This document shows positions 1 through 64,000 of a stretch of DNA of 64,000 nucleotides, piece after piece (the stretch's first letter is position 1; each line of letters opens with the position of its first letter). The stretch covers positions 1 to 64,000 of the forward strand of contig CAWAUM010000004.1 in NCBI GenBank assembly GCA_963785235.1. Reading direction: 5' to 3'. The stretch comes from an uncultured delta proteobacterium (GTDB lineage: Bacteria > Desulfobacterota > Desulfomonilia > UBA1062). The position numbers were made by a program, and so were the translations under genes. The notes below the pieces were generated by a model. The model was given only the letters and a program-made list of their open reading frames with translations. It was not told where the DNA came from and did not search any database.

Positions 1-1423
1 GCATGATCGTCAAGAATGAGGAAGAACGCCTGCCGCTGATCCTTGGGGATATACAGGGTCTGTGGGATGAACTGATCATTGTCGATACCGGATCGACAGA
101 CAACACCATTGAAATTGCTCAAAAATTCGGGGCTCGAGTTGTATCTCAGGCCTGGACCGGCGACTTCAGCGCTGCCCGTAACCGCTCCAAGGATGAAGCC
201 ACCGCCGCATGGATCATGTGGCTGGACGCCGATGACCGGATAGAGGCAGCGGATCTCAAACGTCTCCAATCCCTGAAACCCACCCTGCACTCGGACATCG
301 TGTACAATCTGCAGGTCGTCAACCGGATAGCAGACGGATTCTCTCCGCCCTTCATGCAGGCGCGCCTTTTTCCGAACGACCCACGCCTGCGCTTCGAAAG
401 CCGGGTTCATGAAAATATTTTGCTCAGTGCTAGAAAAAATGGTTTCAGGGGCGAGCACCTGCCGGTGAAAGTCATCCACACAGGATACGCAACTCCTGAA
501 CAAATCCTGACAAAGAGGAAACGCAATTTGACAATCCTGGAGCAAGAACTGGCGGACAACCCTGACGCGTTCATGCTGCGTTTTCTCTACGCCAATACCC
601 TCGTGAATTTCAAAGAGAGTCAAGGAGGCACAGGGCCATTATGAACGCATCATAACCACGCCCGATGCGCGTGATATCCAAGGGGACATATACCATGCCG
701 CCCTGATTGCCATGGCCGTTACGCATAATATATTGAAGAATTACCAGGAAGCCGAAAATTGGGCAAGGCGAGCGGCACAAGACCGACCCCAGGGCATGCA
801 GGGTTGGTATCAGTGGGGCAAGGCGCTTATGCATCTGAACCAGAACGAGGCGGCCCTGGAAAAACTGTTCCGTGCGCTTGCCTGCAGGGATTTGATATCC
901 ACCGTAATGGTGGATTACAGCGGTATGCGTATAGCTTGCCTGGAAGCGGCAACGGCCATTCTCGTATCGCTGAACCGGCACCAGGAGGCCGAGAACCTCC
1001 TGCTGGGACGCGCTCAAGAAAGAGGCCGCACCGCGAATATCAGCGCTTCTGGACAAGCTCCAGAACAAACCAGGCCCTTCCGAGGAAGAACTTTTGCATA
1101 AAGGGCAGGAACTGCTCGAGAGCAAGGCATATGTTGAAGCCAGCAGGATCTTTATCCAGGTCATTGAGTCAAACCCGCAAAGTTTTGCGGCATACAACGG
1201 GCTGGGCCTGATTTCCTGGTATTTCGGCAAATACGATGACGCCTATGTTCTTTTCAAAAAGGCGGTGGAGACGGGGCCGGTACATGAAGACATCCTGCTC
1301 AATCTCTGGGATGCGGCGCAAGCAACTGATAAAATAGAGGATGGCCGCGCAGTGCTGGAGGAAATCCTATCCCGGAATCCAGGTATGGAGATAATTAATG
1401 AGTTACTCGAAAAAAATACTTAA
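1..1423 (+). CDS. GT2 glycosyltransferase with TPR repeats (likely flagellin glycosylation); 5' partial, about 3 frameshifts
   Basis: CMIVKNEE, VDTGSTD, DFSAARN, WLDADD and VHE motifs in ORF 3..644. TPR-like segments in 712..1101 and 1094..1423 join with single-base shifts near 612, 1005 and 1043. Adjacent to flagellin. Confidence 0.8.
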
Positions 1424-1447
1424 GTGTTCCCCCAAAGCTGACGATAG
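1421..1447 (+). promoter_or_regulatory. sigma28 (FliA) promoter of flagellin
   Basis: TAAG-N15-GACGATAG versus consensus TAAA-N15-GCCGATAA, about 130 bp upstream of the flagellin ATG. Confidence 0.7.
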
Positions 1448-1576
1448 GTATGTAAGTGAGAAATAGTAAGGAGGTGAGAGAAGGTAAAGTAACACGGCTT
1501 GATCAGGACCGCTGATCTGATCACAAAAAAAACACGGCCAAGGATGGTCGAAAAAAAATCAAGGAGGATTACAATT

Positions 1577-2263
1577 ATGGCACTTCGTATTAACACCAAC
1601 GTAGCAGCACTCAATTCACACCGGCAGTTACTCAACACAGAAGTCCAGATGAACAAGAGCATGCAGAAACTCTCCAGCGGCTACCGCATCAACAACGCTG
1701 GCGACGATGCTTCAGGCTTGGTCCAGGCCAACGCGCTCCGCACCGAAGTCCGCGTACTCAAGGTTGAGGCCCAGAACACCCTTCAGCGAAAGGGCCAATT
1801 TGGCGATTCAAGAGGGCGATGTCAACACGATTGAAAACATTGTCGAAAGGATGGCGGAACTGGTCGCGAAGGATACGCAGTGCTGAAACTGAGGCTGAGT
1901 TCGATGCACTGGCAGATGCGATTAACGATATTGCGAGTGCAGGCTGGCAATGACAAGCAATAAGTGCAACCGATCTTGGCGTTGGTACTTATTAGTGCGA
2001 GCTGACACTGACGGTGCTCTCGCCGACCTTGGCGCGATACTGGGTGATATCGGTGCGCAGATGAACACCCTCGACTTCACCTATGCCAACCTCCAGACGA
2101 AGATCGAGAACACGTCCGCCTCGGAATCGGCCATCAGGGATGTCGACATGGCCTGCGGAGATGGTGAACTTCACCAAGAGCCAGATCATGCTCCAGGCCG
2201 GTACGGCCATGCTGGCCCAGGCCAACATGTCCTCACAGGGCGTACTCTCCCTGTTCCAGCTAA
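1577..2263 (+). CDS. fliC: flagellin, very short (~228 aa), multiple frameshifts
   Basis: [12 protein letters not shown]...[19 protein letters not shown]-terminus. ...[16 protein letters not shown] and [24 protein letters not shown]-terminus in different frames. AAGGAGG RBS. Confidence 0.85.
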
Positions 2264-2279
2264 TATCAGTCAGAAAGGT

Positions 2280-2304
2280 CATGGGGGAGGGCTCCTCCCC
2301 CATG
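2280..2304 (+). terminator. stem-loop after flagellin
   Basis: CATGGGGGAGG-gct-CCTCCCCCATG perfect 11-bp stem, weak U-tract. Confidence 0.55.
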
Positions 2305-2332
2305 TATCCATGACTGAAAGGCGGGTTTGGCC

Positions 2333-2728
2333 ATGAAAGTAACGAACAATATGCAAATTAGTGGAAATGCGCAGGCGCTTAGTCCGCCGCATACGGTTTC
2401 GCCGCATGCCACTGCCCAGGCCGACTCGAAAGCCGTAAAGACCGTAAGCCCCGAGCGAGGGCGTGCCCCGAACAAAGAAGCAGAGAAGGTTTCACAGAAG
2501 GACGTCGCAGAGCAGGTCCAACAGGGTGTTAAAGAAATGAATGCCCAGCTCAACCTCGCGAACCATTCCATCCGCTTCAGCATCGATGATAAATCCCAGG
2601 ATCTTGTCGTCAAGGTTGTGGATACCGATACCGATAAGATCATCAGGCAGATACCGGCTGAAGAAATCTTGCGGTTGCGCGAGCACATGAAGGAGCTATC
2701 AGGCATGATTGTGGAAGAGGAAGTATAG
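2333..2728 (+). CDS. flaG: flagellar protein FlaG
   Basis: IRFSIDDKSQDLVVKVVD..IIRQIPAEE motif, between fliC and fliD. Confidence 0.9.
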   Translation: MKVTNNMQISGNAQALSPPHTVSPHATAQADSKAVKTVSPERGRAPNKEAEKVSQKDVAEQVQQGVKEMNAQLNLANHSIRFSIDDKSQDLVVKVVDTDTDKIIRQIPAEEILRLREHMKELSGMIVEEEV

Positions 2729-2802
2729 CGAAATGGCACGTGGGGTCCCCGGTTTTTCATGGCCGGGGGCTATGCAACGTTTGAGAAGAGAAGGCGAAAG
2801 CT

Positions 2803-4732
2803 ATGGCGTTTAACATTACAGGACTTTCATCGCAACTTGACTGGGGCACGATGATCACCCAGCTCGTGGCACTTGAGCGCAAGCCCATCACAGCGCTGGA
2901 GACGAACAAGACCGCTCTGGGCGCGAAAAAAACCGCCTGGAGCGAAGTAAACACCAAGCTGCTGTCCCTGAAGACGGCTGCCACAGACCTATCCGCGCGT
3001 AATGATTTCAATGTCTTTAATGCTTCCGCCACGATAAGCAATTCAAGCAAGGCCGTAGGAGACCTGCTGAGCTTTGCCGCAGGCACGACTGCATCGGTAG
3101 GAACATATGATATCGTTATTAATAGGCGCGCTACGGCCGATAAAATTACCACCGACAGCTTCAGCTCGTCGAGCGATGGCCTGGATGTTACCGGCACACT
3201 CACCATCAATGGACAGGATATCACCATCGAATCGACGGACAGCCTTTCAAACGTCCAGAATAAGATCAATGATCTGAACTCCGGTACTGATGCAACCGGT
3301 GTAACGGCATCGATAATCAAGGTATACGATGCCACAACCGGCACTGATGGATACAGGCTGACCCTCACCGCGGATGAGACTGGTGAGGACGGTTTGACCG
3401 TTTCGGGAACTGCTCTCGCAGGGCTCGGGCTTGATGATGAAGCTAATGTAATCACGTCCGGGCAGGATGCATGGATAACCGTTGACGGTTTCGATGCCTA
3501 TAGGAGCTCAAATACCATATCCGATGTGATCAGCGGCGTGACCCTCAACTTGGTCGGTGCGGATACCGGCGCGACAGTGACGCTCAACATCAACCGGGAT
3601 TATGACGGCATCAAGGAGAAGATCAAGACCTTTGTCGATGCCTACAACGGTCTGATGACGTACATTACCGACCAGGGTACAGCATCCGATGACGGCAAGA
3701 CCACAAAGCCCCTGTTTGCCGACTCGTCGGTCCGGAGCGTGAAGACCACGCTCAGGAGTTTCATCCTGTCCGAAGTCAGCGGTCTGGATTCCACCCTGAA
3801 CCGCCTGAGCGCCATTGGGATCAGCATCGACAAGACCGGCCAGCTCTCCATTGATGAAGACACCCTGGACGGGTATCTGGAAACGAACTTTGCAGATGTC
3901 GTGAACCTCTTCGCGGCCCATGGGACAAGCTCCAGCAGCAATCTGTCCTTTGTCTACTCCGGGAATGCCACGGAATCAGGCGACTACAAGGTGGAGATCA
4001 CCCAGGTGGCCACCAAGGCCAGTGTCACGGGCAGCGGATTTTCTTGGACCCCGGGCAGTGATGCCACCCTGACCCTGACCAGTTCCAGCGGCACGGTGCA
4101 GAGCATCACGCTGAATGCGGAATCGGACATTGATGCCATTGTAGGCACCATCAACGAGGGCAACACTCTGGGTATCACCGCTGAGAACGACGGCGGCGTG
4201 CTCAAGCTGTCGAACAGCTCCTATGGGAGTGCCGGATCATTTACCGTATCGGGGACCGCTGCGGTATCTCTCGGCCTTGATAATGCTAGCGCTACCGGCC
4301 AGGATGTGGCAGGCCGGATAAGTAATGATGATGGGCTTTCCTGGATGACCATGACCGGAAAGGGCCAGACCCTGACCGGCGATGATGATCAGGATGTGGA
4401 TGGCCTGGTAATCAAGTATACCGGTACCACTACCACTACCGACCCCATCGACTTTTCGTTCAACAAGGGCGTGGCTGATAAGCTTGACAATGCTCTTTAT
4501 TCCATGACGGACACCTACGGTGGCTATGTGGCGACCAAGCAGAAAATCGCTGCAGAGCCAGATGGACAAAATCGACAAGAAGATCGCCAATATGGAAGTA
4601 AGGCTGACCAGGTACCAGGAGACTCTGACGGCCAAATATTCGGCCATGGAGGCAATGCTGAGCACCCTGCAGTCGCAGCAGTCATGGCTTACAAGCACGA
4701 TCAATTCACTGCCCAGCAGCAGTAACAGCTAG
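2803..4732 (+). CDS. fliD: flagellar filament cap protein FliD (frameshift near 4545)
   Basis: GLSSQLDW N-terminus, SSNTISDVISGVTLNL, and C-terminal KYSAMEAMLSTLQSQ in ORF 4520..4732. Confidence 0.9.
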
Positions 4733-4756
4733 ACCGAACCTATGCAACCCTGGCGC

Positions 4757-5218
4757 TCATTCTGCCGGGCATATCGGATAAGCAGTGTCCCTGATCTTCA
4801 GGACAATGATGCCGTTTTCGTCTTCTTCCATCATGAGTGCGAGGTTGTAGTATGCTCTTCTGGAGAATCTTACCTTCATGCCGCCTGGAAGCGTAACATA
4901 GAGGATGTTGTCCTCGCCGATACAGAGCTGGGTAGGGTCCAGAGGAAAGGTCTCCAGGGTATTGAGTCGTACATAGAGGCCTATGGTTGGATCACCCCTG
5001 ATGGACGAGATCACGAAAGGCGTGTCCTCCACATCGATATAACAGAGTTCGTCGCCTATCACGATCCGGTGCCTGCCTTGATCATCGGTCTCAAGGGCAT
5101 TGCAGAAGGCGCGTAGAACCAGGGGGTTGATGATCTCACAGCCATCATAGAACCACGTGCCTTCCTTATCGATTCTGATCCTGCATCCTCCGGTTACATC
5201 CCGCAGTTGACGATCCAT
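4757..5218 (-). CDS. DUF1285-like protein
   Basis: IRIDKEGTWFYDG..I, YIDVEDTPF and FSRRAYY motifs. Confidence 0.7.
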   Translation of the reverse strand: MDRQLRDVTGGCRIRIDKEGTWFYDGCEIINPLVLRAFCNALETDDQGRHRIVIGDELCYIDVEDTPFVISSIRGDPTIGLYVRLNTLETFPLDPTQLCIGEDNILYVTLPGGMKVRFSRRAYYNLALMMEEDENGIIVLKIRDTAYPICPAE

Positions 5219-5381
5219 GAATGCTCCTTACGAAATGATGTGAACGTGAGTTAAATATCATAGCATGCTTGAAAGAGAAATACCCCTTGTTCATCTCATC
5301 TATATGTCGATTAAGTGCTTGACTAGAAAAAGGCTGCAAGGCAAAGTGACATACAAGCTAATCACTTCAAAGGGTTAAGGT

Positions 5382-5972
5382 ATGAGGAAGAATGCCAAGC
5401 AAGGGATAATCATTGATGCAGCCCTGAATGTCTTCCGGGAAAAGGGTTATGCCAATGCCCGGATGGCGGACATAGCACGCAGGGCAGGGGTTTCCTATGG
5501 GCTTGTATATCATTATTTCGGGAGCAAGGAAGTCCTGTTCGAGATGATCGTAGAATCCTGGTGGAGCGCACTTTATGCAATGATGGACAACGAAATCGCC
5601 TCAGGAGATGAAATCAGGGACAAGCTTGTTAACATTATAGAATTTTTTCTCAGCACCTATGGTCAAAAACCCAATCTTATGTCCATCTTTGTCAGCGAGG
5701 TCTGCAGGAGTTCGGTGTATCATACCGAAGAGGGCCTTTCGAAGTTTCTGAAGTTCTTCAGTCTGTGCGAACAGATCATGGTCCAGGGACAGGAGAGCGG
5801 ATTTCTCCTCAAGGATGTCCCGCCGCACCATCTGACCTATATCTTCTATGGAGCCATTGAGACCTTCATCTCTGTCATGGTGCTCGGCAAGGAACCTCTT
5901 ACAAAGAAACGCCACGAGCGGGCAACAAGTTCCATCCTGCAGGTTTTTATTGACGGGGCAAGGGCGCGGTGA
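5382..5972 (+). CDS. TetR/AcrR family regulator
   Basis: IIDAALNVFREKGY..ARMADIARRAGVSYGLVYHYF HTH. Confidence 0.9.
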   Translation: MRKNAKQGIIIDAALNVFREKGYANARMADIARRAGVSYGLVYHYFGSKEVLFEMIVESWWSALYAMMDNEIASGDEIRDKLVNIIEFFLSTYGQKPNLMSIFVSEVCRSSVYHTEEGLSKFLKFFSLCEQIMVQGQESGFLLKDVPPHHLTYIFYGAIETFISVMVLGKEPLTKKRHERATSSILQVFIDGARAR

Positions 5973-6051
5973 GGTTTATCGGTTTGAATCCCGGCCCTAT
6001 CGCCATTACACAGGCATCTCATGTAACTCCTCTCAGGTAAGGAATTAAAGG

Positions 6052-6921
6052 ATGCCGGACATGAAAAACAAGGTCATCATCTGCGCAGCGCTGGCCGGCG
6101 CATTCACTATGAAGCACCAGAACCCGGCTGTTCCCTATACACCGAAAGAATTCGCTCATGAGGCGGCAAAGTGCTATGCAGCCGGTGCTGCCATGGTTCA
6201 TCTTCATGCCCGGGACGATGCAGGCATGGCCACCCATGAGATCGACCGTATCAGGGCTACACACGATGCCATCAAGCAGAAGACCCCGGAACTTATTGTG
6301 AACTTGAGCTCTGCTGTCGGGGTCGGCAGGAAGCCTGAAGACAGGATAGCCCAGATACTTGCGGTCAGGCCGGCCATGGCATCGCTGAATACCAACACCA
6401 TGAACTTCAGCATCATTGATAGGAACACCGGTGAGATCGTTGTTGATGCTGTCTTTGAGAATACCTTTACCATGCTTCGTGACTTCGGCAAGGCAATGGA
6501 AGAGTTCAACATCAAGCCCGAGATTGAATGCTATGACATGGGTGGCATCGATAATACCCTTATGATAGCAAAGCAGGGTTTTTTCTCAGAGCCCATGAAC
6601 TTCAATTTCGTGTGGGGTGTGGCCGGGGGCCAGCGTTTCAGGCCCGAGACGTTTATTGCCATGGTCAACGCATTGCCGCAGAGATCCAATTTTACCACCT
6701 GCGGTGTTGGCCTGGACCAGTTTCCTGCCATAACCATGAGCTGTCTCATGGGCGGCCACATGAGGGTTGGGCTTGAAGACAACATAAGGATGCCCAATGG
6801 AGAACTTGCAAAAGGCAATTATGAGCAAGTCCTCCAGGCTGTTAAGATAGCATCGGCACTCAGCAGGGAGCCGGCATCGCCTGATGAGGCGAGACAGATT
6901 ATGGGTATTCGACAGAAATGA
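6052..6921 (+). CDS. beta-keto acid cleavage enzyme (BKACE/DUF849, Kce-like)
   Basis: NPAVPYTP, MVHLHARD, KPEIECYD and GGHMRVGLEDN motifs. Confidence 0.9.
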   Translation: MPDMKNKVIICAALAGAFTMKHQNPAVPYTPKEFAHEAAKCYAAGAAMVHLHARDDAGMATHEIDRIRATHDAIKQKTPELIVNLSSAVGVGRKPEDRIAQILAVRPAMASLNTNTMNFSIIDRNTGEIVVDAVFENTFTMLRDFGKAMEEFNIKPEIECYDMGGIDNTLMIAKQGFFSEPMNFNFVWGVAGGQRFRPETFIAMVNALPQRSNFTTCGVGLDQFPAITMSCLMGGHMRVGLEDNIRMPNGELAKGNYEQVLQAVKIASALSREPASPDEARQIMGIRQK

Positions 6922-6979
6922 AACTGCAGCCGGTTAAGATAATAAGATAAGTTTAAATATCGATCAATTGAGGTTTTTT

Positions 6980-8250
6980 ATGCGAAAAGGTGCCGGATTG
7001 ATAATCGCAGCCATGATGTGTTTTCTTTTTGTGCCCTTGTACTTACATGCGGATGTGAAATACACCGTTCAAAGTGGCGATACGCTGGCAAAGATTGCTT
7101 CGCACTATTTTCCCCTGGCCGAATCGTATACCAGGAGTGAATTTATCGAACAGATCAAGAAGCTCAACAACTTGGGTGCCAAAGGTATTTCACAAGGCCT
7201 GGTTCTCACGGTTCCTGTTGTCCGGATAGAACCGCTTAAGCCGGTCAGCGTGAAAAGGGCAAAAGGCTTTGAGGCCAAGGGTGTTTATATAAACCAGTGG
7301 ACTGCGGGCACCCGCCAGGTCCTGGACATAGCAGAGAGAATCAAGAAAATCGGGGGCAACACCTTGGTGTTTGATGCCAAGGAGGTTCAGGGCCTGCCTA
7401 CCTACAAAAGCTCGGTACCGCAGCAATACTTAAACCTGAGCTCCTATCCAAAATCCATTGATGATGTCCCGCGTCTGGTAGACTATCTCCACAAGCGCGG
7501 CATCCATGTAGTAGCCCGCGTTTGCATCTTCCGGGATATCCATAACTCCTCCTCCAATGCCCAGTGGAGGTTTTACAAGGAGTGGGTAAATCCAGCCAAC
7601 AAGGCTGTGCAGGACTATAACCTCGCTATTATCCGCGAGCTCATGGGATTTGGCGTGGATGAGATCCAGGTCGATTATTTCAGATATCCCACTGACGGCA
7701 AGGCCGATACTGGCATTGCTGGTAAGGTAAGAAGCGATGTGCTTGCAGAGTATGCACGCCGAATTCGTGAGCTGACCTCATCGAAAGGCGTACTTCTGTC
7801 TCTGGATATGTTCGGCATCGTGATCTGGCAGAAGGATGAGGATATAAAGACCCTTGGCCAGGACGTGATGAAGCTCAAAAATCATTTTGATATCATCTCA
7901 CCGATGCTGTATCCATCACATTTCCCCAAGGGCTTTTCCAATGAGAAAAACCCGGCGGACAAACCTTACTACTTTATCAACAGGGGCATCACCAGGATGA
8001 AGGCCCTGGTGGGAGAAGAGGTAACCATCGGCCGTGGCTCCAGTCGTTCCCGTTACGTATCACAACCGGATACAACCCGGCCTATGTGAAAGCCCAGATC
8101 AAGGGGGCGCAGGATGCAGGGGCTGTCGGCTGGCTGCTGTGGAGCCCCGGCAATCACTATGAAGAGGGCTACCGGGCCATGGCAGATATGGCCGGGAAGG
8201 AACAGGCCTGCATTGTGAATAAGACCCCGGCAAAGTTGGAGAAAAATTGA
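6980..8250 (+). CDS. secreted LysM + putative glycoside hydrolase (DUF4015-like); frameshift near 8030
   Basis: Signal peptide, YTVQSGDTLAKIA LysM, DEIQVDYFRYP and ISPMLYPSHF. Shifted frame continues RPWLQSF...WLLWSPGN to TGA at 8250. Confidence 0.75.
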
Positions 8251-8297
8251 ACCGTACAAATCGATGAGTTCCTGTGGTACTCATCGATTTGAACGGT
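8251..8297. terminator. long hairpin between convergent genes
   Basis: ACCGT-a-CAAATCGATGAGT...ACTCATCGATTTG-a-ACGGT immediately after the stop. Confidence 0.55.
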
Positions 8298-8318
8298 CTA
8301 TAAAAAGACTATCTGTAT

Positions 8319-8431
8319 GAGTCGATCGCAAAAGTCCAAGATTTTCATTCCTTTGGAAGCAGGAGTCCTGTTATATCAAGAGCTGCTGTTTTGATGAGAT
8401 TATACCTGTTCTTGAGTTCTGCAATTGCCTC
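8319..8431. mobile_element. degenerate copy of ~120-bp MITE
   Basis: GAGTCGATCGCAAAAGTCCAAGATT...TTCTGCAATTGCCTC ends match the family, with a decayed internal REP. Confidence 0.6.
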
Positions 8432-9105
8432 TATAACGTGTCTTTTGTTGCCAGTCGCCCCTGTAATCCTGGTGCCATGATCTGTTCGAGCTGCTGCCTC
8501 TGGGCTTCGAATTCCACCGGATCAGTGGTTGGATGGAATTTTATCATGGTGCCGTAGGAGAGGTTGACCCGGGCGAATGGTTTCGGGAGAAGGAAATTGT
8601 CCCAGCTGTTGAAGTACCAGGGCCTGTCTGCCGAGGTATAAAAAGGTACAATGACTGCATCGGCGGCATGGGCAAGGCGGATTATCCCTGCCTTGATTAT
8701 TCCGGCTGGTCCGCGCGGCCCGTCCACAATATGTGCTGCGAGGTGTGATTCCCTAAAGCGATCGATCATCCCCCTCAAGGCCTCGGCCCCACCACGCGAC
8801 GAAGAGCCGAGGACCGGGTTCCATCCTGTCCGTCTTGCCACCCCAGCGATGATGGTTCCGTCCATGCTCTTGCTGATCATCAGCGGTGGATGGTATTCCT
8901 CGTAGGTTTTGAAATGATGTATGGCAGCAAAAAATTGCTGGTGCCAGACGCACAGAAGCACATTGCCGCCCTGTTTGAGATAATCCATCCATTCTTTCTC
9001 ATTGGTGATGGTATAACGCAAGGTTGAGCTGTAAATTCGGATAAAACGATAAAGGAAAGAAAGAAATACCTCTGAAGTAAGTATAGTCTTGGTATTGATC
9101 GACAT
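8431..9105 (-). CDS. DUF374 / lysophospholipid acyltransferase family protein
   Basis: WHQQ, ISKSMDG, GSSSRGG, VDGPRGP and SWDNFLLPKPF motifs. Confidence 0.85.
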   Translation of the reverse strand: MSINTKTILTSEVFLSFLYRFIRIYSSTLRYTITNEKEWMDYLKQGGNVLLCVWHQQFFAAIHHFKTYEEYHPPLMISKSMDGTIIAGVARRTGWNPVLGSSSRGGAEALRGMIDRFRESHLAAHIVDGPRGPAGIIKAGIIRLAHAADAVIVPFYTSADRPWYFNSWDNFLLPKPFARVNLSYGTMIKFHPTTDPVEFEAQRQQLEQIMAPGLQGRLATKDTL

Positions 9106-9252
9106 GAGCCTTTTCTAGTTCTCCTTTCTATCGATTTGATGGAATGTGAAAAGAGGGATTTTAATAAGGTAGTTTACGGGCAATGGTTGTTATGTGTCAA
9201 CCAGAGATACCCACAAAAATATAACAGACAAATCTTTCACACTCCTGAATCA

Positions 9253-10359
9253 TTAAGTACCGTGAGCCTGGGTTTTCTTGCCGTGTAGATAACCCATTCT
9301 TTGAAGAAAGGCATACCATGTCCGTCCCCTGAGGCTGTTGTTGAAGATCAGCCAGTGGCCTCCCCTGAGGAATTGGTGCTCCGGCCAGTCCCACTTTTCA
9401 CACAGGAGCCGGACGAATTTAAAGGGACAGAGCCGGTCTCCTTGTGAAGCTATGATAAGGATATGGTCTTTGGCTATCTTAGGAAGAAAATTGAGCGGGG
9501 AGTGGAACTCATAAATCTTTTGTGCCTTTGTAAGGAATCCAGCATCCACAGGGAAAGGGAGCTTGGCAATATCAGGGCCCAAGGTGCCTGATAGATTCAC
9601 AACCGGCACCATCATGGCGGCAAAGTCGACTATGGGCTGCAGGCATATAAACAGGCCTGCAAGGTAACCTCCGAGGCTCGCACCTATGAGGCCGATGCTA
9701 TCAGCACCCAGAATCCGGAGTACCTTGCAGGTCGAATAGAGGTCGTACATCGTCTGCCCCACGCACTCACACGTCATGGCCACGTTGTCGGGCTGCAGAT
9801 AGATCCCTCGTTGGGCCTTGGATACAGGGGCCCTTTTCCAATGGAAAGGGGTTATGAAAAGGGCTACATCCAGGCCCAGTTCGAACATCTTCTGTATCCT
9901 GAACATCCGTTCGGCCTGCCTCGGATTGCCCAACATGTACCCATGAAGGCACAGAACCGTCTTGGCGTCATCCCTGCCGTGTGTCCACCTGACTATATAC
10001 CCCGTTCTGTTATTGCGATAAGAAAGGTAGCTTTCTCGAAGCATGGGATTTTGAGGTTCATAGCTGCTTGAAAACGAAATCAATTGATACTCGCCATCAA
10101 GATATGGTTTTTTCGAAAGGATTTCATAAGTCGGGATCTCGTTGGGAAAGGTAAAGAAATTTTCCGGGTTTTCGGTAAATCCCTTCTGAATATAGAAATC
10201 GATATGCGATTCATATTCCGATCTCGAGATATTCCTTGGCTGCTTGAGATGTCTTAAGATCCTGGGTACAAGGAGAAAGAGATTGTCGACGATTCCGCCG
10301 AAAAATTCCTGCACGCCTCTCTCCCCATGAAGGAGATTTTGTGCTTCTTGTTTACCCAT
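9253..10359 (-). CDS. alpha/beta hydrolase
   Basis: LHG oxyanion motif, GASLGG nucleophile elbow, GDRL and GGH. Confidence 0.8.
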   Translation of the reverse strand: MGKQEAQNLLHGERGVQEFFGGIVDNLFLLVPRILRHLKQPRNISRSEYESHIDFYIQKGFTENPENFFTFPNEIPTYEILSKKPYLDGEYQLISFSSSYEPQNPMLRESYLSYRNNRTGYIVRWTHGRDDAKTVLCLHGYMLGNPRQAERMFRIQKMFELGLDVALFITPFHWKRAPVSKAQRGIYLQPDNVAMTCECVGQTMYDLYSTCKVLRILGADSIGLIGASLGGYLAGLFICLQPIVDFAAMMVPVVNLSGTLGPDIAKLPFPVDAGFLTKAQKIYEFHSPLNFLPKIAKDHILIIASQGDRLCPFKFVRLLCEKWDWPEHQFLRGGHWLIFNNSLRGRTWYAFLQRMGYLHGKKTQAHGT

Positions 10360-10420
10360 CAAAACCCCCCTTGTTCAGCAGCTCATGATAGAATCGGGTG
10401 AGAGAATTAGCACTGCATCA

Positions 10421-10541
10421 GAGGCAATTGCAAAACTTAAAAAAGGTGTCACCCCCGTGAAAGCGGGTGTGCAGAAGTTTTTGAAAAGACTGGATTCCCG
10501 CTTCCGCGGGAATGACGGTTTTAGACCTTTGCAATTGGCTC
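10421..10541. mobile_element. ~120-bp MITE carrying a REP-like doublet
   Basis: GAGGCAATTGCAAA...TTTGCAATTGGCTC inverted ends, internal CTGGATTCCCGCTTCCGCGGGAATGAC, flanks ATCA/ACCA. Confidence 0.8.
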
Positions 10542-10604
10542 ACCAGCAATAAGAACAAGTGAAATGACGACTCGCCCTTCATGTGCAAAAAAATGGTTGA
10601 GCCG

Positions 10605-11462
10605 TCATGTCTTGTTTTCATTGAGCTCCTTACGGGCATAAGTCCGGGCAATGAATCTGCTGCAAATGGTGGTTAGTTTCACTGCGGTCACCGGGAAAAA
10701 TCTGGTGATAAGGTCAATGACCTTAGCGTCCATTCCTATTAAAATACGCCTCTTGTTGCGTTTGATCCCTGAGATGATAACCCGAGCCGCCTCATCGGCG
10801 GTTGTTCTGAACAACTCATCCTCATAGAGACATATGGACTTCTCCCGGCTCAGTGAGTACATGGCGCAGTTGAAGCGGCTGTTGCGTGCAATATTGGTCT
10901 TGATTCCGCCTGGGTGCACACAGCTCACATGAATGTTTGTTCCGTGCATCTCCTGGGCAAGGGTTTCCGTGTATCCCTTTACTGCGAACTTGGCGGTGCA
11001 GTAGGGGCCGTTGTTGGGATTCGGCATGATCCCATTGATGCTGGAGATATTGATCACATGACCTTCCGGCCTTTTTCGTAAGTACGGAAGGAATGCCATG
11101 GTGCCGTACACGACCCCCCATAAATTGATGCCCATCAGCCATTCAAAGTCTTCCAGGGGAACGGTCTCCAGGAAATCGCCCAGGGCAACACCGGCATTGT
11201 TTATAATGATATCCACACCACCGTGGTGCGTAGCGGCCTCATGGGCGAAACGGAAGACCTGCTCGCGGTTCGACACGTCCACGATGTGGGTCGAGACCTT
11301 TACCTGATCACCGATGAGTGCGGCCGTCTCATTGAGGCCTGCCTCGTCGATATCGGCAATGGCGAGACTGCACCCCTGGGTTGCCAGGTTCACGGCAAGC
11401 ATCCTGCCGATGCCCGAGGCAGCGCCTGTTATTGCTGCTACCTTGTTCTTCAGATCCTTCAT
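10605..11462 (-). CDS. short-chain dehydrogenase/reductase
   Basis: TGAASGIG, NNAG, YCTAK. Confidence 0.9.
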   Translation of the reverse strand: MKDLKNKVAAITGAASGIGRMLAVNLATQGCSLAIADIDEAGLNETAALIGDQVKVSTHIVDVSNREQVFRFAHEAATHHGGVDIIINNAGVALGDFLETVPLEDFEWLMGINLWGVVYGTMAFLPYLRKRPEGHVINISSINGIMPNPNNGPYCTAKFAVKGYTETLAQEMHGTNIHVSCVHPGGIKTNIARNSRFNCAMYSLSREKSICLYEDELFRTTADEAARVIISGIKRNKRRILIGMDAKVIDLITRFFPVTAVKLTTICSRFIARTYARKELNENKT

Positions 11463-11527
11463 AAATCGAATTTCCTCCTTCTCTGCCTGATGTCATCTCT
11501 GAAGCATACAATTCTCTGATGCATTTC

Positions 11528-13105
11528 TCATACGGTGCGCTCCGCATCAAAGGTGTCCGGGGTTATGCCCAGGTTCTTGAGCTCGTTCTTCTTGATGCGG
11601 AAGGTCTCGGTCCGGGGGAAGTCGCTCACGACCCTGATATATCGGGGGATCGCGAAGCCGGCAAGCTTGTCCTGGAGAAAATCCCGGATAACCTTGGGCG
11701 AGAGGTTCTCGCCGTCCACGAGTTTCACCGAGGCCATGATCTCGTCCTCGGTCATCTCGGAGGGCACGGCATATACTGCGGCCTCAACGATTGCAGGGTG
11801 CTTGAGGATGGCCTGCTCCACGTCAAAGGCGGAAACGTTCTCTCCACGGCGGCGCATGGAGTCCGTACTTCTGCCCACGAAGTAGAGAAAGCCGTTCTCG
11901 TCCTGATACACCAGGTCGCCTGTGTACTCCCAGTCACCGCGGGTCTTTTCTCCTGTAGCCTTGGGATTCTTGTAGTACTCCACGGAACTTGTCTTATCCG
12001 CAGGGACCTGGAAAAGGAGCTCCCCGGTGGTCAAGGGAGGCACATCGTTTCCCTTTTCGTCTACGATCCGGATCACGCTCAGGACAGACCTGCCTATGGA
12101 GCCCTTGGGCCCGTCGCCGAAGTTGGCGATGAAGCCGGTGCCGTCGATGGCCGCATAGGCCTCCCAGATGGTCACCCCGAACCGCTTCTCAAAGGGCTCC
12201 CACAGGTCCGCAGGGCATCCGGCGGAGAAGACGTGGGTCACCTTGTGGTCTTTCTCATAGGGGCTTACAGGCGTCTTCATGAGGATGGGGATGATGGCGC
12301 CGATGGTGTTGAAGAAGTTGGCCCCGGACCTGGAAATCTCTTCCCAGAAGCGGCTGGCAGAGAAGCGCTTGGACAGTGCCACCGTGCAGCCCGTAACGAG
12401 GGCCTGGGTGGTGGTGACGAACAGTGCGTTGCCGTGAAACAGGGGCAGGGCCGTGTAGTAGACCGATTCCGGTTTGAGGATCAGGCCCGCCAGGAGCCTC
12501 AGCCGGTCCACCACGTTCCGGTTGTAGCGGGAGACCACGCCCTTGGGCAGGCCCGTGGTGCCCGAGGTGTACATGAGGATGAGGATGCTGTTCTCATCGA
12601 AGTCGATAGCCGGCTTTGTGGTTGGCAGGTCTGGTTTGTAGGCATTCTTCAAATCGAGCATGCCCTCGGGCACTTTATAGCCATCGGGCGCCTCCAGGGT
12701 ATTCACGATGATGGTCTTTACCTGCGGGGTCCTGTCCGCAACGCTCTTGTAGAGATCAAGGAGGTCATAGTCCACTACCAGGTACTTGGTGTCGCTGTTG
12801 TCGATGATGAAGGCCAGACCGTCGCCCTTGAGAGCGGTGTTCACCGTGTTGATGTACATCCCGATCTTCTGGATACCGAAGAACACGTCCAGGAACTGGG
12901 GCGAGTTATTCATGAGTACCGCCACACCGTCTCCTGGCCCTGCACCCAGATTCAGGAAATAGTGGGCGAAGCGGTTCGCGTTCCTGTCGGTCTCTCCATA
13001 GGTGATGGAGCGGTCCTGGTAGACGATATAGAGAAACGGGGCGTCAGGCTGTACTGACGCCTGTTTCTCGAGCTCGGATGCCCATGTTGAAACTTTCTCG
13101 GCCAT
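11528..13105 (-). CDS. acyl-CoA ligase (CaiC-like AMP-binding)
   Basis: YTSGTTGLPKG, LPLFHGNA, YTGD, RRRGENVS. Confidence 0.9.
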   Translation of the reverse strand: MAEKVSTWASELEKQASVQPDAPFLYIVYQDRSITYGETDRNANRFAHYFLNLGAGPGDGVAVLMNNSPQFLDVFFGIQKIGMYINTVNTALKGDGLAFIIDNSDTKYLVVDYDLLDLYKSVADRTPQVKTIIVNTLEAPDGYKVPEGMLDLKNAYKPDLPTTKPAIDFDENSILILMYTSGTTGLPKGVVSRYNRNVVDRLRLLAGLILKPESVYYTALPLFHGNALFVTTTQALVTGCTVALSKRFSASRFWEEISRSGANFFNTIGAIIPILMKTPVSPYEKDHKVTHVFSAGCPADLWEPFEKRFGVTIWEAYAAIDGTGFIANFGDGPKGSIGRSVLSVIRIVDEKGNDVPPLTTGELLFQVPADKTSSVEYYKNPKATGEKTRGDWEYTGDLVYQDENGFLYFVGRSTDSMRRRGENVSAFDVEQAILKHPAIVEAAVYAVPSEMTEDEIMASVKLVDGENLSPKVIRDFLQDKLAGFAIPRYIRVVSDFPRTETFRIKKNELKNLGITPDTFDAERTV

Positions 13106-13157
13106 TGTGACCTCCCATGTCAGATTATGGAATTCTTACCTTATGATAGTAACTGCC

Positions 13158-13475
13158 TTAAAGCCTGGGCGGCTTTGGCTCGCCGTGTTCGATGGTTTTG
13201 TAATAATACTTGACCGTATAGGGTTTCTTCATGGTGATTGCCCCGGCAGGACATATGGCCGCACAGCAGCCGCAGAAGATGCACTGGTTGTCCGGAACGG
13301 TGCGCATGAAGGGCTTCTTGTCCTCGTAGAAGATGCTGTCGGCGGGACATGCCTTAGCGCATATGCCGCATTTCGTGCATCTCTTATGATCGAACTCCAC
13401 TTCGCCAAGGCTCAGCTCGTCGGGGTCGTTGTAGGTGGGGATCTTGAACATCTCCAGCAGGGTCATATATCCCAT
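13158..13475 (-). CDS. 2[4Fe-4S] ferredoxin-like protein
   Basis: CTKCGICAKACP and CIFCGCCAAICP. Confidence 0.9.
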   Translation of the reverse strand: MGYMTLLEMFKIPTYNDPDELSLGEVEFDHKRCTKCGICAKACPADSIFYEDKKPFMRTVPDNQCIFCGCCAAICPAGAITMKKPYTVKYYYKTIEHGEPKPPRL

Positions 13476-13486
13476 GTCTTCCTCCT

Positions 13487-14222
13487 TTAATAAATAACTG
13501 ACTTGGTGGCGTTTTCATACCAGTCCACGGCATGGGTCTGGCGGGCTATCATATCGTCGGGTTCACCCACCGGCCATCCCACGGCGATGCTCGATACGAA
13601 TTTGAACGGGTAGCTGATCCCGAAGAATTTTTTCCACTTGGGCATATAGTCGAACAGGAGCTTCGGCAAAGCCGACCCAGCATGAGCCCAACCCCATGCT
13701 GTGGGCCGCGATCACCATATTCTGGCCCGCAATGCCGCAGTCGAGTTCCGGGCATGACACGCCACGGACATCGGCAAAGATGATGATTACAGTAGATGCC
13801 CCATGCCACAGCCCGAGCCTCCGGTCGGCAATCATGGAAAGGGCCCCGAACGGAACCCAGTGGAGATCGTTCTTTCGCATCCTGATCATGAACTTGGTTA
13901 TGGGCCGCAGCCACTCCTTGCCTGGCTTGGTGTAGTCGATCATCTTCCTGAAGAGGTCACAGGTGTCGATGCAGTCTTCGGTCATTTCATGGATGATGTT
14001 CTCGTCACGAATCACAACGAACTTCCACGGCTGGGAGTTGCCTGCCGATGGAGCGAACCTTCCCGCCTCCAGAATCCGTTTGACCATGAACTCCGGCACC
14101 TGCTCTTTCTTATAGAGCCGTACACTCCTTCTGCTCAGGATCACCTTCTCGGTCTCGGTGAAGTTTTTTTTCAGGTGCTCCACGAGATCGGCCTTTGATT
14201 CCTTCTTCGCCACACTCTCCAT
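13487..14222 (-). CDS. nitroreductase family protein (frameshift near 13660)
   Basis: SRRSVRLY, APSAGNSQPW, AAHSMGLGSCWVG. C-terminal IAVGWP in ORF 13487..13669. Confidence 0.8.
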
Positions 14223-14251
14223 AACCGTCACCTCCAAAGGATTCTCCGTTT

Positions 14252-15505
14252 CTATTTCGTCTTTTCAAGGATATGGATGGCCATTGCGGCCTCCCCCATG
14301 CCCAGGAATCCGCCACCGTTCTCCGCCATGGCGATCCTGCATCCGCTCACCTGCCTCTTGCCTGCCTCGCCCCGCAGGTGGGTCACGAGCTCGTAGATTT
14401 GGGCAAGGCCTGATGCGCCGATGGGGTGGCCACGGGCTATGAGGCCACCGCTCGGATTGATGGGGATCTTCCCCCCTATGGCCGTGGCACCCCCCTCGGC
14501 AAAGGGACCGCCTTGGCCTTCCGTGCAGAACCCCATCTGCTCGGTCTGGTAGAGCTCACCAAACGCCGTGGCGTCGTGGACCTCGGCGGCCTGGATATCT
14601 TCCGGTCCCATGCCGGCCATGTCATAGGCCGCATGGGAGGCCCGGAAACAAATGTCGCTCATGCCTTCGCGCTTGCCGGATTTCAGCACCGAGGCACGGA
14701 TGGCTACGGCCCTTTTTTTGCCATGCTTCTTCATGAATTTTTTGCTGCATATGATTGCTGCTGCTGCACCGTCACCAATGGGCGCACACATGGCCCGTGT
14801 CAGGGGCCATGCCACCTCACGGTCAGCCATTACCTCTTCAACGGACATGGGGAAGGTGTACTGGGCCAGCGGGTTGAGGGTGGAGTTGTTGTGTGCCTTG
14901 GCCGCAATAACGGCGAGCTGGCGCTGGGTGGTGCCGTAGCGTTCCATGTGCATGCGCGCGCCCATGGCGTAAAGGTCCATGAACGAGGAGTGGCCTCCTG
15001 GTTTCTCCTGAACCGCCTTTGCACCCAGGAGTTTGGCCTGTTCCTCCTTGTGTTTTTTCGCTTCCTCCTGGAGCCTGGCGATGAGCTGCATGGTCACTTC
15101 CACGTCCGTGCCGGAGATGAAACCCTCCATGGTCTTGGTCCTATCTTCGCTGTAGAGCTTTTCGGTGCCTATGGCGAGCACGCAATCGAACTGCCCGGCC
15201 TTTACGGCCATCCATGCCCCGTTCAAAGCCGTGGAGGCGCTGGCGCAGGCGTTTTCCACATTGGTGATGGGTATGCCCTCAAGACCGTTGGCCGACAGCG
15301 CCACCTGTCCCCTGATGCAGTGCTGGAAGGATTGCATACCCCAGGACGAGTTTGAGAACCAGGCCGCCTCCATGTCGCTCTTCTCCAGGCCGCAGTCCTT
15401 CAGGACCAGATCGAGGGCCTCGCCGGTCAGGGCCTTGATGCCCCTGTCCAGGTACTTGCCGAACTTGATCATCCCTACACCGATGATGTAGACATCCTCA
15501 CTCAT
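14252..15505 (-). CDS. SCP2-type thiolase
   Basis: VENACASAS, EVHDA, NPSGGL..GHPIGASG. Confidence 0.9.
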   Translation of the reverse strand: MSEDVYIIGVGMIKFGKYLDRGIKALTGEALDLVLKDCGLEKSDMEAAWFSNSSWGMQSFQHCIRGQVALSANGLEGIPITNVENACASASTALNGAWMAVKAGQFDCVLAIGTEKLYSEDRTKTMEGFISGTDVEVTMQLIARLQEEAKKHKEEQAKLLGAKAVQEKPGGHSSFMDLYAMGARMHMERYGTTQRQLAVIAAKAHNNSTLNPLAQYTFPMSVEEVMADREVAWPLTRAMCAPIGDGAAAAIICSKKFMKKHGKKRAVAIRASVLKSGKREGMSDICFRASHAAYDMAGMGPEDIQAAEVHDATAFGELYQTEQMGFCTEGQGGPFAEGGATAIGGKIPINPSGGLIARGHPIGASGLAQIYELVTHLRGEAGKRQVSGCRIAMAENGGGFLGMGEAAMAIHILEKTK

Positions 15506-15543
15506 GTCGTTTCTCCTTAGTTCAATCTCATATTGATATATCT

Positions 15544-16308
15544 TCACAGCTCACGGGGGTATCCGCCATCAGGCCCTTTCCACGGCTCAGGCGGGCCCAT
15601 GAGCACGAAGGGGAAGGGATTGATCTTCCCGAGCGTAATGGTGAGTCTCCCCAGGCCGAGGTAGAGGGTATCGTTCACCTTGCGGACCTCATCTTTCATG
15701 GTTGAGGTGTAAAAGGAATTGTAGTCTTTGTAGACGAGGTGGAACGATGTCCTTAGGTCAAACACGGATGGCCCTATAAAGGTCCTGTTGCACATCATGC
15801 GCACCATTCTCTGGGGCGCAGATGATCCGAATGCCGATCTCACAAGGCCTGCCAGGCTTGCCGCACCTGCCAGGAAGACGTTCTCCGGGACTTTGGAGAG
15901 TGTGGTGAGGAAGGTGTTGTAGCCGTGACCGTGTCGTTCCGAGAGTGGCTCGAAGGCCTTGTGGACCCACATCCCCCAGGTGAAGTACAGGAAGAGCGTG
16001 CTCAGGAGACTGTTCACGGTATTCCCGCTGTCCAGCAGCATGGCCCGGTATTCCCCCATCATCTCGCTCACCTCGGGTGAGACGAGCTGGTGAAAGACAC
16101 CCACGAGCTGCTGTCGGTTCAGTTTTTTGAGGTCCTCGATGGTGATTTCCTCACGGTCCTTGGGGATGATGGCCTGCAGGGATTTACCAAGATACGGGTT
16201 CACCCGGGGACGCGTAATGATTGAGAGGATGCAGGCAGCAGCAGTGGCGGCGATGAAGTATTTCAGAAACCTTTTCAGGAGAACGCTCAGGGAGTTCATC
16301 ATAATCAT
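15544..16308 (-). CDS. hypothetical membrane-anchored protein
   Basis: N-terminal hydrophobic segment, W.HKAF...GYN and DEVRKV...YLGLG motifs, operonic position. Confidence 0.6.
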   Translation of the reverse strand: MIMMNSLSVLLKRFLKYFIAATAAACILSIITRPRVNPYLGKSLQAIIPKDREEITIEDLKKLNRQQLVGVFHQLVSPEVSEMMGEYRAMLLDSGNTVNSLLSTLFLYFTWGMWVHKAFEPLSERHGHGYNTFLTTLSKVPENVFLAGAASLAGLVRSAFGSSAPQRMVRMMCNRTFIGPSVFDLRTSFHLVYKDYNSFYTSTMKDEVRKVNDTLYLGLGRLTITLGKINPFPFVLMGPPEPWKGPDGGYPREL

Positions 16309-16322
16309 CTCCTTGCCTCAGC

Positions 16323-17165
16323 TTACGTCATCCCGAGCCGCGCCATCATCAGGACAATCCTGCGTAACGCTGCCGAGCGGTTGAGTATGGCAAAACCCTC
16401 GTAGTACCGTGCCGGAGAGAGCCGCTTGAAGATCCACTGCATCTTTGCCGAAGTCTGGGGGACCACGTAGAGCCGGTTCTTCTCATAGGCCTTGATGGTA
16501 AGCGCCGCGATGTCTTCGGAGGTCATCCTTGCATTGTCGAAGGCCGCGTTGGTAAAGGTGCACTGGAACTCGTCGCAAAAACGCATATCGCGCAGGAGGT
16601 TCGTGTTGAAGAAGGTGGGGCAGACCACGCTTACCCCGATGTCAAACGGGGACAGCTCGCCCTTCAGCGTCTCGGAGAGCGATATCACGGCGGCCTTGGA
16701 CACATTGTAGCATGCCATCTCAGGCATGCTCACAATCCCGGCGGCCGAGGCCACGTTGATGATGTGCCCTCTGCGCGCCTGCTTCATCTTCGGGATGAAG
16801 GCGTGGCACCCGTAGATCATGCCCCAGAGGTTGATGTTCACGAGCCAGTGCCAGTCCTCGATGGGCATGTCTCCTACGACCCCTGCTGCAGCCACGCCGG
16901 CGTTGTTCACGAGCAGATCAAGTCGGCTCCAGGTGGAAAAGACATGGTCGGCCATCTTCTGCACCTCTTCGGCCTTGGTAACATCACAGTGGCAGATTTC
17001 TCCTGCACCGCCTGCCTGCTTCACCATGGTGAGCGTGACAGCCGCTTCCCTGGGGTTGACATCGGCAACAAGGATCCGGAAGCCTTTGTGGGCAAGGGCA
17101 ATGCAGATGTCCCGCCCGAGACCCGAGGCCGCCCCGGTGACCACTGCGGTTTTTCTTTCAGCCAT
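16323..17165 (-). CDS. short-chain dehydrogenase/reductase
   Basis: TGAASGLG, NNAG, YNVSK. Confidence 0.9.
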   Translation of the reverse strand: MAERKTAVVTGAASGLGRDICIALAHKGFRILVADVNPREAAVTLTMVKQAGGAGEICHCDVTKAEEVQKMADHVFSTWSRLDLLVNNAGVAAAGVVGDMPIEDWHWLVNINLWGMIYGCHAFIPKMKQARRGHIINVASAAGIVSMPEMACYNVSKAAVISLSETLKGELSPFDIGVSVVCPTFFNTNLLRDMRFCDEFQCTFTNAAFDNARMTSEDIAALTIKAYEKNRLYVVPQTSAKMQWIFKRLSPARYYEGFAILNRSAALRRIVLMMARLGMT

Positions 17166-17178
17166 GCCACTCCTCTCC

Positions 17179-18327
17179 CTAGAAAGCCGCTGCACAGGTG
17201 TCTTCAAGGCCCGCGATCTCCCGGATCATGGCAATCTTTTTGAGCGGGGCGATACCCAGCAGTCCCTGCACCTGCCGTGCGTCGCGATAACGCTTCTCCT
17301 GGCCGTAATCCTTCATGTAGCCGTTTCCGCCCAGCAGCTGCACACCATCGTTGACCGCCTCGCAGCACAGCTCATGGACATGGAGTGCAGCAGCGATGCA
17401 GAGTCTTCCCCAGTCCCTGGCACCGGCCTCCATGGCCTGGCAGGCCTGGGCCACGCACAGGTCCGCCACATCGACCTTGACGGCCATGTTGGCCAGGATC
17501 ATGCTCACTTCGGACCAGTTGATGATCTGGCACCCGCCCTGGAACCGCTCCTGGGAATAGGCCAGGGCTTCACTGAAGGAGCCTTTCAGGATTCCTGCGG
17601 ACATGGCGGCTGCGGCCACATGGAGCTTCTTCGATGCCTCCTGGAAACAGGGATGTCCGTTGCCTTCCTCGCCGACGAGTTGCGTCTTGACGCCGTCGAA
17701 GGCCACATCAACGGCAGGGCAGGCATGGAGCCCGAGGCTGAAGATGGGATCGCTTTTCTTCACCCCCTTGTCGTCCAGGTCCACCAGGAAGAACGAGTAG
17801 CCCGGTTTGCCGTCCATGCGGGCGGGTATAAGCCCCTGGGCCGCGATATTGCCCAGCACCAGGTATTCGAGCTCTCCCCTGAGCACATACCCTTTACCGG
17901 AGCGCTCTGCCGTGGGGAGCTTCACCATCTGGGCCGGGTTGCTAAAAGAGGGGTATGCGACCAGGAATTCCCTGGCTCCGGCGGCCTTGGGGAAGATTTT
18001 CCCGAGGATTTTGTCCGCCTTGGCAGAGAGCATGATCTCCTGGGCAAGGGCGTTCGTGAAGATGATGCCTCCCAGCGAGCTGTCTGCGCGGCAGATGTTG
18101 TCCAGGATCACGCACAGGGCGCTGATCCCGCCATTGATGCCGCCCAGGTCCTCGGGCAGCAGGACGCCCAGGAACCCCACCTCGTGGGCCTTGTCCAGCA
18201 CCTTGCCGAAGAACGGCCCGAAGGGGTAGGTGTCGTGCTCCTCGGTCTTCTTGGCGAGTTCCTTGGCGGCAAAGGATGACGCCAGGTATTCAAACGGTTT
18301 CAGATCGGTGTTGTTTGCAGTCAGCAT
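17179..18327 (-). CDS. acyl-CoA dehydrogenase family, probably non-catalytic subunit
   Basis: RFQGG, VQLLGGNGYMKDY..EKRYRDA. The usual IYEG is replaced by GLLG. Confidence 0.8.
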   Translation of the reverse strand: MLTANNTDLKPFEYLASSFAAKELAKKTEEHDTYPFGPFFGKVLDKAHEVGFLGVLLPEDLGGINGGISALCVILDNICRADSSLGGIIFTNALAQEIMLSAKADKILGKIFPKAAGAREFLVAYPSFSNPAQMVKLPTAERSGKGYVLRGELEYLVLGNIAAQGLIPARMDGKPGYSFFLVDLDDKGVKKSDPIFSLGLHACPAVDVAFDGVKTQLVGEEGNGHPCFQEASKKLHVAAAAMSAGILKGSFSEALAYSQERFQGGCQIINWSEVSMILANMAVKVDVADLCVAQACQAMEAGARDWGRLCIAAALHVHELCCEAVNDGVQLLGGNGYMKDYGQEKRYRDARQVQGLLGIAPLKKIAMIREIAGLEDTCAAAF

Positions 18328-18342
18328 GGCGACCTCCTCAGG

Positions 18343-19851
18343 TTAGTCATCTTCAAAAACCCGTGCCTTTGCCACAGACGGGGCGATGAGGCACTTGAAG
18401 AGATTCAGACGGTTGAGTTGGTTGGTGCCCTCGTAGATCTGGACAAGCTTCGCGTCCCTGAGGATCTTCTCCACCCCCCGGTCCTGCCGGAGCCCTGCCT
18501 GGCCCATGAGTTCGATGGCCATCTGGCAGTTCCTCACCCCGAAATCCGTTCCCGCGAACTTGGCGAGCGAGGCCCAGCCCGAGGTGCAGCGGTCGTCGTC
18601 CAGGCTGTGCCAGTCGAAATAGAGCTTGTTCATGAGGGCTGTGGAAGACTCCTTGTCGAGCATGGGCGCCACGACCTTGTCAAAATAGGCTGCGGGCATA
18701 TATTTCTGGTAATAGTACAGGGGTTTCATCTGGAGGAGGTTGTAGATGCCGCGGTGGCTGTTGGCATAGTTGGCTTCAATGTAGGCGAGCCTGCCCAGAC
18801 AGACGTTCTTATACATCTCGGCCAGCCAGCACTGTACCCATTCGTGGTTGATCATGGGTCTGCCGTTGAGCTCATTTTCGGAGGCGAACCTGAGGGCATG
18901 CTCGAAGGCCCCCCGGGCGGCCCCCACTCCCATGGCGCCGACCCCGGACCTCGTGGCGGACATGATATAGTCCATGTAGCGCTGGAGCAGCACCTTGACG
19001 GGCTTGTTCGAGTATTTCTGCAAGCGCTCGGGATCGTAGAGCACGAGTTCATCCGGCACGAAGCAGTCCTCGAAGATGAGCTCGCTGGCCGGGCAGACCC
19101 GCTGGCCCATCTTGTTCTCGTGCTTGCCCAGGGAAAAACCCTTCATTCCCTGCTTCACCATGACCCCCACATTGGTCTGTGAGGGACGTTTGAGGTCGGT
19201 GACGCCATAGAGGGCTGTCCAGGTTGAGACGTGCCCCATGGAGATGAAGATTTTGCTTCCGTTGAATATATACCCGCCCTTGACACGCTCGGCATGGCAG
19301 GTGACCTTGCCCTTTTCCACGAGATCGACTTCCTCCACATCGGTCCCTGCGCCGGGTTCGGTAATGGCCAGGGCTATGAGGCAGGGTTTTCCGTTCTTCT
19401 CCCCGTCGATCACCTCGCGGATGACCTTCTTGATAAGAGGGGTGTTGTAGGAAGACATGAGTCCGGCAACCCCTAGGTAGTGCACGCCGATGACATTCAG
19501 GATGCCCAGGCAGACGGAGCCCACCTCCTCGACGAAGTAGGACATGGAGGGCATGTTCACCCCCCTGCCGCCGAAGAGCTTGGGTATCCACATGGTGTAG
19601 AAGCCCCTCCGGCTGGCCTCCTCCACGATCTCGTGGGGGAGGTAGTCCGGGTCCTCGTGGGTCTTCCGGTCGAGCTGAAGGGCCAGCGGTCTGGTCACCT
19701 CGTCGTTGAACTTTCTGGCCATGGCGATGACCTGCTTCGTCTCCTTGACCATGCCCTTGGGAAGCCTCGGGGCATACTGGAGGCTGAGCAGGGTATCCTC
19801 AAACCTGGGGAACCGGGAAAGAAATGTTGATACCTCCGGGTTGGACAGCAT
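18343..19851 (-). CDS. acyl-CoA dehydrogenase
   Basis: AITEPGAGTD, NGSKIFIS, KMGQR, RDAKLVQIYEGTNQ. Confidence 0.9.
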   Translation of the reverse strand: MLSNPEVSTFLSRFPRFEDTLLSLQYAPRLPKGMVKETKQVIAMARKFNDEVTRPLALQLDRKTHEDPDYLPHEIVEEASRRGFYTMWIPKLFGGRGVNMPSMSYFVEEVGSVCLGILNVIGVHYLGVAGLMSSYNTPLIKKVIREVIDGEKNGKPCLIALAITEPGAGTDVEEVDLVEKGKVTCHAERVKGGYIFNGSKIFISMGHVSTWTALYGVTDLKRPSQTNVGVMVKQGMKGFSLGKHENKMGQRVCPASELIFEDCFVPDELVLYDPERLQKYSNKPVKVLLQRYMDYIMSATRSGVGAMGVGAARGAFEHALRFASENELNGRPMINHEWVQCWLAEMYKNVCLGRLAYIEANYANSHRGIYNLLQMKPLYYYQKYMPAAYFDKVVAPMLDKESSTALMNKLYFDWHSLDDDRCTSGWASLAKFAGTDFGVRNCQMAIELMGQAGLRQDRGVEKILRDAKLVQIYEGTNQLNRLNLFKCLIAPSVAKARVFEDD

Positions 19852-19940
19852 ACGACCCTCCTTCATGCATACGTTTTTCTGTTAAAACGGGCATTGCCCG
19901 AAAAAACCGCCTGTAACCGAAAGGCGCAGTGGTGAACGCC

Positions 19941-20624
19941 TCATTCTTCGTCATCAGTGAGCTGGGGTACGCTCAGGTCGCCGAGCTCGGTCCTCCCCTT
20001 GTCGGTCAGGTACATGGAGACCATGGCATGGGTAAGGGCTATAAGATTATTTATGGCCTCTTTGCGGGTAAACTGCCGGTCCATCAGGTACCCGATTGCC
20101 ACTTGGAGACACATACCTATGATGATGTGCCCCATGAGTACGGCATTCACGCCCTTTATAAATCCGAGTTCCTCCCACTTGAGAAAATCTTCGGCGATGT
20201 CGGATGCAAAGGCATTGAAGAACTCCCAGATGACTGTATCGTTCTCTTCATCCACGCCGAATCCCCCGCGCACGATCAGGAGCATCTGCTCCGGGTTTGA
20301 CTCAACGTAGTCGAAGAAGGCGGCATAGGCAGGTTTCCACTGCTGCACCCGTTCCCGGACATCTTCGGGCCTCTTTGTCTGGCTGAGTTCCTTGAGTGTC
20401 GCCCTCAGGGTCCCGAGGTTTTCCCGCATGATCTGCTCGAAAAGGTCGCGCTTGTCCTTGAAGTGGGCGTATATGCTGCCTGTGGATATACCTGCCGCCT
20501 TGACGATATCCGCGATCTGGGCCTTGTGATAGCCTTTTTCCGAGAAAACTCTGCTGGCCGCCTGTACGATCATCTCCCGGGTCTCGGCCTTGCGATCTTC
20601 AATGGATGTAGTTACGGCAGTCAT
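19941..20624 (-). CDS. TetR/AcrR family regulator
   Basis: IVQAASRVFSEKGYHKAQIADIVKAAGISTGSIYAHF. Confidence 0.9.
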   Translation of the reverse strand: MTAVTTSIEDRKAETREMIVQAASRVFSEKGYHKAQIADIVKAAGISTGSIYAHFKDKRDLFEQIMRENLGTLRATLKELSQTKRPEDVRERVQQWKPAYAAFFDYVESNPEQMLLIVRGGFGVDEENDTVIWEFFNAFASDIAEDFLKWEELGFIKGVNAVLMGHIIIGMCLQVAIGYLMDRQFTRKEAINNLIALTHAMVSMYLTDKGRTELGDLSVPQLTDDEE

Positions 20625-20653
20625 GAAACCCCATTTAAAATATATTATAATAA

Positions 20654-20701
20654 CAATGAATCAGTATTACTAAACTATAATACAATCAACCTATATGTCA
20701 A
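20654..20701 (-). promoter_or_regulatory. sigma70 promoter and candidate operator of tetR
   Basis: Minus-strand TTGACA-N16-TATAGT followed by the imperfect palindrome CAATGA-atca-GTATTA. Confidence 0.5.
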
Positions 20702-20976
20702 GGACAGTTATTAATAAGTAGAGATAATTATATATAAAACATTAATAATAAAGGATAAAAAAACAGTCTGTATTACAACAATACCGGCATACATGTTCTA
20801 TCCATGGCGTCGCCTGACCTTTCATGTATTTATAGAACGGTAGCACTCATCCATGCGCGAAGTGACCTTCGCCGCATATTCCTATGTCATATAGAACACG
20901 GGTTTGTGCGCGGAGCATTCCACGGTGTAGACCCTTTTACTTTCTGATCCCCTCTTTTCCCCGGCTTGGGTTCAAC

Positions 20977-22659
20977 CTATCCAGAGCCTGACCTCTTTTT
21001 CTTATCCATCTCCCTGAGTTCCTTGCGCAGGATCTTGCCGACTGCGCTTTTGGGGAGCTCGGTCATGAACTCGATGTCCTTGGGCACCTTGTAGGCTGCA
21101 AGCCTCTCCTTACAGAATGCAGTGAGCTCTTCCTTGGTGAGCTGCTCGCCCGGCTTTGAAACGACGAATGATTTGGGCGCCTCTCCGCGGTAAGCGTCCG
21201 GGATGCCGATAGTACACGCCTCAAGGACCTTGGGGTGGGAAAAGAGAATCTCATCGATCTCCTGGGGGAAGATGTTGAATCCGCTCGCTACGATCATGTC
21301 CTTCTTGCGGTCGACAATGGTGAGGTACCCGTCATCGTCCAGGAAACCGATATCGCCGGTAAAAAGCCACCCGTCTTTGAGCACATTAATGGTTTCTTCA
21401 GGCTTTTTGTAATAGCCTTTCATGACCTGGGGGCCCTTGAAACAGACTTCGCCGGACTCGCCCAGCTTCATTTCACTGGTCCCGGTTTCCACGTCCACGA
21501 TCTTCAGGTCGGTGCTTGAAATGGGCACGCCCACGGTTCCGGGTTTGATGTCGCCTTTCCAGGGCGATATCGTGCCCATGGGCGAAATCTCGGTGAGTCC
21601 GTACACATTGATGAGGTCACCTCCGGTGAGACCTTTGAGTTCGTTTATGGTCTCCACTGAAAGCGGGGCCGCACCCGCCACGAAACCTTTGATGAAGCTC
21701 AGGTCCAGGCTCCTGAACGCCGGATTGTTCAGAAGTCCGATGAAGATGGTGGGCACGCCGGGTACGAAGGTGGGCCTGAACTTTTTCAGCTGCTCAATAA
21801 TGGCGGCAGGCTCGGGGCGGGGAACAAGGACATCTGTCCAGCCTCCCCAGACCGTGAAGTTCTGGATGCCCGTGAATCCTGCGGAATGGAAGAAGGGGAA
21901 GATGGCAAGCATGCTGCTTCCATCGCCTTCGCGCAAATCATGGAACCAGCTCTTGAGCTGCTGGACGTTGCAGGACATGTTTGCATGGGTGAGCATCACC
22001 CCCTTGCTGATACCGGTTGTACCGCCGGTGTAGATGAGTGTACCAACCTCGTCCCAGTAGGCCTCGCTGTGCACGGGAGAATCGTCGTACCGGGCCATGA
22101 GGTCCATGAACTGGGATATGCCGGGTAAAGGTTCCACCTTCCGGTACATCTGCTTTTTCACATAGGGGAAGAGCTGCTTTTTGGGGAAGGGGAGAAAGTC
22201 GTTGATGTGGCAGGTGATGATGTGCTTCACCTTGGTGTCAGGTTTCACCTTTATGGCCCTTGGTAAAAGGAGGTCCAGTGTAACGAGTACACTGGCGTCT
22301 GCGTCATCCAGCTGGTAGGTGAGTTCCCGTTCGGTATAGAGCGGGTTGTTCTGTGAAGCCACAGCGCCAATACGCCAGGCGGCATAGTTGGCAATGACCA
22401 CCTGGGGTATATTGGGCAGAAGCATGGCCACGGTGTCGCCCTTTTTCACCCCGATGGCCGTGAGCGCCTTGGCAAATCTGTTTACCAGGGAGTCCAACGC
22501 TGCATAGCTGATCTTCTTGCCCATGTAGATCAGGGCTGGTACATCAGGAAAACGTTTGCTGGTCCTGGTGAGCACCTCGGGCATGGATATGCGCTCGAAG
22601 TTTATCTGTGCGGGTACTCCCACAGGGTAACTCTTGTGCCAGATTCTCTCAAATTTCAC
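20977..22659 (-). CDS. long-chain fatty acid-CoA ligase (FadD-like)
   Basis: YTGGTTGISKG, YGLTE, GPQVMKGY, TGDIG, DRKKDMI, LPKSAVGK. Confidence 0.9.
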   Translation of the reverse strand: MKFERIWHKSYPVGVPAQINFERISMPEVLTRTSKRFPDVPALIYMGKKISYAALDSLVNRFAKALTAIGVKKGDTVAMLLPNIPQVVIANYAAWRIGAVASQNNPLYTERELTYQLDDADASVLVTLDLLLPRAIKVKPDTKVKHIITCHINDFLPFPKKQLFPYVKKQMYRKVEPLPGISQFMDLMARYDDSPVHSEAYWDEVGTLIYTGGTTGISKGVMLTHANMSCNVQQLKSWFHDLREGDGSSMLAIFPFFHSAGFTGIQNFTVWGGWTDVLVPRPEPAAIIEQLKKFRPTFVPGVPTIFIGLLNNPAFRSLDLSFIKGFVAGAAPLSVETINELKGLTGGDLINVYGLTEISPMGTISPWKGDIKPGTVGVPISSTDLKIVDVETGTSEMKLGESGEVCFKGPQVMKGYYKKPEETINVLKDGWLFTGDIGFLDDDGYLTIVDRKKDMIVASGFNIFPQEIDEILFSHPKVLEACTIGIPDAYRGEAPKSFVVSKPGEQLTKEELTAFCKERLAAYKVPKDIEFMTELPKSAVGKILRKELREMDKKKRSGSG

Positions 22660-22949
22660 ATAAACCCCCTCTCTTGAATTTATCTACTAACCCCGGCAGC
22701 ATTCCGGGGAAAGATGACATGACTTATAGTATTACAATAATAATCGCATTACAGCCCTTGTCAAATCCTGGTCGATGCAGGTACTATGTGTTACAGCCCG
22801 GAACCGAGAGTACGTACATAAATAATAAAAACATTTCCTGTAAGGATTGGATGTATTTGCAAAAATAAAACAACTTGATAGCTTATGGACATCTCCTCAT
22901 CGGTCTCTTGTTTTACTCATGACAAATACAATTCACCGGAGGATCCTCT

Positions 22950-23744
22950 GTGAACATGGAATCATCAGCTCTTCTCAGGTTCAATCTGGTTGAGACGGTC
23001 AGGGCATTCAACCGATGGCATAAGGAAGGATATTTTATTGAGAATGACGGCATCATATGTGCCGCAGGCACAACAGACTTTCCTTTCGGCTACACGAACA
23101 TTTCAGTCAGGGTGGATGAGGCTGTAAACCCGGACTCGGTCATCCGGAAAGGATTGTCTTTCTTTAAAGGACTGGGCCGCTCCTTCACGCTGATGATCAA
23201 TGGAAAGCAGGATGCCGATCTTGAGAATGCGGCAATCAGGACAGGCCTTGTCCTTTATGAAGACAGCCCCTGGATGATATTGAACAATAAAATAGCAACG
23301 ATTGGAGAAAGAACTGATATACGAATAGAACAGGCGAGGAACACAGGCGATATCGGTAAAATCCGGTCCATCAACAGCCAGGCTTACGAGTCTTTAGGCC
23401 TTCCTTCAGTTCAGACTGAAGCCCTTTACGGGGTGCCAGAGCGCATTCTATCGCCTGACACCATGCATTTCATTGCATACCTGGGAGGCAGTCCTGTTGC
23501 TACGGTTATGATCCTGTTCACAAGAGATGTCGCATGCATCGGCTGGGTCGGCACGGTTGCTTCTGCCAGGGGGCAAGGAATCGCCACACACATGGTTAAA
23601 ACCATTTCAAACCGGTGCTTTGATGAAGGCGCCAGGCTGGTCCATTTGCAGGCGAGCACAATGGGATGGCCCATTTATGAAAAGATGGGGTATGAGACCT
23701 TTGACCGCTGGAAACTCTATTGCGCTGACATCAGAAGGATTTAA
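22950..23744 (+). CDS. GNAT acetyltransferase
   Basis: VGTVASARGQGIA motif A, YEKMGY. Confidence 0.8.
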   Translation: MNMESSALLRFNLVETVRAFNRWHKEGYFIENDGIICAAGTTDFPFGYTNISVRVDEAVNPDSVIRKGLSFFKGLGRSFTLMINGKQDADLENAAIRTGLVLYEDSPWMILNNKIATIGERTDIRIEQARNTGDIGKIRSINSQAYESLGLPSVQTEALYGVPERILSPDTMHFIAYLGGSPVATVMILFTRDVACIGWVGTVASARGQGIATHMVKTISNRCFDEGARLVHLQASTMGWPIYEKMGYETFDRWKLYCADIRRI

Positions 23745-23749
23745 TCAAG

Positions 23750-24010
23750 TCATGCCTGCCCCTTTACACGCTTACCGGCGAGCACGAGGAGCATGATCGC
23801 AATGATGAGGAGCTTGCTGCTCCAGAGCATTGATAAAATTGACCGAACAAGCTTGAAGGCGATCTTCACCCCGATGAGGCACAGCAGGCCGATCCCTGCT
23901 GCATTCAGCCAGTGCCTGGCAGGTGAAAGCCTTGACAACAGCTCTTTCCTGACCTCCAGGAGCTCCTGAACAGTCTCGTCGATCTCGCGGCTCAGCTTCT
24001 TTTCAGCCAT
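23750..24010 (-). CDS. small membrane protein (DUF3618-like partner)
   Basis: Start at MAEKK overlapping the upstream gene, two hydrophobic segments. Confidence 0.55.
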   Translation of the reverse strand: MAEKKLSREIDETVQELLEVRKELLSRLSPARHWLNAAGIGLLCLIGVKIAFKLVRSILSMLWSSKLLIIAIMLLVLAGKRVKGQA

Positions 24011-24375
24011 CGCATGTCCTCCTTTACACAGCTCAGGTGTTCCTGCGCTTCTCTGGCCCCCTTTTTCGTCATCACCAGCGCTATGCCGCCAAGGAACAAG
24101 CCTGTAAACAGAAGTGAAGCGGTAACGATGAGCCCTGAAACCCAGGGTAAAAACCATGTGTTCAGAAGCAGCACAATGGTAACCAGGCTAAAGACGCCGG
24201 CCAGAGCCACGAGCACAAGGCATGCCCCTCCCAGGGCAATCACCGGAAGCCCGGTCTTCAGGGTGCCTTTACCCGCCTCTTTCACGTAAGCCTTTTCCTG
24301 CTTCAAAAATTTCCTGACCAGGCTCACAAAGCGCTTAATCAGGCTGAATGTAGCTTCTCCTTCGAAGTTACCCAT
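23992..24375 (-). CDS. phage holin-like / YqjE (DUF1469) membrane protein
   Basis: Two TM helices, PW motif, terminal KEDMRWLK. Confidence 0.7.
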   Translation of the reverse strand: MGNFEGEATFSLIKRFVSLVRKFLKQEKAYVKEAGKGTLKTGLPVIALGGACLVLVALAGVFSLVTIVLLLNTWFLPWVSGLIVTASLLFTGLFLGGIALVMTKKGAREAQEHLSCVKEDMRWLKRS

Positions 24376-24510
24376 GGCGAGACCCTCCTTTTGATTGGAT
24401 AGTATCAGCAGCCAGGGCGTTTTGCAATCAGCTCGGCTTTTTATGGTAAAAGTGCCATCGGCTTGCTGCAGTAGGGTTTATGAGATTATGAAAAAATGAT
24501 ATTGAGAGAA

Positions 24511-26304
24511 TCAATCGATCATGCGTCTTCTGTACAGCATGAAAATGCTGGTAAATAACATACACGCAAAAACTAAGATGGACATCTCTTGTAGGGTATA
24601 ATTATACAAATTATAAGCATCTTGAGAACTGACTTTTTCACCTTTTTTCTTTATAACTACAGTGCTGTTAGGCAATGATCCGTTGTCCTTCTTCATCGTT
24701 CCTGCAGTGTTGTTGAACATGTGATTTTCAAGGACACGATGAGCACTCCCGTCATTACTTGCAAGTATGGATGAGGCTATCGGGATGTTAATTTGCTCTG
24801 GTGAAGGCAAAGAGACATCAACCGCTTTTTTAGATTCTGAGATATCGCTTGTGATGGTGTTTCCTGCAGCTGCTTCCTGGACGTCATGGGTTTTCACTTG
24901 ATTTGATCGAGAAACAATCGGGAATGATTCATAATTGTTGATATAAGTTTTCATGGGGTTATTTGCTTTTTGATTATTTTCAACTTCTGCTGTAAGTGGC
25001 GCAGGCATACGCATCATGGGAGGTAATGTTTCCGTTTCTGTATTCGTTATGATCTGACTGGTTACTGGCTGGTCAATAGTGTTGTTGGTTTTTGACGGTT
25101 GTGCGTCTTGTATTGCAACCGACTCAATACCCGTGTTGCTGTCTTTGGATCCATTGATCTCTATCCTGTCGTTGTCGTTTGCATAATCCTGTGACAAGTT
25201 GCTGGTTTTGCTTGAGAGAGTTGTCGTAGAAACAGAAACACCAGGTGTAGGAAGCGGTGCAGTTAATGATACCGGTGTTTCTCCTTTATCCTTATTATAA
25301 TGCAGAACTGTCCCAGTATCACCTGCAGCAAGAATGTCGGTTTTTAAGTTTCCCAGGCTGGCTACCTGTTCTTTCTTTTCGTCATTTATCTTCGAGACCC
25401 ACTCGCTGTCTTTATAGCTTAAAACCATGCCTCCTGACCCTACTGCATAAATACTGTTATCCGAAGCACCTCCGAGGCCACAGATAGTATTTGTTTTATT
25501 GCTGGTCATCGGGCTCCAGGTGATGCCATTAAAATGAAGAATTGTACCTGCATCACCTGTGGCATAGATGTTTTTAGAAGAACTTCCCCATATACCAAGA
25601 AGGTCCTTCCTGGTGCCCGAATTCATGATGTTCCAGGATATTCCATCAAAGTGAAGCATGGTGCCGTTGTATCCAACTGCAAAGATGTTGGTGCTCGAGG
25701 TGCCCCAGACTCCTAACAGGTCTTTGTTTGACCTGGAGTTCGTAAGACGCCATGAAGTGCCGTCGTAGCGAAGGATCATACCATTATATCCGACAGCATA
25801 GACTTCAGTGCTCGAAACGCCCCAGATCCCTCTGATATCTTTATTTATATCATTCTTCATGCTGGTCCATACAGCACCATCATAATGAAGTATCGTTCCT
25901 TTTTCCCCGACGGCAAATACATCGTTTCCTGATGTTCCCCAGACTTGGGTGAGGTTTGACGTTGTTTCGCTGCTTAATGGGCTCCAGGTACTGCCATTGA
26001 AGTGTATGATTGTTCCGTTATTCCCAACCGCGAAGAGATTGTTGCTTGTGATGCCCCAGATAGAGCCTAAATTATTCGTGGTCCCGCTCGGCATTTTTTC
26101 CCATATATTGCCGTTATAATGCATAATAGTTCCATTGTTTCCAACAGCATAAACATCGTTATTTGAGAGACTTAAGACGGCATTCAGGCTGTTACCCTGT
26201 GGAAGTGGATTCTGCCATTCCAATTCTTCGGCACATACTTGTCCCGCGAAAAGAAAAATAGAACAGAATAAAATATAAAAATAAAACCTTACGGCTTCAA
26301 TCAA
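24511..26304 (-). CDS. secreted beta-propeller repeat protein with S/T/N-rich stalk and C-terminal membrane anchor
   Basis: Signal peptide, WQNPLPQGNSL, about 7 repeats of L.GIWG.S....FAVG..GTILH.DG..W, C-terminal TM followed by RRR. Confidence 0.8.
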   Translation of the reverse strand: MIEAVRFYFYILFCSIFLFAGQVCAEELEWQNPLPQGNSLNAVLSLSNNDVYAVGNNGTIMHYNGNIWEKMPSGTTNNLGSIWGITSNNLFAVGNNGTIIHFNGSTWSPLSSETTSNLTQVWGTSGNDVFAVGEKGTILHYDGAVWTSMKNDINKDIRGIWGVSSTEVYAVGYNGMILRYDGTSWRLTNSRSNKDLLGVWGTSSTNIFAVGYNGTMLHFDGISWNIMNSGTRKDLLGIWGSSSKNIYATGDAGTILHFNGITWSPMTSNKTNTICGLGGASDNSIYAVGSGGMVLSYKDSEWVSKINDEKKEQVASLGNLKTDILAAGDTGTVLHYNKDKGETPVSLTAPLPTPGVSVSTTTLSSKTSNLSQDYANDNDRIEINGSKDSNTGIESVAIQDAQPSKTNNTIDQPVTSQIITNTETETLPPMMRMPAPLTAEVENNQKANNPMKTYINNYESFPIVSRSNQVKTHDVQEAAAGNTITSDISESKKAVDVSLPSPEQINIPIASSILASNDGSAHRVLENHMFNNTAGTMKKDNGSLPNSTVVIKKKGEKVSSQDAYNLYNYTLQEMSILVFACMLFTSIFMLYRRRMID

Positions 26305-26418
26305 TCAATTATTCCTCATAAAACAGCTCAGTTCATTACAGCTGTATTTGCTTCTATATTATGAATGAACACCTGTAAGAGAATATAGTTTTCCCCTTAC
26401 CATCGACAGTATTGATCG

Positions 26419-26434
26419 GCAATATTTGTGCCAA
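26419..26434 (-). promoter_or_regulatory. sigma54 -24/-12 promoter
   Basis: TTGGCAC-AAATA-TTGC on the minus strand, about 115 bp upstream of the 26304 start. Confidence 0.7.
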
Positions 26435-26692
26435 GCGTGATCTATAGATATATCAAATAACTAGAAGAATCAGTTGGATGAAAAATTATGCTAAGTGGAA
26501 TTGGTTTTCTTATTAGTGGAATCAAATTTCATCATCCACTCTGTACCAATTGTCATAGGCAAAGCAGAATGTATCCTTATTTATTTGTAGAACGAGTTGT
26601 AAGATGTTTTATACTCCGGCCCATAAGTAGGAATTCTTGGTATGGATATGGTACGGATTAGCTAGTGTCATTCCTGTAATAAAGCCATAAAA

Positions 26693-26789
26693 TGGCGGAA
26701 GCGCATGGGAATCGAACCCACCCCAGGCACTCGTCGCACCCGACACCGGATTTGAAGTCCGGGGGGCCCACCAGGACCCGTCCGCTTCC
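26693..26789 (-). tRNA. selC: tRNA-Sec (anticodon TCA)
   Basis: GGAAGCGG...CCGGA-CTTCAAA-TCCGG, long variable arm, GGTTCGATTCC, ends CGCTTCCGCCA; 97 nt. Confidence 0.95.
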
Positions 26790-26960
26790 AAAAGCACTTC
26801 TAACACACTCACAAAGGTATGATCAAGGATGCTCCGGTATTTTCTTGGGAGGGAGCTGAATTTTATTTTTTCCTATTACTCGCAATCCAGAGCTGATCAT
26901 GGCCATGGCCTGTCATTTTGTGTCTTGACACTCCGGGCCTAAGTTGTAATTGATATTACT

Positions 26961-27497
26961 ATGATAATACGGCTCATTGTTTGCCTTGCCATATCCATAC
27001 TCCTTCACGTCCTTTTCATCATGCATCCGTTTCAGGTCCAGGAAAAGAAGGCCCTACCCATGAAGCCCATGGAAACCGTCCCGGTGGGGCTGGTGGATAT
27101 TCCCGGGCAGGTGGCCGCTTTAAACCCGAAAGTGTCATCAAAACCTCCCAGTCCTCCTGTTGTGGATAATAAAGGTGGGGAAGGCGTAAGCTTCGTGGCC
27201 GAAGGCGGGGTAGGGAAGGTATATCTCGACAAGCTGAAGGTGAAGATATTCAATGTCTGGCAGTATCCGGCCGATGCCATCCACAAAGGCGAGCAGGGAA
27301 AGGTGACCATCTCGTTTGTGCTCAATGATAAAGGCGAGCTCATGGATATGGGCGTCCTTGCCGGCTCCGGTTCCAGTAGCCTCGATTCCGCTGCCATGGC
27401 TGCTGTTAAGAAGGCAAGCCCTTTCGGATCCTTCACGGGTGACATCAAGGAGAAAACACTCAAGGTCACAGGGAATTTTGCCTATGTTCTGGATTAG
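26961..27497 (+). CDS. TonB family energy transducer
   Basis: ISILLH TM, Pro-rich linker, WQYP..A...GEQGKV, SGSSSLDSAA. Confidence 0.8.
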   Translation: MIIRLIVCLAISILLHVLFIMHPFQVQEKKALPMKPMETVPVGLVDIPGQVAALNPKVSSKPPSPPVVDNKGGEGVSFVAEGGVGKVYLDKLKVKIFNVWQYPADAIHKGEQGKVTISFVLNDKGELMDMGVLAGSGSSSLDSAAMAAVKKASPFGSFTGDIKEKTLKVTGNFAYVLD

Positions 27498-27568
27498 CGA
27501 GCCTTTCAAAGAACGCAGGGAATTTTAGTAAGGTGGTTGTTTAGGATTTTTTCATTGGTACCGATAGG

Positions 27569-27760
27569 ATGAATATGGATCCGATACAGGGAACGAATGT
27601 CTCACTCGATATTACCTTGAGCGCCTTGAAGGCATACGATACGCGAAACAAGGTGGCCCTTGCCGGCGTAAAACTCGTGCTGGATACCCAGAAGACAATG
27701 GGGCAGGATCTCGTGAAGATGCTGGAGAACCTGGGCGCCAATATCGATACCTATGTGTAG
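27569..27760 (+). CDS. YjfB-like putative motility protein
   Basis: VKLVLDTQK...LVKML..LGANIDTYV pattern. Confidence 0.6.
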   Translation: MNMDPIQGTNVSLDITLSALKAYDTRNKVALAGVKLVLDTQKTMGQDLVKMLENLGANIDTYV

Positions 27761-27930
27761 GCCAATGGCCCTGTAGGAAAAACCTTTAGAGTTCCTCAAA
27801 TCTTGTAGTTTCATTTCATAAAAGATATGCCTTCAAGGGTCACAATGCTTGCCGTTGAAGGTGCATCGAATCTTGTCCAAGGCCTCTTGGATCTTGCATA
27901 ACCTCCGGCAAAGGGATAAAGAGCAAAGGT

Positions 27931-28707
27931 ATGCGATTCCTGCTCACGAACGATGATGGTATTTACGCACAGGGGCTTGCCGCCATTAAACAGGAGCTGG
28001 AAAAGATAGGCGATTGTGTGGTGATAGCCCCGGTAACCGAGCAGTCGGCCGTGGGCCATGCCATAACCATTTCCGACCCGTTGAAGGTCATTCCCATCCA
28101 CCGTTCCGGCGAGTTCTATGGATACGGCATCACCGGTTCTCCTGCCGACTGCGTGAAGCTCGGCGTCTCGCACATCATGAAGCAGCCGCCCGACGTAGTG
28201 GTTTCAGGCATCAACAGGGGCGAAAATGTGGGGATAAATGTGCTGTATTCCGGTACGGTCTCGGCTGCAACTGAGGCACTCATCCTCGGGTACACCGGGA
28301 TTGCACTGTCCGTGGACAATTACCTGAATCCGGACTATCACGCAGCCGGCATCTTTGGTGCGCGCCTGGCTATGAAATATGCCCAGCGGAACAAACCCCT
28401 GCCGTTTGCGCTGAACGTAAACTGTCCCTCATGCCCCATGGAAGAAATCAAGGGGGTCAGGGTTACAAGACAGGGTGATTCCCGGATTGTGGATGAGTTT
28501 GTCAGGCGTGAGAGCCCCCGGGGAACTGTCTATTACTGGCAGGCCGGTCTGACAAGGATCATCGATGAGGCAGAGGATACCGATGCCGTGTGCCTGAGGA
28601 ACAGGATGATTTCCATCACGCCGATCCACTACCGGCTTGGCGCGAATTGGATCAGCGCCGATGACCTGAATCAGGATTATCTGGAGACACTGTTCCATGG
28701 AGCTTGA
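27931..28707 (+). CDS. surE: 5'/3'-nucleotidase SurE
   Basis: LLTNDDG, GSPADCV, SGINRGEN, YSGTVSAA. Confidence 0.95.
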   Translation: MRFLLTNDDGIYAQGLAAIKQELEKIGDCVVIAPVTEQSAVGHAITISDPLKVIPIHRSGEFYGYGITGSPADCVKLGVSHIMKQPPDVVVSGINRGENVGINVLYSGTVSAATEALILGYTGIALSVDNYLNPDYHAAGIFGARLAMKYAQRNKPLPFALNVNCPSCPMEEIKGVRVTRQGDSRIVDEFVRRESPRGTVYYWQAGLTRIIDEAEDTDAVCLRNRMISITPIHYRLGANWISADDLNQDYLETLFHGA

Positions 28708-29386
28708 GCATATTGAGGAGCGGCTGGGCTATAGTTTTGCGAACAGGGATCTCTTGCACGAGGCCCTCACGCATACCACCTATGTAAACGAACACAAGGA
28801 ACTGGGCCTGAAAGACAATCAACGTCTTGAGTTCCTGGGCGATACAGTTATCAACTCCATCATCACCACAAGGCTCTTCGTGTTGTTCCCTGATGAGAAA
28901 GAAGGGCAGCTCACCAAGAAAAGGGCCGAACTCATCAGCGAAGTGGCGCTTGCAAAAATCGCCCGCCACCTGGGCATCGGCAAATTCCTGAGTCTTGGAA
29001 AGGGTGAGGAGATGGACAGCGGCCGGAAGAAGGTGTCCTTGCTTGCAGATGCCTATGAGGCCCTTGTTGGTGCAATTTTCCTCGACAGCACATATGAGAA
29101 GACCACCCGGGTCGTCCAGAAGCACTATGATGAGATCTTCGGTGCCCTTGATGAGATTTCCATCACCGATTACAAGAGCCTGCTTCTGGAGTTCTGCCAG
29201 TCGCAGTTCAGGGCATTGCCCAAAATCACGGTGATTCATGAGCAGGGCCCCGAGCATGATAAAGAGTTTGAGGTGAATGTAACGCTGCAGGATAAGGTTA
29301 TCGGCCATGGAAAGGGCAAGAATAAAAAACAGGCATCGCAATTTGCATGCAAGGAGGCATTAAGATTGCTGGACTACCCCCTATAG
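28697..29386 (+). CDS. rnc: ribonuclease III
   Basis: NQRLEFLGD, LADAYEALVGAIFLD, dsRBD. Confidence 0.95.
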   Translation: MELEHIEERLGYSFANRDLLHEALTHTTYVNEHKELGLKDNQRLEFLGDTVINSIITTRLFVLFPDEKEGQLTKKRAELISEVALAKIARHLGIGKFLSLGKGEEMDSGRKKVSLLADAYEALVGAIFLDSTYEKTTRVVQKHYDEIFGALDEISITDYKSLLLEFCQSQFRALPKITVIHEQGPEHDKEFEVNVTLQDKVIGHGKGKNKKQASQFACKEALRLLDYPL

Positions 29387-30390
29387 TCATCCCGGTATTT
29401 GTATCGAACCTGGGATGTCCTCACCGGTGCATCTTTTGCGACCAGAGGCAGAACGCCAGGCCCATGCCGCCTGAGCATGTTGCCGAGCATGTAGGTGAAT
29501 TTCTCTCGAACTGCAGGGCTGCAGGCGACCGTCACCGAACCCTCGCCTTTTTCGGAGGATCTTTTACCGGCATTTCACATGATCTGTTAGAGGAATATCT
29601 GGATGTGACACGAACCCTGATTGCCCAAGGTATTATTCACTCAGCCAAGGCCTCCACCCGTCCGGATATGGTCTCAGTTGAAATATTGCACCGCCTAACA
29701 CAGGCCGGTTTCCATGAGCTGGAGATCGGCATCCAGTCCATGGACGATGTCGTACTTGAAGCAAGCTCGAGGGGACATACACGAAAAGACGCTGCAGATG
29801 CCTGCTGTCTTGTGAAGAAATCGGGGATGAAGCTTGGGGTCCAGATCATGCCGGGGCTTCCCGGCGAGGACATAAAGAGCTTCAAGCAGACCGTTGATGA
29901 TGTATTGAAGCTGGGTCCGGATACGGCAAGGATTTATCCCACAGTAGTCCTTGGGGGCACCAGGCTGGAAGAGATTTACCTCAGGGGCGACTATCAGCCG
30001 CTTTCCCTGGATGAGGCGGTAAGCCGCACCCTGTATGCGGCAATCAAGCTGGAAAATTCCGGCAGCACAATCCTGCGCATGGGCATTCCATTTTCGAACG
30101 GGCTAAAGGTTATTGCCGGGCCCTATCATGCCTCTTTCGGGTTTCTTGTACGGGCATTGGGATACCGTATCATGGCGGGGCGTATTATATCAAAGCTAGG
30201 GAAAGGCTGTGAGATGAAAGTATTTTCAAAAGATATCCCCGAACTTGTGGGGTACCGGCGTAGTACATTAAAAGACCTCAACTTTTCGTTCAGTTTTGAT
30301 GACACATTACCGAGTGGTTATATCAGGGCACATGCTTCAAGAGAAAGTGCTTGTATACAACTACAGGATATTTTAGAGTATATTCTATGA
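29347..30390 (+). CDS. radical SAM protein (Elp3/YhcC-like); start uncertain
   Basis: CPHRCIFC, FFGGSFT, STRPD, GPYH. Confidence 0.85.
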   Translation: MQGGIKIAGLPPIVIPVFVSNLGCPHRCIFCDQRQNARPMPPEHVAEHVGEFLSNCRAAGDRHRTLAFFGGSFTGISHDLLEEYLDVTRTLIAQGIIHSAKASTRPDMVSVEILHRLTQAGFHELEIGIQSMDDVVLEASSRGHTRKDAADACCLVKKSGMKLGVQIMPGLPGEDIKSFKQTVDDVLKLGPDTARIYPTVVLGGTRLEEIYLRGDYQPLSLDEAVSRTLYAAIKLENSGSTILRMGIPFSNGLKVIAGPYHASFGFLVRALGYRIMAGRIISKLGKGCEMKVFSKDIPELVGYRRSTLKDLNFSFSFDDTLPSGYIRAHASRESACIQLQDILEYIL

Positions 30391-32825
30391 AATCACTTAT
30401 AGTTGATGTGAACGCAATTCCGGTGCTGCCGGAGATTGCCGACGCCGTGATCAGAATGGCCCTTGATGAAGAGGTCCCTGCAGCGAAAATGGCGCGCCTC
30501 ATTGAGAAGGACCAGGCCCTGACAGCACGAATCCTTTCCATGGCCAACTCAACTTTCTACAAGAGGTCGCGCCAGGTCTATACCGTAAAGGATTCTATAG
30601 TGACCATCGGTTCAGAGGCAGTCAGGTCGTTGGCCCTGGGCTTGAGCATACTCAATATGTTTCCGGGTAAAAAAGATTCCGCCATTGACAGCAAGGAATT
30701 CTGGAGACACTGCATGGGCTGCGCCATATATGCCGAGGCCATGATGGAGAAGATCTCTCCCGGGCTGGGCGGGAAGGCATTCTGTGCCGGGCTTCTCCAC
30801 GATATCGGCAAGCTGGTCCTGGACCTTACGAACCATGAAGAATACGTCTTGGTCATTGAACAGGCACGTGAGGGAACCCGTCCTTTGGAGGAGATCGAAA
30901 AGGAGATACTTGGGGTCACCCATGCCGATGTGGGCCATGATGTGCTTGCACACTGGAAGTTGCCCAGTCTCTATGTCGAGTCCATCTGGTGCCATCATGC
31001 CCCTGTGAAGATCATCGACGATGAGCAGTATAAGATATCGAGCATGGTAAATATTGCCAATACCTTATCCCACATGACCTGCATCGGCTCCTCGGGCAAT
31101 TGCTATCCCCAGCAGGTAACGCCGACACTCCTGAAAAAGTTTTCTCTGGGTACGGATGTCTTGAACGGACTCATGGAGCATATCCCGAAACAGATCGATA
31201 TCATCTGCGATGAGATCGGAATCGGTAAGCCCACTGAAGGCCTTTTCGGCCTGGTGAATAGGGCCAGTATGCGACTGTCCGAGATCTCCATCAGGCTCCA
31301 GCAGACTAGTGTTCAATCAAACCTGGCAAGAAAACGCTCTGACATCTTACTGCTGCTTTTAAAAGAGCTGAACAATACCTCGAAGATATCCGATGCACTT
31401 GCACGGGCATCGGATACGTTGTTCCAGGCAGACCTCGTCAAGGGTTTCATCGGGGGCTTTAAGTTTGGAGAACATAATCTGGTGTTCGAGCACAGAGAAG
31501 GTGGCACGCCTCGATTTATCAAGGTGGGAGATGCCGAGGTCAAAACCATGGTGCTCGATGGAGGTTACACTGCAGGCATGAGCCTCCCCTGGGGTGTGTT
31601 TGTCCATATGGATATCAGCGACCCTGAGATTGGTGACGACCAGGAGTTCATCTCGTCCCTGGTCGGTTCCATAGCCTCCTCATTGCGGCGCATCCATGCC
31701 GAAACTGCACTTCAACAGGAAAAGACCCTGCTCAGGCAGGCCTTAAAGGCCACATCACTTGAGAAACAAAAATCCGAGGACCTGGTGCACCTGAACAGGG
31801 AACTCATGGATGCATCCACCTTCGGGTTGTGCCTTGTGGATGATAAAAACCAGGTCCGAATTGAGAACGCCATGTCATCAGAACTGCGTGGTCTCCTGGG
31901 AATAACCGATAAAGATATCCTGGCTGCCCTAGGAGCATCCGATGGGAATGGTTCTGCACCGCTCAAGGAAGCCCTCGTTTCAAGGACACCCAAAGATGTG
32001 ACCTGGAACACTGATGGCAGGTCTTTCAGGATAACTATGCGGCCTGTTCTGGTGAATAACTGGGCCCTGCTGGCCTTGTGGGACATCACGGGTGAGCTTG
32101 AAGAACAGAAACGGACCCTGGCCTTTGCCAAGATGTCCGTTGTTGGTTCTCTGGCCGCATCCATGGCACATAACATGAAGAGTCCGCTGGGGGCCATACA
32201 TGGATTCACCAGCATCATCCGCGATGACTTAAAGCACAAAAAGATCATGGTGCTCAGAAACAATGAAGAAGACCAGGATCTGCCGGATATGTTAAGCAAT
32301 ATCAGCACCGCATCTGAGAATCTCCTGAAGATAGTAAACCAGCTCCTCAACTTTACCCGGAAATGGGAAAGCCCTGAAGGCGAGTTGGGGCTCGAAGGGT
32401 TCATGGAGGGGATATTCCAGCTCATTGGTGCACAGGCCAATGCTGCCGGGGTGACGCTTGCAAGAGAAATTGAGCCCATACAGATCCGTATGAAGGCTGA
32501 GGCCATTGAACAGGTTATCATCAATATAATGATGAATGCCATCAATGCATCTTCACGGGGTGCTCAGATACTGGTTAAGGCACATCGTAAGGATAATGGT
32601 ATAGAGTTCAGTGTAATCGATTATGGTATCGGGATGAACAAGGATCAGATAAAGAAGATATTCGAACCCCTCTATACGGCATGGCCCCTGAAAACAGGGA
32701 TGGGCTTAGGCCTGTCGCTGGCAAAAGAGATAGTCGAATCCTTAGGGGGTAAGATACAGGTGAGCTCGAAGCTTGCTGAAGGCTCCACTTTCACGGTATG
32801 GATTCCGGAAGGTAAGGGGTACTAA
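30387..32825 (+). CDS. HDOD-domain histidine kinase
   Basis: DQALTARIL..ANS, GLLHDIGK; MAHNMKSPL H-box, NAINA, DYGIGM, GMGLGL. Confidence 0.85.
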   Translation: MKSLIVDVNAIPVLPEIADAVIRMALDEEVPAAKMARLIEKDQALTARILSMANSTFYKRSRQVYTVKDSIVTIGSEAVRSLALGLSILNMFPGKKDSAIDSKEFWRHCMGCAIYAEAMMEKISPGLGGKAFCAGLLHDIGKLVLDLTNHEEYVLVIEQAREGTRPLEEIEKEILGVTHADVGHDVLAHWKLPSLYVESIWCHHAPVKIIDDEQYKISSMVNIANTLSHMTCIGSSGNCYPQQVTPTLLKKFSLGTDVLNGLMEHIPKQIDIICDEIGIGKPTEGLFGLVNRASMRLSEISIRLQQTSVQSNLARKRSDILLLLLKELNNTSKISDALARASDTLFQADLVKGFIGGFKFGEHNLVFEHREGGTPRFIKVGDAEVKTMVLDGGYTAGMSLPWGVFVHMDISDPEIGDDQEFISSLVGSIASSLRRIHAETALQQEKTLLRQALKATSLEKQKSEDLVHLNRELMDASTFGLCLVDDKNQVRIENAMSSELRGLLGITDKDILAALGASDGNGSAPLKEALVSRTPKDVTWNTDGRSFRITMRPVLVNNWALLALWDITGELEEQKRTLAFAKMSVVGSLAASMAHNMKSPLGAIHGFTSIIRDDLKHKKIMVLRNNEEDQDLPDMLSNISTASENLLKIVNQLLNFTRKWESPEGELGLEGFMEGIFQLIGAQANAAGVTLAREIEPIQIRMKAEAIEQVIINIMMNAINASSRGAQILVKAHRKDNGIEFSVIDYGIGMNKDQIKKIFEPLYTAWPLKTGMGLGLSLAKEIVESLGGKIQVSSKLAEGSTFTVWIPEGKGY

Positions 32826-35214
32826 TGGAACATAAGATATTGATTGTCGAAGACGACCTCGTTTTCAGAAATTATCTCTACCAGGTACTCAAATATGATT
32901 ATGACGTAACCGCAGCAGCAGGGCCGCTGGAGGCCATTGAGGCCATTAAACAGAACCCCTACAGCCTTATGATTACAGACCTCAGGATGCCCGATATGGA
33001 TGGGAGGGCATTGGTGGAAAAGGTGCATGGTGAGTTCGATGCATCAATGATGGTAATCGTTATAACAGCTTATGAGGACGACTGGCCCATGGATGTGGCC
33101 ATGAGCTCCAACATTTTCAGGTACCTCCGCAAAGGGGCCTTTCTGCCAAGCGAGCTTAAGCAGAACGTGGAAAAGGCTCTGGAGGTGAGGGGATCGATTG
33201 TAAGCCTTAATGAATACAAGAGACGGGCGGACATACCGGATACCTCTGGCGAAGACACGGCTGCATTAACCGAGCTGCACAAACTGATAGAGGAAAGGAC
33301 CCACACGATCCATGTCCTGGAAAGCAGGCTCTCCAAGCTAACCGAGCATGCAAAGGACATGATCGTATGGCTCGACGGCTCATGCAGGTGCGAATATATC
33401 AACGCCGAGGCGGTCAGGATGCTGGGAGACTCCTATGTTGCTCCGGCAGGCAAGCAGTTCCCCTGGAAAGACATCATCCATCCGGAAGATCAGCCTCTTA
33501 TGGAAAAGATCAAGACCCTTGCCAAGGAGAAGGTGTACCGCGATGAGGGTGAGGTGAGGGTATATTCCGGCTCCAGGTCCATGCTCTACCTGTCTTACAG
33601 GATCTTCTTGGACTATACCGAGGAAGGAAAACTTCTCGGCATGGGCATTGTGGCAGAGGACATCACCCAGCAGAAGGTGGCCGAGCAGGCACTTAAAAAC
33701 GCCAACTGCAAGATCCATGAGTTCAATGAACGGCTTACCGGAGGAGTCTCTCAGAAAATCAAGGCGCTGCGTGAATCGGAGGAGCGCTACAAGAATATTG
33801 TTGAGGACTCGAGTGACATTATTTTCTCCCTCGATGGCGATGCAAGGATACTCTACATGAACAGGAAGGGTCTCCAGACCTTGGGGATGAGCTTGAGGCT
33901 GTATCAGGAACCCACTGCAGCTCTTTCATAGGGGATGAAGTATCCGAGAAGAAGCTCCGTGAGATCATCAACATGATGGGCAGCAGCGATTACCACGAGC
34001 CCTTTGATCTTGCCATCGATACACCCTCAGGCCGCAAGATATACCAGGCCGATCTGGTGAAGATCGGAGATAAGAACAAGCCCGAGACCGTGTGCGTGGC
34101 GAAAGACATAAGTGAAGACATAGCAAAGAAAAAGCGGCTCCAGCTTCTTGCCAATATCGAGCATTACAGCGCGGATGCCATTATCGGTCTTGATGGTAAT
34201 GGCAGGATCATATCCTGGAACCAGGGAGCGCACATGATATTCGGCTGGATGGAAGGAGAGGCCAGGGGCAGGGACCTCCTCATCATGGTGTCTGAAGACG
34301 GTATCAAAGAGGCCGAGGCTATGCTCGGCGATGTCAGATCCAAGGGGCTCGTCAAGGATCATGAGACCAGGATGAGGACAAAAAATGGCCAGGTGCTGGA
34401 TGTGACGCTCACAATGACTGCGCTCCGTGATGAGTCCGGAGAGATCACCGGGTTCTCGGCCATTATTATGGACCTTACGGAAAAGAAGAGGATGGAAGCC
34501 GCGCTCATTCAGACCGAAAGGCTTGCAGCAATGGGCAAGCTTTCAGCAAGCATCGCCCATGAGATCAATAACCCGCTGTATGGCATAAGGAGTTGTCTGA
34601 ATCATGTCCTGAGTGCGGACAAGGGGAACATTGATCAGCAGTTTGTCCGGCTTGCCATCAAGGAAACCGACCGGATCGCAGACCTGATCCGTAATATGAA
34701 GACCTTCTATCAGCCCAACGATGGCAAGGAGCAGAGCGTGGACATCCATGAGGTGCTCCGCGAGGTTTTCATCCTCAACAGGAAATACCTTGAAGAAAAT
34801 ATGGTTAAACTGATCTTTAATCCGGCAGGTTCCCTCCCTATTGAATGCATGCCTGAGCAGATCAAGCAGGTCTTTATCAACATCGTTACCAATGCGGCAG
34901 AGGCAATGCCCGATGGCGGTGATCTGATTGTGGAGACACACAAGTCGGAAGAAAGCCAGGAGATCGTGGTCAGTTTCCACGATAACGGTGTGGGAATCGC
35001 CCGGGATGACCTGCCGCAGATCTTTGACATGTTCTATTCAAAGAAACCCATGGTCAAAGGGGTAGGGCTGGGGCTCTCGGTGAGTTATGGTATTGTCAAG
35101 CGCCACGGCGGAACAATGAAGGTGACCAGCGAGGAAGGTAAATGCACCACAGTAACCGTGACATTACCTGTGAAACCACCTACTGCGCGCCAGATGCAGC
35201 TGGACCTGAAATAA
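32825..35214 (+). CDS. receiver-PAS-PAS-PAS histidine kinase (frameshift near 33900)
   Basis: ILIVEDD and DLRMPDMDG receiver, PAS domains, IAHEINNPL, DNGVGI, GVGLGL. Confidence 0.8.
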
Positions 35215-35215
35215 C

Positions 35216-36097
35216 ATGAGTCCAATCTTCTCGTCAGGGTATGTAACCATTGTCGGAAGGCCCAATGTAGGAAAATCCACCTTTCTGAACCGGATCATGG
35301 AGACCAAGCTCGCCATAACTACAAATAAACCCCAGACAACCCGTGACCGTATCATGGGGATATGGAATGCACCGGATGCCCAGATAGTATTTCTGGATAC
35401 ACCGGGCATCCACGTCTCGGATAAGGCTTTGAACCGCTATATGCTCGACAAGGCCGTGGCTACCATCTCGGATGCAGACATTGTGCTTGTCATGGCAGAC
35501 CACCTGGATACCTTGGAGAAGATCACAGAGGTGGTTAAATTTATTCCGCAAACAGGCAAGGAAGCAATTCTCGCCATCAACAAGGCCGATTTGGCAAGTG
35601 AGGCTGCACTTTCCGAAAAGCTCCGCGAATTGGCTCCGGCATACCCGTTTTGTTTTACGTGCTGCATCTCATCTACCCTTGGGACCGGTATTGATACGCT
35701 GTTAGCCGAGATAAAGAAGCGTCTGCCTGAAGGCCCCCAGTACTTCCCCGACGACATGATCACCGATGCACCCGAGCGTTTTTTCTGCAAGGAGATCATC
35801 AGGGAGAAGGCCTTCGAGCTTACGCAGAAGGAAATACCGTATGCAGTGGCGGTTGAAATCGAGGAGTTCCGTGAGGCAGAGCCTGTATTCATCCGCGCCG
35901 TCATCCATGTGGAGCGGCAGTCTCAAAAGGTGATCATAATCGGATCTCGCGGGAAGAAGCTCAAGGAGATCGGCACACAGGCCAGGCTGGAAATCGAAAA
36001 GCATTTAGGGTGCAGGGTCTTTCTGGAACTCTTTGTGCGGGTCACCAAGGACTGGTCAAAAGATCCTAAGAGCCTGAAAGAGCTGGGATATCGATAA
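35216..36097 (+). CDS. era: GTPase Era
   Basis: GRPNVGKS, KPQTTR, DTPG, NKAD, EIPY, KH domain. Confidence 0.95.
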   Translation: MSPIFSSGYVTIVGRPNVGKSTFLNRIMETKLAITTNKPQTTRDRIMGIWNAPDAQIVFLDTPGIHVSDKALNRYMLDKAVATISDADIVLVMADHLDTLEKITEVVKFIPQTGKEAILAINKADLASEAALSEKLRELAPAYPFCFTCCISSTLGTGIDTLLAEIKKRLPEGPQYFPDDMITDAPERFFCKEIIREKAFELTQKEIPYAVAVEIEEFREAEPVFIRAVIHVERQSQKVIIIGSRGKKLKEIGTQARLEIEKHLGCRVFLELFVRVTKDWSKDPKSLKELGYR

Positions 36098-37407
36098 TGC
36101 CGGTCGTCGCCATCGTAGGCAGGCCCAATGTGGGCAAATCAACGCTGTTCAACCTCCTCATAGGGGAGCGCCGGGCCATTGTCGGCCCGCAGCGCGGCAT
36201 TACCCGGGACAGGATATACGGCAGATGGGCCATAGGCGAGGGATTAGAGGTAGACCTGGTGGATACGGGCGGGTACGACACCATAGGCGACATGCCGTTT
36301 GCCCAGTCCGTGCGCGATCAGACCGTCCTTGCCATTGACGATGCAGACCTGATCCTGTGTCTTTTTGATGCCAAGTCACCACCCACACCCGATGACAAGG
36401 AGCTGGTGAACATCCTGCGAAAGGCGAGTGCCCAGGTGATATTCATTGCCAACAAGGTGGATGATCTATCAGTCGGACACTCTGCTGCTGCGCTGTGCGA
36501 GCTGGGCATAGACGAGCCCATAGAGATCTCTGCGCTCAATAAAAAGAGTATCCTCACCTTGAAGGAAGCCGTAAGCGAGCGCCTGTCCCCAAACAAAATA
36601 TTGTCTGTTGAAACCCAGACGGATGCGGTGCGTGTGAGCATCCTGGGCAGGCCCAATGTGGGCAAATCGCTCCTTCTCAACAAGATCATAGGAGAGGATA
36701 GGGCCATCGTATCTCCAGTGGCCGGCACGACCAGGGATTATGTTGATATCGCCATAGAGCACGTACATAAAAAGTATATTTTTGTTGATACGGCGGGCAT
36801 CCGGAGAAAGGCCCGCATCGATGATGAAATAGAACGGTTCAGCGTCATGCGGTCGCTGCAGAATATAAACCTCTCACATATATGCCTGATGGTCGTAGAC
36901 CCGCTCGAAGGACTCACCGACCAGGACAAGCGCTTGTGCGGCCTCATCATGGAGCACGGCAGGGCCTTTGTGCTGGTGGTGAACAAGTGCGACCTCATGA
37001 GTGATGTGGAGTTGAAGAATGTGAGAGAAAATATCAGGCATTCACTCAGGTTCATGCCCGATGCCCACCTGGCCTTCACCTCGGCACTGACCGGCAAGAA
37101 TGTGGACAGCCTTTATCCCCTCATCGACGAACTGTTCATGAAGACGACGACCCGTGTCTCCACCGGCATACTCAACCGCCTCATGGCCGACATCGCGGAT
37201 TCCCACACCCCGCCCATGATCAGAAACAGGTCGCTGAAACTCTATTACATCACCCAGACCAGCATCGTGCCGCCGCGCTTTCAGGTCGTGGTGAACTATC
37301 CGAAAGACGTCCCTGCAACCTATTCGCGCTTCCTCACCCACTCGGTGAAGAAGGCATGCGGCATGGAGGGGATTCCTATCATACTTAACTTCATGGGGAA
37401 GAAGTAG
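36097..37407 (+). CDS. der: ribosome biogenesis GTPase Der
   Basis: Two GRPNVGKS G-domains, DTGG and DTAG. Confidence 0.95.
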   Translation: MPVVAIVGRPNVGKSTLFNLLIGERRAIVGPQRGITRDRIYGRWAIGEGLEVDLVDTGGYDTIGDMPFAQSVRDQTVLAIDDADLILCLFDAKSPPTPDDKELVNILRKASAQVIFIANKVDDLSVGHSAAALCELGIDEPIEISALNKKSILTLKEAVSERLSPNKILSVETQTDAVRVSILGRPNVGKSLLLNKIIGEDRAIVSPVAGTTRDYVDIAIEHVHKKYIFVDTAGIRRKARIDDEIERFSVMRSLQNINLSHICLMVVDPLEGLTDQDKRLCGLIMEHGRAFVLVVNKCDLMSDVELKNVRENIRHSLRFMPDAHLAFTSALTGKNVDSLYPLIDELFMKTTTRVSTGILNRLMADIADSHTPPMIRNRSLKLYYITQTSIVPPRFQVVVNYPKDVPATYSRFLTHSVKKACGMEGIPIILNFMGKK

Positions 37408-37426
37408 AAGAGCATTTTGGGACTTG

Positions 37427-37470
37427 TTTTTAAAACAGGTCCGTTCAAAATCTTCAAGATGCCCGTTTTT
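37427..37470. repeat. internally deleted copy of the 41171 palindrome family
   Basis: TTTTTAAAACAGGTCCGTTCAAAA and CAAGATGCCCGTTTTT match the arms of 41171-41270. Confidence 0.5.
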
Positions 37471-37543
37471 GCTGAATTTGAAAACTTCCTTGACTTATCG
37501 GAAGAGATGAGTTTCTATAAATAGAAACAATGGTGATCAAAGA

Positions 37544-37663
37544 GAGCCACTTGCAGAAGTCCAAGATTGTCATTCCCGCGGAAGCGGGAATCCAGTATTT
37601 TCTAGAACTTCTGGACCCCCGCTTTCGCGGGGGTGACGACTTTTTAAGTTTTGCAATTGGCTC
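37544..37663. mobile_element. ~120-bp MITE with perfect 4-bp target duplication AAGA
   Basis: AAGA|GAGCCACTTGCAG...TTTTGCAATTGGCTC|AAGA, internal GTCATTCCCGCGGAAGCGGGAATCCAG. Confidence 0.85.
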
Positions 37664-37686
37664 AAGAATAATATGGAGGATTGCGC

Positions 37687-39070
37687 ATGAAAGTTTTTCT
37701 TCGAGAAGATGAAATCCCAAGACAATGGTACAACCTGGCAGCCGACTTGCCTACTCCGATGCTGCCGCCGCTCGGTCCCGACGGTAATCCTGTCACGCCG
37801 GAGTCCCTTGCTCCTGTTTTCCCCATGAATCTCATTGAGCAGGAAGTGAGCCAGAAGCGGTGGATCGACATCCCGGAAGGGATACTCGAACTCCTGTACC
37901 AGTGGAGACCGTCGCCGCTCCATCGGGCAGTCTATCTTGAAAAGGCGCTCAAGACGCCGGCCAAGATCTATTTCAAAAACGAAGGTGTTTCTCCTGCCGG
38001 CAGTCACAAACCCAATACCGCCATTCCCCAGGCCTGGTACAATAAACAGTTCGGAATAGAAAAGATCACCACGGAAACCGGGGCCGGACAGTGGGGAAGC
38101 GCCTTATCCTATGCCTGCGCCCTCATCGGGCTGGAGTGCAAGGTATTTATGGTCCGAATCAGTTTCGAGCAGAAGCCTTTCCGGAAACTCATGATGAACC
38201 TATGGGGTGCGTGAATGCATAGCGAGCCCATCCACCCTGACACAGGCAGGCCGTGATATCCTGGCCAAGGACCCGGATACACCGGGAAGCCTCGGCATAG
38301 CCATCAGTGAGGCCATTGAAACGGCAGTCAGCGACCCGACCGGGAAGACGAGATATTCACTTGGGAGCGTACTGAACCATGTCATGCTCCATCAGACCAT
38401 TATCGGGCTCGAGGCAAAGAAACAGCTGGAAAAGATCAATGAGAAGAAGGTGGATGTGGTCATCGGATGTGCAGGCGGCGGGAGCAATTTTGCCGGCATC
38501 GCATTCCCCTATGTGCTGGACAAGATCAACGGCGCCCAGATCGATATCATCCCGGTGGAACCGTCATCCTGTCCTACCTTGACACGGGCGCCTTTTGCCT
38601 ACGACCACGGTGATGTCGCCAAGATGACCCCGCTGCTGCCCATGCACTCCCTGGGACATGAATTTGTCTCGCCCCCGATCCATGCCGGAGGGTTGCGTTA
38701 TCACGGGATGGCTCCCCTGGTAAGCGCTGCCGCGGTTGAGGGGCTCATAACACCCCGCGCCGTGGATCAGCTCAAGTGTTACGAGAGTGCAATGTTGTGG
38801 GCCAGGACCGAAGGCTTTATCCCGGCGCCTGAGACCTCACACGCCATTGCGGCAGTGATAGATGAGGCGATCAAGGCCAGGGAAGAGGGCAAGGAGAAGG
38901 TCATCCTCTTTAACTGGAGCGGGCATGGGCTCATGGACCTCAAGGGCTACGAGAGTTTCATGGAGGGCAAGCTTATGGACTATCCGCTTCCTGAAGAAGA
39001 CCTCCAGAGGTCCATCAAGTCCTTGAACGGCCTCCCAATACCCAAGGTCTCAAAGACAGGGAGATGGTAA
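37687..39070 (+). CDS. trpB2: TrpB2 (tryptophan synthase beta-like); frameshift near 38210
   Basis: [45 protein letters not shown]. Confidence 0.9.
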
Positions 39071-39102
39071 GAATAGAGAAATATCCATACTTCTGACTTC
39101 AC

Positions 39103-39138
39103 GACCAGGTGCCCAATATTCGGGCACCTGGTTTCTTT
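39103..39138 (+). terminator. intrinsic terminator
   Basis: ACCAGGTGCCC-aatattc-GGGCACCTGGT-TTCTTT. Confidence 0.8.
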
Positions 39139-39304
39139 GTAATCTGCTAGTTATACCTATGCACAAAGAATTTGGGTTGCGTTAAATAAGACTGATATGC
39201 ATGATGTTAAAGATTGATCATTTGGGGATTGCGTGCTCCGGGGTTATGTACCAAAGACAATTTGGACATGATAAATTTATGTCTTGGTTAGTGCCATATA
39301 TTGA

Positions 39305-39610
39305 ATGAGGAAGTTGAGAGTGATTTATAATTTTGAGTGGGATCCTTTAAAAGCCAAAGATAATATAACGAAGCATAAAGTTAGCTTTGAGCAAGCTGCG
39401 ACTGTTTTTAAAGACCCGAATGCAATATCAATTTTTGATAATGATCACAGTGCAGGCGAGGACCGCTGGATCACTATGGGCCTGATATCCAATGGTACAT
39501 TGATTGTTGTACATCATACATATAAACTGATAGATAATGAAACTGGTGAAATCCGAGTTATATCAAGCCGAAAAGCTTCAAAGAAAGAAAAGAAACAATA
39601 TGTGGGGTGA
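39305..39610 (+). CDS. BrnT family toxin (start may be GTG at 39320)
   Basis: FEWDPLKAKDNITKHKVSFEQA, EDRWITMG, IRVISSR. Confidence 0.9.
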   Translation: MRKLRVIYNFEWDPLKAKDNITKHKVSFEQAATVFKDPNAISIFDNDHSAGEDRWITMGLISNGTLIVVHHTYKLIDNETGEIRVISSRKASKKEKKQYVG

Positions 39611-39618
39611 TCAGGCCG

Positions 39619-39819
39619 ATGAAGAAAGAGTATGATTTCTCAAAGGGAGAACGCGGGAAATATTTTAAGCCCGGGATTAAACTAAATTTACCGATTTATC
39701 TGGATCCGGAAGTCTTGCCCGTTATTGAGCAAATAGCTGAGAAGAAAAATACTGATCTTTCCACAGTCGTAAATGATCTCATAAGAAGTGATCTTATGAT
39801 TGCTGAATATATAAAATAA
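39619..39819 (+). CDS. BrnA/CopG-like antitoxin
   Basis: MKKEYDFSKGERGK, IYLDPEV, VNDLIR. Confidence 0.8.
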   Translation: MKKEYDFSKGERGKYFKPGIKLNLPIYLDPEVLPVIEQIAEKKNTDLSTVVNDLIRSDLMIAEYIK

Positions 39820-39873
39820 TCTTACGTTAACAAGATAAATAGGCGCTGTCGCATTTAATCAAATAAGGCTTGC

Positions 39874-41015
39874 TCAGTACAGTTCGTACTTCACCAGTCT
39901 ACCATCGAGCTGACCGTTTTTCAGCGGCTTTTTCCACGCAGTCCTGAGCCCTACTTTCTTGATGAGCTCCCGGTTGCCGAAATACACATATGCGGTTGAA
40001 CCGGTGCAGCGCTGCTTGAGAAAATCTCCGAACTCCGTCATGAACGCCCCCATGTCCTGGCTGTTTTTCATCCTCAGCCCATAGGGCGGGTTGCAGACAA
40101 TGGTTGTGTCTTTCATGGATTCAATGTCCTGAAACCTCAATTTTGAAAATCTGATATTCCTGCCCGAAGGGAGGTTGCGGCTGTTCAACCTTGCCATTTC
40201 GATGGCCTGCAAAGAGATGTCACTGCCTGCGATAAGGCCTTCTTTGAGAGGTCGTATCTTCTTGTCCGCCTCTTTCTTTACTGAAATCCAGGTGTGCTCG
40301 TCAAAGTCGGGCATGAAGCGAAACCGAATGACTCCCGGAAATATCCCGAAGGTATTGTGCAGTAATGCATAAGGGCCTCGAGCAGGAGCGTGCCGGAGCC
40401 GCACATGGGGTCGTACAGCGGTGTGAGGCCGTTCCAGCCGCTCAGGCGGATGATGGCGGCCGCAAGGGTTTCCTGCATGGGCGCATCAACCGCCTCTTCC
40501 CGGTATCCCCTGCGGTGCAGCGAGCCGCCTGACGTATCCAGGTAGATGGTGGCCTTGTTCTTGGAGATGTGGAGGTTGAAGCAGATATCCGCATTGATCC
40601 TTTCCACATTGGGCCTGTCGTCATATTTGTCCCTGAAGCTGTCCACAATGGCATCTTTCAGGATCAGCGCTGCATACTGGGAATGGTTGATTATGCTGTT
40701 GGATACGTTTGCGGAGATTACAAAGGTGTTGTCCAGGGAGAAGAGCTCGGTCCAGGGTATGGTCCGGGCAGTCTTATAGAGGTAATCGGTGCTGTGGCAG
40801 TCAAAGGTCAACAGGGGCGCAAGCACCCTGCTTATGATCCTGGCAGTGTAATTGATGCGGTAGAGGGCCTCATTGTCCGCGGAAAAATACAGCCCGCGGA
40901 ACGTCGGCTTTACGTCCTGTGCACCAAGACCGGTCAGTTCTTCAACGCCCAGTTCATCCATCCCGTCAGCGATCTGGGCGAAAAACCGGTTGCTCATCTG
41001 GTAGTTGTATATCAC
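39874..41015 (-). CDS. THUMP-domain RNA methyltransferase (RlmL-like); frameshift near 40335, start uncertain
   Basis: SLHRRGYR, APMQETLAA, DPMCGSGT, CNPPYG. Confidence 0.85.
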
Positions 41016-41170
41016 TTCTGTCTGGGTCCTTTCGTTATGGCTGGGTATTAGATCACAGATCATATAGATGGTGATACTGTTTTTGTGCTTTTTATTATCA
41101 GGCCTTTGCTGCATCGGCTGATGGTTATGATGAATCAGGAGTTTGTGTATGAGAAGCGTAAAAAATCTGA

Positions 41171-41256
41171 TCCGTTAAAAACCGTCATCTTGCAGCCTTC
41201 GAGGAGTGCTGATTTTCTCGGTCCTTCAATGCTGCAAGATGACGGTTTTTAACGGA
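41171..41256. repeat. perfect 26-bp inverted repeat with 34-nt spacer
   Basis: TCCGTTAAAAACCGTCATCTTGCAGC / GCTGCAAGATGACGGTTTTTAACGGA. Confidence 0.85.
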
Positions 41257-41401
41257 CCTGGTTTTAAAAAAATACCATTGTCGCTATATGTTTTATGCTT
41301 ACTACCTGAAACGCTTACCGTAATTATTGGTACATTCAATTGCAGAATACGCCATGAAGCAAGCATTGACAAAAGCCACGGCATTGACTACGACACCAAC
41401 A

Positions 41402-43198
41402 ATGGAAGACATACGTAATTTCAGCATTATCGCCCACATCGATCATGGGAAATCCACCCTTGCCGACCGTCTGATCTTAAGGACCGGTGTCTGTGACATA
41501 CGGACCTACAAGGACCAGATGCTTGACAACATGGATATCGAGCGGGAGCGGGGAATTACGATCAAGAGCCAAGCCATCTCGCTTCCCTATACGGCTAAGA
41601 ATGGAAAGACCTATTACCTGAATCTCATCGATACGCCGGGCCATGTGGATTTTTCCTATGAGGTGTCCCGTTCGCTGGCATCCTGTGAAGGGGTGCTGCT
41701 GCTCATAGATGCCGCGCAGGGTGTTCAGGCCCAGACCATTGCCAATCTCTACCTTGCCCTGGAACACAATCTGGAAATCATCCCTGTCATAAACAAGATC
41801 GACCTCCCTTCAGCGGATGTGGAACGGGTCATCGAGCAGATCGATGCCGAGTTGGGGCTCGACCCGTATACGCACCTGGAGTGCTCTGCCAAGGAAGGCA
41901 TAGGGATCGACGAAATACTTGAGGCCATCATCACCAGAATCCCGCCGCCAAAGGGCGACCCGGAAGCGCCCCTGGCAGCATTGATATTTGATGCACATTA
42001 TGACTCCTTTCGTGGAACTATCATCAGCTGCCGCGTCTTCGAAGGGACAGTGAAGGCCGGGGATATGATCAGGTTCATGTTCAATGACTCGGTCTACCGC
42101 GTGGAAGAGGTGGGACACTTTCTCCTTTCCCGTGAGAAGCTCGGTCAGCTCTCGGCAGGGGAGGTGGGCTACATCATCGCCGGCGTGAAGACAGTCTCGA
42201 GCGTGAGCATCGGCGACACGATCACCCTGCAGGACCGGCCCTGCGACAAGCCTCTGCCTGGGTTCAAAGAGGTGAAGCCCGTTGTCTTCGCCTCCATATA
42301 CCCCATAGCCTCGGATGACTACGAAGACCTGGCCGAGTCTGTGGAAAAGTACAAGCTCAACGATGCAGCCTTCATCTATGAGAAGGATTCCTCGGTCGCC
42401 CTGGGGCAGGGCTTCAGGTGTGGCTTTCTGGGCCTATTGCACCTGGACATCGTTCAGGAGCGTTTAGAGCGCGAATATGATCTGTCCATCATCCTGTCTG
42501 TGCCGAGTGTCCGCTACCGGTTCACCCTCAAGGATGGGACGATGCTCTATGTGGACAATCCCACGCATTACCCCAATCCCATGACCATTGAGAGTTCCGA
42601 AGAACCGTACATCCGGGCAACCATGATGCTGCCCGACCGCTACCTGGGCGTTGTCATGACCCTGTGCATCGAAAAGCGTGGGCTTAACTCCAACCTGCAC
42701 TACACAAGCCCGGGCAGGGCTGAGCTGACCTATGAGATGCCCCTTGCCGAGGTGATTTATGACTTTTACGATCGCTTCAAATCCGTGACCCAGGGCTACG
42801 GCTCATTTGATTATGACCTCATCGATTACCGGCAGAGCAACCTCGTGCTCCTGGATATCCTGGTCAATGGCGAGAAGGTGGATGCCCTTTCCCAGATCGT
42901 CCATCGTGACCGCGCCCGCGCCCGTGGTGTCCTGGCATGCGACCGCCTGAGGGATGAGATACCCCGGCAGATGTTCAAGATTGCCATCCAGGGCGCCATT
43001 GGTGGAGAGATTATATCCCGGTCCACCATCTCGGCCTTCCGCAAGGATGTAACGGCAAAGTGCTACGGCGGCGATATTTCAAGAAAGCGCAAATTGCTTG
43101 AGAAGCAGAAGAAGGGCAAGAAGCGGATGAAGATGATCGGCTCTGTCAGCATCCCCCAGAGCGCCTTCATGGCGGTGTTGAAGTCCGACACGGATTGA
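41402..43198 (+). CDS. lepA: elongation factor 4
   Basis: IRNFSIIAHIDHGKSTLAD, GFRCGFLGLLH, KCYGGDISRKRKLL. Confidence 0.97.
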   Translation: MEDIRNFSIIAHIDHGKSTLADRLILRTGVCDIRTYKDQMLDNMDIERERGITIKSQAISLPYTAKNGKTYYLNLIDTPGHVDFSYEVSRSLASCEGVLLLIDAAQGVQAQTIANLYLALEHNLEIIPVINKIDLPSADVERVIEQIDAELGLDPYTHLECSAKEGIGIDEILEAIITRIPPPKGDPEAPLAALIFDAHYDSFRGTIISCRVFEGTVKAGDMIRFMFNDSVYRVEEVGHFLLSREKLGQLSAGEVGYIIAGVKTVSSVSIGDTITLQDRPCDKPLPGFKEVKPVVFASIYPIASDDYEDLAESVEKYKLNDAAFIYEKDSSVALGQGFRCGFLGLLHLDIVQERLEREYDLSIILSVPSVRYRFTLKDGTMLYVDNPTHYPNPMTIESSEEPYIRATMMLPDRYLGVVMTLCIEKRGLNSNLHYTSPGRAELTYEMPLAEVIYDFYDRFKSVTQGYGSFDYDLIDYRQSNLVLLDILVNGEKVDALSQIVHRDRARARGVLACDRLRDEIPRQMFKIAIQGAIGGEIISRSTISAFRKDVTAKCYGGDISRKRKLLEKQKKGKKRMKMIGSVSIPQSAFMAVLKSDTD

Positions 43199-44371
43199 TG
43201 ATTACGGAGATGCCTCCTGTCCCCGGGTTGTACGTCCACATCCCGTTCTGCAAGACCAAGTGTGGATACTGCGACTTTTTTTCCATCACGGACACCAGGC
43301 TCATGGAGAGCTTTCTCAATGCACTGTCCAAAGAGATAGACACATACGGCGAAGAATTCGCAGAATTCGACACCATCTATCTCGGCGGCGGTACCCCATC
43401 GCTGCTTTCACTTGATCAGATTGAGGTCCTCCTGGACAAGATCCACCTTGCCTATCATGTCCTGCCCCATACGGAAATAACCATTGAGATCAATCCCGCT
43501 GATTGGGGACGTAAAGATCTGGAAATGCTCCGCGGCCTGGGCATAAACCGCATCAGCATAGGCGTCCAGTCTTTTGACGACAACGAGCTGATCTTTCTGG
43601 GCCGCAGGCACAACAGGGCCCAGGCCATACGCACCCTCGAAGACGCCATCAATGCAGGATTCGGCAATGTCAGCATAGACCTGATGTACTGCTCTGCCTG
43701 GCCAGACCCTTGACCAGTGGCAGGTTTCCCTCAGGGATGCCCTGAGTTTTGAGCCTGCGCATCTTTCCTGCTACGAACTTGAGCTCAAACCCCACACCCC
43801 ACTGGGCATCAGGTACGACAACGGTGAGTTCCCTTTTCGCACGGAAGACTCACAATATCATTTTTTCATGAAAACATCAGAATTCCTGGAGGAATCCGGA
43901 TACATCCATTACGAGGTCTCCAACTTTGCCTTTGGCATGGAAAAGGCATCCAGGCATAACCGGAAATACTGGGATCATACGCCTTATCTCGGGCTCGGCC
44001 CTTGTGCCCATTCCTTCAATAAAGGAAAGCGCTGGTGGAACCATGAATCAGTAGAAGATTACACCCGCGATCTCGATGCCCTGAAGAGGCCCGTGAGCGG
44101 TTCGGAGATACTCGACCACGAACAGCTTCGCATGGAGGCCCTGTTCCTGGGCCTGAGGACAAAAAAAGGCATTGACATAGAGCAGTACCGGGGCCGTTAT
44201 GATTACGACCTTACACAAGAAGATGGCCTGGGGCTCAGGCAATTGGAAAAGACGGGTCTCATGGAGATCAAGGACGGTTTCATCTGTCCCACCAGGACCG
44301 GCATGGCCGTAGCGGACAGCCTGGCGCAGCTGTTTTCAAAGCCAAAAAAGGTCTTAAGGAAAAGGACATGA
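43198..44371 (+). CDS. hemW: radical SAM heme chaperone HemW (frameshift near 43690)
   Basis: YVHIPFC...CGYCDF, GGGTPS, YEVSNFA, HNRKYW. Confidence 0.9.
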
Positions 44372-45291
44372 AAAATCCACCAAAAGAGATCAGGCCTGAA
44401 GAAGGGAAGGGAAAGCAGAACTTTCTGAGAGTAACAGGGCCCACCGAGCTCATGAAATTTCTGATTGCTCAGATGCCGGACAAGAGCCGCAAGACCATTA
44501 AGTCTCTCCTGGCGCATAACCAGGTCTCCGTAGACGATAAAATAACCTCACAATTCAATCATCCCCTTAAGGCAGGTCAACAGGTCAGGGTAAACTTCTC
44601 CAAGGTGCTTCAGGTAAATAAGGACAAAGGGCTGAAAATCATATTTGAGGACCCCTCTGTCATCGTAATTGATAAAGACCCCGGCCTGCTTTCCATAGCT
44701 ACGGATAAGGAGAAAGAACGGACTGCATACAGGATATTAAGTGATCAGCTGAAGTTAACTGATCCAAAGGCCCGTATCTTTGTGGTTCACCGTCTTGACA
44801 GGGATGCCTCTGGAATACTGATATTCGCCAAGAGCAAAGAAATACAGCAGATACTCCAGCATGCCTGGAAGGAAGATGTCATTGAACGCAGTTATGTTGT
44901 CGTGGTGGAAGGCAAGGTATTACAAGCCCAGGGCACCATCACCTCATGGCTGAAGGAAAACAAGGCCCGTGCAATGTACTCAAGCCTTACGCCTGATGAT
45001 GGCCAGAAGGCCGTTACCCACTACCAGGTTATCAAAAGCAATGATGAGTACTCATTATTGCAGGTGAGGCTTGAAACAGGACGCAAGAATCAGATCCGTG
45101 TCCATATGAAAGACCTTGGCCACAGCATAATAGGGGACAAAAAATATGGCGCAACCCAAAACCCTGTCAACCGCCTTGGCCTCCATGCCAGGGTCCTTGT
45201 ATTCCGTCACCCAATAACCGGCAAGGAACTGCGTTTTGAAACCCCGACGCCTAAGAAATTTTTGCGCCTGTTCATCAATGAAGGTCGTTAG
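44368..45291 (+). CDS. RluA family pseudouridine synthase
   Basis: HRLDRDASG, LETGRKNQIRVH, IIGDKKYG. Confidence 0.9.
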   Translation: MKNPPKEIRPEEGKGKQNFLRVTGPTELMKFLIAQMPDKSRKTIKSLLAHNQVSVDDKITSQFNHPLKAGQQVRVNFSKVLQVNKDKGLKIIFEDPSVIVIDKDPGLLSIATDKEKERTAYRILSDQLKLTDPKARIFVVHRLDRDASGILIFAKSKEIQQILQHAWKEDVIERSYVVVVEGKVLQAQGTITSWLKENKARAMYSSLTPDDGQKAVTHYQVIKSNDEYSLLQVRLETGRKNQIRVHMKDLGHSIIGDKKYGATQNPVNRLGLHARVLVFRHPITGKELRFETPTPKKFLRLFINEGR

Positions 45292-45301
45292 CCGGAATTA
45301 T

Positions 45302-45775
45302 TTAAGGGGCATACTTTTCCTCTATGCACACCTCGATAGTGAAGTTGCCATTCTCGGTTTCAAACGTGATGGCGATGATAGGCTGCTTGGTGATGTGTGT
45401 GATTCCATGGTTTTTACCCGTGATCACGGTAGGGATGGCGCCTTTGAGTATCCTTCCCATGGACTCAAGCTTCTGCCGTGCCTGGCCTGACACGATGTTC
45501 AGGATCTCGCCCACGGCATCCTTGACCTCGTCATTGATTGCTGTAACCGGCTCGCCGAACATGTTGCTTACAATAGATAAGATGCTTTTCTCGGAAAAAC
45601 TCACCGAAAGGGTGCCCCTGGCTTCGCCGCTGAGCCCCACGATGCCGGAAACATCTCCTTTTGCGATTGAGTCTTTTTTCAGATAGGGTTTACCCGCTGT
45701 AGCCTTGGTAAAGGCCATGGACGATAAGACATGCAGTGTGGCTTCAATAAACGGATTGATGAGAGAAACATCCAT
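45302..45775 (-). CDS. cheX: chemotaxis phosphatase CheX
   Basis: INPFIEA, DVSGIVG, DAVGEILNIVSG, IPTVITG. Confidence 0.9.
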   Translation of the reverse strand: MDVSLINPFIEATLHVLSSMAFTKATAGKPYLKKDSIAKGDVSGIVGLSGEARGTLSVSFSEKSILSIVSNMFGEPVTAINDEVKDAVGEILNIVSGQARQKLESMGRILKGAIPTVITGKNHGITHITKQPIIAITFETENGNFTIEVCIEEKYAP

Positions 45776-46134
45776 ATCTACCTCACATGATTATTGCTAT
45801 CTTTTAAGATTATCACCAGTCCAGTACCTTTCGTACTTTTTCATGCTTTTTCTTACCACGAGCATAAGTGACATTATATGGTACGCTGCCAGTGGATAAG
45901 AATCAAGCCATGAGTGTTTTATAACCAAGCCCAGAAGGGCTTGCCAGTGTTCTTTCATATTTCACATACAACAATTCACGACACAACCACAACCATCTGT
46001 AGGTCGGGTCACCTGATCCAGCAGGTATTTCTCAATGATGATGCCGTCTTGAGTATTTTCTGTTGCAAAAGGTGGCTTCAGGGTGCAAAAATAATTCATG
46101 GATTACAGCAAATACTAATATGACCCTGGAATAC

Positions 46135-46397
46135 ATGAAGAAGAGCCCTTCTCCTTACGATGATTAACCGCCCGTTGTGCCATGCTGGGGCATCTGGTCC
46201 CTTTCACCTATTGCATGGCCCCTGGTTCGGATCTTCCATGCCGGAGAATCCTTGATTGCTGGCATGAGCGTATTGATATTGCAGCCTTTCTTGACGAAAC
46301 CCTCTCACCTGAAGAGATAGAATCCATCACCGCTCCTCCAAGGCCGAAGGTCATGCAGCTTCTGGATCTGGTGCAGAAAGCAAAGACCAAATCATAG
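46135..46397 (+). CDS. small Cys-rich hypothetical protein (frameshift near 46170)
   Basis: MKKSPSPYDD joins LTARCAMLGHLVPFTYC...LPCRRILDCW with one inserted base. Confidence 0.55.
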
Positions 46398-46418
46398 AAC
46401 TTTTTTTATTACTTGCTA

Positions 46419-47723
46419 CTAAAAGATATCTGCCAGCACACCCAGTGATTTTTCTATCATATCAGGTGTAAACGACAGAAGGTTCAGGCTGCCCTGGAAG
46501 GGAGCGGTGTCTATATGTTCTATCTCAAATCCCGGGAAAAATTTTTGGGCAATGGCATCTGCAATATAGACGAGGTGGACGAGGTCGGCATTCTTTACTG
46601 CCTTGTCCGGGCGGTGATGAAACAGGATCACATCTTTGATCACTTCCGGCAGCTTCCAACTTTCAGCAAGGTGGAGACCGGCAAGATTGTGGTCTATGCC
46701 GAATATCTTATGCTCAAGGATGCTTGAATCTTCTCTATTGGCACTCAGAATCCGATAAAAGAGTGGCTGAACCTTGGCCATGTACTGATCGAGCACGACC
46801 TTCCCGATATCATGGAGCAGCCCTGCCGTGTATGCAAGATCAGGCCTTATCTTGCCGTGGATGCGTGAGAGCTTCTCGCTGAGCCGGGCGGTTGCCAAGG
46901 CATGGTAAAACAGACCCCCACGCATTAACGAGTAACCCTTTTCAGAGCAACTTAAGAGCTTTTCCGCCTGAGCCGTGATGATCAGTTGGATCAGGGCCTT
47001 GCTGCCGATAATTGTTATGGCATCATCGATGGTCTCGATCTTCCTTTGTATCCCCATGTAAGAGGAGTTGCACAATTTGAGTACTTCTGCAGCCATCACC
47101 TGGTCTTTGCGAATTTCAGAGGCGATGGTGGCAATGTCGGTCATCTCGTCTGAGATCATGCTTGCAATGCCCAGTGCGATCTGGGGTACCGGCTGGAGGT
47201 CTTCGATGGTTTTGCCTATTTCAGCAAGGGCCGGCATAGTGGCAGGCTGGGTGATCTTGTTGCGAGTGTTCTGGAGCATGGGCTCTATGGTGCAGGCTGC
47301 CTTGTCCACATCCAGCATGATACAGAACCCTATTGTTCCGCTTGCCTCGAGCAATTTGATGGGGATACCGGTTTCTTTGAGAATTTTGAGCGTTATCTCC
47401 AGGGTTCTGCCGCCGATGTTAAGGGCGAGCTCCTGGTGAGAGCTGGGATCAACGAGTGCACCACCCGAGATATAGGCAGACAGGTTTTCTTTCAGGGCGC
47501 CTGCATTGTCCAGCGATTTAAGAAAAATCGGGATGCCTGTGCTTGCATAATAAGAGAGCTGGCTTTCAGGGATATCGCAAAGCGGCTCAGGCAGCAGGAT
47601 ATGTATCATGCCGCCGATGTGCCGTTTTGAATCGAGGATTGCCACACCGACACAAGACCCGAGATATGCCTTCATCTGGCCCGATCTGCTGATCTCTATG
47701 CCGCCGCTTGGTATGATGGTCAT
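46419..47723 (-). CDS. CheD-HDOD fusion protein
   Basis: LGSCVGV..GGMIHILLP CheD with catalytic C/H; DQVMAAEVLKLCNS and GLLHDIGK HDOD. Confidence 0.85.
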   Translation of the reverse strand: MTIIPSGGIEISRSGQMKAYLGSCVGVAILDSKRHIGGMIHILLPEPLCDIPESQLSYYASTGIPIFLKSLDNAGALKENLSAYISGGALVDPSSHQELALNIGGRTLEITLKILKETGIPIKLLEASGTIGFCIMLDVDKAACTIEPMLQNTRNKITQPATMPALAEIGKTIEDLQPVPQIALGIASMISDEMTDIATIASEIRKDQVMAAEVLKLCNSSYMGIQRKIETIDDAITIIGSKALIQLIITAQAEKLLSCSEKGYSLMRGGLFYHALATARLSEKLSRIHGKIRPDLAYTAGLLHDIGKVVLDQYMAKVQPLFYRILSANREDSSILEHKIFGIDHNLAGLHLAESWKLPEVIKDVILFHHRPDKAVKNADLVHLVYIADAIAQKFFPGFEIEHIDTAPFQGSLNLLSFTPDMIEKSLGVLADIF

Positions 47724-47853
47724 GTATACCCTGACTCCCTTTACCTTGAGGAGATAACGCACCAGGAGGTGCACTTTTCGTACTATCCTCTTAGATATAA
47801 TCGGTTATACTTTTCTGAAATATAAATGATTTACTGGTGCTTAAAGATGAGTT

Positions 47854-48864
47854 TTACGGCCATGAATAGAATCCGCCCTTATTCTCACCCCTTCTCCGGT
47901 ACACAACCACGGTCGGGGTCTTTGTATTTGAGAGGGATTCCATGGTTTTCATGGCATCTTCGTAGTACCCCACCTGGTCAATCAGTTTGAATTTCATGCC
48001 TGTTGATGCTGTCATGACCCGGCCATCAGCTATTACAGTAATATCTTCAGGTTTCACCGGTCTTATGGCCTTCACCTTTGCAATGAAATCCTGGCTGAAT
48101 TCCGTTACTATCCCTTCCAGGATGGCTTTATCGTCTTTGTTCATATCTCGCAGTATGGTACCCGAGTCCTTGAGTTTTCCAGAAGTCAGCGTCTGGTTCT
48201 TAATGCCGAGTTTGTCCATAAGGCCTTCCAGACTGATGGAAGGCAGGAGAACCCCAATATTGCCCACCACGGCGGAGGGCAATGCGACAATACGGTCAGC
48301 AGATAAAGCCACCATATAGGCGCCTGAGGTGCCCTGGCCGGTTATGCAGGCTACAATTGGGATCTTGCGGGTCTCCTTGAAGTCCTTGATCTCTCTGAAA
48401 ACCAGGTCTGAGGCTGTCACACCACCCCCTGGCGAATCGATCTTGAGAAGGATACCCTTGATGGCCTTGTCTTCTTTGGCCATTTCCAGGACACCATCGA
48501 TCCGTTCAAGGGTCCCCTGCCTGGTGGCTATAAAGCTGTCCCTCATGGCTGTTGTGGTGATCATGCCGAGCACCTCTATTACGAGGATCTTGTCTTTTGA
48601 GCCCTCTTTCAGAACCCGTTCTTCGAAAGGTTGAGTCTGCATAAGGCTTCCAAGATCGAACGAGATAAATGCACACCCATGGAGAACGAGTAATCCAAAA
48701 AAGACTGCAGCAATTCTAAAAATCTTTATCTTATTGAGACAATTGCATAACTCAGAAAAAGGTGTCACCCCCGCGAAGGCGGGGGTCCAGAAGTTCTTAA
48801 TAAGACAAGATTCCCGCTTCCGCGGGAAAGACATCCTTTGAAATTTACGATTAGTTCTATTCAT
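47854..48864 (-). CDS. sppA: signal peptide peptidase SppA (36K type lipoprotein) with an in-frame MITE in its N-terminus
   Basis: IDSPGG, SGAYMVA, GNIGV, SGKLKD, DGRV; lipobox LHGC. Confidence 0.9.
   Translation of the reverse strand: MNRTNRKFQRMSFPRKRESCLIKNFWTPAFAGVTPFSELCNCLNKIKIFRIAAVFFGLLVLHGCAFISFDLGSLMQTQPFEERVLKEGSKDKILVIEVLGMITTTAMRDSFIATRQGTLERIDGVLEMAKEDKAIKGILLKIDSPGGGVTASDLVFREIKDFKETRKIPIVACITGQGTSGAYMVALSADRIVALPSAVVGNIGVLLPSISLEGLMDKLGIKNQTLTSGKLKDSGTILRDMNKDDKAILEGIVTEFSQDFIAKVKAIRPVKPEDITVIADGRVMTASTGMKFKLIDQVGYYEDAMKTMESLSNTKTPTVVVYRRRGENKGGFYSWP
48736..48857. mobile_element. ~120-bp MITE with perfect 4-bp target duplication TATT, inside sppA
   Basis: TATT|GAGACAATTGCATAAC...TTACGATTAGTTC|TATT; 122+4=126 nt, in frame. 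Confidence 0.85.
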
Positions 48865-50308
48865 TGCGGATTTCACCTCCAACGGTAATCTCAGGAATCA
48901 GCAGGGTAGGTTGGGCATCGGCGATAGGCACCCCTTGTCCGTCTTTTCCGCACGTGCCGATTCCGAAACCAAGATCGTTACCCAGCAGCTCAATGGAATT
49001 GAGGATTTTAGGACCGTTCCCTATGAGCGTTGCCCCCCGGATGGGTTCGCCCACACAACCATTTTCAATGAGATAGCCTTCGGATACATTGAAGACGAAG
49101 TCGCCTGTCACCGTGTTTACCTGTCCACCGCCCATCTTTTTCACGAATATGCCGGCATGCACCTTCCTGATGATCTCTTCTGCGTTCAGGGGTCCCGGCT
49201 GGATGATCGTGTTGGTCATGCGCGGGATGGGCCTATGGCGGTAGGATTCACGCCTTGCATTGCCGGACAGTGGCAGGCCGAGTTTCTGAGCAGTGATGAG
49301 GTCGGTCATGAACCCCTTGAGGATGCCGTTCTCCACCAGGACAGTCCGGTTGGTGGGGCTCCCTTCATCATCACAGCCCATGGAGCCTCTTAAGCCTTTG
49401 ATGGTGCCGTCATCAATGACCGTGATGGCAGATGACGCAACCTGCATGCCCATCTTGCCGGAATAGACCGACAGGCCTTCACCGGCCAGATCGGCCTCCA
49501 GGCCGTGGCCGATGGCCTCGTGCACCATTGTACCGCCGGCATCACTGGAAAGAACTACCGGCATGGTACCGGCCGGTGCACGCCTGGCTTTGATGGTGTT
49601 CAATGCCCTGCAGATGGCCCTTTTGGCAATTTCATCAGGGGGGGTCTCTTTGAACAACTCGAATCCACGGGCTCCACCCATGGGTTCATAGCCCGTCTCC
49701 ATGAGCGAATCCCGGGCAACGATCCCCTGGACAACAAAAATAATGGTGTCCCGAGAGTCTTCTGCAATGAATCCTTTTGAGTTTGCAATGAAGACCCTGC
49801 GTGATCCATCGCCATACATGACTTTCACCTGCACTACGGAGCTGTCCATTCCCCATGCTACATCTTCCGCCTTTTGAACAAGCGCTATCTTTTCTTGGGG
49901 ATCTATCCTGACAGGATCGATATCCATGAGGACTGTTGAGGTCGAAGGCCTTTTCATGAGTGCGATGGCTCCGGAGAAACTTCCTGACTTGACTGCCGAG
50001 GCCACAGTATCGGCAAGATCATCAAGCGAAGAAGGATCATTCGTGTAGGCATACGCAGATCTTTCACCTATGACAACCCTCAGCGCTATCCCCGACTCTT
50101 CAGTGATAAGGAACTTTTCGATCTTGTGTGCCTCGCAGATTATGGATGTGCCTTTTTTCTGTTCAACATAGAGTTCTGCAAAATCACCGCCTTTGGCGAG
50201 AGATCGTTTGAGTAACCGCTCACAATCAATATCGCTGATCTTTATCACTTTCGCACAAGGAGACTCCGGCCAATCTACGGATTGGCCAAGAGATGAATTG
50301 TGTGTCAT
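48857..50308 (-). CDS. tldD: TldD metalloprotease; N-terminus now supplied by the IscB element (ATG 50308 or GTG 50248)
   Basis: GGDFAELYVE, HEAIGHGLEAD, DDEG, GNARRESY..PIPRMTNT, CGKDGQ. Confidence 0.9.
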   Translation of the reverse strand: MTHNSSLGQSVDWPESPCAKVIKISDIDCERLLKRSLAKGGDFAELYVEQKKGTSIICEAHKIEKFLITEESGIALRVVIGERSAYAYTNDPSSLDDLADTVASAVKSGSFSGAIALMKRPSTSTVLMDIDPVRIDPQEKIALVQKAEDVAWGMDSSVVQVKVMYGDGSRRVFIANSKGFIAEDSRDTIIFVVQGIVARDSLMETGYEPMGGARGFELFKETPPDEIAKRAICRALNTIKARRAPAGTMPVVLSSDAGGTMVHEAIGHGLEADLAGEGLSVYSGKMGMQVASSAITVIDDGTIKGLRGSMGCDDEGSPTNRTVLVENGILKGFMTDLITAQKLGLPLSGNARRESYRHRPIPRMTNTIIQPGPLNAEEIIRKVHAGIFVKKMGGGQVNTVTGDFVFNVSEGYLIENGCVGEPIRGATLIGNGPKILNSIELLGNDLGFGIGTCGKDGQGVPIADAQPTLLIPEITVGGEIRNE

Positions 50309-51939
50309 TCTATTCCTCCCATGAACCTGTATGGTGCAACCAGATCAGCCCTTACCGGTTTTGGCAACGTTCTGAGCTTGATATAAGCGCCAAGATTCTG
50401 CATACCGGCTACTGTATGTTTTTCACCATCGAGGATCACTATATCATTGGGCTGATAGGTATATCTTTGCTTTTTGATCCTCAGGTGACCCTTGGACAGC
50501 TTCTCTCCACGGTATTGTCTTAAGTTCTCTCCGTTCAGGTTTTTGTTTCTTGTCCTGCGGCCGCAATTAAGCTCACTGCCGGAAGCCTTTTCCCCTGTCC
50601 TGATATCTATGTACTGTGCATCATAGAACTTGCAGAAAGAACGGTTGTTGCGCCTTGACTGTTTGAAGGTGATCTGGGCCGTCCTCATCTGTGCCTCACC
50701 TCCCGCGATCACAAACGCGTCGTTAGCATGGGATTTCGGGATATCAAGTTCGATGCGCTTAGATTTGGTTACATGGCCGAAGGTGAGGCTTGTTTCAAAG
50801 CCTTTCGCCCTGAGCCTGTCAAGGAGCATCCACCTTACGATCGTCATAAAGGTCTTCTGCCGGAACGATTTGACTGCCGGCGTCCAGCCATACAGAAATC
50901 CCTTATCCTTGTGGTTCTCCGGCTTGTGGCACTTGTCGCAGAGAGTAATCAGATTTGCAGGCCTGTCGCTCCGGTCTTCCTTCCAATAACCGATATGATG
51001 TACCTGGAGGACCTTCTCATGCGCCTTGTTTCTGCAGTTCGGGTTCTGGCATTTGTGCCCGTCACGGTGCAGGATGTATTCGCGCAGGTTCCAGTAACCG
51101 GCCTGTTCGCCCTGTTGGTACTGCTTCCCCTCGATCTCGGGGTCCTTGATCTTCTGGATGTCGAATGCGGCAACTTCGACTATGACGGACGAGACGGGAA
51201 GGATTCTTCTGATCTTGTCAACCAGACCAAGCTGCGCATCCAGCTTGTTCTGTATGGACGGTGCTAGCCATCCTTCAGGCCTGCGCCGGTTGTCGAATCT
51301 GGGATCCCTGAATCTCAGCCGGCTTCTTCTCTGGCTCTGGTACTTGCGACATTCCTCAATCCTCGCGGACTGATCCTTAGGCAAAAGGAGTTCACCGGCG
51401 AGGAACTCTGCTTTTTCAGTGATCGTAGAGAAACCCGCTGTTTCGTATCCGGAATCCAGCCCCATTGTAATAGGTTGTACGGTTTCACCGGTAGCCCTCT
51501 TCAGCCTGATGGTAAAAGGTTTTGCCTTAACGACATATGCATTGCCCTCCCGGAGCAGTTTCCTCGCCTTGCGGGGAAAGCTCGGCATGAGAGGTTTCCC
51601 CTCCATATTTAAAACGCATACCCTGGTTTCCTTGACTTCCAACAAATCTCCTGTTGTTGACGGATACCCTCGGGTTCCGTCCTCCTTTCGGAGTTGGCCC
51701 ACATCGCCAATGTTTTGCAGGGTTTTTGCCCGGCTCACTTCGCCCTCCCGTGAGCGATGTTTAAAACCGATCCGCAGTGTCCAGGACTTGTGGAGCATCC
51801 CGGAGTGCCTATGTCATTCCCACAAAACGTAGCCCGGTGGGAACTTCCGTTCCCCTGGCTGAGGCTAATCAACCAAGCTCTCAAGGTTTTACCCCCTCAA
51901 GCCCCAAACCAATATTTTCATTGGTTGCGGGTAGTTGAC
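50246..51939 (-). mobile_element. non-autonomous IS200/IS605-superfamily IscB (OMEGA) element
   Basis: Left end GTCAACTACCC..GGGGCTTG, right end CAATTCATC..hairpin..CTTGTGCGAAAGTG. Removal restores the smpB stop and tldD start. No tnpA. Confidence 0.88.
50305..51642 (-). CDS. iscB: RNA-guided endonuclease IscB (PLMP, split RuvC, bridge helix, HNH)
   Basis: GKPLMP, RKARKLL, GLDSG (RuvC-I), RRSRLRFR..RFDNR, VEVAAFD (RuvC-II), VHHI..NLITLCDKCH (HNH), SHANDA (RuvC-III). TTG start after AGGAG is inferred. Confidence 0.92.
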   Translation of the reverse strand: MEVKETRVCVLNMEGKPLMPSFPRKARKLLREGNAYVVKAKPFTIRLKRATGETVQPITMGLDSGYETAGFSTITEKAEFLAGELLLPKDQSARIEECRKYQSQRRSRLRFRDPRFDNRRRPEGWLAPSIQNKLDAQLGLVDKIRRILPVSSVIVEVAAFDIQKIKDPEIEGKQYQQGEQAGYWNLREYILHRDGHKCQNPNCRNKAHEKVLQVHHIGYWKEDRSDRPANLITLCDKCHKPENHKDKGFLYGWTPAVKSFRQKTFMTIVRWMLLDRLRAKGFETSLTFGHVTKSKRIELDIPKSHANDAFVIAGGEAQMRTAQITFKQSRRNNRSFCKFYDAQYIDIRTGEKASGSELNCGRRTRNKNLNGENLRQYRGEKLSKGHLRIKKQRYTYQPNDIVILDGEKHTVAGMQNLGAYIKLRTLPKPVRADLVAPYRFMGGIE

Positions 51940-51955
51940 CTCCATGATTTCACCT
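51655..51955 (-). ncRNA. omegaRNA (HEARO-like): ~16-nt 5' guide from the smpB 3' end plus ~280-nt scaffold
   Basis: GTTGATTAGCCTCAG, CTACGTT, ATAGGCACTCCGGGATGCTCCACAAGTCC, TTAAACA, AACATTGGCGATGTGG and a terminal GACGGA..TCCGTC hairpin upstream of iscB. Confidence 0.82.
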
Positions 51956-52400
51956 CTCTTGCCGTATCGCGCCGGATATCACGTTCCTTGATGACATCTT
52001 TTTTGCTATGTGCCCGCCGCCCTTTGGCAAGACCCAACTCCACCTTGATGCGGTTGCCTTTTATATAGAGCCTTAACGGAACCAGGGTGAGCCCTTTTTC
52101 TTTAACCTTTCCGTTCAGTCTGAAGATTTCCCGTCTGTGTAAAAGAAGCTTTCTTGGGCATGTGGGATCATAATGAATATTCGATGCCTGGGCATACGGG
52201 CTTATATGGAAATTATTCAGAAAGACTTCATAGTTCCTGATCTGAGCATAGCCGTCCTTTATGTTTCCCCCACCGTTTCTGAGGGATTTCACCTCGGGGC
52301 CGCTCAGCACGATACCCGCCTCGATTGTCTCAAGTATCTCATATGAGTGCCTGGCTGTCTTATTGAGGCAAAGGTTTTTTTGGGCTTCAGGATCTTTCAT
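51918..52400 (-). CDS. smpB: SsrA-binding protein (last 6 aa from the IscB element)
   Basis: NKTARHSY, EAGIVLSGPEVKSLR, RKLLLHRREI, GLTLVPL. Confidence 0.95.
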   Translation of the reverse strand: MKDPEAQKNLCLNKTARHSYEILETIEAGIVLSGPEVKSLRNGGGNIKDGYAQIRNYEVFLNNFHISPYAQASNIHYDPTCPRKLLLHRREIFRLNGKVKEKGLTLVPLRLYIKGNRIKVELGLAKGRRAHSKKDVIKERDIRRDTAREVKSWRSTTRNQ

Positions 52401-52437
52401 GAATTAATGCCCCATTTTCAGTCTCATCAAAGGTATG

Positions 52438-54207
52438 TCAGGCAAGCTCAAATATATCGTGGGCATTTTCCATGATCTCTTTGCTCATGAACTCATAAAT
52501 TTCGGCAGCGGTTCTCATCTCAAAGATATGGCTCACAATGCCCTTGCACTTTTCAATGCTGAGTTTTCTGGCCATCTCTTTTATGTGAGAAATTGCAAAG
52601 GCATTCGTCGAGAGGGAATCAATGCCCATCCCCAACAGGATCGGGGTATAGATCTCGCGGCCGGCCATTTCGCCGCACATGGATACCGGAATACCGGCGT
52701 TGTGCGCCGCATCAACGGTGAATTGGATAAGGCGCAAGACACCTGGATGCAGGGGTTCGTACAGGTAGTTTACATACTCGTTGCCCCGGTCGATGGCGAT
52801 GGCATACTGTATGAGATCATTGGTGCCGAGACTGAAAAAATCCACCTCCTTTGCAAGGATATCCGCAATGACCGCTGCGGAGGGGACTTCGATCATAATG
52901 CCTACCCGGATATTCTCGTCAAAGGGGATGCCGTCTTTTTTCAAGGTCAGCTTGGTCTCTTCCAGGATATCCTTGGCCTTGGCCAGTTCCTCCATACCTG
53001 AAATCATGGGAAACATGATGGAGGTGTTGCCATAGTGACTGGCCCTGAGTAGGCCTCTCAGCTGTGTCTTGAAGATGTCTACTTCCTTGAGGCATAACCT
53101 GATGGCGCGCAACCCCATGACAGGGTTCCTCTCGTTGATCACCCTGCTCAGGCCGGCATAGAATTTGTCTCCGCCAAGATCCAAGGTGCGGATGACGGTG
53201 TTGAAGGGGGAGACCGTTTCCACAACCGTCTTGTATGCCTCGAAATGGTCCTCCTCCGTGGGGATCTCCTTGCGGATGAGATACAGGAATTCAGTCCGGT
53301 AGAGCCCGATCCCCTCGGCGCCGTGATCAAGGACTGTCTTAACCTCTTCCTTGAACTCGAGGTTGCCTTTGACCTTTATATACTTGCCATCCTTGGTGAT
53401 GGCGGGTTCCTTGGCCTTTTCCTTGAGTTTGAGCTCAAGGCTCAGATAGGACCTGGCCCTGTTCTCATATTCGTGTAATTGTGATTCAGAAGGGTTGACG
53501 ATAACAACCCCAGAGATGCCGTCGAGTATGAGATTGTCGCCGGGATTGATAAGAGACGAAACATTCTCAAGACCTACGACTGCAGGTATTTCAAGTGAGT
53601 GGGCGATGATGGCTGTGTGAGAGGTAAGGCCACCGACATCGGTTGCAAAACCAAGCACCTTGTTCTTGTTGAGCATGGCCGTATCTGCCGGTGAAAGGTC
53701 GTGCGCCACTATGATGCTGTTGTCAAGCAGGTGGAACCCGCTGGTTTGCCTGCCGATGAGGTTGCGCAGCAGACGTTCACTGACATAGGTCGTATCCGTT
53801 ACCCTGCTTTTGATGTACTCGTCATCGATGGCTTCAAAGGCCTGTTCAATCTCTTGAATGGCTATTTTCAAGGCCCACTCGGCATTGATGTAATCTTCGG
53901 TTATGAGTTGCTTTACCCGGTCTATGAGGGCCGGATCTTTCAGCATGAGCAGATGGGTTTCGAGGATAAGAGAATGCTCTTTAATTACATTATGTGTCTC
54001 AAGGGTGCGAATGGCCTCGCCGATCTGTTTCTGAGAGAGGACCATGGCATCATAGAAACGCTTGAGCTCGTCCTCGACACGGTCTTCCGAAACGCGCAGT
54101 TTGGGATACCGTTCAATTTTTTTCGTATCAATAATAACGGCCTGCCCGATGGCAATGCCGGCTGAGGCGGGAACACCGTGCAAGATATGGACCTGTTGCT
54201 GGGACAT
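52438..54207 (-). CDS. ptsI: PTS enzyme I
   Basis: GGLTSHTAI phospho-His, GIGLYRTEF, NPVMGLRAIR, FSLGTNDL, CGEMA. Confidence 0.95.
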   Translation of the reverse strand: MSQQQVHILHGVPASAGIAIGQAVIIDTKKIERYPKLRVSEDRVEDELKRFYDAMVLSQKQIGEAIRTLETHNVIKEHSLILETHLLMLKDPALIDRVKQLITEDYINAEWALKIAIQEIEQAFEAIDDEYIKSRVTDTTYVSERLLRNLIGRQTSGFHLLDNSIIVAHDLSPADTAMLNKNKVLGFATDVGGLTSHTAIIAHSLEIPAVVGLENVSSLINPGDNLILDGISGVVIVNPSESQLHEYENRARSYLSLELKLKEKAKEPAITKDGKYIKVKGNLEFKEEVKTVLDHGAEGIGLYRTEFLYLIRKEIPTEEDHFEAYKTVVETVSPFNTVIRTLDLGGDKFYAGLSRVINERNPVMGLRAIRLCLKEVDIFKTQLRGLLRASHYGNTSIMFPMISGMEELAKAKDILEETKLTLKKDGIPFDENIRVGIMIEVPSAAVIADILAKEVDFFSLGTNDLIQYAIAIDRGNEYVNYLYEPLHPGVLRLIQFTVDAAHNAGIPVSMCGEMAGREIYTPILLGMGIDSLSTNAFAISHIKEMARKLSIEKCKGIVSHIFEMRTAAEIYEFMSKEIMENAHDIFELA

Positions 54208-54473
54208 TACCGCTCTCCGAACCCGTCTTTCACCAGGGATACAAGGGAATTAATAGCGTCCTCTTCGTCTTTGCCATCAGAGCGGATGATGATCTTGGCC
54301 CCTTTCACTGCAGCAATAGTAAGCAGTTCCATAATGCTCTTTCCATTCACCTTCATGTGATCTTTTACCACCTCAATCTTTGAGGTGAACTGTGATGCCT
54401 GCTTGGAGAATAATGCGGCTGATCGGGCGTGCATACCAAGCTTATTCACAATAATGACATGCTCTTCTCTCAT
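54207..54473 (-). CDS. ptsH: HPr phosphocarrier
   Basis: NKLGMHAR (His15), NGKSIM (Ser46). Confidence 0.95.
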   Translation of the reverse strand: MREEHVIIVNKLGMHARSAALFSKQASQFTSKIEVVKDHMKVNGKSIMELLTIAAVKGAKIIIRSDGKDEEDAINSLVSLVKDGFGER

Positions 54474-55180
54474 CGTAGCATAGTCCATAACATGGATAGT
54501 GTAAATACTCCATATACTAACCAGAATATGTTCACGCGCAGTTTTATAAGGACTGTGCTTGTGACGAAAATGAAGAATCCTGCAGCAAAACCATGGTTGA
54601 TACCAATCCAGCCAGGGACCAGGCAGAGGATAACCCCGGCCAGAAAGGGGATAAGAAGGGAAACGTTTTTGGAAAAGTCAACGGAGAGCATGTGCCCCAA
54701 AGACAGCGCCCCTTGGGGGCCTTGCAGGTATCCCAAAAAAAAGCCCCAGGTCATCGTCCAGAGATGAATTGAATTGAAGAGAACAAGGGCGATGAATAAA
54801 CCCCAAAGCTGGTCCGCTATGGCCGATATCAGCAGTAAAAGAGCAAGGAGCGGTTTCAGGGTTGTCCAGAACAATGTGTCGCCTATGGCTGCAAGGGACC
54901 CGGTCAGCGAGGGCCTTATCTTTTCTATTAACTCTTCATCGCCTTTTTCATACAGGTGGAGAAAGACGCCGATTGCAGTTGGGGCCATATAGGGTTGCGT
55001 GTTGAAGAATGGAGTGTAGCGTTTAATGGCATCAGGTGTTTTTTCCGGGATGATGTGTTTAAGCCCTGGAAGTATTGCATGAGTGAACCCGATGTTCTGC
55101 ATACCTTTGAAATTCCAGGCAGCCTGGATAAACAAAGAATTCCACAGAATGGACAGGGCTACCCGTATCGGCATTTTCAC
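54470..55180 (-). CDS. PTS mannose-family EIID subunit (start uncertain)
   Basis: QAAWNFKGMQNIGF, FFNTQPY, GSLAAIGDTLFW. Confidence 0.85.
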   Translation of the reverse strand: MKMPIRVALSILWNSLFIQAAWNFKGMQNIGFTHAILPGLKHIIPEKTPDAIKRYTPFFNTQPYMAPTAIGVFLHLYEKGDEELIEKIRPSLTGSLAAIGDTLFWTTLKPLLALLLLISAIADQLWGLFIALVLFNSIHLWTMTWGFFLGYLQGPQGALSLGHMLSVDFSKNVSLLIPFLAGVILCLVPGWIGINHGFAAGFFIFVTSTVLIKLRVNIFWLVYGVFTLSMLWTMLR

Positions 55181-55251
55181 AATAGAGGATTCAGTAACAC
55201 ACCTTACCTGGTGCGTCAATAAACCCGGGTAGAAGAGATTATTGCTTTACT

Positions 55252-55536
55252 CTAGCGAAGCTCACAAACTACATTCTTGCCTAGTATACGCGCGGCTTTG
55301 CCAATAGTTTTTAATGTTACAGAAGTATTGTCCGGATTGAGCAAGCGATTAACTGCGGCGCGACTTGTATTCATCATGATCGCTAATTTTTTCCTCGTAA
55401 GGTTTTGTTCTTCCATAACCCTTTGAAGTTGATGTGAGATTACTTTCTTAATCGCTGCAAGAGTTACCTCTTCAAGGATATCCTCTTCTTTTAAAAAGTC
55501 ATCAAAGTCAGATCCAAGGTGCTTTTTGTTAATCAT
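55252..55536 (-). CDS. XRE-HTH antitoxin (HigA-like)
   Basis: HLGSDFDDFLKEE, MNTSRAAVNRLLNP..SVTL. Confidence 0.85.
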   Translation of the reverse strand: MINKKHLGSDFDDFLKEEDILEEVTLAAIKKVISHQLQRVMEEQNLTRKKLAIMMNTSRAAVNRLLNPDNTSVTLKTIGKAARILGKNVVCELR

Positions 55537-55882
55537 GTTTGCCTCTCACTGTTGATAATCTCTTTCGGGCTAATCTTAAATCTTCTTTAGGTGTTTGCTG
55601 GTCTTTCTTTATAAATCCGTGTAGCAGAATAATTCTGCCCCCACCCACGGTCATAATCACCCTTGAAATTCTGTTAATTAGCTCCGTTCTTACTTCCCAA
55701 AGATCTTTTTCAAGATGTCTAACAGTCGGCATACCTATTGGCCACCCAAACTGAACAGCCTTTATGTCTTCGCCTATTAATTTCTTTTCTTCTTTGGGTA
55801 ATCCCCTTAACCATTCCCTTACCGGCTCTTTCCCTGCTAATGTTTTATAAAATACAACTGTCAATAGAGAGCCCGCAATCAT
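55529..55882 (-). CDS. RelE/HigB-like toxin (DUF891/Gp49)
   Basis: FYKTLAGKEPVREWL, GWPIGMP, LWEVR, LLHGFIKK. Confidence 0.9.
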   Translation of the reverse strand: MIAGSLLTVVFYKTLAGKEPVREWLRGLPKEEKKLIGEDIKAVQFGWPIGMPTVRHLEKDLWEVRTELINRISRVIMTVGGGRIILLHGFIKKDQQTPKEDLRLARKRLSTVRGKHD

Positions 55883-55888
55883 TTAGAT

Positions 55889-55921
55889 ACCCCATGTATC
55901 AAAAAAGATACATGGGGTCAA
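55889..55921 (-). promoter_or_regulatory. TA promoter/operator palindrome
   Basis: ACCCCATGTATC-aaaaaa-GATACATGGGGT (12-bp arms) overlapping minus-strand TTGACC-N17-TACATG. Confidence 0.7.
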
Positions 55922-56138
55922 TATATATTTACTTATTTGTTTCACGGATAATGCTTTCAATATAGGTATGCTGGCAGCATCTTGTTCATAAAAGAGGGAG
56001 CAGGTTGTGGCTGCTTTACTTAAAGTTGATTTAGATGGAGGATTTGAAGGGATCAATTTTAAAAACAATTCCACGGTCACAATGAGTATTATGCTTAAGG
56101 CCACCTGAAGCGTATAGAGAGAATATATGTTTGGAGCA

Positions 56139-56744
56139 TTACCTTGATGTCTTAACGCCAAGACGTTTACAGTATGGGAGGATCTTACATTGTGAGCACA
56201 ATGGGCTTACCGGCAGACATATGTGCTGCCCATACGGCACAAGGTAGTTGTTGATCTCCTTCCAGTATTGCCTTGGAAGGATTTCCCGGAGCTTCATCTC
56301 AGTTTCATCCGGGGTCCTGGTTGACAGATATCCCCACCGGTTTGTAATCCTGTGGACATGCGTGTCTACACAGATCCCCATTTTGTCGAAACCTAATATA
56401 ACAACCAGGTTTGCCGTCTTTCTCCCGACACCCGGGAGTTTCAGGAGTTCGTCAAGGTCTTGAGGGACTTTACCATCATGCTCCTCATTGATTATCCTTG
56501 AGGTCTCCTTGATGTTTTTTGCCTTTGTTTTATAAAACCCAACAGGATAGATGGCGTGCTCGATAGTTTCTTGTGGCAGGTCTGATATCGCCTCAGGTGT
56601 TGAGGCAATGGCCGACAACCTTTCAAACGCATGATCGGTTGTGATGTCCTTCGTCCTGAGGGAGAGCATGGTGGAAATGAGTACCTTGAATGGGTCATGA
56701 TCGCGGGCGACCCTGCCGACTATGGGTTCCTTTAACTTGGTCAC
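56139..56744 (-). CDS. nth: endonuclease III (true start probably further upstream)
   Basis: LPGVGRKTAN HhH, VDTHVHR, C-X6-C-X2-C-X5-C. Confidence 0.9.
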   Translation of the reverse strand: MTKLKEPIVGRVARDHDPFKVLISTMLSLRTKDITTDHAFERLSAIASTPEAISDLPQETIEHAIYPVGFYKTKAKNIKETSRIINEEHDGKVPQDLDELLKLPGVGRKTANLVVILGFDKMGICVDTHVHRITNRWGYLSTRTPDETEMKLREILPRQYWKEINNYLVPYGQHICLPVSPLCSQCKILPYCKRLGVKTSR

Positions 56745-56779
56745 CTCATGGGAGAGGATCTTGAAGACTTTGTGGATTG

Positions 56780-57847
56780 TCAGAATGCAACTCCGAAACG
56801 GAGCAGATAACGTCTGTCTTTTTGCTGCCCTGAATGGGTTCCAACCTCTTCTGCATAGGTAAGGAGATCAAATTGAACCTTTTTTGTATCTGCTCCGAGC
56901 CCAAAGGTAAGGTAACCCTGATTCACCCCGGTTCTCAGTCTTATGATCTTGGTAAGGGAATATTCAAGACCAAGATGGATTCTTTTGCCGACATCGTCGT
57001 CATCTCCCATCCAGCCAAGTATATCAACATAATCAGCTGCAAGGGTTAAATCGCCGATCCGTTTCGAGACACCTATGTCTATGTGAGGATCAAGGTCTTC
57101 TGCATCCCCGAGTTTGTTTCCAATGAGATTACTGACACTCAATCCTAATTGAAGAGGTTCTGGGGCTACATCTTCTAGGGCGGGCTGAATTTTATATATG
57201 ACACCAAGATCGAGCAATCCCCCGCTGCCATCTTGAACATCATCCCTGAGACGGCTTTTGAAATTATGAGTGGTTATATCAGCTGCGCTGTACTCATTCA
57301 CAAGACTTTTCCTGTAGAGGTATTTTATATTTGAACCGATAAGTAAGTTATTTTCAAGGAAAGGCCAGGCATAGCCTGCACATACCCCTCCATCACCTAT
57401 GGCATCGACAGATAATTTCGGGTACTGTCTGTCCCGCACCTGGAGGTTGGATTTTACCGTACTAATAAGCCCAAAGGCAAAGTTGGGCTTCGTGTAGTTT
57501 GGGAAGATGGATGTAGCAATATGTCCGTAATCCCCAATATGGTCTTGTAAGAAGCTGGCAACTTCTTGTGAATTATCTGTATCAACATCCCAGGCATCTT
57601 TGTGAAAATTGTACGACTTTTTCGAACCTTCTATTTCAAGGTTTATGAGAGATACCCGGTTTTCTTTGATGTTTGCCAGACCTGCAGGATTGTAAAACAG
57701 TGCATTGGCATCATCCGAGAGGGCCGTGAATGCACCACCCATACCCAAAGGTCTTGCCCCTTTGTATATGTATGGCAATTCTTTGGCAAAGATATTCCAA
57801 GAAAACAAAAAAATTAGAATATATATTATTCCAACACATTTTTTCAT
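56780..57847 (-). CDS. outer-membrane beta-barrel (TraF/FadL/PorV-like N-terminal plug motif)
   Basis: Signal peptide, RPLGMGGAFTALSDDANALFYNPAGLA, C-terminal F. Confidence 0.75.
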   Translation of the reverse strand: MKKCVGIIYILIFLFSWNIFAKELPYIYKGARPLGMGGAFTALSDDANALFYNPAGLANIKENRVSLINLEIEGSKKSYNFHKDAWDVDTDNSQEVASFLQDHIGDYGHIATSIFPNYTKPNFAFGLISTVKSNLQVRDRQYPKLSVDAIGDGGVCAGYAWPFLENNLLIGSNIKYLYRKSLVNEYSAADITTHNFKSRLRDDVQDGSGGLLDLGVIYKIQPALEDVAPEPLQLGLSVSNLIGNKLGDAEDLDPHIDIGVSKRIGDLTLAADYVDILGWMGDDDDVGKRIHLGLEYSLTKIIRLRTGVNQGYLTFGLGADTKKVQFDLLTYAEEVGTHSGQQKDRRYLLRFGVAF

Positions 57848-57880
57848 GATAATCCTCCGGATAACAAATACTTAATAGTT

Positions 57881-58720
57881 CTACTTTGCAAGACTCTGGG
57901 CATATTTGTATAACCCTGCGGATGTAAAGTTCATTATGAGTTCATCAGAAACAGTTACACCAGATGTTGTTCCAAGAGCTGAATAGAGAATATCATAGAG
58001 AAAATCATTCAGACGATCCTTCATTTCATTTGGTTTCGGGTATGCGTTTGAAAAGGCAATGACGGCATTATTGATATTCATGAGGTCCTGTTGATAGGAA
58101 GGGATACCGCCACTGGTGGTTATTACAACGAAATTGTTTGCGCTGACACCAGACAAGGTAGTTGCTTTGTAAGCAGCTGTATTAATGGGCATTAAATCAT
58201 ATTTTGTCGCATTGCCCATGAACATGATGAAATGGGTTGCAGAGGCGAATCCGAGCTGGATTGTATCATCGGGAGTAGCTTTCCCTTTTTCTGCCATGAC
58301 CTGCAGCGTTTCATCTGCCGTGTTTATATAGCCAAGGATATCAGGCATGAGGGTGCTAGCTATATATTTTTCTTCCCCATCTACGGTAACATTGGATGAA
58401 GAGATCATGGAAGCCATGACATCAAAGGGTTTTAAACCTGCACTGTTTGAATTAGCTATGAATAGGGTAAGGTCAATCCCTGCCTTGCCCATATATGCTG
58501 AGGCCAACAATTGTCCTACGTTTGGGTCGAGGGCTGAAGTAGTATATATGGCACTCAGATCTGAGATGACTTGGTCATACTTCGAGTTATCAAGGTCTAT
58601 CCTGGCTTGTTCTATCTTTGAATCACCACTTGAATCTTGAGAGATCCCTTCTAAAATACTGTCTTGGCTGCAGGCAGAAAGAAACAGCAGGATGACAAAT
58701 CCCCAGAGATAAGCCTTCAT
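57881..58720 (-). CDS. lipoprotein, hypothetical
   Basis: LSAC lipobox; EQARIDLD...LASAYMGKAG TPR-like segment. Confidence 0.7.
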   Translation of the reverse strand: MKAYLWGFVILLFLSACSQDSILEGISQDSSGDSKIEQARIDLDNSKYDQVISDLSAIYTTSALDPNVGQLLASAYMGKAGIDLTLFIANSNSAGLKPFDVMASMISSSNVTVDGEEKYIASTLMPDILGYINTADETLQVMAEKGKATPDDTIQLGFASATHFIMFMGNATKYDLMPINTAAYKATTLSGVSANNFVVITTSGGIPSYQQDLMNINNAVIAFSNAYPKPNEMKDRLNDFLYDILYSALGTTSGVTVSDELIMNFTSAGLYKYAQSLAK

Positions 58721-58772
58721 ATAATACCCCCTGAATATATGCATGTTTTTAGATAGAATATTTCATGCGTAT

Positions 58773-58893
58773 GAGCCAATTGCAAAACATGCGTAAGGTC
58801 ATTCCCGCGGAAGCGGGAATCCAGTCTTTTCAAGCGCTTCTGGACGTCCGCTTTCGCGGGGGTGACACTTTTTTTGAGTTTTACAATTGGCTC
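58773..58893. mobile_element. ~120-bp MITE
   Basis: GAGCCAATTGCAAAAC...GTTTTACAATTGGCTC, flanks GTAT/ATAT. Confidence 0.85.
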
Positions 58894-59357
58894 ATATAAA
58901 TGCAATATTTACACCATTATCGTTGTCGCGGGTTCATGTCAAAATGTTTTTAAGAAAAGATTAAAATCTTCTAATTATTTATAGAAGGGTTAAAACAGAT
59001 AAAACGTGAATAGTCCGGGATTGAATGGGGTGAGTATTGAGAAATCGTCAACAAAGATTATTGTGGTAAGTCGCTCCTGAGCTTATGTTGCTATATACCT
59101 ACCAGAATCCTCTCAATCGAAGTGCAACTATATCGATGGAGAATTATTTCTAAATCATGAGAAGAATAGTTCCATTTTTTAGGAGCTCATTAAGCGTTAT
59201 CTAATCATAGTGACACGCTGCCTTAATAAATCAGTTTTAAAGAAAGACCATTAACTCAGAAAGTTATCTAGGAGAAATACTAGGGAAGCTCTGTCGCAAG
59301 GGATGATAAGCTGCAAAAGGAATAAGTATTGCATTTAATCAAGTAGTCATGATAGAG

Positions 59358-59376
59358 TAATGAGAATTCATTATTG
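59358..59376. promoter_or_regulatory. candidate operator TAATGA-N4-TCATTA
   Basis: TAATGA-gaat-TCATTATTG upstream of the 59499 gene, same core as 62146-62177. Confidence 0.5.
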
Positions 59377-59498
59377 AATAACTAGTTGTGAATATGATAT
59401 AAAAATGTCTATCATGAGCATAGTTGTTTCTAGAAGGTATTAAGGTTACATGATTGATGTGGCTGACTCGGACAGTATGAGTAAAGGAGAATAATCAC

Positions 59499-61940
59499 AT
59501 GAAAGGGCCTAAGTTTTTTTTGAGGATAGTTCTTGTGATTCTCATTTCTTCTTTTATGAGTTCCTGCTCTGGTGGCAGCGGCTCTGATAAAAAAATAAGC
59601 GGCGAATCCATTGATGACCCTGGGGCTTCTGTAGGTGCATTAGGTTTTGATGATGCTTACCCAATTGAGCTTCAAATGCAAGAGCCAACCGGTGAATTTG
59701 TTGCCGTGCAAGACGGGCAGTATGTCGAGCCAGGAAAGAAACGATTTGCCGTAACTGTTCAAGGAGACGCATCAAATATCGACAAGGTGTTTCTCAGTGA
59801 TGGCGGTGTTTATCAAGTTGAAGCGGTAAAACAGGGTGACTCTTACCAGGCTGATTTCACTATTAACAATGACCGGTTATATGCAACGGTACTTGTGCAG
59901 GCAATCCATAAAAACCAGCGGGCTTCGAAAGAGAAAATTGTCTTCAAAACATTGAATGATGATTCTGTTGGAAAAATGATAACCAATGGTATGGGAATAC
60001 TTGCATCCAACGATATACTCTACGGAAACAGAGAATTACTTGCTTCTGAACTTGATATGTTCGTTGGAGAAGCCTTTAATGCTATTAAGACTCAGGATTC
60101 AGGCATTATATCAAGCCTCAGCTATGGCGATAACAATCCAAATACAATTGACATCGAAATAGTTGATTTTAAATCTGTGCATAATGCGGCATATCCATCA
60201 GCTGTAATTCATCTAGGTTTCATCATTCATGATGTAACCCTGGCTGCATTAAATATTAAAGGGCAGGATCTCATCACTACCAAAAACAATGATCTTAACG
60301 TCGACATGTTCATTGCCATTGATGACCAGGGAAGCGGTGGCACACGGGGTCTTGTTTTTAACTTTCTGGGATCACCCGGTCTTTCCTTTAACAAGGACTT
60401 TATCCTGCGTTCTGTTGTGGAGCAAAAGATTGCATCCGGCCTTGTTCTTGTAGAGCGGACTCCTCTTGTCACAGATCTTCAGAAGCTGTTTGAAACGCTA
60501 GGCGATCTCCTCCCTTTAAGTGTTAATGTAAACGACTCTCCTGTTGATATAGTATCCCTGTTCGACAAACAAAATCTGGATCTGTCAAAATACATGTTTA
60601 TCGATCTTTATGGGATTCCGGAGAATACAACTCAATCAGAAATTGCTTTAGGTGCAGGGTTATATATTACAGAAGATAAGACTGCGAGTTCCAGAACTAC
60701 TAATGATAATCCTGTTAACAGCCCTGACCTGAATGGAATTGTAATTGATCTCTGTCAGGTCATGGTTGATAAAGCCTTTGAGAGCATCAAGCAACAGTAC
60801 AAAGGGCTTGTTTCTACCTTATCCTATGGTGACAGCAATCCTCAAACAAATGATTTTATAATTAATTCAGTTTCCATTCAGGACACAAGTAATCCGGAAA
60901 CAAAGATGATCCAGGCAAACTTCACCATCAAGGATGTTGACTTCAGTGCAGCTTCACTCTTTGGTTTCTCTTTAATAAATACTCGAAATAATGATCTTAC
61001 AATCGATGCAACCTTTTTACTCTCTACAGGTAAAGATGCGGGAGGGGTTGTCCTCATTCTGGACGTACAACAGGTGGCGAATGTAGCCTTTAGGGATTAC
61101 TTTGTTGGAAGACTCACCATAGAGGAGCTGGCTAAAAATACCATAGAAAATATGGATAATTCGAATGCCGGCATAGATAAAATTGTATCAGCACTGTCTC
61201 TCGACATCGATCTCTCGGGGTCCGGATCTCCAGGTTTTGAATTCCCCGACGTTTTAGAGGTGCGTTCACCTTATGAATGGGATCTGAGGCTGCCTGAGGG
61301 AAATAATCTGAGCTTTATCATCTCACAAGACAATATCAACCGGGTCCTTGCACATCTTTTCACAAGGGCTTTTGAATGGGATATCTATGAAATGTTAGGT
61401 CCGATATTGGGAAGTAATTTTGAGGGGTTTAACAATAATTCAGGCGACAAGCAGGAAACTATCATGCGTTTCAGTGTGCCGCCGGTAGTTGACCTTCGAT
61501 CTTCACAGGTAAGAATACAAGCGGATGATGTATTTCTTCAATACAGGCTGGATGGCGAGCCACAATGGGAGGCATCAATCGACCTTGATCTTTTCCTGGA
61601 GATTAAGGTGATTAACAATGAACTTGCATTCTTTATCAGTCCAAATACCGAGAAATGTCATTTCCATATCATGAAGGATAATGTTGGAAACCTCGGGTTG
61701 TTTGACCACTCCAACCTGGTCAATGATATTATTGTAAAATTGCCTGTGATGCTGGGGGATTCTCTTGGCGGACCCATCTTTACCATGGGTTTGAAGTCAT
61801 TTGAGCCCCTTTTTGTGCTCAATAGCCTGGAGAACCCCATTACTGTTTCAGCTAATAATGGGTATATGTATATAGACATGAATGCGCTGGACGTCGACCT
61901 TTCATTGCTGAAGGGTGTACTTGCAGCTCCTGAGATTTAG
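59499..61940 (+). CDS. large lipoprotein with an internal ~130-aa duplication
   Basis: MSSC lipobox-like site; LSYGD.NP.T.D and NNDL..D each occur twice. Confidence 0.75.
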   Translation: MKGPKFFLRIVLVILISSFMSSCSGGSGSDKKISGESIDDPGASVGALGFDDAYPIELQMQEPTGEFVAVQDGQYVEPGKKRFAVTVQGDASNIDKVFLSDGGVYQVEAVKQGDSYQADFTINNDRLYATVLVQAIHKNQRASKEKIVFKTLNDDSVGKMITNGMGILASNDILYGNRELLASELDMFVGEAFNAIKTQDSGIISSLSYGDNNPNTIDIEIVDFKSVHNAAYPSAVIHLGFIIHDVTLAALNIKGQDLITTKNNDLNVDMFIAIDDQGSGGTRGLVFNFLGSPGLSFNKDFILRSVVEQKIASGLVLVERTPLVTDLQKLFETLGDLLPLSVNVNDSPVDIVSLFDKQNLDLSKYMFIDLYGIPENTTQSEIALGAGLYITEDKTASSRTTNDNPVNSPDLNGIVIDLCQVMVDKAFESIKQQYKGLVSTLSYGDSNPQTNDFIINSVSIQDTSNPETKMIQANFTIKDVDFSAASLFGFSLINTRNNDLTIDATFLLSTGKDAGGVVLILDVQQVANVAFRDYFVGRLTIEELAKNTIENMDNSNAGIDKIVSALSLDIDLSGSGSPGFEFPDVLEVRSPYEWDLRLPEGNNLSFIISQDNINRVLAHLFTRAFEWDIYEMLGPILGSNFEGFNNNSGDKQETIMRFSVPPVVDLRSSQVRIQADDVFLQYRLDGEPQWEASIDLDLFLEIKVINNELAFFISPNTEKCHFHIMKDNVGNLGLFDHSNLVNDIIVKLPVMLGDSLGGPIFTMGLKSFEPLFVLNSLENPITVSANNGYMYIDMNALDVDLSLLKGVLAAPEI

Positions 61941-61979
61941 TGAGAAGGTTAGGGTGATGGTAAAGATAGTTGTTTCAGG

Positions 61980-62101
61980 GAGGCAATTGCAGAACTCAAA
62001 AAAATGGTGTTACCCCGCGAAAGCGGGGGTCCTGAAGTTCTTGAAAAGACTGGATTCCCGCTTCCGCGGGAATGACAATTTTGGACTTTTGCCATTGGCT
62101 T
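61980..62101. mobile_element. ~120-bp MITE
   Basis: GAGGCAATTGCAGAAC...TTTTGCCATTGGCTT, flanks CAGG/CATG. Confidence 0.8.
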
Positions 62102-62145
62102 CATGGTTTAATCAAATTCAGATTGCAGGGGTAGTTTTTTATTGA

Positions 62146-62177
62146 TATGTCAATAATGACACTTCATTATTGACATA
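62146..62177. promoter_or_regulatory. perfect 14-bp palindromic operator overlapping TTGACA
   Basis: TATGTCAATAATGA-cact-TCATTATTGACATA upstream of the MMPL gene. Confidence 0.7.
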
Positions 62178-62255
62178 GGTGAATGGAAAATTTGCAACTA
62201 GGTACAGGGTTGAAAGAATCATCGGGCAATCCATTCTAGAATTTTTGGGGGAGGC

Positions 62256-64000
62256 ATGAAGAAGATCATCAATTTTTGTGTATTTCATCCATATTGGGTG
62301 ATTGCTGTTGTTGCGGCTACTACCATCTTTTTCGGATGGCAGATACCCCATGTAAAAATAGATCCCCGGGTTGAAACAATACTGAAGGAAAACAATCCGG
62401 TAGAGAAGGTTTATACAGCCAACAAGAAAGAGTTCGCCCCCTATGCCGATATCCTCATCGGCATGCTCGATTCGAATGTCTTCAACGCCGATTCTCTGAA
62501 GAAGGTCCAGGCGATCTCTGAAGAGGCGAGGCGAGATCAAGGGTGTTAAGAAGGTAATGAACATCCTTACTATAAAGAATATCCAAGGGAGCGAATCCGG
62601 CCTCCAGGTCACCCCCATGGTTCCAGATGGTAAGGTTCCTTCCTCTGCACAAGACATTGCAGAGTTCAAGAAAAAGGTCACATCCTGGGATGTATATGAA
62701 AATATCTACATCACGAAAGACTCGAAGGGAACTGCCATCACCCTCGTCTTGGACGACAATGTAGAGACGGACAAGATCGTCCCGATCTACTACAAGCTTC
62801 AGGATATCATAAAGAAACACGAGGGGCCTGAAAAGTTCTTCATCTCAGGGACCAAGGTTGTGGAAGCCCTCCAGGGTGACTATATGATCAAGGACCTGAC
62901 ACTCCTCCCGCCACTGGTATGCGTCGTCTTGATGGGGTCCTTGTTCCTGTTTTTCAGGAATTTCAGAGGGACGCTGCTGCCCTTAATTAATATCTGTATC
63001 GCCGGTATATGGACCATAGGTCTCATGCCGTTGGTCGATGTCCCCTTGACCGCTATTTCAACTGCTTTGCCGGTTGCCCTCATGGCCGTGGGAGTGGCGT
63101 ATGGCGTCCATGTTGTTGAAAATGTTTTTTCCGATGCCAACGAGGGGAGAACAGGGAAAAAAGGGATTAATAGCGCCCTGAACAGGATAACCATTCCGGT
63201 CATCATGGCAGGGTTAACCACGATTGCCAGCTTCCTGTCGCTATGTACCACCGTGGTGCGTCCCATGACGCATTTTGGCCTGCTCTGCGCCTTTGGCATA
63301 TCAATCTCCATGATACTTGCCCTCACCTTTACCCCTGCCGTCCTTTCCGTGCTTGATGCACGGGGGAAGAAACACGTCTCTCACCACCATACAAAAGCAG
63401 ATCTCATAGGGCCGCTCTTGAAGAAGCTCTCCTATATAAGCATACACAAGAAAGGGTGGGTATTCGCTATCTCCTTTCTTGTATTTGCGGTATCCATATT
63501 TTTCAGCCGGCACGTAAAGAGTGATTTCAATCTCATTGAAGATTTCCGAGAACGGAGCCCTATCCGGGTTGCAGACAAGATTCTCAATGAGAAGTTCGGA
63601 GGCACATCACAGTTCAATGTGGCCATCAATACAAAGAATGCCGACGATATCAAGGACCCTGAAGTCCTGGAAAAGATGGACAGGCTCCAGAAAGAATTGA
63701 ATGGGCTTAACGGTGTAGGAAAGACCGTATCCATTGTGGATTTCATCAAGCGCATGAACCAGTCCATGCACGACAGCGACCCTGCTCTACTATACCATAC
63801 CTGATTCCAAGGACCTTGTAGCCCAGTACCTGCTCCTCTTCTCATTTTCCGGTGGCGGCGACGATCTGGACAGCTTTGTGAACTATGGTTTCCAAAACGG
63901 CCAGATCCTGCTCCAGATGAAGAACCAGAGCGGATATCTGGCGCAGGATGTGGCTGATACGGTTGAGAGGTTTGAGAAAAGAGAGCTCACAGGCAACAAT
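62256..64000 (+). CDS. MMPL/RND family transporter, 3' partial, frameshifts near 62535 and 63785
   Basis: TM1, periplasmic loop, AVGVAYGVHVV, AGLTTIASFLSL, FGLLCAFG; second repeat begins FGGT. Confidence 0.85.

What the first reader, a model, noticed from the sequence alone, without database searches (positions are those of the whole stretch)
50241..51957. IscB-omegaRNA element with guide, TAM and exact ends readable from the sequence
Seen: on the minus strand the left junction is ...AGAGGTGAAATCATGGAG|GTCAACTACCC and the right junction is ...TTGTGCGAAAGTG|ATAAAGATC, with a one-G ambiguity. Between them lie an omegaRNA scaffold and an IscB with all RuvC (D, E, D) and HNH catalytic residues. 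Established: IscB omegaRNAs take their 5' guide from the flank outside the left end and cut the empty site next to a 3' TAM; ATAAA is the TAM described for KraIscB-1. Inference: the guide is about AGGTGAAATCATGGAG and the TAM is ATAAA. The target would be the element-free smpB/tldD junction, so excised alleles are cut in a core locus. The guide probably arises by read-through from the ptsH-ptsI-smpB transcript, and the occupied allele is immune because the protospacer is followed by GTCAA.
Basis: partly seen in the sequence, partly recalled or inferred. Interest (0 to 1): 0.88.

Follow-up and report, generated by a model that had tools for sequence, protein, structure and literature searches.

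The report
IscB guide-RNA transposon between smpB and tldD
A 1.7-kb selfish DNA element that carries an RNA-guided DNA cutter (IscB, an ancestor of Cas9) sits exactly between two housekeeping genes, and its ends, guide and target motif can be read from the sequence; it is a clean but ordinary example of a known kind.

Summary
Window 50246-51939 (minus strand, 1694 bp) is an insertion. In related genomes the two flanks abut with nothing between them. The two closest congeners read ...AGGTGAAATCATGGAG|ATAAAG.... The insert starts with a full-length HEARO/omegaRNA match (RF02033, 118.7 bits against a gathering score of 83, first base 51939). It encodes a 445-aa IscB (NCBIfam guided_IscB 322.7 bits against a cut-off of 175; Pfam RRXRR and HNH). 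The RuvC and HNH residues are intact. In 12 distinct insertion sites of related elements the far end is followed by ATAAA, while the guide-side flank differs each time. ATAAA is the published TAM of K. racemifer IscB-1 and the optimal TAM of OrufIscB. The element has no tnpA. The 93%-complete genome shows no IS200-type TnpA, no TnpB and no second copy. None of 40 relatives has this IscB. I read it as a recently acquired, non-autonomous IS200/IS605-family IscB element. Cleavage, guide production by read-through and present mobility are inferred, not shown. It is a new member of a known kind, of modest interest.

The parts
50241..50245 (-). TAM / TnpA target motif: ATAAA on the minus strand (TTTAT on the plus strand). 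It lies outside the element, next to its iscB-distal end.
   Evidence: It is present in the empty alleles of relatives. ATAAA follows the distal end in 15 of 15 aligned elements, which represent 12 distinct sites. The TAM of K. racemifer IscB-1 and the optimal TAM of OrufIscB is ATAAA.
50246..51939 (-). The whole inserted element, 1694 bp, non-autonomous (omegaRNA plus iscB, no tnpA).
   Evidence: The flanks abut in relatives. Contigs of run X2 skip exactly 1694 bases, 50245 to 51940. It is a single copy in its own genome.
50268..50287 (+). Subterminal hairpin of the iscB-distal end (left-end type): GGCCAATC-TACG-GATTGGCC, 22 nt inside the boundary.
   Evidence: DNA fold of 50241-50320 on the plus strand: -13.4 kcal/mol, z = -3.71, 0 of 200 shuffles as good. 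Related elements have a hairpin of different sequence at the same place.
50305..51642 (-). iscB coding sequence, 445 aa. The start is probably TTG 51642 or 51645, behind a GGAG; the first ATG at 51606 would cut off the conserved N-terminal strand. Residues D63, E156, H215/H216 and H305..D308, plus the zinc cysteines C198, C203, C235 and C238.
   Evidence: Pfam RRXRR 3.4e-53 and HNH 4.6e-07. NCBIfam guided_IscB 322.7 bits against a cut-off of 175, matching from residue 8. PDB IscB chains at 7.1e-35 with the catalytic columns aligned. Residue numbers.
51693..51939 (-). omegaRNA scaffold (HEARO RNA). Its first base is the element's first base.
   Evidence: RF02033, 118.7 bits against a gathering score of 83, E = 3.4e-25, model positions 1-211 of 211.
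51907..51926 (+). Subterminal hairpin of the omegaRNA-proximal end (right-end type), followed by the terminal motif TTGAC| (GTCAA on the minus strand).
   Evidence: DNA fold of 51870-51945 on the plus strand: -8.8 kcal/mol, z = -2.01, 3 of 200 shuffles as good. This is weaker than at the other end.
51940..51955 (-). Predicted 16-nt guide / protospacer AGGTGAAATCATGGAG. It is the last codons of smpB and also tldD's own Shine-Dalgarno sequence plus ATG GAG.
   Evidence: It lies directly 5' of the omegaRNA scaffold. The same 16 nt plus ATAAAG are found in L003 and L004. The length is inferred from published IscB guide lengths of 13-16 nt.
51918..52400 (-). smpB. Its native stop (the TAA formed across the junction) is lost. 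The reading frame runs 22 nt into the element and adds 6 residues (STTRNQ).
   Evidence: Pfam SmpB 1.2e-53. Translations of the window and of L003/L004.
48857..50308 (-). tldD/pmbA-family gene. Its native start ATG GAG is now 1694 bp upstream. An in-frame ATG at 50308 overlaps the iscB stop (ATGA), lies behind GGGAGGA, and gives a new 21-residue N-terminus. A GTG formed by the element's last three bases is an alternative start.
   Evidence: The three PmbA_TldD domains are intact. Translations. Which start is used is inferred.

Best explanation
This is a non-autonomous IS200/IS605-family insertion sequence made of an omegaRNA (HEARO) gene and an intact iscB gene.

How it arrived (inferred): a Y1 transposase acting in trans inserted it, without target duplication, directly 3' of the plus-strand motif TTTAT. 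That spot is where the smpB stop and the tldD start overlap.

How it should work, by the established IscB model:
- Transcription entering from smpB yields an omegaRNA whose 5' 13-16 nt (AGGTGAAATCATGGAG) come from the flank.
- IscB loaded with this RNA recognises the same sequence when it is followed by ATAAA. That means the element-free smpB/tldD junction, which it cuts with its RuvC and HNH domains.
- The occupied allele escapes because GTCAA follows the protospacer there.
- A cut empty allele would be repaired from an occupied copy, which restores the element.

Shown here: the anatomy, the exact ends, the empty allele, conservation of the motif, intact catalytic residues.

Inferred: transcription, processing, cleavage and any present-day excision. 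With no IS200-type TnpA found in this genome, the element is probably immobile here for now.
For: - Empty alleles with abutting flanks in relatives. The guide and ATAAAG are identical in L003 and L004.
- Full-length HEARO hit starting at the first base of the insert.
- IscB equivalog model at 322.7 bits against a cut-off of 175, with Pfam RRXRR and HNH.
- Catalytic D, E, HH and H..D align with IscB chains of solved structures (numbers). The D58/H209/H210 mutant of GstIscB is inactive.
- ATAAA follows the distal end in 15 of 15 aligned related elements, 12 distinct sites. The guide-side flank differs at every distinct site.
- Subterminal hairpins at both ends.
- The closest relatives, L030 and L031, carry an IS200/IS605 tnpA right after iscB (NF033573, 158.8 bits).
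- Published TAM ATAAA for K. racemifer IscB-1 and OrufIscB.
- Published donor-joint targeting model and orientation bias.
- In 12 of 13 related insertions the longest upstream open frame lies on iscB's strand.
- No guide+TAM target remains in the genome.
Against: - There is no expression or cleavage data; no RNA run is listed for this organism.
- No IS200-type TnpA turned up in the 93%-complete assembly. The two Y1 hits are REP-associated-type: 72.8 and 85.9 bits on NF047646 and nothing on NF033573. There is also no TnpB. The excision that would create a target is therefore not expected now.
- The ATAAA conservation in relatives cannot by itself tell a flanking motif from a terminal one. Only this window's empty alleles show that ATAAA lies outside the element.
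- The iscB start codon is uncertain.
- smpB translation now ends 22 nt inside the omegaRNA. This might interfere with its folding if the RNA is cut out of the mRNA.
- The right-end hairpin is only weakly better than shuffles (z = -2.0).
Confidence: 0.85

Rival explanations
1. Stranded passenger. The element is structurally intact, but in this lineage it has no transposase and no target, so IscB and the omegaRNA do nothing. It persists because it arrived recently. A clean loss would also need a precise deletion to rebuild the smpB stop and the tldD start.
For: - It is a single copy.
- No IS200-type TnpA or TnpB was found in the genome.
- No target remains in the genome.
- IscB was found in 0 of 40 relatives.
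- tldD now depends on a start supplied by the element.
Against: The open frame is intact, all catalytic residues are kept, and the omegaRNA scores above the gathering threshold. There is no sign of decay, although a recent arrival would look the same. The assembly is 93% complete, so a TnpA may simply be unassembled.
Confidence: 0.3
2. Homing between strains without a transposase. When occupied and empty alleles of related strains meet in one cell after DNA uptake or transfer, IscB cuts the empty allele. Repair then copies the element together with short flanks. The element would spread through the population as a homing endonuclease gene does.
For: - The guide and TAM match the empty alleles of two congeneric species exactly.
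- Run X1 holds an occupied allele whose smpB differs at 7 third-codon positions between 52032 and 52224. From 51691 to 52031 it has no difference, across about 1311 nt of the element it has 2, and across 825 nt of tldD it has none. That is a mosaic of the kind co-conversion would leave.
- Cutting of sister chromosomes that lack the element is part of the published model.
Against: Ordinary homologous recombination, or contigs that mix strains, give the same mosaic. Only one run at depth about 5 is involved. Nothing shows that these strains exchange DNA.
Confidence: 0.12
3. The guide does not come from read-through of smpB. It comes from a start site close to the element, or the omegaRNA is made without a usable guide.
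For: Nothing here shows the transcript. A weak promoter-like site lies before smpB (52441-52414, minus strand), and the count of promoter-like sites is no higher than in shuffles (7 against 4.8 +/- 1.8).
Against: No promoter-like site lies on the minus strand between 52400 and 51940, and no terminator-like site lies between smpB and the omegaRNA. The upstream flank differs in every related insertion, so the element cannot carry its own upstream promoter. The orientation bias fits read-through.
Confidence: 0.1

Closest known systems
KraIscB-1 (Ktedonobacter racemifer IscB-1, OMEGA system; Altae-Tran et al. 2021, seen only through the commentary PMC11610941 and citations)
   Same: An IscB with RuvC and HNH domains, an upstream omegaRNA with a 5' guide, and a 3' ATAAA TAM.
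   Different: That system was expressed and assayed; this one was not. I could not compare the two sequences, because no KraIscB-1 sequence was available to me. The commentary describes the Kra locus as including a CRISPR array. Here the guide is plain flanking DNA.
GstIscB / ISGst elements of Geobacillus stearothermophilus (Meers et al., bioRxiv 10.1101/2023.03.14.532601, passages read)
   Same: A non-autonomous IS605-family element in which the omegaRNA is bounded by the right end. The guide equals the right-end flank. The TAM equals the left-end-adjacent motif that TnpA also uses. The terminal motif at the omegaRNA end differs from the TAM at two positions (here TTGAC against TTTAT). The element has the same orientation as the upstream gene.
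   Different: - The Gst TAM is TTCAT in left-end orientation; here it is TTTAT.
- Gst elements are multi-copy with an active TnpA in the genome. Here there is one copy and no IS200-type TnpA was found.
OgeuIscB and OrufIscB (solved structures 7xht, 7utn, 9nvu and others)
   Same: The domain order and catalytic columns align (E = 2e-33 to 7e-35 for the Ogeu-type chains). The optimal TAM of OrufIscB is ATAAA.
   Different: This protein is shorter (445 aa against 492-496 aa). The alignment covers two stretches only (residues 8-120 and 108-315). The C-terminal TAM-reading part (about 316-445) was not aligned to a structure here.
The closest natural relatives found: elements in Syntrophomonas and Thermincola MAGs (L030-L032) and metagenome contigs L034-L049
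   Same: 61-63% (L030-L034) and 53-59% protein identity. They share the GTCAAC start of the omegaRNA, a homologous distal end (CAATTCATC, hairpin, GAGTCT..TG) and ATAAA beyond it.
   Different: L030 and L031 carry tnpA and are autonomous. L037-L049 are multi-copy within single contigs. The window's copy is alone in a lineage where no relative has the gene.

Membership tests
IscB (OMEGA RNA-guided endonuclease) | N-terminal PLMP/RRXRR region and a split RuvC with an inserted HNH domain | tested here: met
   Pfam RRXRR 3.4e-53 (residues 8-178) and HNH 4.6e-07 (residues 198-244). NCBIfam guided_IscB equivalog, 322.7 bits against a cut-off of 175.
IscB (OMEGA RNA-guided endonuclease) | Catalytic residues: RuvC D, E and H..D, and the HNH histidine | tested here: met
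   D63, E156, H215/H216 and H305/D308 align with the matching columns of the IscB chains 11hr_A and 11hx_A (numbers). That these columns are catalytic rests on the GstIscB D58A/H209A/H210A mutant and on recalled OgeuIscB numbering (D61, E193, H247).
IscB (OMEGA RNA-guided endonuclease) | A cognate omegaRNA (HEARO) directly upstream on the same strand | tested here: met
   RF02033, 118.7 bits against 83, full length, ending 50 nt before the proposed iscB start.
IscB (OMEGA RNA-guided endonuclease) | RNA-guided, TAM-dependent cleavage of double-stranded DNA | not testable with these tools
   This needs a cleavage or plasmid-interference assay.
IS200/IS605-family insertion sequence (non-autonomous) | Insertion without target-site duplication, directly 3' of a conserved short motif next to one end | tested here: met
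   Empty alleles read ...GGAG|ATAAAG with no duplicated bases beyond a one-base ambiguity. ATAAA is found at 12 distinct sites of related elements.
IS200/IS605-family insertion sequence (non-autonomous) | Subterminal imperfect hairpins at both ends rather than terminal inverted repeats | tested here: met
   left-end side z = -3.71; right-end side z = -2.01 (weak). Relative L037 has hairpins at the same places.
IS200/IS605-family insertion sequence (non-autonomous) | Mobilised by a Y1 (HUH) TnpA, in cis or in trans | tested here: inconclusive
   The element holds none. The genome's two PF01797 hits are REP-associated-type and give nothing on NF033573. The assembly is 93% complete. The closest relatives L030 and L031 have an adjacent IS200/IS605 tnpA.

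The most novel reading that the evidence does not exclude
The element spreads, or is kept, in this bacterial population without any transposase. IscB, guided by the smpB/tldD junction, cuts element-free alleles of related strains when they meet an occupied allele, and repair copies the element in. That is homing at a core-gene junction. At the same time the element has made itself hard to lose, because it now supplies the smpB stop and couples tldD translation to iscB.
Probability: 0.12. Interest if true: 0.6.

Novelty: new member of a known kind. Interest (0 to 1): 0.3.

Why it matters
It is a tidy natural example. Every part that the IscB model predicts can be read from one occupied allele and its empty counterparts in sister species: guide, TAM, both ends, and the self-protecting end motif. 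That makes it a convenient candidate for a compact nuclease with an ATAAA TAM, and a test case for how omegaRNA guides are produced from a host transcript.

It also shows how such an insertion can sit between two overlapping core genes without destroying them. SmpB gains six residues. tldD receives a new start codon that overlaps the iscB stop.

None of this changes what is known about IscB systems.

Tried and rejected
- RNA evidence: the look-up of sequencing runs listed no RNA holder, so expression and the RNA's 5' end could not be examined.

- Reads. X2 gave a joint that skips exactly 1694 bases in 2 contigs, but with only 22 letters on the shorter side and about 9% divergence. I take it as a relative's empty allele, not as excision in this strain. 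In X1 only the omegaRNA-side junction is bridged by a contig with more than 31 letters on both sides (record 6). Record 2 has 7 letters beyond the other junction.

- Promoter and terminator scan: counts are no higher than in shuffles, so it decides nothing.

- Composition: the element does not stand out (GC about 0.47-0.56 against about 0.43-0.60 around it), so it gives no evidence on foreign origin.

- Artefact or chance: rejected, given the exact abutment of flanks in relatives and the full-length covariance-model hit.

- CRISPR-Cas9 or a free-standing HNH endonuclease: rejected, given the guided_IscB equivalog hit and the HEARO RNA.

I therefore make no claim of transfer between phyla. I state only that the nearest IscBs found (53-63% identical) lie in Clostridia MAGs, and at up to 57% and 53% on Clostridium plasmids and phages.

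- Rows dropped before the distal-end count:
  - L030 and L031, because tnpA follows iscB. Their end was read by eye, where ATAAAC lies 4 nt after GTGCGA-TTAT; this is tentative.
  - L032, L048 and L051, because the contig ends.
  - L033 and L050, which are distant (44% and 39%).
  - L036, whose end could not be aligned and which gave no HEARO hit.

- HEARO hits: 3 of 4 genome loci and 14 of 18 metagenome loci. The misses are L031, L044 and L046 (contig starts inside or at iscB), L036 and L050.

- Orientation count: it used 13 loci, one per distinct upstream flank. L035 was left out (38 nt upstream), as were the duplicates L032, L045 and L048. Open frames were stop-to-stop and not verified as genes.

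Altae-Tran 2021 is not held. Supplementary files of papers were not opened; those of Meers et al. and Altae-Tran et al. may list TAMs and boundaries of close relatives.

- Not run: structure prediction, complex prediction, protein atlas and the large protein searches. The family assignment was already clear.


Full report
**What is there.** All positions below are read on the minus strand. The window carries ptsH (54207-54488; PTS-HPr 1.6e-24), ptsI (52438-54207; PEP-utilizers_C 1.9e-105) and smpB (51918-52400; SmpB 1.2e-53). A stretch of about 1.7 kb follows, and then a tldD/pmbA-family gene (48857-50308; three PmbA_TldD domains).

**It is an insertion with exact ends.**
- I searched 41 genomes (the window's own and 40 relatives) with the smpB DNA. 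23 of them matched.
- BLAST with the 200 nt on each side of the presumed insert against the 23 loci from relatives matched the left flank in 21 and the right flank in 13.
- In L003, L004, L005, L006, L009 and L011 the two alignments abut base to base. In L007, L008, L010 and L012 they are collinear with no room for an insert.
- The two closest genomes are G011 (L003, 93% identical in smpB) and G002 (L004, 90%). Both read ...AGAGAGGTGAAATCATGGAG directly followed by ATAAAGATCAG.
- L005 and L006 have one mismatch in the 16 nt, and also ATAAAG. More distant relatives drift to ATAAG, ATGA and other motifs.
- The insert is therefore 50246-51939, 1694 bp.
- The one-base (G) ambiguity is real ('both = 1'). 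The family resolves it. In 17 related loci the base before the omegaRNA start varies, while GTC is constant (GTCAAC in 15 of 17). The HEARO model begins at that G.

**Contents of the insert.**
- cmscan gives a full-length HEARO match (RF02033) at 51939-51693: 118.7 bits against a gathering score of 83, E = 3.4e-25, model positions 1-211 of 211 (the same in the whole-genome search).
- The open frame behind it encodes an IscB. Pfam gives RRXRR 3.4e-53 and HNH 4.6e-07. NCBIfam gives the guided_IscB equivalog at 322.7 bits against a cut-off of 175, matching from residue 8.
- I place the start at TTG 51642 (or 51645), 5-8 nt behind GGAG. The first ATG (51606) would remove the conserved strand VCVLN that the family models include. 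This placement is an inference.
- phmmer against PDB sequences finds 9 chains at E <= 0.001: 7 IscBs, an IsrB fusion and an OrufIscB chimera (best 7.1e-35). The alignment puts D63, E156, H215/H216 and H305..D308 in the columns of the RuvC and HNH residues. GstIscB loses activity as D58A/H209A/H210A (passage).

**The ends.**
- On the plus strand, the iscB-distal end has an 8-bp hairpin (50268-50287) 22 nt inside the boundary. The fold has z = -3.71, and 0 of 200 shuffles do as well.
- The omegaRNA-proximal end has a 7-bp hairpin (51907-51926) followed by ...GTAGTTGAC|. The fold has z = -2.01, and 3 of 200 shuffles do as well.
- There are no terminal inverted repeats and no target duplication. 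This is the IS200/IS605 design.
- In the nomenclature of Meers et al. the omegaRNA lies at the right end and the TAM abuts the left end.

**The TAM.**
- Related elements came from genome contigs (4 loci, 44-62% protein identity) and metagenome contigs (18 loci, 39-63%).
- I aligned the region after the iscB stop for the window and 14 loci. All 15 share a homologous end (CAATTCATC, hairpin, GAGTCT..TG or ..TTA). All 15 have ATAAA next. After that they are unrelated.
- They represent 12 distinct sites, because L038/L046, L042/L044 and L045/L049 share flanks.
- The sixth position varies (A, G or T).
- On the other side, the 30 nt before GTCAAC are unrelated at each distinct site.
- In the relatives alone ATAAA could be counted as the element's last bases. 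The window's empty alleles show that it belongs to the target.
- ATAAA is the 3' TAM reported for K. racemifer IscB-1 (commentary PMC11610941, passage) and the optimal TAM of OrufIscB (PMC13180657, passages).
- Published effective guide lengths for IscB are 13-16 nt.

**Self and non-self.** I searched the genome for guide+ATAAA with up to 3 mismatches. The only hit is the occupied site itself, where GTCAA replaces ATAAA (2 mismatches). In left-end orientation the terminal motif TTGAC differs from TTTAT at two positions. Meers et al. describe the same relation for their elements, and they show that single-base TAM changes stop GstIscB.

**Mobility and origin.**
- The element has no tnpA.
- The genome (13 contigs, 93% complete) has one IscB, one HEARO and one copy of the element. 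It has no TnpB-type domain.
- It has two Y1 hits. Both match only the REP-associated tyrosine transposase model (72.8 and 85.9 bits, cut-off 80) and give nothing on the IS200 model. The tnpA next to iscB in L030 scores 158.8 bits on the IS200 model.
- The IscB was found in 0 of 40 relatives (14 of the same genus, 10 of the same family, 16 of the same class).
- The nearest proteins are 61-63% identical, in Syntrophomonas and Thermincola MAGs and one metagenome contig. The best plasmid hit is 57% and the best phage hit 53%, both in Clostridium.
- The insertion is younger than the split from the 93%-identical sister species. A run with a slightly different strain (X1) also has it.

**Effects on the host genes.**
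- In the empty allele smpB ends ...KSWR-TAA. That stop overlaps the tldD start: ATGGAGATAA, with tldD reading MEIKISD...
- The 16-nt guide is thus tldD's own ribosome-binding site plus its first two codons.
- In the occupied allele SmpB runs 22 nt into the omegaRNA and gains STTRNQ.
- tldD has lost its start. An in-frame ATG at 50308 overlaps the iscB stop (ATGA), six bases behind GGGAGGA, and gives a new 21-residue N-terminus. A GTG made of the element's last three bases is the alternative.
- Which start is used is not known.

**How the guide is made.**
- smpB and iscB have the same orientation.
- The minus strand has no promoter-like site between 52400 and 51940 and no terminator-like site between smpB and the omegaRNA. 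The scan as a whole is no better than shuffles.
- In 12 of 13 related insertions the longest open frame just upstream lies on iscB's strand, and several of these frames run into the omegaRNA as smpB does here (a crude count).
- Meers et al. report the same orientation bias.
- Read-through is therefore the likeliest source, but no RNA data exist.

**Verdict.** What remains inferred is activity: transcription and processing of the omegaRNA, cleavage, and any excision in a genome without a recognisable TnpA. The design is the known one (Altae-Tran 2021 as reported; Meers et al.). This is a new member of a known kind, and a neat one because occupied and empty alleles are both at hand.

The boldest reading still open is transposase-free homing between strains. 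Its only hint is a mosaic in run X1, where the element and its near flanks are almost identical to the window while smpB further upstream differs at 7 synonymous positions. Ordinary recombination explains that equally well.

Noticed in passing
window 49400-52800 against run X1: The X1 contigs carry the occupied allele. They differ from the window at 7 third-codon positions of smpB (52032-52224). There is no difference from 51691 to 52031, there are 2 in about 1311 nt of the element, and there are none in 825 nt of tldD. This is a mosaic identity block of at least 2.6 kb around the element.
   Followed up: partly
window 51883-51945, minus strand: The orphaned tldD start (ATG GAG) now opens a short frame of 18 codons that runs into the omegaRNA scaffold. 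The smpB stop also lies 22 nt inside the scaffold. Ribosomes therefore enter the 5' part of the RNA.
   Followed up: no
L030 1-6299 (Syntrophomonas MAG contig): The closest autonomous relative has the order omegaRNA, iscB, tnpA. It sits among genes that look phage-like by eye (an antirepressor-like frame, a RusA-like frame, a DNA ligase). I did not run family searches on them.
   Followed up: no
L037/L041, L038/L049, L045/L046 (pairs on single metagenome contigs): The 53-54%-identical clade occurs as two copies on each of three contigs (two of 59-63 kb, one of 46 kb). All copies lack tnpA and all have ATAAA at the distal end. This is a multi-copy non-autonomous family.
   Followed up: partly
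G000:C11:76085-76612 (L026 1471-1998) and G000:C1:221996-222721 (L027 1159-1884): There are two REP-associated-type tyrosine transposase genes (175 and 241 aa) in the genome. I did not look for REP repeats around them.
   Followed up: no
window 46419-47774, minus strand: A single open frame joins a CheD domain to HDOD and HD domains (Pfam 9.9e-13, 2.2e-45, 1.2e-11).
   Followed up: no

What the first reader, a model, noticed from the sequence alone, without database searches (positions are those of the whole stretch)
50246..51945. One insertion disrupts two overlapping genes and the element ends rescue both
Seen: deleting 50246-51939 gives GAGGTG-AAATC-ATG GAG ATA AAG ATC. This reads as smpB ending K-S-W-R-TAA and, overlapping it, tldD starting M-E-I-K-I-S-D behind a GAGGTG RBS. 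With the element in place, its left end gives smpB a new stop after 6 codons (STTRNQ*). Its right end is open in the tldD frame, with an ATG coupled to the iscB stop (ATGA, 50305-50308) and a GTG at the junction (50248). Inference: iscB is now an operon member between smpB and tldD, and tldD translation may depend on iscB translation. This is a splicing-free way of neutralising an insertion in core genes, unlike IStrons, and it could select for keeping the iscB frame.
Basis: partly seen in the sequence, partly recalled or inferred. Interest (0 to 1): 0.8.

Follow-up and report, generated by a model that had tools for sequence, protein, structure and literature searches.

The report
IscB transposon in the smpB/tldD overlap
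A small mobile element that carries an RNA-guided nuclease has landed exactly in the ten-base overlap between two housekeeping genes and leaves both readable, but this follows mostly from where such elements always land, not from a new trick.

Summary
Window 50246-51939 (minus strand) is a 1,694-bp non-autonomous IscB/omega-RNA (HEARO) element of the IS200/IS605 (ISC) kind. It sits without target duplication inside ...ATGGAG|ATAAAG..., the smpB-stop/tldD-start overlap. Two sister species and contigs of one metagenome run carry exactly the predicted empty site.

SmpB keeps all 154 native residues (AGA becomes AGG, still Arg) and gains STTRNQ. TldD loses Met-Glu. It can restart at ATG 50308, which has GGGAGG 6 nt upstream and overlaps the iscB stop, or at the junction GTG 50248.

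The "rescue" looks mostly generic:
- The family's target motif ATAAA contains TAA, so landing on a stop codon is expected.
- Every frame entering the omega-RNA end stops within 7-19 codons.
- The far end of relatives ends in NTG, usually a start codon.
- Co-orientation with the upstream gene is a published requirement of IscB guide-RNA synthesis.

Earlier reports of this scan describe IscB elements on start codons and stop/start overlaps in other genomes. Expression of tldD, translational coupling and selection on the iscB frame remain untested; no RNA run was listed. Verdict: a clean new member of a known kind, moderately interesting.

The parts
50246..51939 (-). Whole IscB/omega-RNA element, 1,694 bp, no target-site duplication
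   Evidence: Empty site in L005 and L006. X2 joint 50245->51940. HEARO model position 1 falls at 51939. The far end aligns with relatives ...GAAA(A)TG|ATAAA.
51693..51939 (-). Omega-RNA scaffold (HEARO, RF02033). This is the transposon right end in the IS605 convention of Meers 2023.
   Evidence: 118.7 bits against a gathering score of 83, E 6.2e-25, model positions 1-211. It is the only HEARO in the genome.
51940..51955 (-). Inferred guide segment of the omega-RNA: the last codons of smpB, lying outside the element. The length of about 16 nt is assumed.
   Evidence: Position is inferred from published IscB architecture, with the guide 5'-adjacent to the scaffold (Meers 2023 passages). The identical sequence plus ATAAAG is present in the empty sites of L005 and L006.
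51918..52400 (-). smpB. Native residues 1-154 are 52400..51939 (the last Arg codon is split, AG|G). The element-encoded tail STTRNQ plus TGA is 51938..51918.
   Evidence: ORF. Pfam SmpB 1.2e-53. Orthologues end SWR*.
51892..51956 (-). Orphaned native tldD start: GAGGTG 51956-51951 and ATG 51945-51943. It now opens an 18-codon ORF (MEVNYPQPMKILVWGLRG*) that runs 48 nt into the omega-RNA scaffold.
   Evidence: Sequence and translation.
50305..51642 (-). iscB, 445 aa from the likely TTG start at 51642 (the frame is open from 51798). Stop TGA at 50307-50305.
   Evidence: Pfam RRXRR 4.8e-53 and HNH 5.3e-07. NCBIfam guided_IscB 322.7 bits, cut-off 175. Full-length alignment with 17 homologues, including the columns invariant in all 18 sequences.
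50246..50304 (-). Target-motif-proximal end (transposon left end in the IS605 convention). It carries the hairpin GGCCAATC-TACG-GATTGGCC at 50268-50287.
   Evidence: Sequence and fold. The terminal block is homologous to relatives. The iscB frame reads ...SLLVRK-TGA across the junction, like the relatives' ...SLLAEK-TGA.
50240..50245 (-). Target motif (TAM) ATAAAG. It reads CTTTAT on the + strand and abuts the element.
   Evidence: Present in the empty sites of L005 and L006. ATAAA follows the end in 12 of 12 related complete copies and in L034.
50306..50320 (-). Candidate new tldD start: GGGAGG 50320-50315, a 6-nt spacer, then ATG 50308-50306, which overlaps the iscB TGA (ATGA).
   Evidence: Sequence and ORF list. 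The frame is open to tldD.
50246..50248 (-). Junction GTG, in frame with ATA AAG ATC. It would give M-IKISD instead of the native MEIKISD.
   Evidence: Sequence. No Shine-Dalgarno-like motif lies within 15 nt upstream (read by eye).
48857..50308 (-). tldD. The native body is 50245..48857 (codon 3 onward); 21 element-encoded codons are added if it starts at 50308.
   Evidence: Pfam PmbA_TldD domains 1-3. 92.6% identity over residues 1-462 to L006 with no break. HEAIGHGLE aligns with solved E. coli TldD.

Best explanation
This is a single-copy, non-autonomous IscB/omega-RNA (ISC, IS200/IS605 superfamily) transposon. It was acquired after this species split from its nearest sampled relatives.

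How it landed: it inserted by the family's usual rule, immediately 5' of the motif ATAAA on the iscB strand (TTTAT on the other strand), without duplication. Here the motif is formed by the last base of smpB's final Arg codon, its TAA stop and codons 3-4 of tldD.

How it is expressed (inferred): it lies in the sense orientation. IscB elements need this, because the guide of the omega-RNA lies outside the element and must be transcribed from the upstream host gene. So smpB, the omega-RNA, iscB and tldD are most likely made as one transcript.

What happens to the two genes:
- SmpB is complete and carries six extra residues.
- TldD most likely starts at ATG 50308, which has a good ribosome-binding site and overlaps the iscB stop. 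That adds 21 element-encoded residues in place of Met-Glu. The junction GTG is a weaker alternative.

Why both genes survive: this is a by-product of generic end features (a TAA-containing target motif, stops in every frame of the omega-RNA 5' hairpins, a terminal NTG, no terminator), plus some luck, plus retention only of insertions that do little harm.

Shown: identity, ends, empty site, intact frames. Inferred: co-transcription, the start actually used, tolerance of the altered termini.
For: Identity of the element:
- HEARO scores 118.7 bits, starting exactly at 51939.
- IscB carries RRXRR and HNH and matches guided_IscB at 322.7 bits.
- It aligns end to end with 17 homologues.

Precise insertion:
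- Empty sites in L005 and L006.
- The X2 joint skips exactly 1694 bases.

Recent and single:
- 1 match in the own genome by DNA, by RNA model and by protein.
- 1 of 52 family genomes (the own genome only) has IscB at E<=1e-20.
- The nearest homologues anywhere are 61-64% identical.

Target rule:
- ATAAA abuts the far end in 12 of 12 related complete copies and in the autonomous relative L034, which carries a Y1 transposase gene.
- Kapitonov 2016 reports target-specific ISC insertion without duplication at N|ATGA, and IS605B-1_MS insertion at ATCA and ATAA sites (passages).
- Meers 2023 reports TTTAT as the TAM of ISGst2 and that TAM and transposase target coincide (passages).

Orientation:
- Meers 2023.
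- In my sample, 10 of 12 related loci have a co-oriented ORF of at least 60 aa that spans the site or ends within 100 nt upstream. The other two are L041, which has only 38 nt of upstream flank, and L044, where none was listed.

Generic ends:
- Host frames entering the omega end stop after 7, 16 or 19 codons.
- 2 of 3 frames are open over the last 60 nt.
- Terminal triplets read by eye: ATG in 13 loci, GTG in the window, TTG in L058, TTA in L041, TAT in L034.

Host genes intact:
- tldD aligns over residues 1-462 with L006.
- A second PmbA/TldD-family gene, the likely partner, is present on contig C5.
- The solved E. coli TldD chain has 42 residues ahead of the aligned core, against 36 in the extended protein here. 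An N-terminal extension of this size is therefore within what a folded TldD carries.
Against: There are no expression data of any kind. tldD could be poorly translated or silent, and it would still look intact if the insertion is young.

The ATG with GGGAGG at ideal spacing, overlapping the iscB stop and open for 21 codons into tldD, is more than the generic features predict. It could be a post-insertion adaptation or an element feature. No near-identical copy exists to decide.

The predicted RNA fold pairs this GGGAGG with CUCCU of the element end. That would favour dependence on iscB translation. However, the fold is no better than shuffles (z -0.96).

SmpB's tail is functionally important (recalled, not checked here). 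The 7 residues now following the conserved Trp exceed anything in the 29 orthologous loci read, where the maximum was about 5 after the equivalent aromatic residue.
Confidence: 0.7

Rival explanations
1. The far end of this IscB clade is an evolved translational restart module. A terminal ATG/GTG is fused in frame to the target motif (ATA-AAx) and overlaps or follows the iscB stop (ATGA). Downstream host genes are then translated by ribosomes that have just finished iscB. This makes insertions in operons non-polar and ties host-gene expression to an intact iscB frame, a kind of addiction.
For: In the clade 53-54% identical to the window's IscB, iscB runs to the last base of the element. Its stop TGA is completed by the first A of the target motif, and an ATG overlaps it (AATGA|TAAA).

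I worked out frames by hand from the ORF coordinates for 8 loci where a host ORF spans the junction or starts within about 10 nt of it. The junction start codon is in frame in 6 (window, L040, L043, L044, L046, L047) and out of frame in 2 (L045, L048).
- In L043 the element sits after codon 3 of a 92-aa ORF and the junction ATG restores M-IKA..., as in the window.
- The window has its own ATGA with GGGAGG.

Earlier reports of this scan (unchecked AI notes) describe IscB copies that leave neighbours translatable.
Against: 6 of 8 against an expectation of 1/2 is not significant, and the sites are few and partly from one metagenome lineage.

The terminal TG is what is conserved. The base before it varies (A, G, T), and 3 of 4 choices make a start codon anyway. 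L041 (TTA) and L034 (TAT) have none.

No Shine-Dalgarno motif precedes the junction codon in the window.

Many copies sit where no downstream co-oriented gene exists (L049, L051/L055).

Decayed copies (L051/L055, L053) and intact ones do not sort clearly by context.
Confidence: 0.12
2. The insertion is simply tolerated damage. tldD is now weakly expressed or silent, and/or SmpB is impaired. The frames look intact only because the insertion is young and the genes are dispensable under the organism's conditions.
For: - The element is absent from all 51 other family genomes searched and from the closest relative (97% SmpB identity, L005), so it is young.
- The native ribosome-binding site and ATG of tldD are now 1.7 kb from the gene.
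- The junction GTG has no Shine-Dalgarno motif.
- In the predicted fold, the GGGAGG before ATG 50308 is paired.
Against: - ATG 50308 has a canonical GGGAGG at 6 nt and sits where ribosomes ending iscB would open the structure.
- No terminator-like site lies inside the element on the minus strand.
- The same insertion appears in X1 on an smpB allele that differs at 7 places. It therefore persists in more than one strain background, if X1 is not just the source with strain mixture.
- SmpB loses no residue.
Confidence: 0.15

Closest known systems
ISC (IscB) transposons of the IS200/IS605 superfamily (Kapitonov, Makarova and Koonin 2016, PMC4810608; passages read)
   Same: About 1.3-1.7 kb. Encode only IscB. 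5' terminus GT(CA). Subterminal hairpin. Inserted at a specific 4-5-bp target without duplication. Usually non-autonomous.
   Different: The published ISC targets are GT|GG, GT|RA and N|ATGA. Here the target is N|ATAAA(G). In the passages I read, an ATAA-type target was reported only for a TnpB element (IS605B-1_MS).
Geobacillus stearothermophilus ISGst elements, GstIscB/ISGst5 and ISGst2 (Meers et al. 2023, bioRxiv 10.1101/2023.03.14.532601; passages read)
   Same: [quoted passage not shown] Needs transcription from the upstream host gene. The TAM equals the transposase target. The guide plus TAM re-create the empty site, so the nuclease can cut vacant alleles. The TTTAT motif equals that of ISGst2.
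   Different: GstIscB's own TAM is TTCAT. IscB here is only distantly related; the best identity to any sequence found was 64%. No IS200-type TnpA was found in the genome. The two Y1 hits score as REP-associated transposases.
IStrons: group I intron plus IS605-type element (Tourasse 2014, PMC4227781; Zedaveinyte 2023, bioRxiv 10.1101/2023.11.20.567912; search listings and abstract starts only)
   Same: A transposon of the same superfamily that sits inside genes yet leaves them functional.
   Different: IStrons splice out of the RNA. No intron ribozyme is detected here. Any tolerance works at the level of translation termini.
Earlier reports of this scan on other genomes (AI notes, not checked by me): IscB elements on start codons, between a ribosome-binding site and a start codon, and on the purM/purN stop/start overlap
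   Same: An IscB element at an intercistronic junction of an operon, in sense orientation, with both neighbours still translatable. Landing is explained by the target motif.
   Different: In the N|ATGA families the host ATG stays attached to its gene. Here the host ATG-GAG is left on the far side of the element, so an element-encoded start must replace it.

Membership tests
IscB/omega-RNA (ISC, OMEGA) transposon of IS200/IS605 | IscB protein: N-terminal PLMP/RRXRR region, split RuvC with inserted HNH | tested here: met
   Pfam RRXRR 4.8e-53 and HNH 5.3e-07. NCBIfam guided_IscB 322.7 bits against a cut-off of 175. Aligns over its full length with 17 homologues. The assignment of catalytic residues among the invariant columns is from recall.
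IscB/omega-RNA (ISC, OMEGA) transposon of IS200/IS605 | HEARO/omega-RNA directly upstream of iscB on the same strand, starting at the element end | tested here: met
   RF02033 at 118.7 bits (gathering score 83), 51939-51693, model positions 1-211.
IscB/omega-RNA (ISC, OMEGA) transposon of IS200/IS605 | Target-specific insertion without target-site duplication | tested here: met
   Empty sites in L005 and L006 equal the window minus 50246-51939. X2 joint. ATAAA next to the end in 12 of 12 related copies.
IscB/omega-RNA (ISC, OMEGA) transposon of IS200/IS605 | Subterminal imperfect hairpins instead of terminal inverted repeats | tested here: met
   An 8-bp hairpin at 50268-50287 lies 22 nt from the end. 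Relatives have a hairpin at the same place with a different sequence. The other end is the paired 5' stem of HEARO. No search for terminal inverted repeats was run.
IscB/omega-RNA (ISC, OMEGA) transposon of IS200/IS605 | RNA-guided cleavage of the vacant site (guide plus TAM) | not testable with these tools
   Only the substrate is shown. The 20 nt upstream of the element plus ATAAAG are intact in L005 and L006.
IscB/omega-RNA (ISC, OMEGA) transposon of IS200/IS605 | Mobilisation by a Y1 (TnpA) transposase, in cis or in trans | tested here: inconclusive
   There is no tnpA in the element. The genome has 2 Y1_Tnp matches, both best matched by REP-associated tyrosine transposase at 72.8 and 85.9 bits against a cut-off of 80. 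Relatives L034, L059, L060 and L063 carry a Y1 gene after iscB. The genome is 93% complete.
IStron | Group I intron ribozyme at the 5' end of the element | tested here: not met
   An E-value-mode Rfam scan of 48000-54000 found only HEARO and one sub-threshold hit outside the element.
SmpB | SmpB domain, full length | tested here: met
   PF01668 1.2e-53, residues 11-151. Residues 1-154 are collinear with orthologues.
TldD (PmbA/TldD metalloprotease) | Three PmbA_TldD domains and the HExxxH motif | tested here: met
   PF01523, PF19290 and PF19289. E 1.8e-94 to E. coli TldD 5nj5, with HEAIGHGLE aligned.

The most novel reading that the evidence does not exclude
IscB elements with the N|ATAAA target have ends shaped to be translationally transparent inside operons.
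- The omega-RNA end closes any incoming host frame within a few codons.
- The far end carries a start codon fused in frame to the target motif and coupled to the iscB stop.

Downstream host genes then become dependent on translation of an intact iscB. That would make the nuclease gene hard to lose and would be a splicing-free counterpart of IStrons.
Probability: 0.12. Interest if true: 0.65.

Novelty: new member of a known kind. Interest (0 to 1): 0.35.

Why it matters
This is a very clean natural example of how an RNA-guided transposon can sit inside an operon of core genes. The occupied and empty alleles are both in hand, and the guide and target motif can be read directly.

It shows that a stop-codon-containing target motif steers such elements to gene ends. 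It also raises a testable question: do IscB elements, which must be transcribed from a host gene, limit their polar effect on the genes behind them?

A side issue is specific to this site. The guide and the first 21-51 nt of the guide-RNA scaffold are now translated, both by ribosomes finishing smpB and by ribosomes starting at the orphaned tldD start. Guide-RNA maturation and translation may therefore compete. If the guide RNA's 5' end is made by cutting the transcript, smpB mRNA would lose its stop codon and become a substrate of the very system SmpB serves. This is inference only.

Tried and rejected
Search for other copies, to learn the ancestral state of the ends:
- None in the own genome.
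- None in 51 family genomes.
- Best elsewhere 61-64% protein identity.
- So I cannot tell whether ATG 50308 and its GGGAGG predate the insertion.

Expression: no RNA holder was listed among the sequencing runs. Nothing can be said on expression.

Promoter and terminator scan: counts equal those of shuffles (5 vs 4.2, and 7 vs 5.3), and no site lies on the minus strand inside the element. This is weak negative evidence only.

RNA fold of the far end: z -0.96, no better than shuffles.

Base composition: element 51.6% GC against 50.4% for the window, so no signal of foreign origin.

Wider survey in viral contigs:
- 80 loci were fetched.
- An all-against-all blastn did not give usable element ends for most of them, because they belong to more distant clades.
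- I read only 6 of the 80 (L058-L063) by eye and did not count the rest.

Dropped before the context count: L034-L037, L042, L050, L052, L054, L056 and L057. These were incomplete, duplicates of a counted site, autonomous with tnpA, or had a far end not recognisable by the ATAAA rule.

Errors:
- One search failed on a frame error of mine and was corrected.
- One search failed on a search-term syntax error and was not repeated.

Literature: my searches were not aimed at, and do not establish, the absence of a paper on IscB ends acting as start or stop signals. Supplements (for example the target-site figures of Kapitonov 2016) could not be seen and may list ATAA-type ISC targets.

Considered and rejected:
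- Assembly chimera. Rejected because the X1 contig bridges the omega end, and identical element pieces occur in X2 (51255-51463) and X3 (50338-50606).
- IStron. Rejected.


Full report
**What is there.** All relevant genes are on the minus strand.

| Feature | Coordinates | Evidence |
|---|---|---|
| smpB, 160 codons | 52400-51918 | Pfam SmpB 1.2e-53 |
| HEARO/omega-RNA | 51939-51693 | RF02033, 118.7 bits vs gathering 83, E 6.2e-25, model positions 1-211 |
| iscB | 51798/51642-50305 | RRXRR 4.8e-53, HNH 5.3e-07; NCBIfam guided_IscB 322.7 bits |
| tldD | 50308-48857 | three PmbA_TldD domains; E 1.8e-94 to solved E. coli TldD with HEAIGHGLE aligned |

IscB aligns end to end with 17 homologues. 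Its C-terminus (...PYRFMGGIE) is 2-3 residues shorter than that of the closest one (...PYRFSGGFSIA). It is therefore not truncated.

- On the minus strand the sequence reads ...GAGAGGTGAAATCATGGAG|GTCAACTACCC...(element)...GTGCGAAAGTG|ATAAAGATCAGC....
- I searched 41 genomes (the own genome plus 40 relatives) with SmpB; 37 had a match. I read the junction in 29 fetched loci.
- tldD follows smpB in 17 of the 29: 17 of 20 loci of the same family, and 0 of 9 of the neighbouring family.
- In 10 of 10 same-genus genomes SmpB ends ...SWR*. The tldD start is the NTG that overlaps the Ser-Trp codons (ATG in 3, GTG in 6, TTG in 1), giving NTG-GAG-AT(A/G).
- The two closest genomes, G011 (L005) and G002 (L006), read ...agagaggtgaaatcatggagataaAGATCAG.... 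This is exactly the window without 50246-51939, with no duplicated bases.
- Independently, 2 contigs of run X2 join 50245 to 51940, skipping 1694 bases. The shorter side is 22 letters, and these contigs are 90-95% like the window, so they come from relatives.
- A contig of X1 bridges the omega-RNA junction (51691-52261). X1 may be the source sample, so it is not independent.
- The cut is ambiguous by one G. 16 related copies begin GTCAA after unrelated flanks, and HEARO position 1 falls on 51939. Together these fix the ends at 51939 and 50246.

**What kind of element.** It is a non-autonomous ISC/IscB element.
- It is the only copy in this 93%-complete genome by DNA, by RNA model and by protein.
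- IscB is found in 1 of 52 genomes of the family, the own genome only, at E<=1e-20.
- The nearest relatives anywhere are 61-64% identical (4 genome loci; 18 metagenome loci; 7,084 proteins at E<=1e-30).
- The insertion is therefore younger than the split from G011, whose SmpB and TldD are about 97% identical to the window's. No copy is close enough to reveal the ancestral end sequence.
- The two Y1-transposase matches in the genome look like REP-associated transposases. Some relatives (L034, L059, L060, L063) carry a Y1 gene right after iscB.

**The target rule explains the landing site.**
- In 12 of 12 related complete copies, and in L034, the far end is ...GAAA(A)NTG followed by ATAAA, after which the flanks diverge. 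In the window ATAAAG is part of the empty site, so it is target and not element.
- On the other strand this is TTTAT|element. That is the classical IS200/IS605 arrangement and the TAM reported for ISGst2 (Meers 2023, passages). That paper calls the omega-RNA side the right end.
- Kapitonov et al. 2016 (passages) describe ISC elements with 5'-GT termini, target-specific insertion without duplication at GT|GG, GT|RA and N|ATGA, and an IS605B element at ATCA and ATAA sites.
- Because ATAAA contains TAA, a sense-oriented landing on "NNA TAA A" at a gene end is expected. Because the element begins with G, the split last codon NNA becomes NNG. Here AGA becomes AGG, both Arg.

**How special is the "rescue"?**

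At the smpB side it is not special. Host frames that enter the omega-RNA end stop after 7, 16 or 19 codons. SmpB keeps residues 1-154 and gains STTRNQ.

At the tldD side:
- Two of three frames are open across the last 60 nt.
- The third frame is the iscB frame. It reads MGGIE*HTIHLLANP*IGRSLLVRK*, ending in a TGA made of the element's last TG plus the A of the target.
- In the clade 53-54% identical to the window's IscB, iscB itself runs to this junction TGA (...SLLAEK*), and an ATG overlaps it.
- The terminal triplet is ATG in 13 loci read, GTG here, TTG in L058, TTA in L041 and TAT in L034. The conserved part is TG, so a start codon arises in three of four cases by default.
- What is not generic in the window is ATG 50308. 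It has GGGAGG 6 nt upstream, overlaps the iscB stop (ATGA) and is open for 21 codons into tldD codon 3.
- The Gly-Gly that encodes this GGGAGG is shared with the closest homologue. The motif may therefore be an ancestral by-product.

**Context survey.** Of 12 related complete copies (11 distinct sites, since L051 and L055 share one), 10 have a co-oriented ORF of at least 60 aa that spans the site or ends within 100 nt upstream.

I worked out frames by hand for 8 loci, window included, where a host ORF spans the junction or starts within about 10 nt of it.
- The junction start codon is in frame in 6: window, L040, L043, L044, L046, L047.
- It is out of frame in 2: L045, L048.
- The expectation is 1/2, because the TAA frame cannot occur inside a gene. 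This is suggestive but not significant.
- L043 is a close parallel. The element sits after codon 3 of a 92-aa ORF, and the junction ATG restores M-I-K-A....

**Likely mechanism in this allele.**
- Transcription from the smpB promoter probably reads through the element. No terminator-like or sigma-70-like site lies on the minus strand inside it, although the scan as a whole is at shuffle level.
- This is what IscB elements need, because the guide lies outside the element (Meers 2023).
- TldD most likely starts at ATG 50308. The predicted fold pairs its GGGAGG with CUCCU of the end (z -0.96, not significant). Opening by ribosomes that finish iscB is therefore plausible but unproven.
- The extended protein has 36 residues ahead of the core that aligns with E. 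coli TldD. The crystallised chain has 42. The native E. coli length of 481 aa, which would imply a tag, is recalled.
- A second PmbA/TldD-family gene, the presumed partner, is intact on contig C5.
- The guide (last codons of smpB) plus ATAAAG is intact in L005 and L006. There is one mismatch in L008 and L009, and the motif is absent in the other 6 same-genus genomes. The nuclease could therefore cut vacant alleles of the closest species.

**Comparison and novelty.**
- The element is an ordinary member of the ISC/IscB kind.
- The sense orientation and the dependence on host transcription are published.
- Earlier reports of this scan (unchecked notes) describe IscB elements on start codons, between a ribosome-binding site and a start codon, and on the purM/purN stop/start overlap. 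One of them says that a survey of about 70 insertions made start-codon landing the rule for the N|ATGA family. That note led me to Kapitonov 2016, whose target table I checked.
- The difference here is the ATAAA target. It places the element on a stop codon and 6 nt inside the next gene, so the host start is orphaned and an element-encoded start must take over. The orphaned start now opens MEVNYPQPMKILVWGLRG*, which runs into the omega-RNA.
- There is no intron, so the contrast with IStrons is valid. The claim of a distinct neutralising mechanism rests on one locus and no expression data.

**Verdict.** This is a new member of a known kind. Interest is moderate, as a clean model locus for testing whether IscB ends limit polarity.

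Noticed in passing
window 51892-51945 (-): The native tldD ribosome-binding site and ATG stay upstream of the element. They now open an 18-codon ORF (MEVNYPQPMKILVWGLRG*) that runs 48 nt into the omega-RNA scaffold. smpB's own new stop lies 19-21 nt inside the scaffold. Translation and guide-RNA folding or processing may therefore compete.
   Followed up: partly
window 52032-52224, run X1: The X1 contig that bridges the omega-RNA junction has 7 differences, all in smpB beyond 52031. It has none in the 92 nt of smpB next to the element or in the element part, and the tldD piece 49900-50224 has none. This could be a recombination or gene-conversion tract around the element, as homing would leave, or just strain mixture. 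Depth is only about 5.
   Followed up: no
runs X2 and X3: Pieces identical to the element (51255-51463 in X2, 50338-50606 in X3) occur in two freshwater metagenomes. X2 also holds the empty site on relatives' contigs at higher depth. Carriers and vacant targets may therefore coexist.
   Followed up: no
L043-L055 (metagenome loci), far end of the element: In this clade iscB has no stop codon of its own inside the element. The ORF ends with TG, and the first A of the target motif ATAAA completes TGA (followed by TAA). The window's element keeps the same frame and junction TGA but has two earlier stops.
   Followed up: partly
L034 4316-4790; also L059, L060, L063: Relatives of the window's IscB (53-62% identity) are autonomous. 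An IS200-type Y1 transposase gene (…YHLVWCPKYR…) follows iscB on the same strand. In L034 the element ends ...GTGCGATTAT|ATAAAC.
   Followed up: partly
window 48742-48846 (+): A long hairpin just downstream of tldD gives a sub-threshold Rfam hit to WsnRNA46 (34.6 bits against gathering 65.3). It is probably only a terminator-like stem. Terminator-like sites at 48828 and 48781 on the minus strand lie here too.
   Followed up: no
G000 contig C11 76115-76450 and contig C1 221771-222109: Two Y1-transposase-like genes (open frames of 181 and 242 aa) score best as REP-associated tyrosine transposases. It is unknown whether either could mobilise the IscB element.
   Followed up: partly
L056 5332-5507 (-): A 6S RNA (RF00013, 53.6 bits) lies about 1.9 kb downstream of a distant IscB copy in a metagenome contig.
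   Followed up: no
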